A stretch of 64,000 nucleotides of DNA from positions 248,001-312,000 of the forward strand of contig OY253680.1 in assembly GCA_958009085.1 (NCBI GenBank), written 5' to 3'. Under the pieces are notes generated by a model. It saw only the letters and a list, made by a program, of their open reading frames with translations. It had not been told where the DNA came from and made no database searches. Shown here one piece after another: positions 1-64,000 of the stretch (position 1 is its first letter; the number at the start of each line of letters is the position of its first letter). The stretch comes from Protoeuglena noctilucae. Lineage: Eukaryota. Position numbers and translations under genes: made by a program.

Positions 1-104
1 GGGGAGCGCTCCCACCAGGGAGCCGCGGGAACCCGAGTGGAGCTTGTCTCTGGGAATCGCCGCTTCTCTCGAGCTCCGCTCTTGCGCGTCGAGACGCTTT
101 CCCG

Positions 105-2697
105 ATGGGCCAATGGAATCCGCGCTGTCCCGCCAGCCGCATCCGTAGGGCCGCCCCGGGTGTGCACAGTCGACCCCGCCCCCCGCCGGGCACACCCCCA
201 AGCCGGGAGCCCCTCCGCTCTGCCCGCAGAGTAGCGCCGCGCACCGCCTCTCGACTGGCTTCCGGCCAGGGATGGGGCTGGTCCATCTGCGTGGCGGACG
301 GGAACGAGCTGTACGCGTGGGGCCCCGTCCCGACAGCACGCGACCCTCCGTCGGACGCGCGGCCCGCCTCCGCCTCCGCGCCGCCCCACGTCTCCCTGGT
401 GCCAGTCCCAGGCGGCTGCCAGCAGGCGTCGGCGTGGCGCTCGACGATCGTCGCCTGCAACGCGAGCGGAGAGCTCTTCCAGGTGCCGACCCGCCATCTG
501 CCGCCATCCGCAGGCAGCCGCCATCCCGTGGCTCTCCCTCGCGCCCCATCGCGCTGATTGACTCGGGCACTTCACTCCGCTCCGCCGCATCCCCCCGCGC
601 AGGCCTCCGTGGATGCGCTGACGGAGGCGGGGGAGGCGCGAGACCCTTCGTCCCCTGCCGTGTGGCGCGTCGAGGTGGTCGAGTTCCCGTTGCAGAGCAT
701 AGCGTTAAGCCAAGTCGCGGCGGGCGAGGGGCACTGCCTGGCGCTCAGGTGAGGGCACGCCTCCGAGCGTCGCGTGTCGGTGTTGCATCACACGCGGCGC
801 ACGTGGTCACAGGGTCTCTGTTGCCCCCAGCACGGCTCTATGTCTTTGCCCCCCCGCAGTGAGACGGGCGAGGTGTGGGCATGGGGTTCGAACGACTGCG
901 GTCAGGTCCGAGGGAACGTGCTGCGGGAGGTCTCACGCCCCGCGCTCGTGTGGGGGCCGGCCATGATGTCGGCCATCGAGGTCGAGATGGGCGCCCAGTC
1001 CGACTCGGGTGCGTGAGACCGTCGTTGCGCGCGAGGGAGGGGCGGCGTCTGCTCAAGGCCCTACGCCCGCTGGCACAGCCACCGTGACGACACCCACCCA
1101 ACCTCAACTTCTTGCCGCCCCCGCAGGCTCGGAGGGCCGCCGCGCCTCTGCCGGCGCGCTGGGCGTGCGTTCGGCCACGCAGCCGCGCATGCACGCCCGC
1201 CCGCTGTCGACCGCGAGCTCCTTCCGCTTACCCACCAAGGCCGCCTCGGCCCTGTCGCCCCTCGCCACCACGCAGTCCCTCGTGCCGTCCTTCCGCTTCC
1301 ACGCCTCGCCGCTCGAGACTCCCGCGAGCCCCCGCACGCTGACCACCATCCCCAGCTCCCGACTCGCGTCGGGCACAGACGCAGAGAACAACCCCACACC
1401 GGTCCTGGGGCCCCTGGGGGCCGTGTCAGGCATCGCCCCCGCACCCCAGGGCGCGCCGGGGATGGGCCCGGTGCCCGCTGCGGCCCCCGGGCTCCTCGGC
1501 AGCGTCCCACGCGGGGCCGGGCCCAACAAGCAGAAGAGCGGCATCTCGAGGTTCGCCTCGGTCCGGGGCACGGCGGGGCACATGGGGGCAGCGCCCGCGG
1601 TGAGCCTGGCTGCTGCGGTGCCTCGGTTGCCTCCTGCCCTACCCGCTCTTGCGTTGCGACCTCAGACGCTGCGGATAGCCCAGCGTCGTGCATCTGTGCT
1701 CGTGCCAGGCCTGTCAGCACGAGCGTGTTGGTTGTACAGCACGTCGCGATATGCGAATCCGCTTTTCGCCTCTTCCCGCAGCTGGCAAACGGCACGGCCG
1801 GTGGCACCCAGCAGCAGGGCTGGCACGCCCACTCGGCCCAGAGCGTGGCCGCCGGGTCTCGCCACAGCTGCATCGTGATGCGGGCGGGGGAGGTGCTTCT
1901 GTGGGGCTGGAACCTCTACGGGCAGTGTGGGCAGGACCCGATGGCGAAGGCGAGCGAGGACGTCGGCCGTTCTTGGCGACTGAGAGCCAAGCAGGCTTGT
2001 GCCCGGCGTGTCATGCATGGTCGGACGCGAGTGAAAGTTGTGCCTGTCGTGGTTTGCAGGACCGGCAGACGCTGTACCAGCCGACCAAGGCCGCGGGGTT
2101 CACGGGGCTCGGGGCCAAGAGCGTGGCGGCGGGGGCGGGGCACACGGCGGTGCTCACGGGGACGGGGGAGGTGTGGACGCTGGGGTGGAACGACAACGGC
2201 CAGGTGAGTCACATTGTGCTGCACTGCACTTCGTGCGGCTGGGCACACGCTTGGTGGAAGCGCCACGTCGGCTTCGTTGGAATTTGGACCTCAAATCAAC
2301 AGCCAGGCCACGACCCCCGACTGGTTGCTACCTATGAACCACGGCGAACCCCACTCCGTGATTGCAGCTGGGTACGGGCGACACGCGCAGCACGTTTGAG
2401 CCCGAGCTGGTGGACCACGAGGACCTGGAGGGGGTGGCGGTGAAGGTGGTGCAGTGCGGGGCACGGCACACGGCGCTGCTGATGGAGGACGGCAACCTGT
2501 ACACGTTTGGGTGGAACAAGTACGGGCAGTGCGGCCTCGAGATGTCGGAGGACAACGACTCGGTGCTGGAGCCCGTGTGCGTCGACCTGGGGGCGCTCCT
2601 GCGACGCGCGAGGGGGGCGGACGAGGGGCGGGGGGACCCCGTGGCGTGCCGGGACGTGGCATGCGGGCGGTGGCACACTGTCGCGCTCATCGGCTGA
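105..2697 (+). CDS. RCC1/UVR8-like repeat beta-propeller protein, multi-exon, with a Pro/Ala/Ser-rich insert; 5' end uncertain
   Basis: Spliced exons (approx. 230-483, 603-748, 859-1008, 1127-1599, 1782-1949, 2060-2203, 2368-2697) give RCC1 repeats: VAAGEGHCLALSETGEVWAWGSNDCGQ, VAAGSRHSCIVMRAGEVLLWGWNLYGQCG, VAAGAGHTAVLTGTGEVWTLGWNDNGQLG, VQCGARHTALLMEDGNLYTFGWNKYGQCG. Confidence 0.88.
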
Positions 2698-2760
2698 GAG
2701 CTGGCTGTCGAGTCGTGGCTTGCGGCGGGTGGCAAACAGTCGCACTGATCGGATGAGAGC
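2647..2760 (+). repeat. Diverged 59-nt tandem duplication of the last 16 codons plus stop of the RCC1 gene
   Basis: 2647-2700 encodes CRDVACGRWHTVALIG*; 2706-2760 encodes CRVVACGGWQTVALIG*; both stops are followed by GAGC. Confidence 0.92.
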
Positions 2761-3207
2761 AACCGACCATTGCCATGATTTCCCGGCTGACGTCTGCCCG
2801 TCCGCTGCTGTCCGATGCGCTCTGTCCGTTTGGGCTGCCTTGCTGCCCGGCAACGTCGTCTCGTGCCTCGCTGCTCTCTATGTTCGTCCGTTCCGTCTCT
2901 GTGTGTGTTGTCCAGACCAGTCGCAGGCTTGAGCGTGGCACAGTATCATTCCACGATCGCGTGGGGCCGCCTGCCTCGCCTCGTGGGGTAGGAGCGCGGC
3001 AGCTGCGTCGTGGCTGACCAGGTTTGGTTAGTTGATTGGTGCCCTTTCAAAGGGAGTGCTGAGTCTGGGAAGAGTGGCCGCGCAGACGTGCGCATGCGGC
3101 CTGCCAAGCGAAGAAAGGTCGTTGGACAGAATCAATGACGAGAGGCGCGGGTCAAGTGCCAATCACACTCGGGGGTATCGGGGTACGCCGATATCATAGC
3201 TGCAAGT

Positions 3208-4872
3208 TTAGTGTAGCCACATGTCCGTGCGCCCCGTCCTTCGGCACCGCATGCACCGCCGGTTGAGCCGCGAGGTCTCTGGGAGGGACCTTCTGCATAG
3301 CAGGGTGCAGCGGAAGGTTATCTCCAGAATAACATGATTAAGATAGGTGGTCTGAGTCTCGGCACCGACTCGGGCACACGCTTTGAATGCTTGGGAGCCT
3401 GTCATCGCAGTCCTCACCGCCTCTTCCCCAGCCTCGTCCTCGACCCTGCCGTCGTGCTTTTTTCGCTTGGCGATGCTGCGCCACCTCTCCCGTAGCTCCG
3501 TCACGGTGCGTCCATCAAACACGACACCCCCCGCCCGCAGCACCTTCCGCCACTGGTCTCGCCCATACTTACGGACCAGCGCCTCTAGCAAACGACCCTC
3601 TTCCGCCGACCACCTGCGCTTTCATGCAGCAAAGACCTGCTCGCTGCATGCCATCCATATACACCAACCTCTCGTGGCCCACCTGTCCTAAGCTGCCACT
3701 GCGCTCAGCAGACTGAGTGCGCATCAGTGAACAGGCATGGTCTCTGCGCCCCCACCTGCGGCCCTTGGCGGGCGGCTTGGACTTGGACTTGACGCTCTTG
3801 GGTTTGGGTGCGGGGGCGGTGCTGGAGGTGGGCACCTCGGGGTCAGGTGCTGGGACCGCGCCCCTTGCCTCACAGTCCGGGCATGACCACGGCTGGCTCT
3901 GCGCGGCCTCCACCTCCGCGGGGCCCATCCGCACGCACTCCGGGTGAAACCACTCCTGGCAAGCATTGCACCTGCAGGCAGGATATGGCACACGCAGGTG
4001 GCAGCGTTGCGCGTGATGTTGAGGAGCGTGCGGATACAGCACTCGCCGCTCCAGCGACGGACTGAGAAGGACGATCCGCAGCTGTGGCGCAGCGCATCGC
4101 ATAGCAGAGCAGCAGGTGCTCTGCAGAACGACCTCAACGCCGGGCATCTCACCCAATCATCATTTCGTCCGGGTTGTAGGGCATCATGCAGCGGCAGTAC
4201 ACATCGACCATGTCCGGATCAAAGGCGCCAGTCTTGCTGCTGTAGCGAAACCGGCAGAAGAAGTCGCCCTCGTCGACGGCCTCGAGCGCAACGAACGTGT
4301 CGACGTCACTCACGCGCGCGCGGCCGTCCACGGACGTCGCCGAGCAGCTGTCCCGATGGTCCGACTGTACGCAGGCAGTGGGCGACGGCGTGAGGCGCAG
4401 CGAGGCCGGAGCGCGCGGCCAGGGGGCTCAGCAGCGACACGCACCAGCAGGAGCTCCTTTTTGCCGTGAAAGCACTTCCGCCCGCCCTTGACCTCCTCCG
4501 GCCGATAATACCAGCTCACATTGATCATGATGCCGTCATCGCCATGGTATATCTCCTCGATTCGCGCGACGTAGTACGGCTCCCCCGGGTTGGCCGGCTT
4601 GATGAGCACATCGTCACCCCCTGCGCGTCCCCGGCGCATCAGGCTAGACGAACGTGCATATCATCTGTCATACATCAGGCTTTTGGCTCCGCAAGGGCGG
4701 GGGACTCACGCGTGTACTGGGCGCCAAGCTTCTCAAAAGCCTCGATCGCGGCCGCCCGCGGCGGCTCCTCCTGCGCGTCCGCTGCGGCGGACGGCCCCAC
4801 ACCAGCTCCTAAGCTACCGTTCGGCTCGTGCGTTGAGACGCCACCGGGCTCTAATTCCGATTCGGCGCCCAT
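3208..4872 (-). CDS. EBS/SHL-like BAH-PHD chromatin reader with a C-terminal TRF/telobox-type Myb domain
   Basis: BAH: GDDVLIKPANPGEPYYVARIEEI...[30 protein letters not shown]...FFCRFRY. PHD: VYCRCMMPYNPDEMMIGCNACQEWFHPECV...WSCPDC. After intron 3755-3614, Myb: RRWSAEEGRLLEALVRKYGRDQWRKVL...RTVTELRERWRSI. Start ATG uncertain. Confidence 0.88.
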
Positions 4873-5146
4873 CACTCGCAGAGACGCTGCAAAACCATGC
4901 CCGTCCTTTTGGCTCTTGCTGGAAATAAACCCATACGATATCCATCCAGCTTTTGCACATATTGCTGATGACGACGGGCGCCTCGCAGCCATCATCGGCT
5001 CCCGGTTCGCCCCGCCAGTGCCCGGCCAACCCTAACTGGCAAACCCAAAAACACACCTCCGCTCCCGGGCCTCGCTGAAGCTCAGATGCGCTTGTTCATT
5101 TCGATAGACAGACCGCCGCCTGTCATCCAAGAGCGCAGGCGCCGCG

Positions 5147-6065
5147 ATGGAGGCGGAGGAGCCGGAGGTTAGGTCGCCCGACCTCGAGGCCCCGCTGCTC
5201 CGCGACGCGGGCGCCCAGGGCCAAGACGCCGCATGCGAGGGAGGCGTCTGACAAAGACCGCCGAGTCTGAGGACCCAGCATAGCGCAGAGGTGAGATCTC
5301 GCGCGGCTATCCCGTGTTAAGACAACGCCCTCAGTTTTGCATCCCGGGTGCCGCGTGACGTGCTCCGCACGCCCTGTTTCTCTTGCAGGCCGTCAACAGC
5401 GACATCCTCACGTCGCTCGGGAGCGTGCTCTTCAGCCTGCCGGCCCTCCTCGGCTCCTGATGCTGGCCCGTGCTGCTGTTCGGGGCCCTAGGGCTCGCCG
5501 TCACGTCAGCAGCACGCCAGCTCGCTCACTCGCTCACCCTCACCATCAACTGCACGGTCCTGTCGAACCTCGCGCAGCACGTCCTGCACAAATGCGCCGC
5601 ACGCGCCGGGAAGCCCCGGCAGGTGGGTCAAGCGGGCTTGGCAATGCACACAATGCCCTGACTGGAGCTAGGCTAGCAGCGAGTCCGTTCGCTTCTTCCC
5701 GCGCGCAGTACGGTCCCTTCTGGATGTGCCTTTCGGCAGCCATTCTGTGCAACCTGGACCCCCTCCGCCATGTCTTGCTGGACTCAGGCTTCGGGGCTTC
5801 GTGGATGTCCATGTACCGCCCGCACTGTGCCAGCCACTCCAACTGGGCGTGTCTGTCCGTGGTCGGATGGACCGTCACCATCGGCAGCACGTACGTGGGC
5901 TTCGCCCTGCTCATCGCGGGCGTGCTGTGGGTCTCTAACGTCCCCGCCACGGTCGCCCAACTCTGGCGACAGGCCAGGCGTCGTCGGGAGGTGGCCGCTG
6001 CGTCCAGCTCCAGTCAACTCCGCACGCCCCTGGCAGCAGCAGCACCACCACCTGAGGAGCCCTGA
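5147..6065 (+). CDS. MSP: Membrane selenoprotein (MSP-like), 3 exons (5147-5290, 5389-5622, 5709-6065), ~244 aa, in-frame TGA at 5458-5460 and possibly at 5249-5251
   Basis: Phase-0 GT-AG introns join an otherwise open frame ...LGSVLFSLPALLGS-U-CWPVLLFG...YGPFWMCLSAAILCNLDPLRHVLLD...LSVVGWTVTIGSTYVGFALLIAGVLW, with several hydrophobic helices. The PALxGxUCWP motif matches my recollection of algal/Dictyostelium MSP. A SECIS-like hairpin lies in the 3' UTR. Confidence 0.85.
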
Positions 6066-6104
6066 GAGCTTCCTGAGTTGCTTCCCTGCATGCCCCGTGC
6101 TGCA

Positions 6105-6180
6105 CCTGCGCTTGACGGCCGCCTTGACGGCGGGCGCACAAACCTGAAAGGGCCGCGCCTCGCCTGATTTCTGCCACAGG
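6105..6180 (+). promoter_or_regulatory. Eukaryotic type II SECIS element (3' UTR of the MSP gene)
   Basis: Core TGAC 6125-6128 / TGAT 6165-6168 (tandem G.A/A.G). Helix II GGCGGGCGC 6129-6137 pairs with GCGCC(T)CGCC 6155-6164. AAA at 6140-6142, 11 nt after the core. Apical mini-stem CCT-GAAA-GGG. Weak helix I: GGC 6117-6119/GCC 6173-6175 and CCTG 6105-6108/CAGG 6177-6180. Confidence 0.82.
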
Positions 6181-6324
6181 CCCCCGCCAGTGTGAGCGAC
6201 TGCCGGGGGCTCTGAGGCTTGCACACTGTCTCGCGCAGGTGTGGTGCGGAACACTGGGTTAGCTTTTTGAATAGCAGCATCAGCGCTGGCTTGTTTGAAA
6301 ATTCCAACGCTACCTAGCATGCGC

Positions 6325-9300
6325 TCACGAGCCCTGCCCGCCCGCCTCCGCGCCGCCGTCGCCAAAACCAGCCCCAGTCCCTCCGTGCCCGCTTTCGTGC
6401 TGCATCTGACTATCGTGCTGCATCGAGTCCTGGGCACCGTCCATCGCCCCAGGCCCACCGTTGGAGTCGGCGGGCCGCGACGATTGCGTGGCGGAGGGCG
6501 GGGCGGGGTGAGGGGCTTGCCCACGGCCGAGATTCGCAGGCCCGTGCGCAAACGTGCCGCCGACACAGTGCTGCACCGTCAGCCAGTCGCTGTGCTCCGA
6601 CATGATGGGCTGCGCCCACCCGGGCCCTGGCCCCACGGCGAACGATGTGCAAGCGTGACTTGCAGGGTAGGGTGCAGCGTGGCTCTGGAAACCATCGGCC
6701 CAGGACGCCTGCCCCGCTGCCATGCCGTGCATGAAAGACGGGGGGCTCGCGTGGCCCATGGCCTGCGGCGACGTGCCGTGCGCAGGCGACCCGCTCGGGT
6801 GCCCAGGACCCGCTCCCTGCGTGGCGGTGGCCCCTTGGGTGGCCCCTCCTGAGCCGCCCCGGTGCAGCCTCTCCAGAATGGCAAGAGAGTAGCGCAGGTC
6901 CACCACGTTCTTCTCCAAGCTCGCAATGACGTGCAGCTTCTGGTCCAGCTCTTTCTGCAGGCGAGACGCATAGACCATTACGAATCACACCCAGCCATGC
7001 CCACCCTGTCATGCAAACCCCCTTTCCCTCACCGCACCCCGTCACACGGACACTCCCCCACGCCGACATACTACCGCACCCTGACAGCACCCGTCCCTCA
7101 CAACACTTCGTCAGGCACACTACCGCACCCTGACAGCCCCCGTCCCTCACCGCCAGTCTCTCGTTCTCCACCTCCTGCTCCTCCATGTACTTCTGCCGCC
7201 GCTCTCGACTCTTGCGGGCGCTCAGTCGGTTGCGCTCCCGGCGGTCCATGGAAGGCCCAGAGTCACCGGGCCCAGCCGCACCCGAAGCGCCGCCAAAGGG
7301 CGCCCCCGACGGCGTCGACAGGGTTGGGCCTCTGCTGGTCCCCGCCGCGCCGCTGTGCCCGTCCGACAGGCGAGGCACCTGGTAGCCCGGTCCCAGTGCC
7401 ATGGGGCCTTGGAAATCCATGGGGTGCATCGCCCGCGAGGCCATGGCCGCCGCGCTGTGTGTCTGGCCTTGCTCGCTCGCCGCGCGCCGATGCCCCGCCT
7501 CTCTGGCAGAGGCTGCGTGGGTCATGCCTATGGCCGCGCTGCTGAAGTCCATGCCTGAGAGCAAAAGTCAACAGTACAAGCATGGGTATGTCTGGTGAGG
7601 AAATCAACAATCAGCCGGGGACAAGTAGGTGATAATCACAGGCGCTGTATATAGTATTCTCTGCGCTGCAGCTGACATTCCGCAAGGACAGGCAGGCAGG
7701 TGGCTCTAACACATGGGCCACGCCAAAAAACAACAGCCATCACGCACCTTGACCGCTGGGCCCTGGGCCCTCCGCAGATGCCCAGCCGTGGCCCTGGAAG
7801 CTCGCCCCGCAGCTCGCGAGCCCCATGGTGCTCATGTTCGGGGACACCCCCGCAGCACCCGAGTCGCTGAGCGCCACGCCAGCACCCGGCCACCCGGCGT
7901 GAGGCGTGGGCCCGGGCAGACCCCTGGGGGCCTCCGCGGGAGGGACTGCGGACCCCTGCGTCACGGTCGTGTCCGTAGCGGCCCTCGTGCTCTCCATGGC
8001 CGCCCCGGGGCATGTACCCAGGACACCTTCAATGGTGTCGGCCCACCTGTCGCCCGTCACAGGGCCCGTCCCTGCCGCAGACGCAGCCCCTCCCGCCCCC
8101 GCGCCTGTCGCGTGCCACCCTGCGTCGCCGCCGTGCGGAGATAGCTCCCCAGGGTCTGACATGCGCCTGCGCTTGCGCTGGGGCCCCGCGCCCTGGCCTG
8201 GCCTCGGCTCCACCTGCGCCGCCAGCGCCGCGTGGGCTGTGACGAGCTGCGGATGTAAGCGGCGGGTTCGGTTTCAGGCCAAAAATGGGCTATAAAGGTG
8301 TGGGACGATGGTAGCGTGTGCGGTCGTTTGCGTGACGTGCATGCACAGCTCACCTGCACCATTCTGGCGGGGATGCCCCCGTCAGGGAGCCTCATATGGC
8401 TCTGCGTCCGCCCATCCTCGGCCTGTCCGCCGTTTCCGGCTGATGCTTCTGCAGGGTGGACCGAGGGCGATGTCCGTGAGGCTTAGATGTGTGATGGGCA
8501 TGGTGAGCACGATCATGGTGAGCACGATACAGGCACAACTGATATCTCCCCGGCATATTACACCAAGAGCGCTGCCTGGCCCCAGATCCCGCTGTGGTCA
8601 CCCACTCTCAGGGTTACAGTGCGCTATGGCCATGAATGCATCTAGGTGATGCACGCATGCACTTGTCGTCGCTGCACTCACCGGCATGGGGATGAGGCCC
8701 CGGGCTCGGCGATGCTCGCAGCGCTTCCGATAAGAGACCGGCCCCTGGGGACGGGTGCAGCGACACCGATGGCCGGGGGCTGTTGCCGCCACGGGCACCT
8801 CCGCTGCCGCTGGGAGATATTTGAATTCCCTCCACCCCCATCTCCAGGAACCCGGGCATGCCGGGTGCGAGCCGGGGATCGTGGGTGCCCAGCTGCGAGG
8901 TGAAGGTCGAGGAAGGAAAGTGACGGAGTGTGCTGTGCCAGTCGGCTTGTGCAACATGCAGGGCTGCGTGTGAGCGGCTCACTTGCGGGCCGAGACTGGG
9001 TTCAGTGCTCCCCGAGTCCTGATCCAGGAAACCAAAGATCTGAGCTGGAGGGCCGTTGGTGCTGCGAGGGAGGGCGGGGAAGGGTGCGGTCTGTCACCAG
9101 TCTCACCAGTTGACTTGTTACCTACCCACGGTGCGCTCCGTGCACGTAACCAAAGCATTGCGGGGCCCCGCGACGCCAAGACTCGCCCGTGGTTGCCAGG
9201 CCCCAGCTGCTGCGCGGCACGGGATGGCCCCGGGATGCGCCCCTCTGCCGCGAGCTGACTCAGGATGCTGGAACCCAAAGCTCCCGCGTGAGGCCACCCG

Positions 9301-10000
9301 GAGCCTACGGCAAGCGGCGAGCCTCTCCCCCCGACCGTCTGCGCGCCTCCGCGCGCTTGGGCCCGGCCAGGGCTGTCCCCGGCTGTGGGGTGACCGATGG
9401 CGAGGGGAGCCACGCGTGCGCCTGCAGTGCCGGGGACGGAGCTTGGCCAGGCGAAGGCGGCGCCCAGTCGGGGAGACTGCGCCGGGGTCGGGTCCATGCT
9501 GTCGACAGCCGCCGCGATCTCGTCGGCCGTGCTCTGCCCGAGCGCCCCTGCCAACAAATTGCTGGACAGAGACCACGACCGGGACTGGGGAGTGCGGGCC
9601 ATCGCCAGAAACGGCTCCATCCAGCTCGCCGGGCCTGGCGACCCTGGGCTCTCGAGGGGTCCGCCATCCCCACATGCCGGGGCCCCAGGCACACGCAGGG
9701 GTCCTGAAACACGGGGGCCTGTAGGGGGCGCGTCCTGGAACGCGGCGAAGAAGAGGTCGTGAGTGGCTGCTAAGCGAGGTGCTGGATGGTGCGGCGCTGT
9801 GACGGCTTTGTCGCGAGGCCCACCTCGACGGGCGGAGCTGCAGCCCCGCCACTTGCAGGCAGGCGGACGCGTAGAGCCCTGGGTCCTGCGGATGGCGTGA
9901 CAGTCGTTGCTTTATGCGCGCGGAACAGGTGTCGATGCCGCTGGCCCCGCCGCCGCTCACCCCCGCCCTCGCGGCCCGTGGCGCCTTCGCAGGTCGCCAT
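6325..10000 (-). CDS. bZIP transcription factor with long low-complexity N-terminus; 5' exons uncertain
   Basis: Basic region DRRERNRLSARKSRERRQKYMEEQEVENERLA (exon 7554-7151) spliced to zipper KELDQKLHVIASLEKNVVDLRYSLAILERL (exon from 6954). Upstream exons are phase-consistent at 8246-7748 and ~8448-8351, tentative further 5'. Confidence 0.75.
7070..7150 (-). repeat. Duplicated 32-nt 5' splice-site region inside a bZIP intron
   Basis: GTGAGGGACGGG(G/T)GCTGTCAGGGTGCGGTAGT at 7150-7119 and 7101-7070 on the minus strand. Confidence 0.85.
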
Positions 10001-10762
10001 CACGCGTTTCCGAACCCACACGGCGCAGTCCACCACTCAAGGTCCCTGTACGAGCAGCAAGGAGAGCGTGTGGAAGCCTTGCGGTCGGAACGGAGCGCCA
10101 GAGCGGCAAAGCGGCCGGGAAACATGCCGGGTGGTCTCCGGCGGGATAGAACCGCGTTCCGGACCCCGCCGCTTCCGACGTCCCGGCCACTGACTAAAGC
10201 GATGCAAAGGTACCGATCGTGGGACCCCAATGGCGCCCTCTGGACCCTCGGAGCGGGAACGGGTTTCGAGGAAGGGGGGGCAGGTGGTCGCGCGCCCGCA
10301 ATCGCAGTGGATTTTGGGCGATCGCCCATCCTCGCATTTGCCCAAACACACCTCTTGAGGACCGCGTGGGCAGTCGAGGCTCTCCAAAGCGGTCGCGGCG
10401 CTTCCCCCAAGGCCGCGGGCACCCTCGGCGGCCGGATGCTCACGCGAATCGCTGCTCGACAGGCGCACACCTCTTGCCTGCGTCCCGGAGCCCGCGCACG
10501 CGTCACGGGTCGCGCGGCAGCGCTGTCGGACGTCTGCAAGAAAACTGTGTCACACATTGACCCAATGCGGAGGACGACTGCTGTGTCGCACGCCGTGCTC
10601 GGGCAACCACGCTGGTTGCATCGCTGAGATCTGGGCATCGGTTCAAATGCTGTCGTGCTAAGAACATTGAAGAAAGTTGCGCACGGTACGTTCCGCGAGG
10701 ACAAACCCACAAGGGGACCTCCTTGCACGGCCACGCCGACCCCTGCACATCTCTCCCCGCTT

Positions 10763-13697
10763 CTAGCGCATGGCCGGCTCCAGCCCGCCCCGCGGCCGGG
10801 TCTCCTCGTCCTCCGCTGCCACCGCCGCAGCCAGCTGTGCGTCCAGGCGGTCGAGGAACGTCCGCAGCATGCGCCTCTCGCCCTCGTCCAGCTCCCTGAC
10901 CCGCTCGCGAGACGCGGCTGGGGACGGCGGCACCACGCTCCGCAGGCGTGCGTCGAGCATCCTGCGGTTGGGGCCGGCAGCGTGTCAGCGCAGCACACGA
11001 CAGACCCACCTGTGCGCGCTCGCGGCGCTGGCTTGTTGCGTCACCGGAAGGCGTCTGACTGGGGAAGCACGGCGAGGAGCCGCTGGAGGGCCGCCAGGAG
11101 GTCCGGGCGCCCCTCGGTGAGGTGCAGGCGCAAGAAGGTGAAGACGGGCGTCTCTAGCATGGAAACGAGGCGATCAGCTTGCGTGAAGACCGGCAGGGGC
11201 ACCTCGCGGGTCTCGAAGGCCTGGACCATGGACGCAGCTAGGGCATACCTCTCGCAGAGGAGGCAAAGGGACATGGCGGCCCCGAACGAGCACGTCCAGC
11301 AGGGCAGCAGAGCCTGCGTGAGTGGGTGGCGGACGCGAGATGGAATCCAGCTCAGCGACAGCAGACTCGCGCGCTCGAGCTCGCTGAGGCCGATGCCGAC
11401 GGCGCCCTGGTGGGGTCGTAGGTGGGGCATGGCATGTCTTACCTCAAAGAGGCTCTGGCCATCAGCAGCCCCTGCACCCGACTGGCGCAGCTTCGCACGC
11501 AGGGGCCGCAGGTCCCCTGACGTCAGGAGGATGAAGTTGAGGGCCTGGACGACTAACGACACGAACTGCGTGTCGTGCTCATCCAGCAGCAGCGCCGCCA
11601 TCCTCCTCAGCACCTTCTCCGGGCCCAGCTGACGCACCAAAGCGCCCAAGATGCGCGTTCCCTGCAGACGCAACACGTGGAGTCTCCATGCCGGGTGCTG
11701 AGGCACGCGCAGAGCTAAATGGCCGCCAATCGTCCCATTGCCTCACGTGCGTCTTGAGGTGCTTGCCATTGTCAGCCGTCTTGAACGTCCGCGTGACGCT
11801 GGCCAGGAGAGTGGAGAAGTGGGGCTCCTCCGCAGCCACCTTGGCCAACGCAGCCATGCTGGCGCGGGCCACGGACCGGTCCGGACCCAGCAGCGCGTCT
11901 GTCAGCGCAGGGACCACCTCGCCCGCCATGGCCATGACGCCCGCCCGCTGCGCCGTGATCAGCACCTCCATCCACCTGCACGAAGCAAACACAAGGTGGG
12001 TGAAGTCGCCCCAGCCGACTGCTCCGCCAGGCAGCCAGCACTGCGCCGCCCCGCACCGCAGTGCCGCCAGCGCCGACGGCTGGCCCTCCGGAGCCTGCGC
12101 CTTGGCGGCGACGGCCGCGATGACCTCGTGCACCGCCTCCGCGGGGATGGTCCCGGCGCAAGCCATGAGACGCTCCCCCGCGCCCCGCGCCCACCCTTGG
12201 ACCTCCTCGTCACTGTGCCCGACGGTTTCCAGGACCAGCCGCACCATGTCGGGGTAGTACGCCCGCACCGCACTCGGGTCCAAGGACAGGAAGAGGTCCA
12301 GCCACTCGACCGCCAGCTTGGTCGTGCTCAGGTGTGCGTCTTGCTGGTAGCGCCTGCAGGGACGGATGCATGGCGTGAGCGGCGCACTGCACTCTTCCTG
12401 CACGCGCTGCGGCCTCGGCACAACCACGCACGGCCTCCCCGCACACCCAGGCACGTCCAGACCCAAGCCAGCAGGGCACCTAATCAGCGTGCGTGTCATG
12501 GAGCCCATGTCCACGGGCGCCCCCTGCATGATCTCCTGCGCGAATTCGGTCAGCGCCTGCCGCGCGGAGTGGCGTATCTCGCTGGCGGGGTCCTGCAGCA
12601 TGTCGAGGAAGCTGTCGAGGAGGGCGGGGAGGTGCGCCAGCACGCCCAGGCCCGGGAGCGAGTCCAGGGTCATAACCCAGCTCATCAGAAACTGCCGGAC
12701 GTAGGGATTGGGGGCCCGCGCCCGGTCACGCAGCACGGGCATGAAGTACGGGAGGTCGAGTGCTCCCGGCTCCTCCGCCACGATGTCCTTCAGCAGGCGG
12801 TCCAGGAGCTGCGGGGCGAGGAAAAGGTTCGAGTCTTGACAGGCGCACGCAGGGTACATCGCGCGGCGCGGGCGGCGCCATGGCGGGTTCCACCTGTGCG
12901 GCGTTGCGGACGTTGGCGTCCCCATCTGCCACGAGCTTGCAGATGGCGTCGAACAGGGGCTCGAAGAGGGGCATGCACCCGCCCCGCGCGACCTTGCAGA
13001 TGTTGTAGACGGACTCGCACGCGTAGTAGCGGACGCGGGGGTCCTGGTCGTTGAAGCTGTGCAGCACGGGCGGGAGGATGTCGGGCAGCATAGACGCGCT
13101 CTCCTTGGACATGCCGACGGCCAGGGCGGCGAGCCCGATGAGCCCGCCTTTCCTGCGACAAGGCGAGACGTTTCGCAGGTGGAGGACTGCGGAGGGCGGA
13201 GCGCAATGCAAGGGGCGATGCGTCATCGCCCGGCGGCACGCACCGGTTGTTTGCCGAGGCGCTGTAGGCAAAGTCAGCCACCAGCTGGTCGAGGACGCGC
13301 TTGATGGTGTCCATCTTGCCCTGCGTCATCAACTGCGCGCAGCGAGATGGCGGCACGGGTTCGTCGCCACGGGCCTCGGGAACTGCCCTCCCACGGCGGT
13401 CGCGGCGGGGCCGCGGGCGCCACGCTGCAGGCGGAGAGCGTCGACACTGGCTCGGATCCCGATCGCGACCCCCACCTGCTTAATGGAGGACTCGATTTCC
13501 AGGGCCGCCTGCTTCCGCTTCTCGTACCTGAAATTCCACGGCCAGAGGCGAGCCTAGTTATAAGCGCGTCATGTGCACGGTCATGCATCTCGAGATGTTC
13601 GCGCCAGGCCGAACAATCGCCCCCCAGTCGCCCCGGCTCGCCTGCCATCGCACAGCGTGCGACTGAGGGCCTGGGACAGGCCCCCGCTGGCGTCCAT
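10763..13697 (-). CDS. VAC14: VAC14 scaffold of the PIKfyve/FAB1-FIG4 complex (HEAT repeats)
   Basis: LCDGR|YEKRKQAALEIE; RKGGLIGLAALAVG; ILPPVLHSFNDQDPRVRYYACESVYNICKV; LLDRLLKDIV; NPYVRQFLMSWV; VQALNFILLTSGDLRPLR; QADRLVSMLETPVFTFLRLHL; LLAVLPQSDAF. Confidence 0.95.
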
Positions 13698-14639
13698 GGC
13701 CAACGGGCCCCCTCAGCGCTAAAGCTCACGACGACCCATAATCGAACCGCGCCCGCAGGCACGCTGCGCGGCGCTGCGAAGGCGCAGGAAGCGAGATAAC
13801 CTGAGCAGCCCAGCAGGAAGCGGATACGTGGTGATTTGGAGGACTACGAAGCTCGTAACTGCAATCGCGACCGTGAGAGATGCAGAATATCACCGAACGC
13901 TCGCGCCTTTTCCCTTTTCCGCCGACGTGTCACTGGCACGGGTTTCGTACGTGAGTTGGCGGGAACGGTTTCGAGACACCGCGTCGCTGGGGGTCGACTA
14001 GCTTCACTGGGATCGCGGCGCACGTCTCGCGTCTTTTGATCGACGACCCTTCGACGTGTCAACGGGCCGCTTTTGACCAGGGACATCCCATCGCGTCCGC
14101 GCGCATCGCCCCTCGCCTCTTGGCAAGCTAACGGAGTGCGGGAGGGGTCGAGGACGCGGTCCATGGCGAGCGCGTCCGCGGGTCTCCGAGGAGGTGCGAT
14201 TCCGCCCGCTGCGGGGTGGGCCGGCCAGGACCGGCTCTAATTGGGCAGGCGCCGCGGTCGCTTTTTGCTCGCGCGCGCTTCCGGGACCGCTCGGGCGCGA
14301 ATCCCTACGCGACCGAATTCGCACGCGGATGGGCGCCTTCCGAACCTCTCGTGCGGCCGTGGGTGGTCGAATATGCGTGCTCGTGCCGCGGTCGCGGTCT
14401 CTCGAGGCCCGGGAGCCCTCTCCGCCCCGCGCCCCGGTCGCAATGCACCAGCTCGCGGTCTCCGGCCCCGCGCCCGGGAGGGCTGCGGAGGGAAATGCGT
14501 GTCGGGCTGCAATCGTTTTATTCGGCCCCGGTTTGGCCCGCGCGTCGGGCGGGACGCGTTTTCACCTACAACGACCGTTGGCGGCAAGGCTGCGGGAAAT
14601 GCCGCGGCGCTCGGGCATCCCGCCTACTCGTCGTTGATT

Positions 14640-17600
14640 ATGCACGCCTCCCTCCCGCCGGCTGCGCGCAGGGGCCGCGTGCGGGCCGGCGCGCCCTTTC
14701 CCGCTTCTTCCGCATGCTCGCCGACCCACGCTCACGTCCGCCGGGGCAAGGTGCGCAGCGCCTCGCTCTCTCGTGAAATTGTCGTCGGATCCGAGGTCGC
14801 TTCCGCCCACGTCTCGAGGCCCGGCCCCGCCCGCAGCTCCTCGGCGGTCCATCGCGGGAACCCCGCCCCAAGGCGCGCCTCGGGGCCCCTGAGCCAGGGG
14901 GACCCCGCGCACCTGGCCCAGACCGTGCACCCTTCCTCGTCGGGGCCGTCCGTGCGCGCCGATTCGGCCGGGACCCTCCAGGCGGACGTGGGCGTCCGGG
15001 GCCGCGACGCCCCGCTGGGGCGCAGCAACGACGAGGGCCACCCCGGCGTCCCCGGGACCTCCCCGTTCGCGTCCGACGACGACGAGGACTACCGCATGAC
15101 GGTCGTCGAGGGCCTGACGCGCCAGCACGTCGCCACCACCTTCCGCTGGCCCGCCGCGCTGGGCGGGTCCCAAGTCAGCGTCACGGGCTCCTTCTGCAAC
15201 TGGGAGCGGCTGCTGCGGATGACGCGGAGCTCGAGCACCGGCGACTTCGTCCTCACCCTGGTGCGGCGCTCGGCTCCTCAGCAATGGCCCGGCAAGTTGT
15301 GTGCAGCGCGTGCGTCAATGTCTGGTGATGATGCCACTCGATGCCATGTTGTGCCTTGCAGCCTTTGGAGCCGGGGGAGGTGCAGTACAAGTACGTGGTG
15401 GACGGGAGCTGGCGCGTGTCGCCCGCGGACGGGGCGGTGCGTGACGAGTGCGGCACGGTCAACAACCAGCGGCTCGTGGCGCCGACCGCCACCGTGCACT
15501 GGCGGCGGGAGTGGGAGGGCGATGAGATTATGATCACGGGGAGCTTCAACGGGTGGCAAGAGCTCCTGCCCCTCCACCGGTGAGGGACCCAGGCCCTTCA
15601 GCGTGCGACGGATCGCCCTCGAGCACATGCATGCCTGCCTCAACCGCGCCTTGCCAACCCTCCGCAGGCCCAACGGCCACCCCGACTGGAACATGTCCCT
15701 GTCGCTGCCTCCGGGCGAGCACTGGCTCCAGTTCCTCGTGAATGGGCGGTGGATGACGTCCCCAGGGCTCCCAGTGGGCCCGAATGACCAAGGCCACGTG
15801 TGCAACCGCCTGGTCGTCGACGCGCCCCCCGCCTACTCCCTCTTCTACGCCACGGGGTGGCAGAGCGCCGTCCTCAACTACCGCATCCCTGGACACGTTG
15901 ACACCTGGCGAGCTGTGGAGCTCCACCGCAGCCCCTCCCGCTCCGGTGAGCCCCGCGCGGGGTCCACGCGTGGTCCACGGCAGCCACGACAGGTGGTGCG
16001 GCACTTCAGTGTTCGCAATTCTCGGTTTCATCTATCTGAGACCTGTTCCCGACTTCCGACGTGCCCTAGCTTCTGCCGCTGTTCCACCGGCCCACCTCCT
16101 CCTCCCGCCACGCGCCTCTCTCGCGCCCCCCGCAGCCCCCGCCGGCGGCCGGTGGTTCGCGGCGCACATCCCCGTCCCGGCCACGGTCGACGTGGCCTCG
16201 GCACCGCCCCTCGAGTTCTTCATCACCCAGGGCACGTCGCTCCCCAGCGTCTCTGGATCGAGCGACTCGTTCGAATTGGGTGCGTGTCTCCTCGCGCGCT
16301 TCATTTGACGATCACGATGACTTACGCTGATGACGACGCACGTAGCCACCCCTGCCCATTTCGCTCCCCCGACGGATTGTGATGGAAGCTGCTTTTGCCG
16401 ACCCCCCGCACGCCAACGCGCAACGCCGCGCCCCGACGACCTCGCCCGCAGAGAACGTGCGGGGCAAGGAGGACCGACCGGCACGGAACAAGGAAGGCGT
16501 GTACGTGCTCCCGGGCCCCGGGGGCTACAAGCTCGTGTCGGGCCGCATCACGCCTTTCCCTCGGTCCCTGGACCCTCCCATGATGGTCGTCAGCGACCTG
16601 GACGGCACCATGGTGGGCGAGACGCCTGAGGCAGACGCCGCCACGGCGGCCTTCAACGATTACTGGGAGAACTGCGCCGCGCTGTGCGGGTCGCGGCTGG
16701 TGTACAACACGGGCCGCTCAATCGGGCAGTTCCTGGGGTTACTCCAGTCTAAGGGCGGCCGCCTGGCTCTGCCGGACGTGATCATCACCGCCGTGGGTAC
16801 CAAGATCTTCCACCGGTCGGACCGTGCTCTGCGGCAGGAAGTCACCGAGGCCGAGTGGGTCGAGGACAAGAACTATTCCGAGCTGCTTGACCAGGTCCGT
16901 CGCACTTGGCAATGCCACTGGGGCGGCGCGTGTGCAGGCGACATGGGCGGGCCAGGCCGCTCAGCAAGCTCTCTGTCATTATGCACCTGCAGGGGTGGGA
17001 CTTGGGAGCGGTCCGGCGCGTGGCGGGCCGGCTGGTGGAGCGCGGCTCCGGGCAGTGCAACTGGCTGGATGGTGGCGACGAGCACCCCCACCGCATCGCG
17101 CTCAGCGTTCAGGTGGACGCGCTGGGCCACGTGCAGGGCGAGATGGCACGCGGGCTCCAAGAGGCGGGGGTCGAGGCACAGGTGCGACTTGCGCGCAAGC
17201 TGCGAGCCGTCTGGATGCCGCCAGATAGTGCGATGGGGTTGGCGGGCACAGAGGGTCGCAAGGCGTGCCCTGGCGCTGCCATGTGTTCCGCTGGGTGCAG
17301 CTCGCCCGACGGCCCCCGTCGTCTCTCGATGCCTCGCAGTTGATCGTGTCCGGGGAGGGCAGCTGGCGGTACCTGGATGTGGTGGCCAAGAACGGGGGCA
17401 AGCTCGCGGCACTCGAGTACGTGCGGGAGATGTACGGCATCCCTCGGCACCGGACGCTGGCGTGCGGGGACAGCAAGAACGACATCCTGATGCTCGAGGG
17501 GCAGCAGCTGTCGGTGGCGGTCGGCAACTCGCAGCCGGAGCTCGTGAGCTGGTTCCTGGAGCAGCCGCAGCACGAACGGCGCATCATCTATGCGGACGGG

Positions 17601-17651
17601 GTGTTTGCCTACGGGATCCTCGAGGGGCTGTGCCGCCACGGCCTCTATTGA
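14640..17651 (+). CDS. Sucrose-phosphate-phosphatase-like HAD hydrolase with two N-terminal CBM48 (AMPK-beta type) modules and a further CBM-like module; start uncertain
   Basis: CBM48-like segments TFRWPAALGGSQVSVTGSFCNW...YKYVVDGSWR and IMITGSFNGW...LQFLVNGRW. Third module FYATGWQSAVLNY...LEFFIT. HAD motifs MVVSDLDGTMVG, VYNTGRS, PDVIITAVGT, YLDVVAKNGGKLAALEYV, ACGDSKNDILML, VAVGNSQPEL. Confidence 0.9.
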
Positions 17652-17990
17652 TCGAGAGATGATGAGAGATGACTTGAGTTGGTGGACAGTGTTCCCGTTT
17701 GGTTGGTGCCCCTACCGCCGCGTGCGTACCTGGCTACCCACGTGCATCGCACAGCGTGCCAAACTGCCCGCGCACGGCGGTCTTCTCGTTCCTTCTGCTG
17801 CTCGCACTCTCGCAAGATGCTCCTGTGCGTATTTGTGTTTCTGTCCGTGAGCGACACCTTCGTGGCGTGAGGTCACCCCCCAGCCTGCACTGTGTTTGGC
17901 AGATGTGCCATGGCATGCCCGTCTTTTTGACGCCTCCCTGTGCCCTCGACGTTCATTCCTACGCATTTTAAAAGCAAGCAAGGATCTCCC

Positions 17991-19694
17991 TCAATCGCCA
18001 GACTCCAGCGCAGCGCGGTGCTCCCAGTAGCCCTGGCGGACCGTGTCTGAACCCACAAGCGCTTCAAACACGCCCCGGGCAGACGCCGACGCCGCCCGCG
18101 CCTCGTCCAGCAAGCTCGCTTCCCTGCAACGCCGAACAAGCGGGGTTTGCATCATGCAAGTCGATGCACCCTCCAGCTTTGATCCGCCGTTGCAGGGGTG
18201 GCATGGTGGGGCCTCTTGCCAAGAGATGCATGAAAAGGCAGGCGAGCCTGGTCTCTCGCACCTGAGCTCTCCCGCCAGATGCGAGAGGTAGTCCCCCAGA
18301 CACGCCAGGGCGGGAGGGCACCCCGGGAACGAATGCAGCGCTTCAGCAGCGAGGCTCGGCACGGCGTGGAGCTGCAAGCAGGGCTGGCAGGGCCATGAGC
18401 GCACGGACGAATGCACTGACCGGGCTGCAGTTTGCAAGACACGCTGTACGGTCACAAACGGACGTCACGCTCCACACAGGCACGCCACGCAAGCAATGGT
18501 CATCGCACGCCACACACCATGGACGGCGCCACGCCCGGGAGCGTCCGGAGACCCGCAAGGTACGCCCAAGCACTCTCATTGTACCACGCCCGCCTCAACT
18601 GCGGCAAGAACGACGCCACACCAAGGCTGCTCGCCCAAGGCCCCTCGTCAATCAGTCATAGCAGCCAGCCCACGTCGTCCCTTCCAGCGGGGACCTCGCC
18701 TGACTCTCCGTAAAAGCGACTTCGCGATCCATGAGGGCCTGCCCCGCAGATCCCAACGCATCCATCTCATGGCGCACGGCCAGCATGCGGTGATTCCACG
18801 CCGAGTTGTTCCGCACGTCCTGCGCCAGCATGCGCTCCGTGAAGCCCAGCTCGTCGTCCCACGCGTCCATCTCCTTCACCAGCGCCTGCCTGCATCCGCG
18901 GCCCAGACCCAGCTGCGCAGTTAGAGCAGTGCCAACCCATGCCGATGCGATGCGTATGCCCCGTGCACGCGGGCTGCGCGTCACCTGTGCGCCCACGCGT
19001 GGTAGTTCTTCCCATCGTCTTCCGAAAGAAGCTTCTCCACGGACGCCAGCTCGCGCGCCAGGTTCCCTGGCCCAAGCACGCTGGCGACCTTGCGCCAATG
19101 GTTCCACACCTGAGCGAGCGCGCGAGCAAACGCCGTCGCTCCAGGAGCGTCACGCCGCAGCAGATGGAACGTCGGGTCCTTTCCGACAGGCTGCACTGAC
19201 CTGGTAGTTCTTCGGGATGTCCCCCGCCATGCACTCGACCAAAGCCAACTCCTCCAGCCACACCCCGCGCTCCGCCTGCTGCCCACCCGATTCGCGGGCG
19301 CGCTCCGCAGCTTTCTCGATGCCGCGCTCCGCAGCTTTCTCGATGCATGTCCATCGCAGGCGCCACGCGCCGTAATCGGCGGGGTTCACGGCGATGGCCG
19401 CCGCCGCAGCATGGAGGGCCCGGCCCGATGTGTCGCCCGCAATCAGCGCCGCGCGGGCTCGACCGAGTGTTTGAGCATCCACAGGGATGTAAGCGATGGA
19501 GACGACGGGCTGAAGCTGGGGGGGCTGCGGACGCGAGCGGGGGAGGGAGCAACTGTGCGTCGATGCAAGCCTGGCAGGCGCTTCACACAGCAAGCGACCC
19601 GCCTCGGGACCCATACCAGCTGATGCGGTTCAATGTCGTGTCCATCCATCCCATCGCCCTCTCCGGGCCATTGCTCCCCCACGGCCCCGCTCAT
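17991..19694 (-). CDS. FNTA: Protein farnesyltransferase/geranylgeranyltransferase-I alpha subunit
   Basis: PPTA repeats: NPADYGAWRLR, PKNYQVWNHWR, DGKNYHAWAHRQ, DVRNNSAWNHR, YNESAWAYLAGL; C-terminal DTVRQGYW. Confidence 0.92.
19299..19346 (-). repeat. Exact 24-nt in-frame tandem duplication in FNTA (IEKAAER twice)
   Basis: CGCGCTCCGCAGCTTTCTCGATGC occurs at 19299-19322 and 19323-19346. Confidence 0.9.
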
Positions 19695-20053
19695 TCTGCC
19701 CTGGGCAGGGCACGGCGAGCCCCTACAGCCTTTGGAAGCTGCCGTATCTGCCACTGCAATGGCATCCTCTCGCTACCCTTGGAAGGCTGCTGCGAGTGCC
19801 GAGAGGTGTGCTGGCGCCAGACATTTCGTGGGCTTGCCCGTCCTCATGAGTGAAATCTGTGCAGCGTCCCTTCGTCAAACGCAGCGTCCGTCTCCTTGGC
19901 ATGGATCGCTGAGGGTCTCGGACCGCACGCTGATCGCTGATCGCGACTTGTCTGCTAAGAACTTCCTGGTTTTGTGGCGTAGCGAGTCGTATTACAAAGC
20001 TCAGAGGTGGATCTTTGTACGCACACGCGTCGTCGTAGGTAGCCGTGGGCGGA

Positions 20054-21154
20054 ATGGTGCCCGGGGGCGGGGCCACCCCGCCCCAATCATGCGCCATCCC
20101 GCGCGAGGGGAACACGGCGGTCGTGCGCTCCCCGAGCGGCGATGGCGCGTCGCCAAGTGTTCAAGTCGAGAAAACGAACCCGCTGAATGTGATGCCGGAC
20201 ATCCGGAATGCTCCTCAGGCGGGCCAGAGCCATCCGCTGGGCCAGGAACGAGAGGTTCGATGCGCGCCCTCGGAGCTCGCAAGCGCTCGGATGACCTGCT
20301 CCAAACGCGCTCTATAATCACGGCATTCCGGCGACGGCGTCCATCGCGCGCAGGTGTCGAGCATTCCCGTGGGACGGGAATCGACGCCCGGCCACCAGCC
20401 CCAAGGGGCCGAGGAAAGCAGGGAGAGGCGATGGGTATACCCCAGCGAGCAGATGTTCTTCAATGCCATGAGACGCAAGGGATGGGACCCCATCGAGCGC
20501 GACATGGCCGCCGTGGTGAAGGTGGGAGGACGCGCCGCTCTTTGCACGGGTGCGCAGTGACGGCGGGGCCCGCCTCGGCGACGCGAGGATTCTGCGCCGG
20601 CGCAGATCCACAATGCCGTGAACGAGCGCGTGTGGCGAGAGATCATGGAGTGGGAGGACAGGCACCGGGGAGCGTGCGCGGACGGGCCCAGGCTCAAGCG
20701 CTTCCTCGGCCGCCCCAACTACTACAGTCCCAAGGCGCGGCTCCTGAACCTGCTGGGGTACCACCTGCCCTTTGATCGCCACGATTGGTTCGTGGACCGG
20801 TGCGGGGAAGAGGTCAGGTGTGTGCCACACTGGCCAGCCTTGGGCACAACGGGGCGCAGGGCGTTTGCGATATGCGATGGTACGACACGTCGTTGTTGAC
20901 GTACTTGCCGCAGGTACGTCATTGACTTTTACTCTGGGCCGGCCGCGCCCGGGGGAGTGCCTTCCATGCACCTGGACGTGAGGCCAGCCCTGGACAGCCC
21001 TGGGGCACTTCTGGTGAGCGCGTGCTCGTCAGCCTCATCGGAGTGGCGAGGCTTGGCTGCAAGAATGCGCAACGAGAAGAAGTCTCCTGACACGCAGGAC
21101 AGGATTGCGATGCAAGTCCGATGGGTGTGGAGCGGGAGGTGGCGCGGTGCCTGA
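20054..21154 (+). CDS. HCCS: Holocytochrome c synthase (cytochrome c heme lyase), 5 exons
   Basis: [84 protein letters not shown]. Confidence 0.96.
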
Positions 21155-21320
21155 GTCGGTCAGTGCAAGCTCATCAGGAGGCGCTTATCATGGCCGAGGC
21201 CAGCGATTTGCCGCCCATGCCTCCCAGCGGCTTGAGAGGCGAAGTCGCTCGCGGTGTCGACCACCAGTTCAAGCCACAGCGCGTTCCCACAGCGCGCGGT
21301 CACCCTCGCACACTCATCTC

Positions 21321-23906
21321 ATGGCGCTCGAGGCCCGAAGGGACCAGGCGGAGCGGCACACGGTCACAGTCTTGGCGACGCTCGTCACCCTCGCATCGCC
21401 GGCGTTCCAGGCCCGGTGCGGGGGATCCTCCTCCGCTTTGGCCCAGAGGTTGGACCCGCGTGGCGCAGTCGCTTGTCGGGGAGGGCTCGTGATGGTCGCG
21501 TTGCACACATATATTGATGTTGTGAACAGGGGCATGGTTGCGCCCACAATCTGAGAACCCTGGCCAAACTCCCCTCCGACTGCCCTCCGCAGCACCCACA
21601 CCATCGGCAAGGCGCAGGGAGCTACCACGTCGCTTCCAAAGGACGCCGAGCATTCAGGCACGCCAAGGCGCGCACGGATTTCGCCTCGAGCGTCGCGCCT
21701 AACGTGGTTGACCTCGTCACACGCCATGTCCTCCGCGGCTTCCTCCCGAGAACACGTTTGGCCCGTTTTCTTGCACCGCAGCACAACATGTATCAAGCGG
21801 AGATGTCGGCTGTGACGTCGAGCTCCTGGCGGCCCTGCGGCGCGCCCCCACGGAGCTATGGCGCCTGGTGGCCGGCAGCACCACGACGAATTTGGTGACG
21901 GCGTGGCCTGGGATGACCGACCGCGACCTCCAGGAGCTATTAAACGAGTCCACGGACGAGGTGCGTGAACACCGACGACCTCTGCGTGCTGCTGAGGGCG
22001 TGCAGGACCCCTGGGATGCCATGCGACGCTCGTCGTACCGCAGGTCGCCGTGATCGACCTGGCCGGCGCGGTCGTCGACGTGATTCCGCCGTCGTTACCG
22101 CTGGCGCCTCACCGCCACGCCGACGGCACGTCGCGCTCCGCGCACCAAGGGGCGCTATGTATCCATCGGAGTGGCAAGACCATCCGCAATGGGTTCATCC
22201 GCCTGGGCGGGCGTCGCACGCGCATCTGCCGCTCCTACAAGTTCATCAGGTGCGCCCGTGACTGGCCGTGGACCGTCCCTGCCTGTGCAGTGCTCCCTGT
22301 GCTCCCTGCACCGCCCTGTGGTGCTACCCATAGCATTGCACATGGCCCCTGCCCTGGCTCGCAGGCACCGCAAGATTGGCCTGGTGGTCGACGCGCCGGG
22401 GTGCGTGCTGGACCGCGTGACCCTGGTGCCGCTCGGCGTCGGGGGCGACTGCAGTGTGCTGGTGCAGAAGCGGGGGCAGCTCACCCTCGAGTCCTGTACT
22501 GTGGGAGGAGGGACCCAGAGCCAGGTGACGCGTGATAGTCATTCTTTTGATCAAAAGCAAACAATCGAACTGAGGGTGCCCATGGCAGCGTGCTGTGTGA
22601 TCTAGAGCAGAGACCGAGTGATGCGACAGGTTGCTGGATACTGCGGGCCCAACGATGCGCGTTCGCCTCTGCTGCAGATCACGGTCGTGGGCGGGGGCAA
22701 GTCCAGGGCGTGCGTGGCGGCGTCGCGGTCGGTCCTGCACCTCCCGCTGTCTGTGGAAGATGGCGGCGCTCTGACCTTGCGGGGGTGCCTGGTGGCCCCC
22801 GCCACAGAGCGGGAGTTCCTCGTCCACGTCACCGGCGCGCACTCGTCCCTCCGCGCGCACCAGACCCGCTTCGTGCCCCACGGCACGGCCGGGGTGGGAG
22901 TGGGAGTGGCCCAGGAACCCACGGCCATGCCCGGCCCCCCGTGCGTGGCCAGGCCGCCCAGCTACCGTGGTGCCCCGCACCCCTACCCGTGGCCAAACGA
23001 CCTCGCTCTGCTCACCGGCCTGACCGGGCGGCACCCAACGCAGGCGGGGTGGGTCGCGGCCTTCCCCATGACCCTGCGCGCACCGGCGCCCGTGTGCACG
23101 TGGCCCGCCGTGAGCCCTGGGATGGTGGTGTTGGTGCCGAACGGTGCTCCGTTCGCGACTGCTCCACGCTGGACGGCGGGCGTCGACGCGCCTGCACGCC
23201 TGCCGCCCTGGGCCCCGGCGGGACGGCTCGTCAGTCCCGCCGTGCCAGGACCCTGCGTCCCCGCGGCGCTGGTCCACCGGCCGGTGGCTGCCCCGTGCAC
23301 GGCGCCGCAGGAGGCGCCGTCGCAGGGCGTGACGATTCTGGCGGGAGCGGCGGCTGTCCTGGAGGACTGCCAGGCGAGTGGCCACGCGGTTAGGATCACA
23401 CTTGCAGCCGTGTGACCAGCCATCCCTGTGCCCAGCCCCACGTGCAGCGCCTGATGGCTTATGTGTCCCACGTCCCGCAGTTGGTGCAGGCCGGTGGGCC
23501 GTGCGTGCAAGTACGGGGCAAGGGGAGCCACGTGTTGGTGCGCCGGAGCGTCCTGGTCGGGAAGGGCGGCGCGCCAGAGATGGCGATGACCGGGGACGCG
23601 GGGCGCGGGGGCGGCGTGCACGCGGGCGGAGGGAGCAAGGCGGTGCTGGAGGAGGTGCGGGTCATGCGGGTGGTGGGCTCTGGCGTCTCGGCAGCGGAGC
23701 GGGGCACGCGGGTCACGGTGCGGGGCGGCGCCGTGTTGGACTGCGGCGGCGTGGCGTTCCACGTCCGGGGCGGCTCGCTGATGCACGTGTCGAGCGGGGT
23801 GCTCGTCGGTGGTAATGCTCTCGGCTCCCACTGCGCCGACAGCGGTGGGCGCATCCTCACGGCCGACACGCCCGCTGCCAAGACTGCCAGGGACCATGGT
23901 CTCTAA
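21321..23906 (+). CDS. Right-handed parallel beta-helix (pectin-lyase-like fold) protein of unknown function; 5' exons tentative
   Basis: Repeated beta-helix-like turns: KTIRNGFI, GCVLDRVTL, GQLTLESCTV, GALTLRGCLV, AAVLEDCQL, GGGVHAGGGSKAVLEEVRV, GVAFHVRGGS; phase-consistent splice sites. Confidence 0.65.
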
Positions 23907-24914
23907 GCCTGCTGACTCTTGCACAAGAGGACTTGACCCTTGTTTCTCTACTGCCGCCTCTCGGCTGCAGCCTCCGGACACTGTGCCGCAGCACAAGACG
24001 CGAGAATGTGCGCGTTTCGTTTCGTAGATATCGTTGCGTCTACCGCCGCGCAGGGAGGCTGGCTTCGGCTTTGCGCGCCACCTTGCCTCGCGCCTCATGT
24101 CTCACGAACTCTCTTTTCATCCTGGCCATTTGCGCCGGGCAGAGCGGGAAGCAGCGCCCACGCGCCACCCGTGGCTGCCCCCTGTCCATGCCATCGTTTC
24201 TGCGGCCCATTTCCAGCAGCAGACCGCAGGAGTTCCACTGACACTCCGTTTCCTGACGACTTCCGTTCCCATGTCCCTACGGCCACCCTGGAGGCGTGGG
24301 TCAGCGTTGTGCCGCGGCTGTTGGTGCCCAGTGGTGCTGCCCAACCCTGAGCTACCGCTCCGCAGCTGCGCTTGATCCCCTCGACGCGCGCGCCTCGCCT
24401 GTGCCGAGGCCCCGGCTGCCTGTACATGTGCCCGCGTATGCCCTTTCGCTCGCTCAGTTGTAGGACATGCGCGATGATCCAGCAGAGGTTGCGCTTTGAA
24501 GGCTGAGGAGGCTCAGCGATGCGGGGCAGTGAGCGCTCTGGCGTGGCGACGAGCAGTTGCTCCTGCTGTGCATACAGCTGGAGCCAAGAAGTGCTGTTGC
24601 AGCTTCAACGTGCGCGTGCGGAGTGCCGGCCACACATCGCTTTGCGACTCCTGGACGCTTCCAGAGGCCACGGAAGAGCAGAGCAAAGCGCGCTGTGCAA
24701 AAGGGCGACTGAGGTGGCCTAGCAACCAGACATGCCAAGCAACGCACGACAGCCTGCGCGGCTGGCAGGACCGGGACACAGTCTGATGAGTCGCATGTGC
24801 AGATATATCGGATATCCTCATCGGAGCTTCAGAGATCCACGAGCGTAGGGGGCACTGGGCAGGCATCTCTCGCCCGCAGGTGCCAGTGCCCTCCCATTCC
24901 TATTGACACCTCGC

Positions 24915-27900
24915 TCACGCCACGTCCCACTCCCCGATGTCGTCCACCGTGTCCTGCGGGCGCAGAAAATGGCCAGGGAATTTGACAAAATCAATGAGCT
25001 CGCTTCCCTCACTTGCACGCCTCTTACAGGCATGTGTCAGGAGCCAACACGGAGTCGTCGCACCGTCTGCCTGCCAGGGTGCCTGACGCCGCACTAGCCC
25101 AGTGCCAGAGCCACTCCATGCACCCACCTTGACGCCCATCTCCCTGGCCTTCTCGCCCTCGACCTTGGTGCGGTTGGCCGAGGGCCCCCAGCCGAGCTCG
25201 TAGGGCTTGGTGGCCAGCGGCTCATTGCACTCCTTCTTGAACGCCTGGTGGTACTCCCGGGCGTCCTCCCGGGACACCTGCCACAGCTCGCACAGCTCCC
25301 TGCGCAGGACGGGGCCGGGCAGGGTCGCGAGGGCCCCTGGTACCCGACATCACGAGCTGCCTCCAGTAAAGTGCCCAGAGCAGCGGGCAGGCGGGCCAGG
25401 CGTGTCACGAAACGTGTTTTGTAAATAAGGGGGCGCACGCGTGAGCAGAGCAGGGTCAGGGAAGGTAACGACTTGGCTGGTCTGGCAACCAGACCAAGTG
25501 CGCGGGCGCGCCAGCTCTCCGCTAGCCCTCTCACCTGAGGGGCTCGCAGGTCGGGACTTGGGTCCAGAAGACCACGGCGGAGTCGGTGACGAGGGCGTTG
25601 CTGGCCCCGGTCGTGACGTTGTGCAGGATGCCAGTCTGCGCCATGCTCTGCAGGGCCATCCTGCAGGGGCACCGGGGACGGAGCGTGTTGCGATCAAGCC
25701 GTGCAGGGAGTTAAGTTGAGGTCAGAGGTTACCACCCCGGTCTCCAGGCTCACCGGAAGTTGAGGAGCCGCGTCTGCTTCGTCTTGAGGGCCTGCTTGAC
25801 CGACTTCTCCACGTGCCGGTCGCGGTGCAGCCGCTCGTTGATCTCCTCTTGCACGAGGAGGCGCACGATGCGCTTGAACGTGCTGTGGAAGTGCTTCTCC
25901 TTCTGCGCGTGACGACGGCGGCGAGGGCATGCGTCGCACCGGGACGCGGCGGTGCCGGGCACGCGCACATGCACACCGGCGCTCAGGCCAACTCCGGGCC
26001 GAAGCCGGGGCCGAAAGGCGGCCGACACATCGTGCATCTCGTATCTCGCAACCCGCCCCGTGCCGCTCGCCTGCTTGAGGATGTCCACGACGCGCTGCTT
26101 GTTGTCGTTGCGGCGCATCAGGTCGCCGCCCTTCTCCAGCAGCTCGGTCATCACCTCCATCGCCTTCTGCATGTTGGGGCGCCACGCCAGGCCGAACCGC
26201 GACCACGCCTTCCTGCAGAGCAAAAGGCACCACGGCCGGCTCACAGCGACCATCACCGGCCCACGGCCAGTACCTCCCTGGCTGTGGTGGAGGTGTCTGC
26301 GCAGTGCGAGACAGGTGCAGGGGTCGCCACTTACCCGTAGGTGGCCGCGCCGGGCAGGAACTCGACGTCCTTGTCGCTGGCATACCGCCTGCGCTCGTAC
26401 TCGAAGCGGTTCTCGCGCGAGCCGGTGTCGCCGGTGGAGTAGAAGCCCGTGAAGCTAAGGCCGCCGAGCTCTCCTCGCTTGAGGGCCTGGCTGGTGCCGT
26501 CCTTGTAGTTGGCCGCCACCGTCTGCCGGCTCTTCTCGATGCCGTCCCTGAACTTCTGCGCGCGCGGGGGCAGGTTGGGGCCGGTGGCATGGCTGGGGCC
26601 CACCAGTGGGTCCGGCAGGGGCACCCGTGGCGCTGCACCCGTCGCCGCCTGCCCGCCGGCCGCCCCTTGCCTTCCAGTCGTCGATGAGCTGCAGCTTGGC
26701 GCGCTTGGCCATCTTGGAGGGGTTCTCGAGGAGCCTGCGCTGGCTCCAGCGCGCCATGGGCGTCTGGAAGCGGCCGAAGCGCGCGTACAGCCACGCCTTG
26801 AGGAAGTCAGGGTCGATCCGCTCGCGCAGCTGCCCCTCCACGACCTCCTTGTACTTGTCCTCGCGCTCCTTCATCCGTTTCGCGCCGAACTCGTACAGCT
26901 CCTCCTGCTGCTGCTCCGTCATGTACTCGGGCTTGGCCAGGTCATCGGGCACGCCCGCCTGCGAGCGAGGGAGAGAGGCCAGAGGTGACTGGGTCGTTTT
27001 TAATTCCTCCCTAAAAAGCAATCAAGGACGCACAGATGACGCACTAACGCTCGGGACGACCAGGCCACGCTGCCCATGCCCCATCGGATGGGTCACGCGC
27101 CCCTCACCTCCTTCTTCCAGGCGTCAAAGTCGGCGCGCTCGATGACCAGCTTCCCCTTGGCCACGCTCTCCACCACCACCAGGTCCGTCCTCTTCCTCTC
27201 CAGGGCCTGCAGCGAGGTGTCGTCGATCTCCTCCTCCTCCTCCTCCTCCTCTTCCTCCTCGGGCATCCACTCGTCGTCCTCGTCCTCGTCATCCTCCTCC
27301 TCATCCTGCAGCCAACACGCGCTGGGACCTTTACCCTTCACCCTAAAAGTAACAGCAACCCAACCCCCGCACGCAGGTGCCCATGGCGCACGTCCAGTCA
27401 TGCACAGGCGTGCGCATGCAGGCGCCGGCGTGAATGTGAGGCGGCATCAGCGCACCTCCGGCACCGTGTCCGCGTCGGCCTGCGCGTCCTTCTTGCCCTC
27501 GCCCATCTTCTGCTGCGCGGGCGCCGCCGTCTGCCCCTTCTGCGCCTCCTCGCCCAGGCCCTTCTGCGACCCGGCCTTGGCCAGGGCCCTCTGGGAGGCC
27601 GACTGCTTGGCGCCCTTCAGCTGGGACTTCTTGTCCTCCTTGTCCTTCGCGGCCTCCGCGCCCAGCATCTCCACCACCTCGCCCTCCGCCAGGCGCCTCT
27701 TGATGTCCTTCGCCAGGTGCCGCTGGCCCGCCTCGGACACCACTGCGGGGCGCACAAGCGGAGCATAGGCGTCGACCCTGACAGTCGACATGAGCTAGTC
27801 GCCCCTGGCTCGCACATGCCGGGTAGCAGCCACTGCAGCAGCGGCTGCATCGTCCACACAGGCAACCTGCAGCCCCTGCAGCCCTGTCGCTCCGAGCAGT

Positions 27901-30900
27901 GATAAGGAAACGCCTATGCTAGATGAACCCAGGGCTGCCCAGGTATAGCCTACTGGCGTGTGTTTAACAAGCAGCCTGGTGTGAGTGCCTCACCGGTGGC
28001 ACCGGCCAGGGAGGCGTTGTCGAGGACGGCCTTGGTCCAGCGGAGCTCGTTGCGGTCGACCTCGAACTTCGGATCCACCCGGTCCTCGTCCAGCTCGGGG
28101 TCGACCTTGAGCATCTGCGAGAGGGCCGCGAGGCACCGCAGTTGCACCAAGCGGCGTTGACCTCTGACGGATCGTGGCCAAACAGCGGTGCTCCCGTTGC
28201 GTAGACACATGCACCGGGTGCCTTCGCGTCCGCTGCCAGGCCGCCTTGGCAGCGTTGCCGGCGCGCGCCATGCCCTCACCTCCGCGTCGAGCAGGTAGAG
28301 GGCGTCCGGCTCGCCCACGACCTTGGCTGCCTGCTCCTCCCTCAGCGTCTCCATCTTGGCCTCCAGCTCCTCGTTCAGCTGCCAGTACTCCCAGCTGTTC
28401 TCGTCCCGCAAGAGGCGCGTGACGCTCTTGAGGTCCTCCACCTTCAGGATCTTGAAGTTGCGCTTGTCGTTGTCGGCGGCCTGCGCGACGCAAGCCAGGG
28501 AGCGCCTCGTTACACCCGCCAGGCGCGTCTTGGGGCATGAAGCAAGGCATGGGGCAGGGCGTTGCCCCTCGTACGTGTATTGTATGATCACTGGACACTC
28601 CGTCTCACCATGAACATGTAGATCATCAGGGCCTTGCGGACGCGGCGGGGCAGCGCCCTCTTGTCGATGCCGGCCGTCCGCATCGTGGTGAAGGTCCACG
28701 CCGAGATGGCCACCTTGTGCATGGCCGTGTTGGCCGTCTCGTTCTCCTCGGCCATGTTGATGTACTGCGGGACAGCACATGCCAGAGTGACGCGATGCCG
28801 GTATGCGAGGGCGGCAGCGAAGGCAGCAACACGGGACAGGCGCATGCCGGTACAGGGCTGCCACCTCAGGGTTCTTCAACCTCATCGCTATTCGCATACC
28901 AGCAACTCACCTCCTTGAGCCTCCAGCTCTGGTTCTTCTCGATGTACGCCAGCAGCTCGCGGATGACGTGGGGCGTCTCGCTGGTGAGGAAGGTGCAGGC
29001 GACGTGCAGGGGCGTCTGGCCGTTCTTGTTCAGGCGCCACGGGTCGGCGCCGAACTTGAGGAGGCGGTAGACGGCGCAGGCGGCGCCCCGCTGCGAGAAC
29101 TTGCGCGCCTTGTGCAGGGGGGTGTCGCCGTTCTCGTCCGCCACGTTGACCATGGCCGAGTGGCCCAGGAGCGCGTCCATGGAGTAGAAAGGATCAAAGG
29201 GCGCCTGCAGGGGCACACGCAGTAGCTCCGAGCCGAGGCCCGAGAGGTGGAAGAGCCTGCGGGGTGGCGACGCGGGTACATGGTTGATCGTGGCAGAGCC
29301 ACAGCAGGTTCGCGGCACGTGCCAGCTGTCCGCTTGCGCACCAGAGCAGGAAGCTGTCCGGGGGCTTGCAGTCGTCCGCGCGCTGCACGAGGTGCATGAC
29401 GTCGGCGCAGAAGTGGGGCGGCATCTTGTCCCAGTTGGGGTCGCCGGCCTTGCGGGTGAAGTCCTGCATGTCGTAGAAGCGCTTGATGGCCTGGAGGGCG
29501 CCCATGATGTACACGTACGTGTGCTCGCCGAAGCTCGACAGCACGTCGTTGTTGTACCAGTGGTCCAGGAAGTTCTGCGTTGGTCGGGGAGGAGGGACCA
29601 GCGCGTCGACCAGGGCGCATCACACGCCTCTTCCATGCCACGCGCCAGTCGCTGTGGGCCGGCCTCGGGGCCCGCGGCCAGGGCCTGACTGGCGTGGCAG
29701 CCCTCGCCTTGGCTGCATCGAGGGCCTTCTGGAGAGCCTCGTTCTGCGCGGCCGGGTCGCGCATCTCCACGGACTTGCCGTCCGGCCCCATCTTCATGCA
29801 CAGGAGGGCGTCCTTCAGGGTCCGGATGACCTCGTTGACGTCGGTGATGTAGTTGTCCTTGGGACCCCAGAAGTGCCCCAGCAGGATGGCCGGGACCTTC
29901 TGCAGCCAGCGCTGCCGCTCGTCCGTCCGCAGCGCCCTGCCCACCCCGCGCTGCGCGTCCCAGTGCGAGATCTCGCTGCCTGATCCCTGGGCGTGGTCCA
30001 TGATGGGCGTCTGGTCCTCCTTGTCCATGGCGTTGGGGTTCGTGGTGGGCCGCGACAGCAGCTCCTCGTACACCTGCACGAAGGCCAGGTAATGCAAACT
30101 CTGAGTACAGTACACGGCACCAGCGGGGACAGAGTAGCGGGCGCCAGCTGCGCCGCGCTGTGCAGGGCGCTGACCTGGAAGGGCAGGTTGGGCTTGTGCA
30201 GGAGCGTCTCGCCCCGCCCCCCGGTCTCCTCCCGCTTCTTGCTCGTGTGCGTGAGGGCCTTGATGCCGTTCGGGTGCAGGTCCTGCGTGATGAGCTTGAA
30301 GTCGTTCCACGTGGCGAAGCGGTAGAACTCGGGGTTCTCGAAGCACGCCTCGATGCCGCGCTTGGAGATCTCGCGGATCATGACGATCTTGGAGTACTCG
30401 CGGCTGCGAGGGACGGAGGGGCCCGGCAGCGTGGCTTCACAGCACTCGGATCACCCTAGCCAGGTGGCCTGCTGGTCGCGTATAACATGGGCATCTAGTT
30501 GAACACGCAGTCATCCCAGCGCTGCCCAGCTTGTCGGGGCTATCAGAGCCACGCGCCGACGTGTCGTGCATGCAGCCGCGCATACGGTGGGCACCCGCAG
30601 CTGCGCTCACCGGAACTGGAGGACGACGCTGAGCAGCGAGTACGAGTTGCTCGCCAGCGAGATGTAGATGGACGTGGTGCGAGAGCTCTTGTCTGCGAGT
30701 CAGGAAGGCGCACGCGTGTGAGGGGGCGACACGAGGTGCTCCACAGGGCGCCACCACCAGACGTGACTGGCTGACTGGCTGCTGGGGCCGACTGGCGACT
30801 CACTGATGATGACGAAGATGATCTGCACGATCAGCGACGGCCCATTCTCGAAGAAGGTCTGCATGAACTGCGCCCAGTCAATCACGGCCTTGGCGCGCGC

Positions 30901-33900
30901 CCGGCCGTCCAGCTTGTGGAAGCCCGTGGGCACCGAGTTGTTGTACCAGAAGAAAAAGTTGGTGACGGCCGAGAGGGCGCGGGCCAGGGAGGCCCACAGG
31001 AGCACCACGGGCACCATGGCCGCCGACGCCAGCACGGGGATCTCCCACAGGAAGCCTGCAAACGAGGGCACGGAGTCGATCGGTGTGGTGGGCGCACAGG
31101 CGGGACGTGAACGGGGCTGCAAGGGGCTGGAGGCGCCGGCATTGCCAGCCACGTCCTTCAAAGCTTCTCACCCGTGAGGAGGGCGGTCAGGAAGACCACC
31201 ACGTACATAAGGACCGTGTAGACAAGGTAGACGATCGGGGCCACGATGAGGCCGACCAGGGCCCGGAAGAGGAGGAGGGTCACCATTAGGGACTTCGTGA
31301 AGCAGTTCTTGCGGTTGCCGGCGTAGTACTTCGCCTCGCTGAAGAAGTCCATCACCCTGCGTCAAGGACGTGCGGGGGGCATGCGGCACTCCCCATGCGC
31401 GGCCCGCTGTCGTGTGCATGTTGCGCAGCGCCACAAGACACGGCAGCTGCATGGCCGATGGCACGTTAGCGCACTCACCAGAGGTCCCACATCGTGTGGA
31501 GGGCCCCCCAGTACACGAGGGTGGACCACAGGAAGCGGAACAGCCGGGCCGCAGGGCTCGAGTGGGCAGCCGAGGCCGCCAGACCCGTCACGTCGTTGAC
31601 CGTCAGCTTGCGCACCCAGAAGGGCAGCGACTCGTCCTGCGCCAAAGAGGAAGTGGCGGCTGACAAGGGCTGGGTAGGGAAGGGTTGCTGGGTGGCGGCT
31701 CATGACCACACGGGGCAGTGAGCGGCAGCGGTGGGTAGCCTCCGCATCGCGCCTCACCCCGAGGGCCAGGCGCTTCTGCTGCCAGTCCTCCCAGTCCATG
31801 TCCGTGAAGCCCAGCACGCGCGTCCCTGCCGGCTTGGGGGCGTCGGGCTTGTCGCGGATGAGGTTCCTCGCCTTGGACTTGACCACCTCGTCCCTCTTCT
31901 TGCCCTTCTTCTTGGTTGGCGCCTCCTCCTCCTGCACCTCCTCTGCAAGAATGGGGACGGGCAGCGCCGTTCCCTGCTGCCCCTTCACGAGCTGAGACGC
32001 GCAGGCGCCTAGCAGCGCGCGGCACGCACCGGGCGCTTTGACGGCCGGCGGCTTCCGCAGGCCGAAGCACGACGCCTTGGCGGCCTCGCCCGGCTCCATG
32101 ATTCCACGGCGCTTCTCGATGTAGTCTGCGGGAGATGGCGGGAACGCGTCACAGGCAAGCTTCTCCAAAGTCAATGTCCGCCCGCGGCAGCCGCAGCGTG
32201 CCACTGCCACGGGCACGGCACGAGCCGCTCACCAAACACCGACTCTGCCTGCTCCGCGTTCTTGCCGGTCGTCGCCACGCCGTACGACAGGTCGACCCGG
32301 TTGCGGGTGAGCTTGGCGTGCTTGTCCTGGTACGTCGTCCAGATCTGGTTGAAGTAGGACACGAGGCCATCGTTGTACAGGTGGTTCAAGTGGTCCCAGA
32401 GGTCCCACTCCTCATCGGACGAGCCGCCCACGGGCTTCAGGGTGAGCTTCTCGTCGGACGGCTCCGGCTCGCGCGCGGCGATGAGGCACGTGAAGAAGTC
32501 GCGCAGCTTGGTGATGCGCACCGTGATGCGCCCGAGGCCGAGGCCCAGGAACATGGACGAGATGGGCGGGACGAGCCTGCGCGGGAGGAGCGCCACGGTT
32601 GCCCAGGGGTGGTCACGCAAGATTTGAGGCGAGCCTCGGTTGCAATGCCTCTTCGAGTGCGCGCTGGAGCTAAAGCCCCCACTGGGCCATGCTTCTACGT
32701 TTCTTACAACTCTCCGATGTTGCGTTCAGACCGCCCACGCACCAGAGCATGAAGATGTATCGGAAGTAGATGAGCTGGTTGGGGTCGAACTTGTCCTCGA
32801 CTGTGATGATGGAGAACCCGGCCATGGCGATGACCCAGCCCATGAGGCGGAGGTTCGCAGCGGAGATGACCAGCTGGATGATACCCTGCACAGGGACACC
32901 GCGGGAAGGGGTCCGTTGGTGCGGCAGGCTCGCATACAGACATCAAGCGCAGCACCGCTACGCTTGTGCCCACGGTGCTGCAGTCTCACGTCGCGGGTGT
33001 TGTTGCGGATGAAGAGGTGGACGAACGTATTGATGTTGGTCACCGTACTGAAGAAGTACTGCACCGCCTCCTTGCACTCCCTGCGCTCACGAGGACCGTA
33101 GCGGCGCTCGCTTGGTGCAGCGTGTCTCAGGGCCTCTCCCTGAGGCCGCCCCATTGACAAATGTCCAAAGCCTCCTTCTAATGCCTGCCTCCCCGCGGAT
33201 GCTGGGCAAATGCTGTGGAATGGCCCCGTGGGTCCTGGTGAAATGCTCACATGGCGGACGCATACATGCGCACGAGGACCTCCAGGAGGCCCTTGTCGGG
33301 CGTCGAGTCCAGCTCCACCGCCGCCTTGGCCGCCTCCTTCACGTCCTTCTCCGTGAGGTGCGTCTCGCTGAGCGGCTGCAGGAAGTGACAACGCAAGGTG
33401 AGGTGGTGAGGTGGTGACAGCGAGCGCCGCGCATGCTGCATGGGCCGCTACACTCGTCAGGCAGCCGGCCCGCGAGCGCGCCCAGCCAGCAGCCGTACCT
33501 TGGACCACCGGAAGATGACGTACTGGAGGACGCCGAAGAAGTTGCGGCGCCTCCTGTCGGCAGCGAGCTTCCTGCGGGTTACGACACGTGCATCGCTGAC
33601 GCTCACGCGTGTCACAGGTGCCTACGCTCCTGCGCGCATCTCGAAGCGCACGCTCACTCTTTCCGCTCCGTCAGGTCCTCCATCCACTTCTCGCGGGCGT
33701 CCTGGGCTTCCATGTACTCCTGCAGAGGAGACGCCAGGCGCGGGCAGTTCACGTCGCGGCACAGGTGCATAAAGCATGCCGACCCCTGAACAGCAGCAAC
33801 GTGCGCTCACCGTGATCTTCTTCTTGTCCGCATCCTTGACTTTCTTGCCTCCTTCGCCATTGAGAGCATCCCGGAGCTGCTTCTCTTTCTGCGCGTGCCA

Positions 33901-34468
33901 AGCCACAGGCGTGGCATGGTTCACTAAGCAAACTGAGGGAGGAGTGCCGTGTTATCGACCTGCATACGTTCCGCAAAGCGCACCACCTTGCATCAGGAAG
34001 CCCCTTGTTGGTCCATCTCTCACCTCCTTCTCCTCAGCCGATTTGAACTCCAGCCCCTCCGCGAGCAGCTTCATGTCCACTCCCTCTTTGGGGAAGAACT
34101 TCTCTCGCTTTGCATCGCGTTCCTTCTGCAAGTGCAGAATAATACCGCCGACGTTGCTGGGCATGCACGTCAGGTCGAGGCGACCCAAAAGAGGTTGCGT
34201 GCTGGTCCGCGCTGTCAGCGGCTCACCAGGGTCTTGAGAACGTCCTCAGACTTGGTCGCGTCCAAGGTCGTGTCCGGCTGGCTCGTCCTGCAGAAGCGAA
34301 GAGTGCGACGGAGCGTCAATATTAGCGTCAATCGTATTCGAGGTGTCACCAAGCGACCCTGGCCAGCGCCCAAAGGATCACTCACGCGTGGGCAACCTCT
34401 GCCTCGCCCTTCATATCGATGCGCCTCGCCATGAGGCGCTCGATGCAGCAGCGGAAGACAAACGTCAT
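24915..34468 (-). CDS. Very large (~2000 aa, >20 exons) membrane protein: multi-TM region with an XK/TMEM26-like motif, ankyrin repeats, acidic tract and long charged C-terminus; start uncertain
   Basis: TM exons ~32900-30610 include QTFFENGPSLIVQIIFVII and SIYISLASNSYSLLSVV. Ankyrin motifs GETLLH...NPNAMDKEDQTP and VNVADENGDTPLHKA...LLKFGADPWRLNKNGQTPLHVAC. Poly-E/D tract 27230-27305. Strong GC3 codon bias throughout. Confidence 0.75.
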
Positions 34469-35414
34469 GGCCTACCCAGCGCCTCCTCCCCCACCCGTCA
34501 GGGTGCGCCCGGACTTTGGACCAGCCGCCCAAAGTCCGGCAACAGTGCACCTGAGGCAGAGAACACGGCGGGGAGGATGAGACGGCGCGGCGGGGGCAGG
34601 GACTGCCCGGCTTTCGAGGAGCAGTGTGCCGGCGCCAAGGCCTCCCGCAGGGGCGATCCCGGCCGCCGCAGGGGGCAACGCTCGACCGAAAGACCATCTC
34701 TGGCAGAAACGTTTCCAAGTCAGGATGGTTCGCCGCAAGCTGGGCTGGCCAGCGGCCGCATGGCCTCCATGCATGCCCGGACCCGCAGCGGGGCGCGACG
34801 ACCAGCTCGGGCCGGGCTGCGCCACCCCGGAAAGCGCAAAGCGACTGATTCATTTAGGAGCATCCAGAGAAAGCAATGGGAGGGCCTCGGGTCATCGATC
34901 GGGGCACGGGACGGCAGTGACAGCCCCCGCGCAGAGGAAACGTCCCGACGCCCAGCCGTGCAGTCGACGTGAGCTGGTTCGGCGAAATTTGCAGGACAAG
35001 TCTGCCTGCCGCGTGATCGGGGGCCTCCACACACCTCAGGCCCGTGACTCGGCGCCCGGGGCTCGATTGCGCGTCTGCCGACACCCTCAGCGCGGAAATT
35101 CGGTCACACGCGCAAGATGATGGCGGCCGGGGGGTCGGAGGGGCAGAAGATCGGTGAGCATTGGCGAGGGCATTTGGTTTGACCAGCCCGCCAAGGCGAC
35201 ATCTCCCCGCATTCCCCGCCATCGCACCAGCTCTCCGCATTGCTCGTCCGTTGTCGACACGAGCGGCGCAAGGGGCGCGTAAATCGCCCTTGGGAAGCGC
35301 GAACCGGTCCACGCCCCTGAAGCGGGACACGCCGCCAACCGATCGCCGGGCCTGCGAACTCCACTGGCTTATCGAGTCACCGGAGACCCCGGGAGCGGCT
35401 TGGAAGGGGCGGGA

Positions 35415-38400
35415 ATGGCCGACGTGGCCCCACCGCCGGCCGCCCATCACCACGACCTCGAGACGGACCTGGCCACCCGGGAAGACCTGGTGCAAAATGT
35501 CTTTGGAACGGGGTCTCACAAGGCGAGCAGAGCGAAGGCCGACCGCGCGGGCCCCTGGCCTGCCCAGGCTTGGCATGCGGCTTCGAAGTCCATGCGATGC
35601 GCCGATCATGCGCCCTTGCCGGCGGCGGGTCCCTGCGCACGGACCGCATGCTGTACAAGCAGCCAAGATATGTCCTCCCGCGGACGGGGTTCGATCGCGA
35701 GCTCGGTCGCATACGCTGCCTGCAGAAAGCGCTCGGCGACGCGGGCCTGTGGTTCATGGGGGTTCTGGCGTCGAGTCTTCTCTTGTACCACGTTCTCTTC
35801 CTCGTATCGGGGTCCCGATCGGCTCACCTGAAGGGCGGCAAGCGGTGGCTCCTGTGGGTGAGTGCCGCAGCCTGCCCGCGCGCCCGCCGTCTCCCGCCGG
35901 GGCCTGCGGTGCCTGCTGTAGATCCCTCTTCCACCTGCAAATGGAGATGCGGCTTCCTGTGACCGCAGATCTTCTCAGCCATCTGGCTGCTGGCCCTGCT
36001 GCCCATCACAGGGCACTACAGCCGCAAGATGCCCGCCATCCTCGCGAGTGAGGGGCCGCCAAGCTAAATTGTCATCTCCAAAATCACGGAGACCGTCGAC
36101 AATGCCCGCGATCCGTCCCCCACGCCCGGGCCCCGCTCGCAGGTGGCTGGTGGGTGCTGATGGGCTCGGGGACCGTCATCAAGGCCCTCATGTGCCTGAC
36201 GGAGTTCGTGTACTACATCAGCGGGGTCTTCAAGCCGGAGGTGAGGTCCCCAGCCGGGCCGAAGCCCGCGGGCGGCCTGTGCAGGGCCGAGCCCGCCCTC
36301 AGCATGCAAGCCTTGCCTCCCGCAGTCTCTGCCCGTCGGGGCGACCCTGGGACCGGTGCTGGCCCTTCTGCGCCTGACGCGGAAGCAAGCGCCCGCGTCT
36401 TTGGCCAAGGTCGAGGAAATGACGGAGGAGGACGCGAAGGGGATGCCCAAGAAGGGCCAGAAGGCCGCCGCAGATGCCGCGGTGAAGCCGGAGACTCCCT
36501 CGCCCGCTCCCTTGGGTGACAAGCCGCACGCCCGGACCTTCTGGTTGTTCTTCTTTTGGTTGTGCTCTTGGATATCATCGAAGCGACGCTGGATGCTGGA
36601 TGCCACACCCACCTTGTCTGCCGCAGAGCGCCCGTCGACCCTCTCTGAGAAGGTGTGGGCGGCGCTGAAGCCCCAGCACCTGGCCCAGGACCCGAGCCTC
36701 GTGGTGATCTTCCTGCCGACCGTCGCGTGGGTGCTGCTCTTCGCCCTCGCTTTGTACGACACGATGGCGGACGAGTGGCCCTACTACGTGTCGCTCTCTC
36801 TGCTCGCCTGGAACGCGTTCGTGGCGTCCAAGGCCATCTCCACGGGTGACTTCAAGGCGACGCACTTCCCCCAGCTCATCGCCTTCCCCGTGATGCAGTC
36901 GGCGGCCGTCCTCACCGACTTCGCCGTGCACCACAAGTGGCTCGACCCCCGCTTCCTCGGTGCGTGCCCTGCGCCGGATGCCCGCGGGCGATTCCTTGCC
37001 AGCGCGACTGTCTCTGCCCGAAGCCACATGCCCCACCATGCACGCCGGTGTGTGCCCAACGCCACGTGCAACGTCACGACGTGCAACCCCCGGTGCCCTG
37101 GCCGCAGCCTCGTGGTACCCCTTCGCCATCCTGGCCACCGCCCGGCAGCTCATGATCGGGGTGTCCGACATGCTCCTCGGCATGGGCTACAACACGCCCC
37201 TGAACATGATCTGGCGCGTCCTGTTCGACCCCAGCCGCGGGCCCCACGGGGCCTTCAGCAGCCGCCGGCAGCCCACGCCCTTCACGTTCAACTTCCTCCT
37301 CACCATCGGCTCCTTCGTCCTCTGCGCCTTCGCCGGCCTCTTCCTTGAGGAGTTCCCCGACTTCACCCTCTACATCCTCACCATCTCCGTCATCAACCTC
37401 GGCCCCATCCTCCTCTCCTTGCTCTTCCAGGGCGCCCCCGCGTTCGTCATCCGCGACCCCCACGTGGTCTACTGGAACATGGCGCCCTTCGTCCTCATGA
37501 TCTATCTCACGCAGTACCGCAACCTCGCGCGGAGCCCCCTCTGGTGGGCCGCCTTCCTGGGCTCCCTCGCCCGCCGCCAGCTCCTCGACGTGGCCAAGGC
37601 CATCGTTCGCCACACCCTGAAGCCCCGCCTCATTTACGGGCTCATGGATGTGAGTGCGCGCATGCGTGCGTGCGGCATTGCAACGCGGCGCACTGCCCTT
37701 TGCGCGAAGCTATGTAGGGGCTTGTGTCGAGTGAAGAAGCGTCGCATGCCCCCCCCGCAGACCCCCGACGGGAGGAAGGTCATGGACCCCAACCAGAAGG
37801 TGGCGCCAAACCCTTCGTTCCACAAGGCGGTGTTCCGTGCCAGCAACGGGGCCTTCCTGGCCCAGGTGTCCGTGGCCCTGTGGGCCATCGTGTGGATCGC
37901 CGCCGGCACCAAGTACGGCGCCTTCCCCAAGATGCTCTCGGCGCTCAACCCGGTGTCGTGGTTCCTCTTCCTGTACTACGCCGTCGGCACGCTCTTCGTC
38001 ACCATCCGCTACACCCTCGTCCACGTCTTCATGGACCTCTTCATGCTCCCCACGGCCCTGCCGCGCGCCATCATGCTGCCCTTCCAGCTCGTCTCCGAGC
38101 TCGGGTGGATTGTCGAGCACATGGCGGAGCACCTGGGCACCCACTGGCCCTCCATGCTCCTCGCCCTCCTGGTCGGCATCGAGATCGTCCTCCAGTTCCC
38201 GCTCTACATGTCCCGCGTCGTCCGGGCGTCCATCCAGGAGTGGACGAGCCGCCTGGCCTACTCGGCGCAGCAGCTGCTCTTTGTGGTCCCCGTCTCGGCC
38301 TCGCCCTACGTCCCCGCCCTCGCCGACTACCTCGGCGGCACCAAGTCCCGCCTGGGAGTCGCGGTCTACGTCGTGTGGTGGGCTTTGGCCATCGCCGGCA

Positions 38401-41400
38401 CCCTCACGCACCTGGCCCTCATCCGCGAGGAGTTTGGCGACGGCACGGGCGTCTACGAGGTGACCATCGACGCCATGGTGTCGGCCATGGACATCCACAC
38501 GAGCGTCGACGTGTACGGCCTCATGGCCGCCGCCTTGGGCTTTGTGGGCCGCGCCATCCTCGTCTTCCAGATCGCCCTTGCCTGGGAGTACGACGTGAAC
38601 CCCTGGAGGACCATCCGCGTTGAGGGGGACCTCCACGCGCTCTCCGAGGTCTCCCACCACCTCTGGTGGCTCCCGATCGCCGTGGTGTGCATCGTGGCGT
38701 GGAGCTCCCTCATGCTCTACCAGCGCATCACGTTCGGCGAGATCGACACCGTGGGGTACCTCGCCATCATCCTCGCCGGCCTCATGCCCTACCTCTTCCC
38801 CGCCATGCCCGACTGGCTCTTCGTCATCTGGGCCTTCGTCGTGGCCTGGGCGTGCGTTGGGGCGCTGGGGCTGCTCGTCGAGGTGAGACGCGCTGTGACG
38901 AGCAAACGCCGGGCTGGGTGCAGCACGCAGCAGGGCAGGGAGCAGGGCGCGGGCCCGGCTGCGGATTCACCGCAATGGATCGTTTTCTCTCTCTCTCCGG
39001 ACCCGTGTGTATCTCACACCCTCTCCTGGTGGCAGTGGTGCCTTTGCTGACGCTCCAACATGACGCCCCCTCGCCCGCAGGAGTTTGCCGTCCGCGATGC
39101 GGAGGACGCGCCCGCTTCCAAGACCATCCACGCCTTCATCACGGAGCTCAAGGAGAACCAGACGTGGCTCGTGGGCGCCCTGTACGCCCTCCCGGCCCTG
39201 AACATCGTCATGGCCTCGCCCCTGGGGCCCCGTCTGTTCGACTCGCCCCACCCCAAGGAGATCTTCACGGGCGACGGCAGCCCCATCCTCCTCGCCCTCA
39301 TCGCCATCGGCATCCTCTGCTCGGCCGCCATGCTCCTGGTCGTCAACGTGCTGGCACGGTTCTACGACGTCCAGCGCCTGCCCCGCGCGCTGTGCTCCGC
39401 CCTCGCCGCCTCATACCTCGTGGCCATCGCCGTCCGCTGGCGGTTCCCCGACATGGAGCTCTGGGCCGAGGTGCTCTGGTGGATCCCCGGCGGGGCCACC
39501 GTGGGCCTGGGGGCCTTCATCGTGACCGTCCAGTGGTTCGGCGGCCTCTACCAGACCAAGTACGAAGTCGAGATCCACAAGGGCCAGTACATCGAGTACC
39601 TCAGCCACCCCTTCACGCTCCCCTTCCTCCAGGTGAGGTCTTAGGACAAGGGCATGGTATCCCAATCGGAGCCAACAAGACTGCATCTGTGCCTGACACC
39701 CATTGTGGTTCACCAATTTCGATGCTTCCTCCCACCTGCAGTTCCTGGACGGCAAAGACACGAGGGTCCCCGGGCAGCAGGACACCAAGAAGGTCGGCGG
39801 CCTGCGCCCCATCCTGTCCAAGATCGTGGCCCTGTCCCTCGCGGTCGCCTTCCCCGTTTGCATGTGGTACCTGGCCCGCGACTCGTGGCAGGAGACCATC
39901 GAGCTCTTCCAGAAGGAGGGCCTTCAGGACTCGCTCGCCTTCATGGGCCACCTGGGCTGGGTCGGCCGCGTCGGGCAGCGCCTGGTGGCCTTCTTCCTCG
40001 ACCACATGCGCCAGAAGCACTGGACCTGGGTGGCGGTCGGGTGCGCCTCCTTCCTCGCCCACCTCTCCTTCCTCATGCCCGCCCTCGTCAGCGAGTTCGA
40101 CCACCGCTGGCAGCAGTACCTGCTCCTGGGGTGCATCGCCGGCAACAACGCCGCCCTCCTCCTCGCCTTCGCGGGCGAGGCGCCGCTCCGGTGGCTCTCC
40201 GGCCTCATCCTCGTCGCCGTCGCGGCCGCCCACGTCTGGAACACGGCGATGGAAGACCCGGAGGCGGACCTCTTTGCGGGGGTCGTGGAGCACCTCATCT
40301 CCAACGCGGGCCAGGGCTTCCTCACGGCGCTGCAGATCCTCCTCGCCCTCCACATGTTCCTCGGGAGCACCACGGGTGCGTCGCGCGCGCCCGTGCACAC
40401 CGCCGCTGCCGCCCATCTGTGTGAAGTCCCTATGCACATCCACATGCTCACCGCTCCGCTGCCCACCGACCCTGTCACAGCTCCCACACCTCCGCGTGCA
40501 CACCCGCTTCAAGCGCGCCGCTCCTCCCCATCCCTTGTATGATTCCAAACCCCCCAACACTTCACGGTCACCTCACTATCGACCCCCGCAGGCTACGCCT
40601 TCTCGTCGACGGGCCTGCCGCACATCACCCCCGGCGTCCTCATCCTCCTGGTCATCTACTGCTACGCCGTCTCCATCGACCCCGAGGACACCGACGAGGA
40701 CGACAGCCCCGAGCGGTACCAGCGCTCTCGCAAGTACCACGAGCAGCGCCCGGCCTACAGCGTCGCCCTGGGGGTGCTCCTCCTGGTCATCGCCTACTCG
40801 GGCATCCCCGAGGGCTCCACGGCCCTCAAGGTGGCCCTGTGCCTCCTCTGCGCCGCCCTCCCGGCCATGACCATCGTGGGGCAGCTGCGGTTCAAGCTCG
40901 ACGCCTCGGCCATCTTCGGCGGCCTGGGATCCGACGAGGATGACGACCGCACGACCATCATCAGCACCGTGGCGGTCCTCAGCCTGGCCTACGCCGTGCT
41001 GGGCGCCGCGGGCATCCCCGACCGCTACGCCCCCGCCGCCCTCGTGCCCTTCGTCGACGCCACCTGGCACGCCGCCGCCATCGCCGCCGTGGCGCTCTTC
41101 GTCGCCTACGGCGCGGTCATGTTCCGCCAGTCCGGGGGCTCCCTCCAGTCCCTCAAGCGCCTCCGCCAAGCCCACGACGAGAAGAGCAAGTTCGAGGCGG
41201 AGGGCGTGGCCGTGGAGTTCCTGGCCACCGCTGCCCTCCTCCTCGTCGCCCTCGCCACCCGCGACACCGCCACGAGCCCCGAGGTGCTCTGGGTCGTCGC
41301 CTGGTGGGTCCTGGCGGCCGGCACGGTCGGGCTGGGCCTCGTCAGCGTCCTCTCCGCCGCCAGCCACGACCTGCTGAGGCAGGCCGCGCGCCACCCCGAC

Positions 41401-42078
41401 TTCTCCGACAAGGCCGCCCCCGCGCTCATCGCCGGCGCCGCCGCCCTCGCCGCGTCGGATGTCTCCGGCCTCACGGCCCTGGCCGCCCCGTGGCTCGCGG
41501 CCGCCGTCCGGCCCTTCGCGACCGCGGCCGCCTGGCTGGCCCACATGTTCCACAACGCCGTCAACGCCTCCCTCAAGCCCTTCTACACCGCCGCGGTCTT
41601 CGTGGGCCTGCGCCTCCGCACCGCCCTCGACGCCGTGGCCGACTGGGCCCTCCGCGCCGACGCGTGGTCGACGCGCATCACCGACGTCTTCTCCGCCGAG
41701 CACGCCCAGGCCATCGGGGACTTCGTCAGCCGCAACCTCGAGCGCGTGTTTGGGCCCGTCGCGCGCTGGCTCGCTCCCGCCGCCAACGCGGTCCTCGCGA
41801 TGCTCAAGCGGCTCGACTTCGTTACGGCCTGGGCCGCCAGCGTGGGCAAGGCGTTCGCGGGCGCTGGCCAGTGGCTGTACGGCCTCGGGGACTACCTGGG
41901 GCCCCTGGGCATTGTGCTCGCGCCCTTCAAGTGGCTCGTCCAGGCTCTGAGCAAGCTGGCGTCGAGCGTCGGCGGGGCGCTTTCGTCTATTGGGTCCTTC
42001 CACCACCTCGCGCACCACGCCAACGAATACATGGAGGTCATCTTGCACAGCGCGATGCACCTCGTGTTCCGGGAGTGA
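35415..42078 (+). CDS. Orphan giant polytopic membrane protein (~1800 aa, ~10 exons, dozens of hydrophobic segments)
   Basis: Approx. exons 35415-35522, 35663-35857, 35969-36047, 36143-36240, 36326-36959, 37108-37649, 37761-38883, 39081-39633, 39742-40375, 40592-42078. Very strong C/G third-position bias and near-continuous hydrophobic helices; no family motif recognised. Confidence 0.8.
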
Positions 42079-42326
42079 CGCGGGTCGCCTGTGGTGGCCG
42101 CAAGGGAACACGCGAAGAGGCGTGCCCGCCTCCCTTGCCTTACATGCTGCAAGAGAGCCATCTCTATGTTTTCCCGCATGCCCAGCCTTGCCTTTGCAAT
42201 GCGCCGCGATGCGCGACCCTTGCGTAGCTGTTGCTGAGGCCCTCTGAGCATTGGATGCGCAGACAGAGCAGCTTACAGACAGCGCTCGTGTTGAAACGCC
42301 CTTTCGGTAATCACCAAAACGCCACG

Positions 42327-44163
42327 CTACGCCCGGGCGATGTCGATGAGGGCGAGCTGAGGCGTCGTGCCCCCCACGGCCGCCTGCGCCCGCCATCGAC
42401 AGCAACGCAGGCAATTGACTTTCTGCCCCAGGGCCACGTGCAGGGACGGCTGCAGCCCCTCCGCTGCAGTCATGGGTTCCCCGTCCCTGCGGGCACGCCG
42501 ACGTGTGTTCGTAAAACAACAGGTGAGGTAAGGCCATCGCGCCGCACTGATAGCGGTAGGACCATCAACAACCATATACGCCACGCCCTGCTTCCCAAGT
42601 CACCTGAACGCCTTCTCCAAATCCCACGCCAGCGCAGTCCCGTCCATCGCCCCAGACAGCAGCAAGGCTCCCAGGGAGGGAGGCCAGAAGTCCACGCTCG
42701 ACACCGGGCCCGTATGCCCTCCCGAAAGTCCTGAGTCAGCATTGCCTCGCCCCAGCAACGCCAGGAGCGGCCCTGTGCCCGTACCAACATCGCCCTGCCT
42801 TTGAGAACGCAGTGGCGCTCTCCTCGCTGCGCCCTCGGCACCCTTCACGGCCCTCACGCACGCCGCCGTATGCGATGTGGCACCGTCTGGTGCCTGCGCC
42901 GCGCCCGCTGCATCCCGCGCCTTGCAGCCAGTAGCCCCGCACCCGGCCTTCGCGGCCCATCCTCTCAAGTCCGCGACCCTCGCGTGCCTTGCATCCAGTG
43001 CTGTCGGCACACCCCACAGCCAGTTGACGGCTCTCAGGGTTGCACCCCCGCCCCACTCCCCGCCCTCGCCCCCCGCAGCCCTCGCCATGACAGCAGCTAG
43101 CACGTCCGCGCCCAACACCTCCCTGGCCCGCCCACTGTCACCCTCGCTCAGCACCCCCGACTCCTGACGGTCGGTGTCAGGTGTCGACGTGGATCGCGGC
43201 CCTTGGGGACCCGCGCCGCTCGCCTCTTGTGAGCTCGAACTCGGCTCCCGCGACCCCCGTGGCTGCCACATGGCATCCGCGTCGTACAAACCCACGACGC
43301 CGTCGCCCCGAGCGGCCGCCACAAGCCTCGCGAAGGGCCGTGGGGTGTCGTCTGGCAAGGTGGCAATGCCGTGGACCAGCGGAGGGTTGAAGACGCGGCC
43401 AGCGTCCCCATCAGGGCCATCTCCGCCGCCTTGCCCAACGTTGTGCAGCACCTGCATGCATAGCGGCTCATATGACCCTATCACGCGCCGCGCAACACCA
43501 CCCTAGCTGCTAGCACGCCCCTGAGCCTAGCATGACGGTCCTCACCTTAGCCTTACCAGTGCTGGCGTCCCAGCAGCCCAGGAAGCAGTCCAGCCCACCA
43601 GAGAGGAGGCACCACGGCCGATGAGGGGCAAAGGCCACTGCGCTGGCGATGTTGGCGTGCCCTGGACGCACCCGCCGCTCCAAGTCCCACCCAGAGGACC
43701 CCTGCCGCTCCTTCACGATCGAAATGACCCCGTCGTCGTCTGCTATAGCTGCTAGCGATCCGTTCGCGTGAACAGCGACGGCGTTGATCTCAGCGTCCCC
43801 TCCTGGCGGTGGACCTCGGCCCCACTCGCCGCAGCGATACACTTCGCGCACGCAGCTGTGCGCGCCGCCGTCGCTCGACATGCGGCCGTCGATCTCGATG
43901 AGACTCGAGCCACTTCCGGCCAGGAAGAGGTGCGGGTGGCGGGGCCCTCGCGCTGCCACGCACCCCACCGGGCCCCACTCGCAGGACCAGCCGCTGCAGG
44001 CGCCGCGCTCGCTCCTTGCGTCGAGCACGCGTACCCAGCCGTCTTCAGAGCCAGTCAGGAAACAACCCTCGCTGCTGTGCTCGATGCAAGCCAGGACGGC
44101 GTCCGTGTTGCCCTGCAAGCGGCCCGGGGAGAAGGATGAACGCTTGATGTCGCTTGCCGCCAT
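42327..44163 (-). CDS. WD40-repeat protein, WDR53-like
   Basis: LTGSEDGWVRVLD; AEINAVAVHANGSLAAIADDDG; GHANIASAVAFAPHRPWCLLSGGLD; RVFNPPLVH; VAAARGDG; GHTGPVSSVDF; QKVNCL. Confidence 0.8.
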
Positions 44164-44520
44164 ACGTGTGATGATAGAGAGCGCATGGGACGGCTCGCTG
44201 CATCGCCTGTCGAGACGCACCGGCACAAGTCGGACCGCCATTGCCTTTACTCGAGGGTTGCGGTCGCGGAGACGGAGGGGGGTTCCCTCGCGGTTGCCCT
44301 GACGCATAAGCTTTCATATGTGGCAGGCGCTGTCACTGTGGCACATCAAGTCCTTGTCCACCCGGTGAGTTGACCCTGCCAGAGTTTCCTTCTGTCAAAC
44401 CTGCCGCCCAGCGTCGCCTAGCTCCCTTTTTCTCGAGACTCCCCGTGACCCGGCCCTTATTTGATACTACTGGTCAACAAATCGGCTCCTCGTTGGCGCC
44501 ACAGGTCCAGGCGTCGCGGG

Positions 44521-47500
44521 ATGTCGGCCATCGCGGCGTGCGCCGCTCTTGCGGTCCCGAGCCGCACCTGCGTGCCGCGGGCGACGTGCTCCGCCGCGAA
44601 TCGCGTTCTTCGGTCGCCCTCTCGGACCCAGCTGGCTCCAGTTTCGGTGACGGCGGCGCCGACGTCGCACAGGAGGGCGCCCCGGACGACGGTGGCGGCC
44701 ACGGCGGATTCCGCGCCGCCTGAGGGCTATGTCTTCGAGGTGGGTCGCGCAGGTGGTGGCCAGGTAGAAGAATAAAACCATGTTGGCCTCGAGAAAGTGC
44801 GAGTGCGCCCATGCGCCACGCTAAGGCCAAGGGCGCAGTGCACCGGTGCTTTATCCATGTTTCGCTTCGTTCGCTGCTGCGTTTCCAGCCATTTGCCGGC
44901 GATTGATTATAGTCAACACGTTTTTGTTGTCCACACAATCCACAGCGCGACTCGCGCGCGGGCGGTGCACGGCGGCTGAATTGTCAAAGCCATCCCCACA
45001 CCGCCCTGCCCTCCGGTCGCGCACCTCAATGCCGGTCCCCGCAAGCAGCACTAAATCTGTGACATGTTTCGCAGGAGTCGGCTGAGGGCGCGGGCCTGCG
45101 CCTGAAGGTCACCGTCCCAGCCTCCGAGTGCCGCCGGGCGTACGACAAGACGCTGAACGTTATCCGGAAGAACGCGACGATTGAGGGCTTCAGGAAGGGC
45201 TCCAACATTCCGGAGGCCATCCTCTTTGAGCACATGGGGGGCGGCAAGGGCCAGTGAGTCTTGCGTGCTTGCGTAGTCGACCCAAACCCTGCGCGCAGCC
45301 ATTTCCGAGCAGCGGCGCCTCCGTTCTCGCAGGGCGGCGGGCAAGACCGAGGTCTACAGTTACGCCGCGGAGGAGGCGTTGAAGCGCGCGATGCGCTTCG
45401 CGATGCAGCAGGTCGCGGAGAGGGCTCTGGACAACAGCGAGCGAATCATCACGCCGCCAACCATCATTCGAGACAGCTACGCCCCCGACCAGGACCTCAC
45501 CTTTGAGGTGTGACTCACTGGGCAACAGTCTCAGACCCGCTGACATCTGACACGCCCTGCAACGCGCGTGGCACTGGATCTGCTGGCTGAATACGTGCCT
45601 CACCGTTACTGCGCCCTCAACCGAGGGTAACACCCTCATTCCCCACCTTTCACCCGCGCTCCCAGGTCACCGTGGACCTCCCCCCGTCCCTCTCCTGGAC
45701 CCGTGACTACCACGAGCTGAGCGTTAAAGCGACGCTGCCCCACGACCCGCAGCGGGCCCAAGAGCTGGCGGACAGGCAGCTGCGCGTGGTGCAAAAGTCC
45801 TTCTCGCGCCTCAACGTCGTCGCCGACCGGGGCATTGAGCAGGGAGACGTGGTGGTTCTGGACCTTGACTGCCTGAGGGATGATTCGGACAGCGGTGAGG
45901 GCGAGGCTGAGGTGGTGGAGGAGGCCTCACGCAAGCGCTGGCGGCTGGACATGGAGGACGCCGAGGCCTTCTTGCCGGAGGTCGTCGAGGGGATCAAGGG
46001 CATGAAGCCGGGGTGAGTTTGCAGGGTGGTGGAGGGGCTTGCGGAGTTGCGGTGTGGGTGAAGGTGTGCGCGCGGCACGCGCATGAGGCATCGGGAGCAC
46101 CCCATTCCCTGATACATCATACATGACATGATATGTCTTATATTTGTGATACCCCAACTCCCTCTCTGTCCCTCAGTGACCTGCGGGAGTTCCCCGTGAC
46201 CTTCCCTGAGAACTGGCAGGTGCGGTCCCTGGCGGGGCAGCGCGTGACGTGCCGCATCACGGTGCACGAGGTCTTCAAGTGGGCCCTGGAGGAGCTGACG
46301 GACGAGATGGCGCCGCAGATTGTCGAGGGGTGCACCACGGTGGAGGAGGTCAAGTGAGGGGGCGGCCATGGGGAGGCTGACACACGTCACCCGCACGACG
46401 CAAGTCACACCCTTCCGCTCGACACCCCCGCATGCCTTGTTGCTGCATCCATTGTCAACGATTCATGATTGCTAGGTCACCACCGCTTGCCTCCCCACGT
46501 CAGCGATGCAGGAGCATCAGATGGCCTCTCTGCCCCATTCCCACTTACACCCCTCATACGCACCTACACCCCTCACGCTGCAGGTCCGCGATCCTGGAGC
46601 GCCAGAAGGAGGAGATGGAGGAAATGAACCGCCGCGCCGTGCACCAGGCGATCTTGGACGCGCTGGCCTCGAGCGTGAAGGTCGAGATCCCTCGGTCGGT
46701 GCTGGAGGAGCACGCCAAGGGAGAGTACCAGAGCAAGTTGCTGGACCTGCAGGTGAGGGGTGGGAGTGGATGAGGAGTACCAGAGCAAGCTGCTGGACCT
46801 GCAGGTGAGGGGTGGGAGTGAGGTAGGTGTGGGAGGGGCTGGTGCGAGGGGTGGGTGTAGGGACTTCCAGAGCAAGTTGCTGGACCTGCAGGTAAGGGGC
46901 GGGTGTAGAGGGTGGGAACGGAAGATTGCCGGAGAAGCGCGCATGCGGTCGTGCGTTCTGTGCCCTGCGCCCCTCCGTTTGCAAACGCCGCCTGGTCCCT
47001 CTTGTGCTGCCTTCTGATTTATAGAGTCTCTTCTCGCGTTGCAGATGCGGGGCGTGCTGCCCCCCGACCAGATGCGCCGGCTGACGACGCCCGAGATGCT
47101 GGCCGGCTTCATCAAGGCGCAGCGGAAGAACCTCGAGGACCAGATCCGGGCCAGCATGGCGCTCGAGAGCATCTTTGAGAAGGAGGGGCTCCAGGTCACC
47201 GAGGTGAGGGTTATCTTTCTTAATGTCTCCTAGCAACTGTCTGTTTGCATGGGTAGACCCAGGTCACCCAGGTGAGGCAGGGTTTCTGGTCGTAGCACGA
47301 GGTGGTACCTCAGCTACCCTCGTCACCCAGTCCCACTCCCCTCTCATACCACCCACTCTCACCCTGTCACCCCTCTCGTGCTCCCCATGCCGCCCACTCT
47401 ACCCCCCACCTCCCACCCACTCTACCCCCCCACTCCCACCCACTCTCACCCCCATCCCCCATGCCACCCACTCTCACCCACCCACTCTCACCCCACCCCT

Positions 47501-47743
47501 CTCCCCCAGGACGAGATCGAGGCCGAGCTGGCCCAGGCGTCCCAGGACTTTGAGGAAGCCAAGGCCGACTACGACGCCGAGAAGCTCAAGGCGCAGGCAG
47601 GCGAGTACCTGAGGAACGCCAAGGCCATTCAGTGGCTGGAGGACAACGTCAGCATCCAAGTGATGGGGGCGGGGGCGGCGGTTGGTGACATCCAAGCGAA
47701 GGAGGCGGCGTCAGGTGACGTCGAAGTGAAGGAGGCGGAGTGA
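44521..47743 (+). CDS. TIG: Plastid trigger factor (ribosome-associated chaperone, FKBP-type) with transit peptide
   Basis: Ala/Ser/Arg-rich N-terminus; signature IEGFRKGSNIP; FKBP-like GDVVVLDLD...GIKGMKPGDLREFPVTFPENW...ITVHEV...ELTDEMA; C-domain VEIPRSVLEE and IFEKEGLQVTEDEIEAE. Confidence 0.93.
46723..46906 (+). repeat. Three copies of a TIG exon end plus 5' splice site
   Basis: CCAGAGCAAG(T/C)TGCTGGACCTGCAG|GT(G/A)AGGGG at ~46728-46760, ~46780-46812 and ~46866-46899. Confidence 0.92.
47340..47505 (+). repeat. C-rich intronic minisatellite (CCCACTCT(C)ACCC-like units)
   Basis: About six degenerate units in the last TIG intron. Confidence 0.75.
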
Positions 47744-48234
47744 GGACCGAGGGCAGCTGGGGTAGCTGGGACGTGCTGGAAAGCAGGGGCTGCATGGCAG
47801 GCGCTGGATGGCAGGGAGGTAGGACAGCAGGGATGAAGGACACCGGGGCGCGATGCGTGGCACGGAGATGGGCAGCGCAGAGTGACACGTGTTGCAAACA
47901 CCACTTGCATGCGGCGAGGCTTGGCTGTTGCATTGCTAATGCGGCGAGTACCATGAGAACCGGCGGCTTTTTAATTTGCTGGATTGCCTAGGGTTGCGAT
48001 CACGCTACAATCATCGGTGCTGCCAAGCAGGCTGCCAGCCGTATGCTACTTCAGTTGCAGGGTCAGTGGAATACCATTTCAGAGCTACATGTGATGGGTC
48101 AGGACGATGTTACTCTGTGCGTTACAAGACGAGCAGCCACTATGCAGTCACTATGCAGCCAATGCACCGCTCTTGTCGCAGCCTCTCGCGTCCGGGTTCG
48201 GGTCATTGCAAAGAGTCCCACTCGCAGGCGCTGA

Positions 48235-51200
48235 TTATAGCCATCGCATAAAGTCGCACTCACGGGGCCTAGCCGTGGCCATCGCAGAGAGCCCCACTCG
48301 CTGGGCCTCAGTCATGGCACGTTTTCGAGCGCGGCGCCCCTCGCCCGCCCCCTGCGTCCCACTCCCCGCTCTCCTCGGTCCCGCTGCTGTCCCACTCCCC
48401 GATGCCTGACGCGTCCCCGCTGTCACCCGTGCGGCTACACTCCCGCACCCCACCACGTGAGGTGTCTGCCCTGGCCAGCAGCGTAAAGGCGCGGCTCAGG
48501 GCGCCACCACCACCACTGCCCGGGTTAACAGGTCCCTCGGGCACCTGCCGGAAACTGTCCACCTGTTGCACACCGTGTCCCACCTGCTGCTTGTGGCCTC
48601 CGTCGTTAACCCCCCCGCCATCGCCCGGCTTGGTCGCATCGGCACTGCCACTCGCCTCTGCGGCCCTTCCTGCCCCGGTCCCCTCGCGGGCAGACTCTGT
48701 GGGGCCGGGTCGCTCGGGAGCCTTGCGCTTGCGGCTGGCTTTCGTCTGCACAGGCCGAGACATGGGAGCGCCAGTGAAGGAGCCAGTGAGGCAGTCACAG
48801 CACCCTTAACCGCAACCAGCCATCATTCAGCGTGAGTCACTACCAACAACCATCGCCATTCGTCAGCCGCAGTCAACCATCACCTGGCGTGGTTCGGCCG
48901 CAGGGGCTGCTGAACCGACAGCGCGGGAGCTGCCCCGCACGATGCCGAACCCCTCTGGCAGGGACCCAGTCGCTTGAAACGTCGCTGCAGCCTCTCCCAG
49001 GTAATTCGTCACAGGGAAGTTGGTGACTGCGAAAGGGCCTCGGTAGACCATGGCCGCGCGGTCGTAGGCGTGAGCAGCGGCCTCCTGCGCAGACGAGGGT
49101 GGCCGTCTAATGTGGGACGCAGCAGGTGGCAGAAGCGATGCGGCGTGGTATGAATGGAAAAACACAGCCAACTTCCCTCAACCATGCCAGCGGCAGAGCG
49201 GGTTAACAAGCGCGGAGACGCCTGCTTAGCATGACCGCGGTCCATCAGTGCGTGTCTGCTTGTGCCACCTGCAGCACAGCTGCAGCGCACCTCGGACGCA
49301 AAGAAGCCGAGCTTGGTGGGCCGCCCGTGGTAGATGCGTGCCTCCCAGCCGGCGTCGGGATGCTGGATCACGCCGCGGTACTGAGACAGGGACCAGCCGT
49401 GCGTCTTGCCGCGGAGCAGGGTGATGATCTCGTCGCGCGAGAAGCACTGCAGGGCCTGGAGGCAAGAACGGAGCGCCGGACGCTGTGACTGACATGAGAC
49501 TGAGCCACAAGCAACTGGGCATGACGGCATGGGTCGCAGGTGCGGTGGCCGACGTCCCCAAGTCGATGGTGCTGCGGGCGTGCTGGCGGTCGTGGCCTCA
49601 CCTCCATCTCGATATCATTATCCTCCACGGGGTGGTTGAGCACCGCGCTCTTGCCCCACCAAACTGCAGCGCGGGGCGGGTCGTCACAGCTTTGGCCCAA
49701 GCACCCCCCCAGATAGTCACGGAATGGGGTCAGATGATCATAAAGGTGCAACATGCTACACAACAGCACTAAATTGTTGCATGTGACAGGTTCAACACCA
49801 ATGTCGCTCCCCATCTAGTTGTCCCTCAGCTCACCGATGCTGGCGCGGTCGTATGCCTTGCTGGCATTGAACTCCGAGTCATAGCCTCCCAGGTAAATCT
49901 GCCGGCCCCTGCTGCGGCCCGTCTTGCTGCCCTTGCGGACGGCCGCTGAGTCCCTGCGGTCACCAGACACAGTGCTGGGGTGTTGCACCCGTGGTACGTG
50001 CTTGCTACTAGCCCATGCCAAAACCACCTCGGCTGCATGCATTTGCTGCCTCACCACAGGTGTGCCTCCCAGCGCCCCGTCCAGCGGTGGCGCGTCACGC
50101 CGCGGAAGACACTCGATCCGACCTTCTGCATGCATTGAACGCACATGCACCTTTGACGGTGAGCCCCTGGGGCGCGGTAGGCACGCCTGACCCACACCTC
50201 GCATGCAACTGATACGATGCAATGGAGCACAGTTTGCTCACGCCTCGGCCCATCACCTGGGCCCGCGGCTTGCTCCGCTCCCCCACCGTGTGCGGGTCGT
50301 GTGCCCCAGCCACCTCCGCACTCCCTCGCGCAGGCTTCCTGGCCAACCCCTCGGGAGAGCCCTCGCCGTCGTTCCCCGATCCCTCCACTCCGTCACCCTC
50401 GGTCATTTCTGCAAAGTACCCCATTCTCGCAGCTGCCTTGGCCGTGAGCCGCCGCGACTGCCGCGTGCCCGCCGGCTCCCGCGCCTGCCCCGCCGCCGCG
50501 GCCGAGTCCGGGGACTTCGCGAACACGCCTCCGGCCTCGAGCGCGTGCTTGGAGGTTGGGGAGAGCGAGGGTGTGATGGGCTCGCCTGTGGCGGCCAAGG
50601 AGGGGCTGCCACGCCGGGGCTGCTGGAAGAGCGGCCTCGGGGCGGCCCCCAGCGATCCGTAATCCACGAAGTAGCCTCCCACGGGTATGCCCCTGGACAG
50701 GTCATACCCCTGTGGAACGCCGTAGCCCCAGGCGGGTATGCCATGCCCGGCGCAGGGTGCGGTGTTGTAGGGGCCCGTGACGTAGTGCCTATGGGCTGCG
50801 GCGGTGGCGGGCTGAGGCACAGACCTCTCCTCCGTCATCTCCCGGAACGATGGCTCCCTGTTGGCCGAGCGCGTGATCCCTGCAGGCGTGATGAGGGGTG
50901 GAGAGTGAGACGGTGCAGGCCCAGGGGTAGCCACGGTTTTCATAGTTACCACGATCAGTGCATGTCTCTACATCCGCCGCAAAAACACGTAGGGCCTGCC
51001 TAAGGGAGGCGATGGTGACTGACGCCAGGTGCTCATGTCAGCGCCCTCTGCCAGACTGGACCCGGTGCTGAGCGTCACCTGACTCGGCGGCTTCCGCGAA
51101 GTTGATGGTCCGCCGCACCCGGAGGCCCATGCCCATGCCCAGGTGTCCCAGGAAAGGCTCCTCCTCTCCCACGCCCGGCACGATGGGCGAAAGTGTCGCG

Positions 51201-52186
51201 TGGCTCTCCTCGAATATGTCGCCGCCGTAGGGCCAGGGCAGAGCAGCCGTCGAGGGGCGAGGGGTGGGGCTGCCGGGGCGCGCTGCACCTTGCGGGAGAA
51301 GCGAGGCGTTTGCGGTCACAGCGAGACGTCGACTGGTGTAGGCTAGGGCGCTCTCAAGCGAACAGCGAATGATGACATACCCATTGCGGGCTTTCGCACA
51401 TGAATGACGCGTGGACAGCCGCGCTCACCCGTGGCGTTCCGGGCCTGGTAGCCCGCGGCCCCGCTGAGAGGCCCCGTGACGGTGGGCGGGGACGTCAGGG
51501 CGCTCTGCGCTCCGTTGGCCTTAATGGAGCTCGCCAGCGTCCACGGGAAGGAGCTCTTGGCGGGCGAGGTGCCTGGCGTGAGGTGCGCACCTCGGCCCGC
51601 GGCCCAGCGCTGGGTCAGGGCGGTGGGCGGAGTGCCCGCCCCACGCGCGGCCTCGGACGCCGTGTCGCCCACCTCAGCGCCGACGTGCCCTTGGAAAGGC
51701 CTGGGCTGGGGGCCTGCGGGTCACAGAGCGGGGCGAGGTGGGCGAGGTGGGAGAGGTGAGGGCCCAGCTGGTTGGCGGGTCACATCACGTTTTGTCGTCC
51801 GCACCTGGCGCGCCTCCGCCCACCGCCGGGGCCCAACCCTGGCTGCCGCGCATGTAATCGTGCACCATGCCCGCGTGCGGCGGGGCAGCCGGGACCAGGC
51901 CCGCTCGTGGCCAGGGCACGCCGGGCATCGGCGCCCCGTGCGGCACAGGCTGGGTGGCGCGAGCGGGGCCGCCCGCCGCGACAACCTCCGCAGCCGCTGC
52001 CTCCCCCGCAGTGGGCCGACGGAGGAAGAGCGTCGCCATGGCCGCCGCGTCGAATCCCCCCCGACGTTCTGGCGCAGTGGGTGCGGGGGCCCCTCCGCCG
52101 CGTGGGGTGGACTGGGGCGTCGTCTTCGAGATGGCCAGGTCCTGTAGGCTATGTCCCACGGCGGACATGCACGACGGGGAGTCCAT
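48235..52186 (-). CDS. Double-AP2-domain transcription factor (ANT/WRI1-like lineage); termini uncertain
   Basis: R1: [60 protein letters not shown]. R2: SQYRGVIQHPDAGWEARI...LGFFASE|EAAAHAYDRAAMVYRGPFAVTNFPVTNY. Confidence 0.85.
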
Positions 52187-52658
52187 AGGCGCAGTGATTT
52201 GACCGGAATCGCACAGTGATGTGACCAGTCACGACACCCTCCGCTAGGGCTCCCTGCGGCATCGCGGGACGCTTCGGTACGCACGCAATATACCACTCGA
52301 GCTACTACGTCAGGTTGGGTCAAGATGGGGCTGCTTCGTGTTCGGGTCGCGGAGAACGGGGACCGTCACTCGGCCGGCCGCGTGACGAATTCCCGGCTTG
52401 TGGCAGGCCTCAGCCCATCGGCATCGCAGCCTTCTTGTTGCAACGACGACCGGGCGATGCAAGCAGGCGTCCTGCGCATCTCCCGTGGGCACCCTCACCC
52501 AGCTGTTGGCTCCTCTGAGTTGACGATGACCTCCTTAGCGGTGTTCACACTCGCCGCGATGACTAGGTTTCGCGCAGGGACTGCCGGCGATGCAAGGACG
52601 CGCGGATGCTTTCAGGGTTACCAACAGTCGCGTCGCGTTCTGGCACACCGCGCTCTCA

Positions 52659-53575
52659 CTAGGCCTGCGCTAGTTTGCTGAGCTGCTCCATGCCGTCAAC
52701 GACAAACCGTATCTGGGCACGCAGCGAGGCGATCCTCTCCGTATGTCGCTGACACGCAGCCTCCAGACCCCGCTGCAGGCGCACGGACGGCAGGGCTACT
52801 GGTGACATCGATCCAGAGCGTCGCGGCTATGCCCCGGAGCAGTTCCTCGACCCCATGGCCTCACCTGCCTCCCCGCAATCAGCCCCAGCGCCTCGTCCAG
52901 GGTCACCCCCACCCAATAGCCGAGACCAGCCTCCACATAGATGATGCTGGCATCAGGGACGTGTGCCTTGGCTCGCACCCCATGGCCCAGGTCCACCAGG
53001 GTGTCCAGGGAGGCCAGGTTCTGCATCGCGTGTGGAGGCTTGAGCATGGCGACTGCTGTCTAATGAAAAGTCCCCCCGCTTCCCCCATGACCCCTCTACT
53101 ACTCAGTCCAACCCTCTTCCCGGTCTCAAGCCAGCAAGGGACGTCACCCTGGATGTGCTCCTGCAGAAGGTTGTTCTTCTTCTGCAAGAACACATCCTTA
53201 GCGACGCTCTCTGCCGGCTCCACGACAGCGCCGTCGATGAGTGCAAGGCCATAGGACCCCTCTCACCCCTCGCCTGCTCCTTCACCAGCCGGATGCTCCT
53301 CGCCAGCTCTTCGTACTCCTTTGCGTCCCTCAACACAGCCTCCCGCGCCCGCACCAAGTGCTCCACGTCCCTCTGCAAGCCCAACGACGAGCTCGGCGAG
53401 TTTTCCCTCGATGTCTCGAGGCCCCCATCCTGTCGTGGTGCCCTGGCCAGCGCTGGCCTCGCGTCCTCGCCTTCAGCTTGTCGTTCACAAAGCTCTGGTA
53501 CCGCTCCACCTGGCTAGCGGACAGACTGGAGGGCCTCGCGGGCGCGCTCGTGGACGCCCCGTCGTTCGGGTCCAT
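52659..53575 (-). CDS. UXT: Prefoldin-alpha-like protein UXT, 4 exons
   Basis: VERYQSFVNDKLK|RDVEHLVRAREAVLRDAKEYEELARSIRLVKEQ|NLASLDTLVDLGHGVRAKAHVPDASIIYVEAGLGYWVGVTLDEALGLI; two of three introns need GC donors. Confidence 0.9.
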
Positions 53576-54348
53576 CGCCCCATTTTCAATCACTCCCCGC
53601 ATCGCAGCTGGACACCCGGGACTCTCGGCCCACGAGCAGCCGAGCCCGGAAAGACGGACTGGCATGTCGCCGCTGTCATGAGGGTCTGGCGTGTGCGAGC
53701 GGTGTCCTTGTCGCCCCTTCCGCCCCCCCAGCTGGCCATTCGTCATCTTGCTCGAGTACATCGCTCGCACGTAGCGTCCACCACTCTTCTAGAGCTCTCC
53801 CAGCGCTCCTCCAGCATGCACGCCGCGACGTTCGTGGGGGCCGCGATCCCCGCCGCACGTGAGTGTCGCTCCCTTTGATCTCCTGCGAGTTTCTTCGCCC
53901 TCCGCCTCGCCGTCGCTTCCCTCGGATCGCGCGCCCGCCCCGTTGGGATTCGTTGGGCCTCGCGGCGGGGTATAGGCCCCCGCGAAAGGCCCGAAGTTGC
54001 GCGTTTTTCATCTTTGTCGCGGTCGGATCCCCTCCCGGCAGCCCCGGGATCCCCGGGCGGCCGCGCGGTCGTGCCGTTGACATCCCACCGGGGGCGCAGC
54101 CCGCGGCGCGTCTGCCGCGCGCCAGGGCCCCTCTCGAGGCGTCCCTGGGACCGTGGGATCCGTTCCGCAAGCTCGGCGGCGTGATCGGCCAGTATCTCGA
54201 TCCCGGGGCGCGCCGGGCTCGAGCAGGCCGAACCCCCCATCTGTCTCGTCTCGTGCGGCCCGCGCCGTGGTCCCCTCGCCCGCCTCGCGCGCGTGCGCCG
54301 TTTCCGTGCTTCGTCTCCGCTCGGCGCTGCACCCTCGCGCCCGCGGGG

Positions 54349-56267
54349 ATGCGCGCTCCGGCCGCCCTCGTCCCAACGACCTGTCGTGCGGCCTCTCCCC
54401 GCGCCGGGGGCGGGATCTGGGCGTTTCGGCGACGACAGGGTGTCCTCTCGACGCCGGCGTCACGCGGCGCCGGGCCTGGGGTGCTGCCGCGGCGGCTTCC
54501 GGGACGACCGAGGCCGCAAGGTGGCCGGGAGCGACGCCGGGCCCCGCCCCCGTCCGCGCGGGACGCGCTTTCCGAGCTCTTTAGTTCCCGTAGATCCCAG
54601 ATACTCGGCCGCATCGGCCATGTAGCCCGGGGGGACGCCGGGGGAGTGCCCGGCGCTGGCGGGCCTTTTCCGGGCGTCGAGCGGCGCCGCCCCGCCCCGC
54701 CGTCGCTCCCGCCGACCGCCTGTTGCCGTTCTCGAAGGGGGAGCCCGTCGCTGCGATGCCGGACGGCCTGCTCAATCCGGGGTCGACGCTTATTGTTGCC
54801 CTTGACCCCGCCCTCAGGCCCGGCCGCGGCCCGCCGCCTCGTCGCCGCGGACGCGCTCAAGATGACGTGCAAGAAGCACGTCAACTTCGGCGAGTGCCTC
54901 AAGATCGTGGGCAGCGACGCCGGGATCGGTGCGTTCCGCAGAATTCAAACTGGGCCCCAGGTCGGGGGCGGGCCGCCCCGCGCGCGCCGCGCCACTCCTC
55001 CCACCGCCCCGTCTCCCGCCCCTCCGCAGGCTCGTGGGAGCCCGCGTCGGCCCCCTCGATGGAGTGGAGCGAGGGCGACACGTGGACCATCACCGTCGAC
55101 GTGGCGGCCGGCACCGAGTTCAAGCTCGTCCGCTGCAGCAAGGCCGGGGCCATCGAGTGGGAGGGCGGCGCCAACCGCATCGTCCCCAGCGACGCCTCCA
55201 CCCTGACCCTCGAGTTCGGCGTCGTGGAGGTGGGGCCACAGGCGACGCGCAGCCTCACCTCCGCACCTCCCCACCTCGCCTCGCACTCAAACCCGCACCC
55301 CGGCCACCCGCAGGCCGCCCCCAAGGCCGAGGCCCCCGCGCCCGCCCCCGTGGCCGAGGCCCCCAAGCCGGTCGCCGCTGAGACCCCCAAGGCGGCCCCG
55401 GAGACGCCCGTCCCCGCGCCCGTGATGGCCGAGGCTTCCAAGCCGGTGGAGGCCGCCAAGCCCATTGAGACGCCCAAGCCCGTCGAGACGCCCAAGCCCG
55501 TGGAGGCCGCGAAGCCCGTGGAGACGCCCAAGCCCGAGCCCGTGAAGGCAAAGAAGGAGGCCGAGGCCGTCAAGGTAGATGCCCCCGCTGCCAAGAAGGT
55601 GATGGGATGGTCGACGCTTTTGAGTTGCGTCGAGAGCCGTTGGTGACGGACGCGACACTTTGAGGGGTCGCGGCGATGAGGGATGGTTGGGGCACGGGGT
55701 GTGCGAGGGCGCGTGTTGCGCGAGGGATTTCCCTGGTGATGGGTGCCGGGGAGGTCTCCGCCCCTCCCCTTGCGCTCTCCCGTCTTTCCTATTGATGTTG
55801 TACATGGAAGAAAGCGGGTCGCCCGGTGTGACTTGCCGTGACTCACCCGGGCGTCTCCGTCGTGCGTCTCTGCAGGCCGCGGAGGTGGCGGAGAAGGTCG
55901 TGGAGGAGGCGAAGAAGGAGTCGCCCCGCGAGGAGAAGGAGAAGAAGTCCGCGTTCGCCGCCAAGAAGGAGGAGACCGAGGAGGTGAGGGGCAAAGTAGA
56001 GTCGTGGCGTGCGGCGCTGGGAGCTAGCGCAGCATAGCAGGCTCAGGCGAGGGGTGGTGCCGCCCCATACGGGTAGCCTAGTAAGCAGGCGAGGTCATCT
56101 AGTATCCATCACACGAGTCTCGACCACAGCAGCCACCATTTCTGTTTCTGGGCTGGAGCGCATTGAGTGCGCCCCGCCCACGTCCGCACCCCACCCCACG
56201 CCGGCTGCAGAAGAAGGTCATGGGCGGCGGCTTCTTCAGCAGCGTGCTGCGGAGCAAGGACGACTGA
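54349..56267 (+). CDS. CBM20 starch-binding protein with Pro/Ala/Lys/Glu-rich repetitive tail; probably plastid-targeted; start uncertain
   Basis: KHVNFGECLKIVGSDAGIG|SWEPASAPSMEWSEGDTWT...EFKLV...EWEGGANR is CBM20-like. Last exon 56211-56267 (KKVMGGGFFSSVLRSKDD*) has strong codon bias. Confidence 0.85.
55440..55535 (+). repeat. 18-nt coding tandem repeat (KPVETP/KPVEAA, five copies plus a partial)
   Basis: AAGCC(C/G)GTGGAG(ACGCCC/GCCGCC)-type units. Confidence 0.85.
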
Positions 56268-56714
56268 GATGGGTGCCGCCAGCACCCGTCCGTGCGTCCT
56301 GGGCCGCTGGGCGGTGCCATGTCCCAACCCCATGCGTCGCCTCCCTGCCTCAACTCCCCTGCTGCCCAGCGCGACCCATGCGCGCCCCTGTGTGCCATGT
56401 GACACTCTACGCGTGTGCCAACGCACCGCCATGTCTAGCAAACTCCCGGTGCCTTGAAACACCCTCCCTACTCCCACACCGTACCGTATCTGACGATGTC
56501 GGCTAATATGGCACACAGACGCGTCCCATAGAGCAGCCATTTCTTGCAGGCAACGAGGACGGTGCCTCATTCTCACCGCGCCGTGATGCAAGAGACCCTT
56601 GCGAAGTGCCGAGTCGTCGCAGGCAGACGGAACGAGGACCGCGACTGCGTCCTTGCGTGGCCATGCGTCTTCTGCTGCCGCAACGCAAGCACCCTGCGAG
56701 TCGCAGGCCACGCC

Positions 56715-59700
56715 ATGGACCATTCCTTTGCCTGCCGTCTCGCTCACGACCCCTGCTCCATTGCAGTCCCTGACACTGCCGCATCTTGCTGCCACAACTG
56801 CACCCAGCGTTCTCTCGCCCAGGTCGTGGCATCTCAATCGCAGGCCCGCGCGCCCAAGGCCCCCAGCGGGGTGGTGGAGGTATCTGACGGGCCGAACAAC
56901 AACAAGAAAAGCACGCGGAAAACGCGGTTAAAGGCAAAGAGCGCCTCTCCACCAGCCCAGGTGCTTGCAGCTGACACCTCACACGGCACGCATTGGCACG
57001 CGCATGTACATGCCTGGGTGGGGGGCGAGTGGGACTGCAGGGTTTGTTTTGCAACTCAAAGCACTGGACATGCTTGGATGTGGATACATTGCCAGCATGT
57101 GCACAAAATGGTGCGACTATGCTGTCTTCTGCTCACTGGTGAAGCACATTGCATCCTCTTGCCGTGTGCACCCGCAGCCGCCGGCCCCTGCCTCCTCACC
57201 GCCTGCTGAGGCTCCAGTTCAAACCCCAGCCCAGGTCCCAGCATCTGTGGTCGCCGACCCTGCCTCATCACCGGCCTTGGAGGGGCCACCCCAAACCCCA
57301 TCCCAGACGATGCCATCCCAGGCCCCAGCATCTGCGGTTGCCGACCCTGCCTCATCACCGTCCTTGGAGGGGCCACCCCAGACCCCAGCCCAGGCCCCAG
57401 CCCAGACGCCATCCCAGGCCCCCGCATCTGTGGTGGGGCCGGCAGCAGAGAGGGCCCCTGAGGCCTCTCCTGAGATGCAGCACACGGCCTCGATGCTGGG
57501 GCAGGCGCTGTTCGTCCAGCCACACGGGGGCAAGGAGGTGAGGAGGGGTGGAAGGGGGTGGCATAGTTGATTGGCCATTGATTGTGTAATGGGATTTTTT
57601 ATTACAGTTGCTGGCTTGCTCTGTGCATCTTGACTCGATCAACTTTCACTCAGGGTGGCGCTGTGTGTCTGTGCAGGCGGGGTTGAGTGGCGTTGAGCGT
57701 GAGGGCGGCCAGGGACCAGAGCAGGGAGAGGGAGAGGTGCCAGGGCGGGAGGTGGAGGACGAGCGAGAGGTCGGGTTTGGCGGGAAGGGGGTGGAGGTCG
57801 AGTCGCGGGCACCGCACCAGCACTCGGCACAGGATGAGGGCTGGACGGCGCCGGTGGCCACGGTGGGGGAGGATCTGGCGACACGACATGGTGCCACCGA
57901 CACCACGGACACGGACCGTCGCGAGGGTGGGGAAGGAGAGCGCGTGGGGGCTGAGGAGGGTGTTAAGGGGCGTGCGGGTGGGGGCAGTGCGGGGGAGGGT
58001 GTGGAGCAGCATGTGGGTGCGGAAGGGGCTGTCAAGGAGGGTGAGGGGCGCAAGGATGCAGATGCCACTGCCGAGGGGCGCGTGGGTCCGGGTCACTTGT
58101 ACCCTGGGGAGGTGTGGGTCGGGAGGTCGGAGCCTGAATCAGCGGGGGATGTTCCTGGGGACTTCGAGACGGCGGGTGAGCGTGGGGTGGGCGACCGCAT
58201 TGTCATCCAGGCGGCGGTGGACGCCGGGCTGAGTCGGGGAGAGGCGGAGGCGCTGCTGTTGGGCCCTGAGGGTGTGGAGGAGCGTGAGAGGGACGGCGAG
58301 GACGACGGCAGTAAGGAGGGGGATGAGGAGGGGCATGCGAGTGGTGGTGTTGGTGATGGTGGGGAGAGCGACGTGTCACTTGAGGGAGAAGGGGGTGTGA
58401 AGCTCGAGGGCGGGGTGGGCGCGAGTGCAGCAGGTGGTGGTGGTTCGGCGGGTGGGGGTGGCGGTGACGAGCGGGGTGGAGAGTCGGAGGCAGCGGTGGG
58501 CGAGGCTGAGGATGGGGAGAAGGGCGAGGGCGGCGGTGGGGACGAGGCTGAGGAGGAGAGGGAGGCGACGATGGATGCCAAGCGCAGGTGAGAGGGAACC
58601 GGGGTTGAGCTTCTGCCACAGGCTTGTGGTGGCTGCGATGGCGGTGGGCATGCTTGGCTGAGCTACTGCACCAGACCTATGGTGGCTGCGATGGCGACGC
58701 GCGTGCTTGTTGACGGCACGAAGCATGGCACATCTCTTCCCCACACGACCCCCGCAGAGTCACCAAGGGCCTCTCTCGCCTGGCGGGCATCGGCGCCGTG
58801 TCGCTCCTCTCCGCGGCCCTGCTCTCAACCGCTGACCCCATCCAGCTCCTCCTCGACACGCTCTCCCGCGTGCCAGGGATCCCGCCGTCAGCCCACGCCA
58901 GGGAGACCGCCACAGCGCCCCTGGAATCACCCCCTCCGTCGGCCCCGGCTGACCCCTTCACGCGACCCCCGCCCAAGAGCCCCGTGCAGCCACCAACGCC
59001 GCGCCTGCCGGGGCGCGACGGCGGCAAGGACCGGACGCCACCGGACCCGGAGCCAAGCCCGCCGAAGCTTCGACCTGCGGGCGACGGCGGTGGCGGTGGC
59101 GGGGACGACGGTGGTGGCGACATGGCTCCTGTCGTGACCCCAGTTCCTGCGAGCGGTGGGGTCCCAGTCACAGCGAGCGATGCTGCCACAGGTGCAGCGA
59201 TGGATGCGTTCTTACTCACAGCGAGCGACGGGGCCACAGTCACTGCGAGCGATGCCGCTTCTGCGGACTCCATCACGCTGCCCCCCATGCCAGCCCCTCT
59301 CCCGCTCCCGACCAAGCCGGCGATGGCACCGGCCCTGCCGGTCCACACCGGCGCCGAGGAGATCTCCGAGCATCTGGCGAGCGTCTGGAGGGCATACCCA
59401 CCCGCAGAGGCGGGTCCAGGCCTGGGTGGCACGTGGCAGGGTGGCGGTGGCGCGAGGGACGCGGCGCACGTCCCTGGGCCTGGCGCGCCCGGCCGGCGCG
59501 TGGAGCGTGAGCCGCGGGCGCAGCGTCGCGCGCGGACGCTCCGCTCGCCGCTCTGCGCTGTCGGATCGCGGCCTGTGGCGCTGGCCGAGCCCTGGGGCGA
59601 CGGGCACAGCGGCGGGGTATGCCCCAAGCCCAGGTGCTTCTCCCGTGGGCCCGAGCCGCTGAGGGCGGGGCCGGGGAGGCCGGAGATCACCGAGCAGGTG

Positions 59701-59885
59701 TGATGTGGTTGGCGGTTGCGGTGATGGGGCTGCTTTGTCACGCAATGCAGTGAACAGAGTACACGTGGTTTGTGGGTGACTGACCTTGTGATGTGCTGAA
59801 CTGGAACTGCTGGCTGCAGGTGTGGCAGCTGCTGGAGGAGGTGCCATTTGGGGATGGCGGAGTGCGCGGCGATGTGTTGCACTGA
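56715..59885 (+). CDS. Hypothetical low-complexity protein (Pro-rich repeats, Gly/Glu-rich region, one hydrophobic segment)
   Basis: Phase-consistent exons ~57178-57537, 57677-58587, ~58759-59697 and 59820-59885; hydrophobic LAGIGAVSLLSAALLSTA; no recognised domain; start guessed. Confidence 0.5.
57220..57435 (+). repeat. Coding tandem repeat (QAPASxVADPASSPxLEGPPQTP, two copies plus a partial)
   Basis: GCCGACCCTGCCTCATCACCG(G/T)CCTTGGAGGGGCCACCCCA at ~57253 and ~57340. Confidence 0.85.
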
Positions 59886-60230
59886 TGTCCCTGACATCTG
59901 TCTGAAAGCGGGGGATGGCAAACTCTTACTTAGCCCTGTACAGAGTCTGACTAGTTGCGGAGGTATTCCTGGCTGGTAGGGCTCTGGTCTTTCCGCTATG
60001 GCTCACAGCACCGGCACACGCGCGCAACGGCTTTGGTTTGAAGCATCTCGGCTGCAGCTTGCTCACCAAGCAACTAAATGCCTGTAGACGGCGCTTAAGC
60101 GCCACTGGGAACATCCCAAGCTCTTGATTCAACAAACACAAATCGTCTTAGCGCATGCGCCAAATGCCTGCCCCGATGTCTGTCGCCGCACCCTCCCTGT
60201 GAGCAGGACTGGGATAGGTGTCCCTCCCTT

Positions 60231-61332
60231 TCACTGACCATCTCCATGTCTCCCTGCTCCTTTCGTCACCCCCGCGTCCCCCTGGGCCCATCCCGGGGGC
60301 AACCCCAGTTTCTGTCGCACCTCCTCTGCCCGTGACCACCCCATGAGGTCCGCGGGCGTCAGGTTAATGTCCCCGTCGACCCTGAGAGGAGCAGTAAACG
60401 TGCGTGTGAGAGAGTCATGGGAGAAGAAGGCGATTATGGCAACGCTTGTGTCATTAGTTGGTACGGCGAGCGATGCGCACAGCCGCGTAAGCTTTGGCCC
60501 TCACGAGATTCGAACCGATTGCTCCCCCTTCTCCCGCAGGAAGTCCTCAGCCGACCCTGGCTCACCAAACCACCCGAGCCTGTGGGCCAGGGGAGTAGGG
60601 AGCTGTGCACAGTGCACAGGGGCACGCCAGCACCAATCCAGGCGAGTGACTGCCATGCTATCCCGAGATAAGCAGCACCACCCGTGCACCACCCGGATGC
60701 CGCATCTATGTCGTACATCGCAGTGGTACCCGGAACAGTTAGACTCGCCGGTCGGCGATGACGTGCTGCTTCTGGCACCCGGGGCACGTGGCGATGACGA
60801 CCCCCCGCTCGAATGCAATGCGGCTCATGGTCTTGACCGAGCGTGTGTCGCACACCGCGCATGTAAACACCATGACCATGTCTGCGTGGACGGGCGCCGC
60901 GGCATATCGGGTCCGCTTAGAGACCAAGAACGCGCCGCACCGACTTATGCGGCCCGTCACGCTGCCATCCTCGCCTCTCCCATCTCCTGGCTTCCTGGGT
61001 TGCGCCTCCTCCTTTGTTGTCGCCTCCACGGCACCGGAATCGCTACTGAAGGGCGCCACCCGGCATGGCGGGCGCGAGGGATGCACAGAGGCACCTTGGG
61101 CACCCCGCCAGGCCGCGCCGGAGACGCTCGAGACCCCCCTGGACCTACCGCAGTTGGCGCAGGCGTTGGATGTGCAGGTGCATCTCATGCGCGGGCGGAA
61201 CTCGAGCCCGCAGCTGCTCGCAATCGGTCGCGCATGGAAAAGCCACCCAGCGGCGTCTCGACGGGGTCCCGCCTCGGTCCCCATCGCCTCCAGTGCAACG
61301 CTAGCACGAAGTAGAAGGCGTCGCGCAGACAT
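60231..61332 (-). CDS. DNLZ: DNL-type zinc-finger Hsp70 escort protein (HEP1/Zim17/Tim15 family) with organellar presequence
   Basis: MVMVFTCAVCDTRSVKTMSRIAFERGVVIATCPGCQKQHVIADR|LGWFGEPGSAEDFLREKGE. Confidence 0.92.
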
Positions 61333-61741
61333 GGCTACGCTAAGCCACCCTGTCCGTGTCTCGGTGGCAGCCAGGGTCTGGGATGCAGCTAGTGCTATCA
61401 CTCTGGACCCCGACACAGTCTAACATGCCTTTCGAGAGTGCAGTCGCAGAACAGCCAGGGACCAGCATGATGCCCCCGCCTCGCCGTGCCAGTGTCCACC
61501 GGCCGTCAGAGCCGTGCTGCTCCCGAAAGCCCTGCCGCTGCCATCACGTGCGCCACAAGCAAAAAAAAAAAAAAAGCATCTGTTTGGTTTCGCGGTAACA
61601 CTGGCTCCCCAATCCGTACGAAAGACACGAGCGGCGAGGACATACTGCGTCGTGACCTACCCGGCCCCCTCCTCTCCTCTGCGGGCCACCTCGCCGGAAG
61701 TTTCACTGCCCATTGCGTTACGGAAAGGACAGATAGCCAGG

Positions 61742-63540
61742 ATGACTGCCGAGCCGCCGCTCAAGGCGACCCCGGAGCTTTTGGGGGTGAACCAGGGGTG
61801 AGACGCCACGCGGCCAGCAGCGGCCCGCGTGGGAACGCGTACGCTCCACAGCGTCGTGCGCCGTATTCTTCCCTTTAATATGGTGCTGCACAGCTTGCCC
61901 GCCATGCGTTTACTCCCCCAGCGCAGCCGGCGTTCCAGCCCGTCGTGGCGGTGCCGGCCCTGTCCGCGCGCGTGCCTCCTCCGCGGGGCCACACTCACCC
62001 GCCCGCCCCTCTCCACTCCTCCGTAGTGCGCGTCATGAGGGGCAGCTCGTCCTCGACTTGGGCAATCTGATGGCGTTCGACCCGGCCCCCGTCGATGTCC
62101 AGGCTTTGCGAGAGGACCCAGACGCTTTCCTCCACAGCCTCACCACCTCCATCACCCAGGTCAGCTCTCTCTCTGACAGATTTCGACCCCGCACACCCGC
62201 GCTCCTTGCATACGCTTTGATTGGAGATCGAGGGCTTGCCGGCTGTGGATGCCCGGTGCGCCTGCAGTGCCCGACGCTCTCTCGCCTCTTCCCGCGCGCA
62301 GTCCCTGTTCCACGAAGTGTTCGCGCTTCCGAGCGAGCCGGTGGACGTTGGCATGGGCCGCATGGCGACGCTGCCCGCCCCGACCACGCCGTTGCCACGC
62401 GAGCTGCCGCTCCCCAAGCCCCGGCCCCCGACCAAGTGGGAGAAGTTCGCGCAGATGAAGGGCATTCAGAAGCGCAAGCGGTCCAAGCTCGTGCTCGACG
62501 AGAACTCTGGGGAGTATAAGCGCCGGCACGGGTACAAGCGAGCGGGACACCTGGCGGACATCGCGGTCATCGACGCCAAGCCGACGGACAAGCCCGGGTT
62601 TGATCCCTTCGCGGAGATGGAGAAGGAGAAGCGCGAGAGGCTCAAGAAGAACGTGAAGCAGCAGCACGCGAACCTCAAGGTTAGCGCACAGCGGCACGCG
62701 TGGCGGATGTATGATGGCGCCGGGCGTGGTCGGGGGTGATGGCGCGGGGGCTCTGGGGAACTTGGGAGCCGAACACATGCAACACAACTGCGCTCTCCTT
62801 TCTCCTCGCTTTGCAGAGGACGGCGAAGGAGGCGGGGAAGGCGGCGCTTCCCGCCGCGGTCCGGCTGACGGCGGGGGCGCTGGCGGAGGAGGGGAGGGGC
62901 AAGCGCACAAAGCGCAAGGAGCTGGCCCCGGAGATCGCGTCCGCGTCGTTGCAGGCGGGGGTGAGCACGGCATCGATGGGGAAGTTCGACCGACGCCTGC
63001 GGGGCGAGAAGGAGGGCGAGCGGCAGCACAAGGCCGTGGTGTCGAAGCGGCGCAAGTTCCTGCCCGTGTCCGACCGGACGGGAGCGGAGCGGAAGGCGGT
63101 GGCGGGGGTGGTGGGGCGCATCGTGCGGGAGCGGGCGGACGACATCCTCGACATCGACCGGGCGGTGGGGCGTGTCGAGCAGGCGGCGCGGCATGCCAGG
63201 ACAGACGAGAAGCTGCGAGGGGCCCGGGAGGGCGGGGCGGGCAAGGTGAGGGCCTTTGCTCGTTTGCTGGGTGTTTGGGGCTGCAAGGGTGCTGCCGGTC
63301 GCTGCGCGGGGGGCTGTGCCAAGTGAGCTCTTTCCGCCGCCGCAGAAGGGGAAGCGCGCCAAGGGCAGTGCCAAGGGCAGTGCCAACGGGACCGTCAAGG
63401 GGGCCACGGGGGTCAAGGGGGGGAAGGTGAAGAAGGGGGGTGCGAAGAAGGCGGGCGGTGGTGGGCCTGGGAAGGCCAAGCCGGGCGGGAAGGGCGTCAA
63501 GAGTGTCAAGGGTCGCGCAGGCGGCAAGGGACGCAAGTGA
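61742..63540 (+). CDS. RRS1: Ribosome biogenesis regulatory protein RRS1
   Basis: DLGNLMAFD; LPAPTTPLPRELPLPKPRPPTKWEKFAQMKGIQKRKRSKLVLDE...YKRRHGYK; STASMGKFD; Lys/Gly-rich tail. Confidence 0.96.
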
Positions 63541-64000
63541 AGACGAGCGATGGAGGACAGGCTCGCTTGCGGCGCGGAACCGGCGGAAGGCCATCCGTCA
63601 CATCACTGGCAGGGCTTCTCGGCCCTTTCCTGGTGTCGTGCGCGGTCCCCAAGGCCTCTATCTCGACGTCAACCTTTGCTGCATGGATTTAAGTCATTCG
63701 CGACAACTCACGTGTCGACGGCGGCTCTCCACGACGCGAAACGGTCCCCCGGGCCTCGGTCGTCGCCTCTATCGAAATGTCGACGAAATTTCCCATTCCT
63801 TGGATCACAAACAAGCGGGGTGAGGCGTCGAGCGAGAAGGACGGGCCGCGCTCGAGACGGCGGTAGTCTCGGGGCTTGCGACGCTCACAAGGGGCCGCCT
63901 TGGGGCCTCCCCGCGAGCTAGACCCTCTCAATTATGACGTTTGGTGACGATGCGCATGAGGCGAGCATGCGGGAGGCTCCCACGCCGCCGTGCGGGGGTG

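Follow-up and report, generated by a model that had tools for sequence, protein, structure and literature searches.

On the plus strand of the window (the whole 64,000-nucleotide stretch analysed) lies what is almost certainly a single-copy, spliced and transcribed gene for MSP, join(5147-5290, 5389-5622, 5709-6065), whose 244-residue product would carry selenocysteine (Sec, U) at positions 35 and 72 under the direction of one SECIS element in the 3' UTR. Contigs of four of the 13 runs listed were compared with the gene; X1 and X3 are two marine metatranscriptome samples of one study (P1), and X5 belongs to study P2. P0059 is a natural Cys-only homologue. The features, in window coordinates, are:

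5094..5146, plus strand: 5' UTR, minimum extent; the X1 contig starts at 5094, and contigs cannot give the true start.
5147..5290, plus strand: coding exon 1, for residues 1-48, the acidic tail that is predicted to be cytosolic; it opens with the first ATG in the RNA-covered mRNA, and the X1/X3 joint and the translation agree.
5180..5200, plus strand: acidic dileucine DLEAPLL, residues 12-18, candidate vacuole/lysosome sorting signal by consensus fit.
5234..5251, plus strand: tail motif C30-E-G-G-V-U35 with the first Sec codon, TGA 5249-5251; the six residues are identical in Dictyostelium MSP and the codon is kept in RNA.
5291..5388, plus strand: intron 1, 98 nt, GT..AG; X1 and X3 joint.
5389..5622, plus strand: coding exon 2, residues 49-126, broken helix 1 and helix 2; RNA joints and P0059 model.
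5458..5463, plus strand: second Sec codon, TGA (U72), and the adjacent C73 in P-A-L-L-G-S-U-C-W-P; locus survey and published alignment.
5527..5529, plus strand: H95, where helix 2 starts; invariant in 45 of 45 aligned cores (H92 in P0059 numbering).
5623..5708, plus strand: intron 2, 86 nt, GT..AG; main joint in X1, X3 and X5.
5709..6065, plus strand: coding exon 3, residues 127-244 and the stop TGA, with predicted helices 3 and 4, luminal loop and basic C-tail; RNA joints and 130 proteins at E<=0.001.
5757..5783, plus strand: D143-x-x-R146-H147-x-x-x-D151 stripe at the end of helix 3; R, H and the second D in 45 of 45 cores, the first D in 44 of 45.
5826..5852, plus strand: loop cysteines C166 and C174; at least 90% in alignment A3, below 85% in the 45-core set, lost in L065-L081.
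6066..6284, plus strand: 3' UTR, minimum extent, bearing the SECIS; X1 and X3 RNA contigs.
6124..6168, plus strand: type II SECIS with U-UGAC core, helix II, AAA bulge, mini-helix and UGAU; pattern and Rfam search.

Two genes on the minus strand flank this one. A divergent BAH-domain gene occupies 4140-4872, and about 165 bases separate the end of its RNA cover from the start of the MSP RNA; a convergent bZIP gene lies at 6400-7300.

An earlier note, made from the sequence alone, had proposed three phase-0 exons in one frame broken by TGA only, and the exon joints and the translation agree with it. The exons measure 144, 234 and 357 nt and sum to 735 nt, that is 244 codons and the stop TGA at 6063-6065. 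The sole internal stops in this frame are TGA codons 35 (5249-5251, exon 1, in the context ACEGGV-U-QRPP) and 72 (5458-5460, in LPALLGS-U-CWP). The latter was the one Sec that the note had named, and it stands in the translation; U35 at 5249 was not named there and has to be added. Between the two TGAs the mRNA has no in-frame ATG, so a protein bearing helix 1 requires read-through at both.

RNA covers the gene from 5094 to 6284. Spliced contigs of X1 and X3 have the joints 5290/5389 and 5622/5709 (GT..AG) and span both TGAs with no differing letter; removal of the TGA at 5458 by splicing was specifically checked, and the spliced RNA retains it. X5 contigs have the intron 2 joint only and cover neither TGA, and X6 contigs are unspliced and may be the source of this DNA. 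In both X1 and X3 an alternative acceptor extends intron 2 to 5787 (165 nt), which removes 79 extra bases and shifts the frame. The shifted frame reaches a TGA at 6145, within the SECIS, and its product would lose helices 3 and 4; the share of this splice form is not derivable from contig depths. The gene occurs once in the source genome. The expectation that automated annotation would mis-model it is borne out in the protein collection, where it is represented by three products (157, 113 and 84 aa), all without either Sec.

SECIS element and Sec decoding in the source genome

The SECIS-like hairpin that had been noticed past the stop codon was found at 6124-6168, 60 nt 3' of the stop and inside the RNA-covered 3' UTR, with a type II layout (UGA-12-AA-24-GA with a mini-helix). 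It is sub-threshold in Rfam: SECIS_1 matches 6125-6173 with 19.4 bits (E 0.75), where the gathering score is 35. Shuffled sequences fold with energies just as good (z -0.07 to 0.62), and the base ahead of the core is U, where a purine is canonical. When the 3' UTR was shuffled 3000 times with dinucleotides preserved, the full pattern arose just 9 times, and a genome-wide search for RF00031 with a limit of E<=10 gave this element alone (E 5.79; 120 of 122 candidates scored).

In the closest relative, L016, the SECIS shape is preserved with a both-side change in helix II, and L016 is the one locus of 20 related ones with a SECIS match in Rfam (23.3 bits). The 5' cores are unusual in both genes, UUGAC at window 6124-6128 and AUGGC at L016:3420-3424, and the remaining type II shape is intact. 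More widely, 21 of the 67 related loci are followed by the pattern, in about seven different hairpins, as compared to none of the 67 reverse strands; the other 46 loci, some with short UTRs, gave no match to it. The source genome also has a Sec-containing GPx gene (L101, G000:C10:747499-747747) with a canonical type II SECIS at L101:2495, of the same 12/24 spacing as in MSP, while its other two GPx loci have Cys at the Sec site.

The presence of Sec machinery had been proposed as a check, and the genome encodes tRNA-Sec (77.9 bits, anticodon TCA), SecS (seven exon matches), eEFSec (E 5e-14, hitting eEFSec only), SBP2 (E 8e-4, hitting SBP2 only) and, by profile search, SelD. SecS, SelD and eEFSec were matched exon by exon and lie under the whole-protein cut-offs. 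The same exon-by-exon, lossy search gave no TIGR03575 candidate for PSTK, a search with PF08433 gave one gene that reads like KTI12, and the SelW/SelT family was not found in a lossy search of the genome. Judged by its gene content, the genome is able to decode Sec. Gene structure, retention of both UGAs in RNA, their conservation, the SECIS pattern and the machinery were observed directly; Sec insertion at both UGAs we infer.

Relatives of the gene and their Sec sites

A search with exon 3 returned 130 proteins at E<=0.001 and 67 metagenome loci, which form 40 groups by their first 30 matched residues; three loci without cover of helix 1 were dropped, leaving 64. Alignment of Sec or Cys at 5458 among homologues had been set in advance as a test of the single-Sec proposal, and the homologues agree with it: the U72 position is TGA in 61 of 64 loci and Cys in 3, and C73 is present in 45 of 45 aligned cores. 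For the tail, Cys-x(2-4)-TGA occurs within 400 nt upstream, in any forward frame, in 59 of 64 loci (33 of 37 distinct groups) as compared to 13 of 64 in the reverse-strand control. Within about 110 residues and in the same open frame it is found in 39 loci, and in the intron-bearing loci inspected it sits in an upstream exon. Of the five loci without it, two lie at contig ends, one is a C-U variant and two are Cys-only genes. Read in this way, the survey shows the predicted tail Sec to be nearly family-wide across distant protists.

Variation at the two sites takes several forms. L063 and L064 have CC in helix 1, a long C-tail and no tail motif, which means that some members do without the tail pair. 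L071 retains the tail Sec and has CC in helix 1, and L030 has an adjacent C-U in the tail. Two-UGA genes with introns and near-identical SECIS hairpins were seen in L026, L032-L037, L044, L047, L048, L050, L052, L053, L055, L056, L058 and L059; several of these contigs bear human-gut metagenome names, which indicates that a gut protist keeps the MSP selenoprotein. Four proteins of the collection (P0086, P0087, P0091 and P0143) have W at the Sec positions. This is probably TGA read under a TGA=W code, and such records conceal selenoproteins. The L065-L081 clade, represented by nine distinct transcript contigs in the tree, has an extra N-terminal hydrophobic segment ahead of the dileucine and the C/U motif and is without the loop cysteine pair. 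In the tree the window gene groups with L016 (support 100/99) and the backbone stays open.

An intron-less Cys-only MSP gene lies at L105:6001-6654 on a viral contig of 28% GC (IMGVR_UViG_3300045993_001219, 355,864 bp), which presumably belongs to a giant virus. It has C-x4-C in the tail and an adjacent CC, with TGT codons throughout, and its neighbours are lipase, DUF5760, thioredoxin-like, TnpB/resolvase and glycosyltransferase genes. Our viral scans confirmed 0 of 8, 1 of 6 and 1 of 56 stretches, both hits being this same IMG/VR contig. The tree names no donor for the copy, and a literature search brought up nothing on a viral MSP.

Predicted protein and its possible function

The AlphaFold model was made of P0059 with a 100-row alignment. 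It stands in for the window protein, to which P0059 is 40% identical over 161 aligned core residues. The model (pLDDT 81, pTM 0.69; tail of low confidence, about 50-60) has helices at 48-65 and 68-78, together a broken first helix, and at 85-114, 121-149 and 176-201, with a further helix at the C-terminus; the thiol pair sits at the helix 1 break. Hydropathy likewise predicts a multi-pass membrane protein. Loop 2-3 contains 4 Lys or Arg and the C-tail 6, as compared to 1 and 1 in the other loops, and this concentration of basic residues suggests that the N- and C-ends are cytosolic and that loops 1-2 and 3-4 face the lumen. Across 45 aligned cores, in window numbering, C73, H95, R146, H147 and D151 are present in all, and U/C72 and D143 in 44. 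C166 and C174 form a probable structural disulfide.

The dileucine in the tail fits (D/E)X3-5L(L/I), given in PMC5383025 as the plant tonoplast sorting consensus. This consensus fits the tails of 13 of 23 relatives, as compared to 1.7 expected from shuffles, and LL occurs in 21 of 23 as compared to 3.7 expected, both counts being inflated by kinship; 10 of the 23 tails are without the consensus.

We see about an even chance that MSP is a four-pass oxidoreductase of an endomembrane, probably that of the vacuole or lysosome, in which a cytosolic C/U tail reduces an intramembrane U-C pair. With the N- and C-tails toward the cytosol, the C30/U35 redox pair of the flexible tail would be reduced by cytosolic reductants (thioredoxin or glutathione systems) and would pass electrons to the vicinal U72-C73 pair at the helix 1 break. 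This pair would act on a substrate held near the luminal face by H95, D143, R146, H147 and D151, the candidates being a lipid-phase oxidant or a luminal disulfide. Topology, location and redox relay are all things that we infer. In characterised selenoproteins Sec is the redox residue and is usually paired with Cys. Each Sec of MSP has a Cys partner, which is the usual sign of a redox pair, and Cys replaces Sec where it has been lost at U72. The His/Asp stripe fits a metal site equally with a catalytic site. We dropped a three-pair relay that would lead through the loop cysteines to the lumen, because loss of that pair in the L065-L081 clade makes it unlikely.

More tentative, and on balance doubtful, is the fuller picture of two selenium centres in series on the vacuole or lysosome membrane, in a widespread protist protein whose fold is without a solved relative and whose activity is useful enough for a large DNA virus to have captured a Cys-only copy. 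If this is true, MSP carries cytosolic reducing power into the membrane or the lumen. A relay of this kind would account for the supply of reducing power to the protist vacuole membrane.

A smaller share of probability goes to a vacuolar carrier or sink for soft metals (Cu+, Hg2+, Cd2+, Zn2+) of a Mer-like kind, which we hold unlikely. Here the U-C pair of helix 1 and the His/Asp stripe would bind metal and exchange it with the cytosolic C/U tail. The vacuolar sorting motif would suit such a role, and the D-x3-H-x3-D on one helix face, together with a second His, may be taken to resemble a metal site. The nearest named Atlas clusters are MerT-like (score 0.77, a lead only), and one pairwise hhalign run aligned the adjacent-Cys pairs of MSP and MerT; however, the hhalign probabilities were 0.7% and 1.8% for MerT and 1.8% for MerC, and a profile run aligned a different region with a score of 18.3, where column shuffles reached up to 16.8. 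The lead to MerT homology thus failed in three profile comparisons with scores near those of shuffles, the shallowness of the MerT profile (Neff 1.6) being a caveat. MerT is also not among the Pfam families listed for 100 MSP members, and MerC is listed for 3 of 100 (best E 0.017). Selenolate binding of Hg and Cu is nearly irreversible, and this would serve a sink better than a carrier.

Still less probable is a function in selenium or sulfur handling, either release of selenium (or cysteine) from vacuolar breakdown products or selenium sensing, where the two UGAs would make the level of MSP steeply dependent on selenium. Two UGAs served by one SECIS, the first just 35 codons in, fit this proposal, as do the vacuolar motif and the existence of a frameshifting splice form; in PMC7539508, MSP is moreover among the families that are almost exclusively Sec-containing in algae. 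Against it, Cys-only members exist, one of them on a viral contig, which means that the function does not require selenium, and the flanking genes, with BAH and bZIP domains, have no link to selenium genes.

That UGA35 or both UGAs are true stops, with exon 1 as an upstream ORF or the whole as a decaying pseudogene and only a truncated product made, is very improbable: the SECIS is sub-threshold and non-canonical, and four of the five rows printed in PMC2375036, all but that of Dictyostelium, have no tail U, but no in-frame ATG separates the TGAs, distantly related eukaryotes have kept Cys-x(2-4)-TGA, Sec machinery is present in the genome, and the 741 nt of the published O. lucimarinus coordinates equal the two-UGA frame of L018. 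The probability left over from the redox reading and these three rivals belongs to functions not listed here.

Work on the function of MSP now has concrete points of attack, namely the sorting motif, the two predicted redox pairs, five polar residues that are invariant, and Cys-only homologues found in nature, such as P0059, P0040, P0025 and P0060, which are expressible without Sec recoding. Among the last, the viral copy is a recoding-free protein for a first biochemistry of MSP. New here are the breadth of the tail C/U motif, the neighbouring dileucine motif, the invariant polar set, the unusual SECIS cores and the Cys-only copy on a viral contig, and a gene represented only by Sec-less fragments in the protein collection is now corrected.

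Comparison with known systems

MSP was described by Lobanov et al. 2007 (PMC2375036) as a 'membrane selenoprotein' that 'had two Sec residues', and a 75Se band of MSP size was observed in Dictyostelium. In the alignment printed there, all five MSP rows have U in the helix-1 motif and the second U of the Dictyostelium protein lies in CEGGVU. The assignment to MSP made in the earlier note holds against this alignment: by its Sec motif, its two predicted Sec, its core homology and its multi-pass prediction the window protein is a member, a further one of a family known since 2007 and not a new kind of protein. The window protein is also matched, with 44% identity (E about 1e-16 among candidates), by loci L018-L022, whose sequence resembles the printed O. 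lucimarinus MSP. The printed Ostreococcus rows begin past the tail Sec. We dropped the idea that the tail Sec had been overlooked in them: for O. lucimarinus the paper gives coordinates 741 nt long, just as long as the L018 frame with its two UGAs, and it is therefore probable that two Sec were already known outside Dictyostelium as well. MSP is called a predicted selenoprotein in PMC7435645, and a term search of PMC6627142 gave no mention of it. The literature searched, which leaves out most subscription papers, contained no functional study of MSP.

The window protein has the CEGGVU tail motif in common with Dictyostelium MSP and, over the stretch that comprises helices 1 and 2, is identical to it in 31 of 54 residues by a visual count. 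With published MSP it shares P-x-L-x-G-x-U-C-W-P, the RHxLxD and CLSxxGW blocks, two Sec and a 3' UTR SECIS. It differs from published MSP in a longer low-complexity C-tail, and its gene in the alternative frameshifting acceptor and in the U ahead of the SECIS core, where PMC2375036 gives G for Ostreococcus and a UGUA element for Dictyostelium. As compared to the published MSP organisms, the source genome is intron-bearing, of 26.3 Mb and about 66% GC, and marine according to the runs that contain the gene.

Wider relatives were sought by sequence and by fold. Pfam gave no family for the MSP exons or for six full-length homologues; the best match was TrkH with E 6e-4, which stays under the TrkH cut-off. 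Across 100 members DUF1218 came up most often (15 of 100, best E 5e-4), and we treated its matches as generic membrane matches. A profile search of PDB sequences gave only matches at E>=0.26 (VTC1), and Foldseek on PDB and BFVD none at E<=0.001. The best match of VIA-align, alpha-catenin (Z 8.3), is a generic helical bundle. A missing fold match of this kind is compatible with a known family as well as with a new fold. Among prokaryotes, one pattern gave 267 matches in GTDB genomes, none of which was confirmed as a relative.

Like MerT and MerC (PF02411, PF03203), MSP is a small helical membrane protein in which Pro follows an adjacent thiol pair in the first membrane segment, and, as in the Mer layout, its second thiol pair would be cytosolic. 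Unlike them it has Sec, four predicted passes and a His/Asp/Arg cluster, and no significant sequence or profile similarity links the two.

SELENOK and SELENOS are membrane selenoproteins with flexible Sec tails, and DsbD/CcdA, DsbB and VKOR are membrane electron relays; none of these is among the matches listed in either PDB fold search. The analogy of MSP to SELENOK and SELENOS is functional and lies in a disordered cytosolic Cys/Sec pair; that to DsbD/CcdA, DsbB and VKOR, also functional, lies in electron-carrying thiol pairs in a broken membrane helix. In contrast to both groups, MSP would carry its two Sec in different places, one in the N-tail and the other within the membrane, and we found no common motif. 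Relatedness to the electron relays or to the Mer proteins lacks support, and by analogy MSP may work like either.
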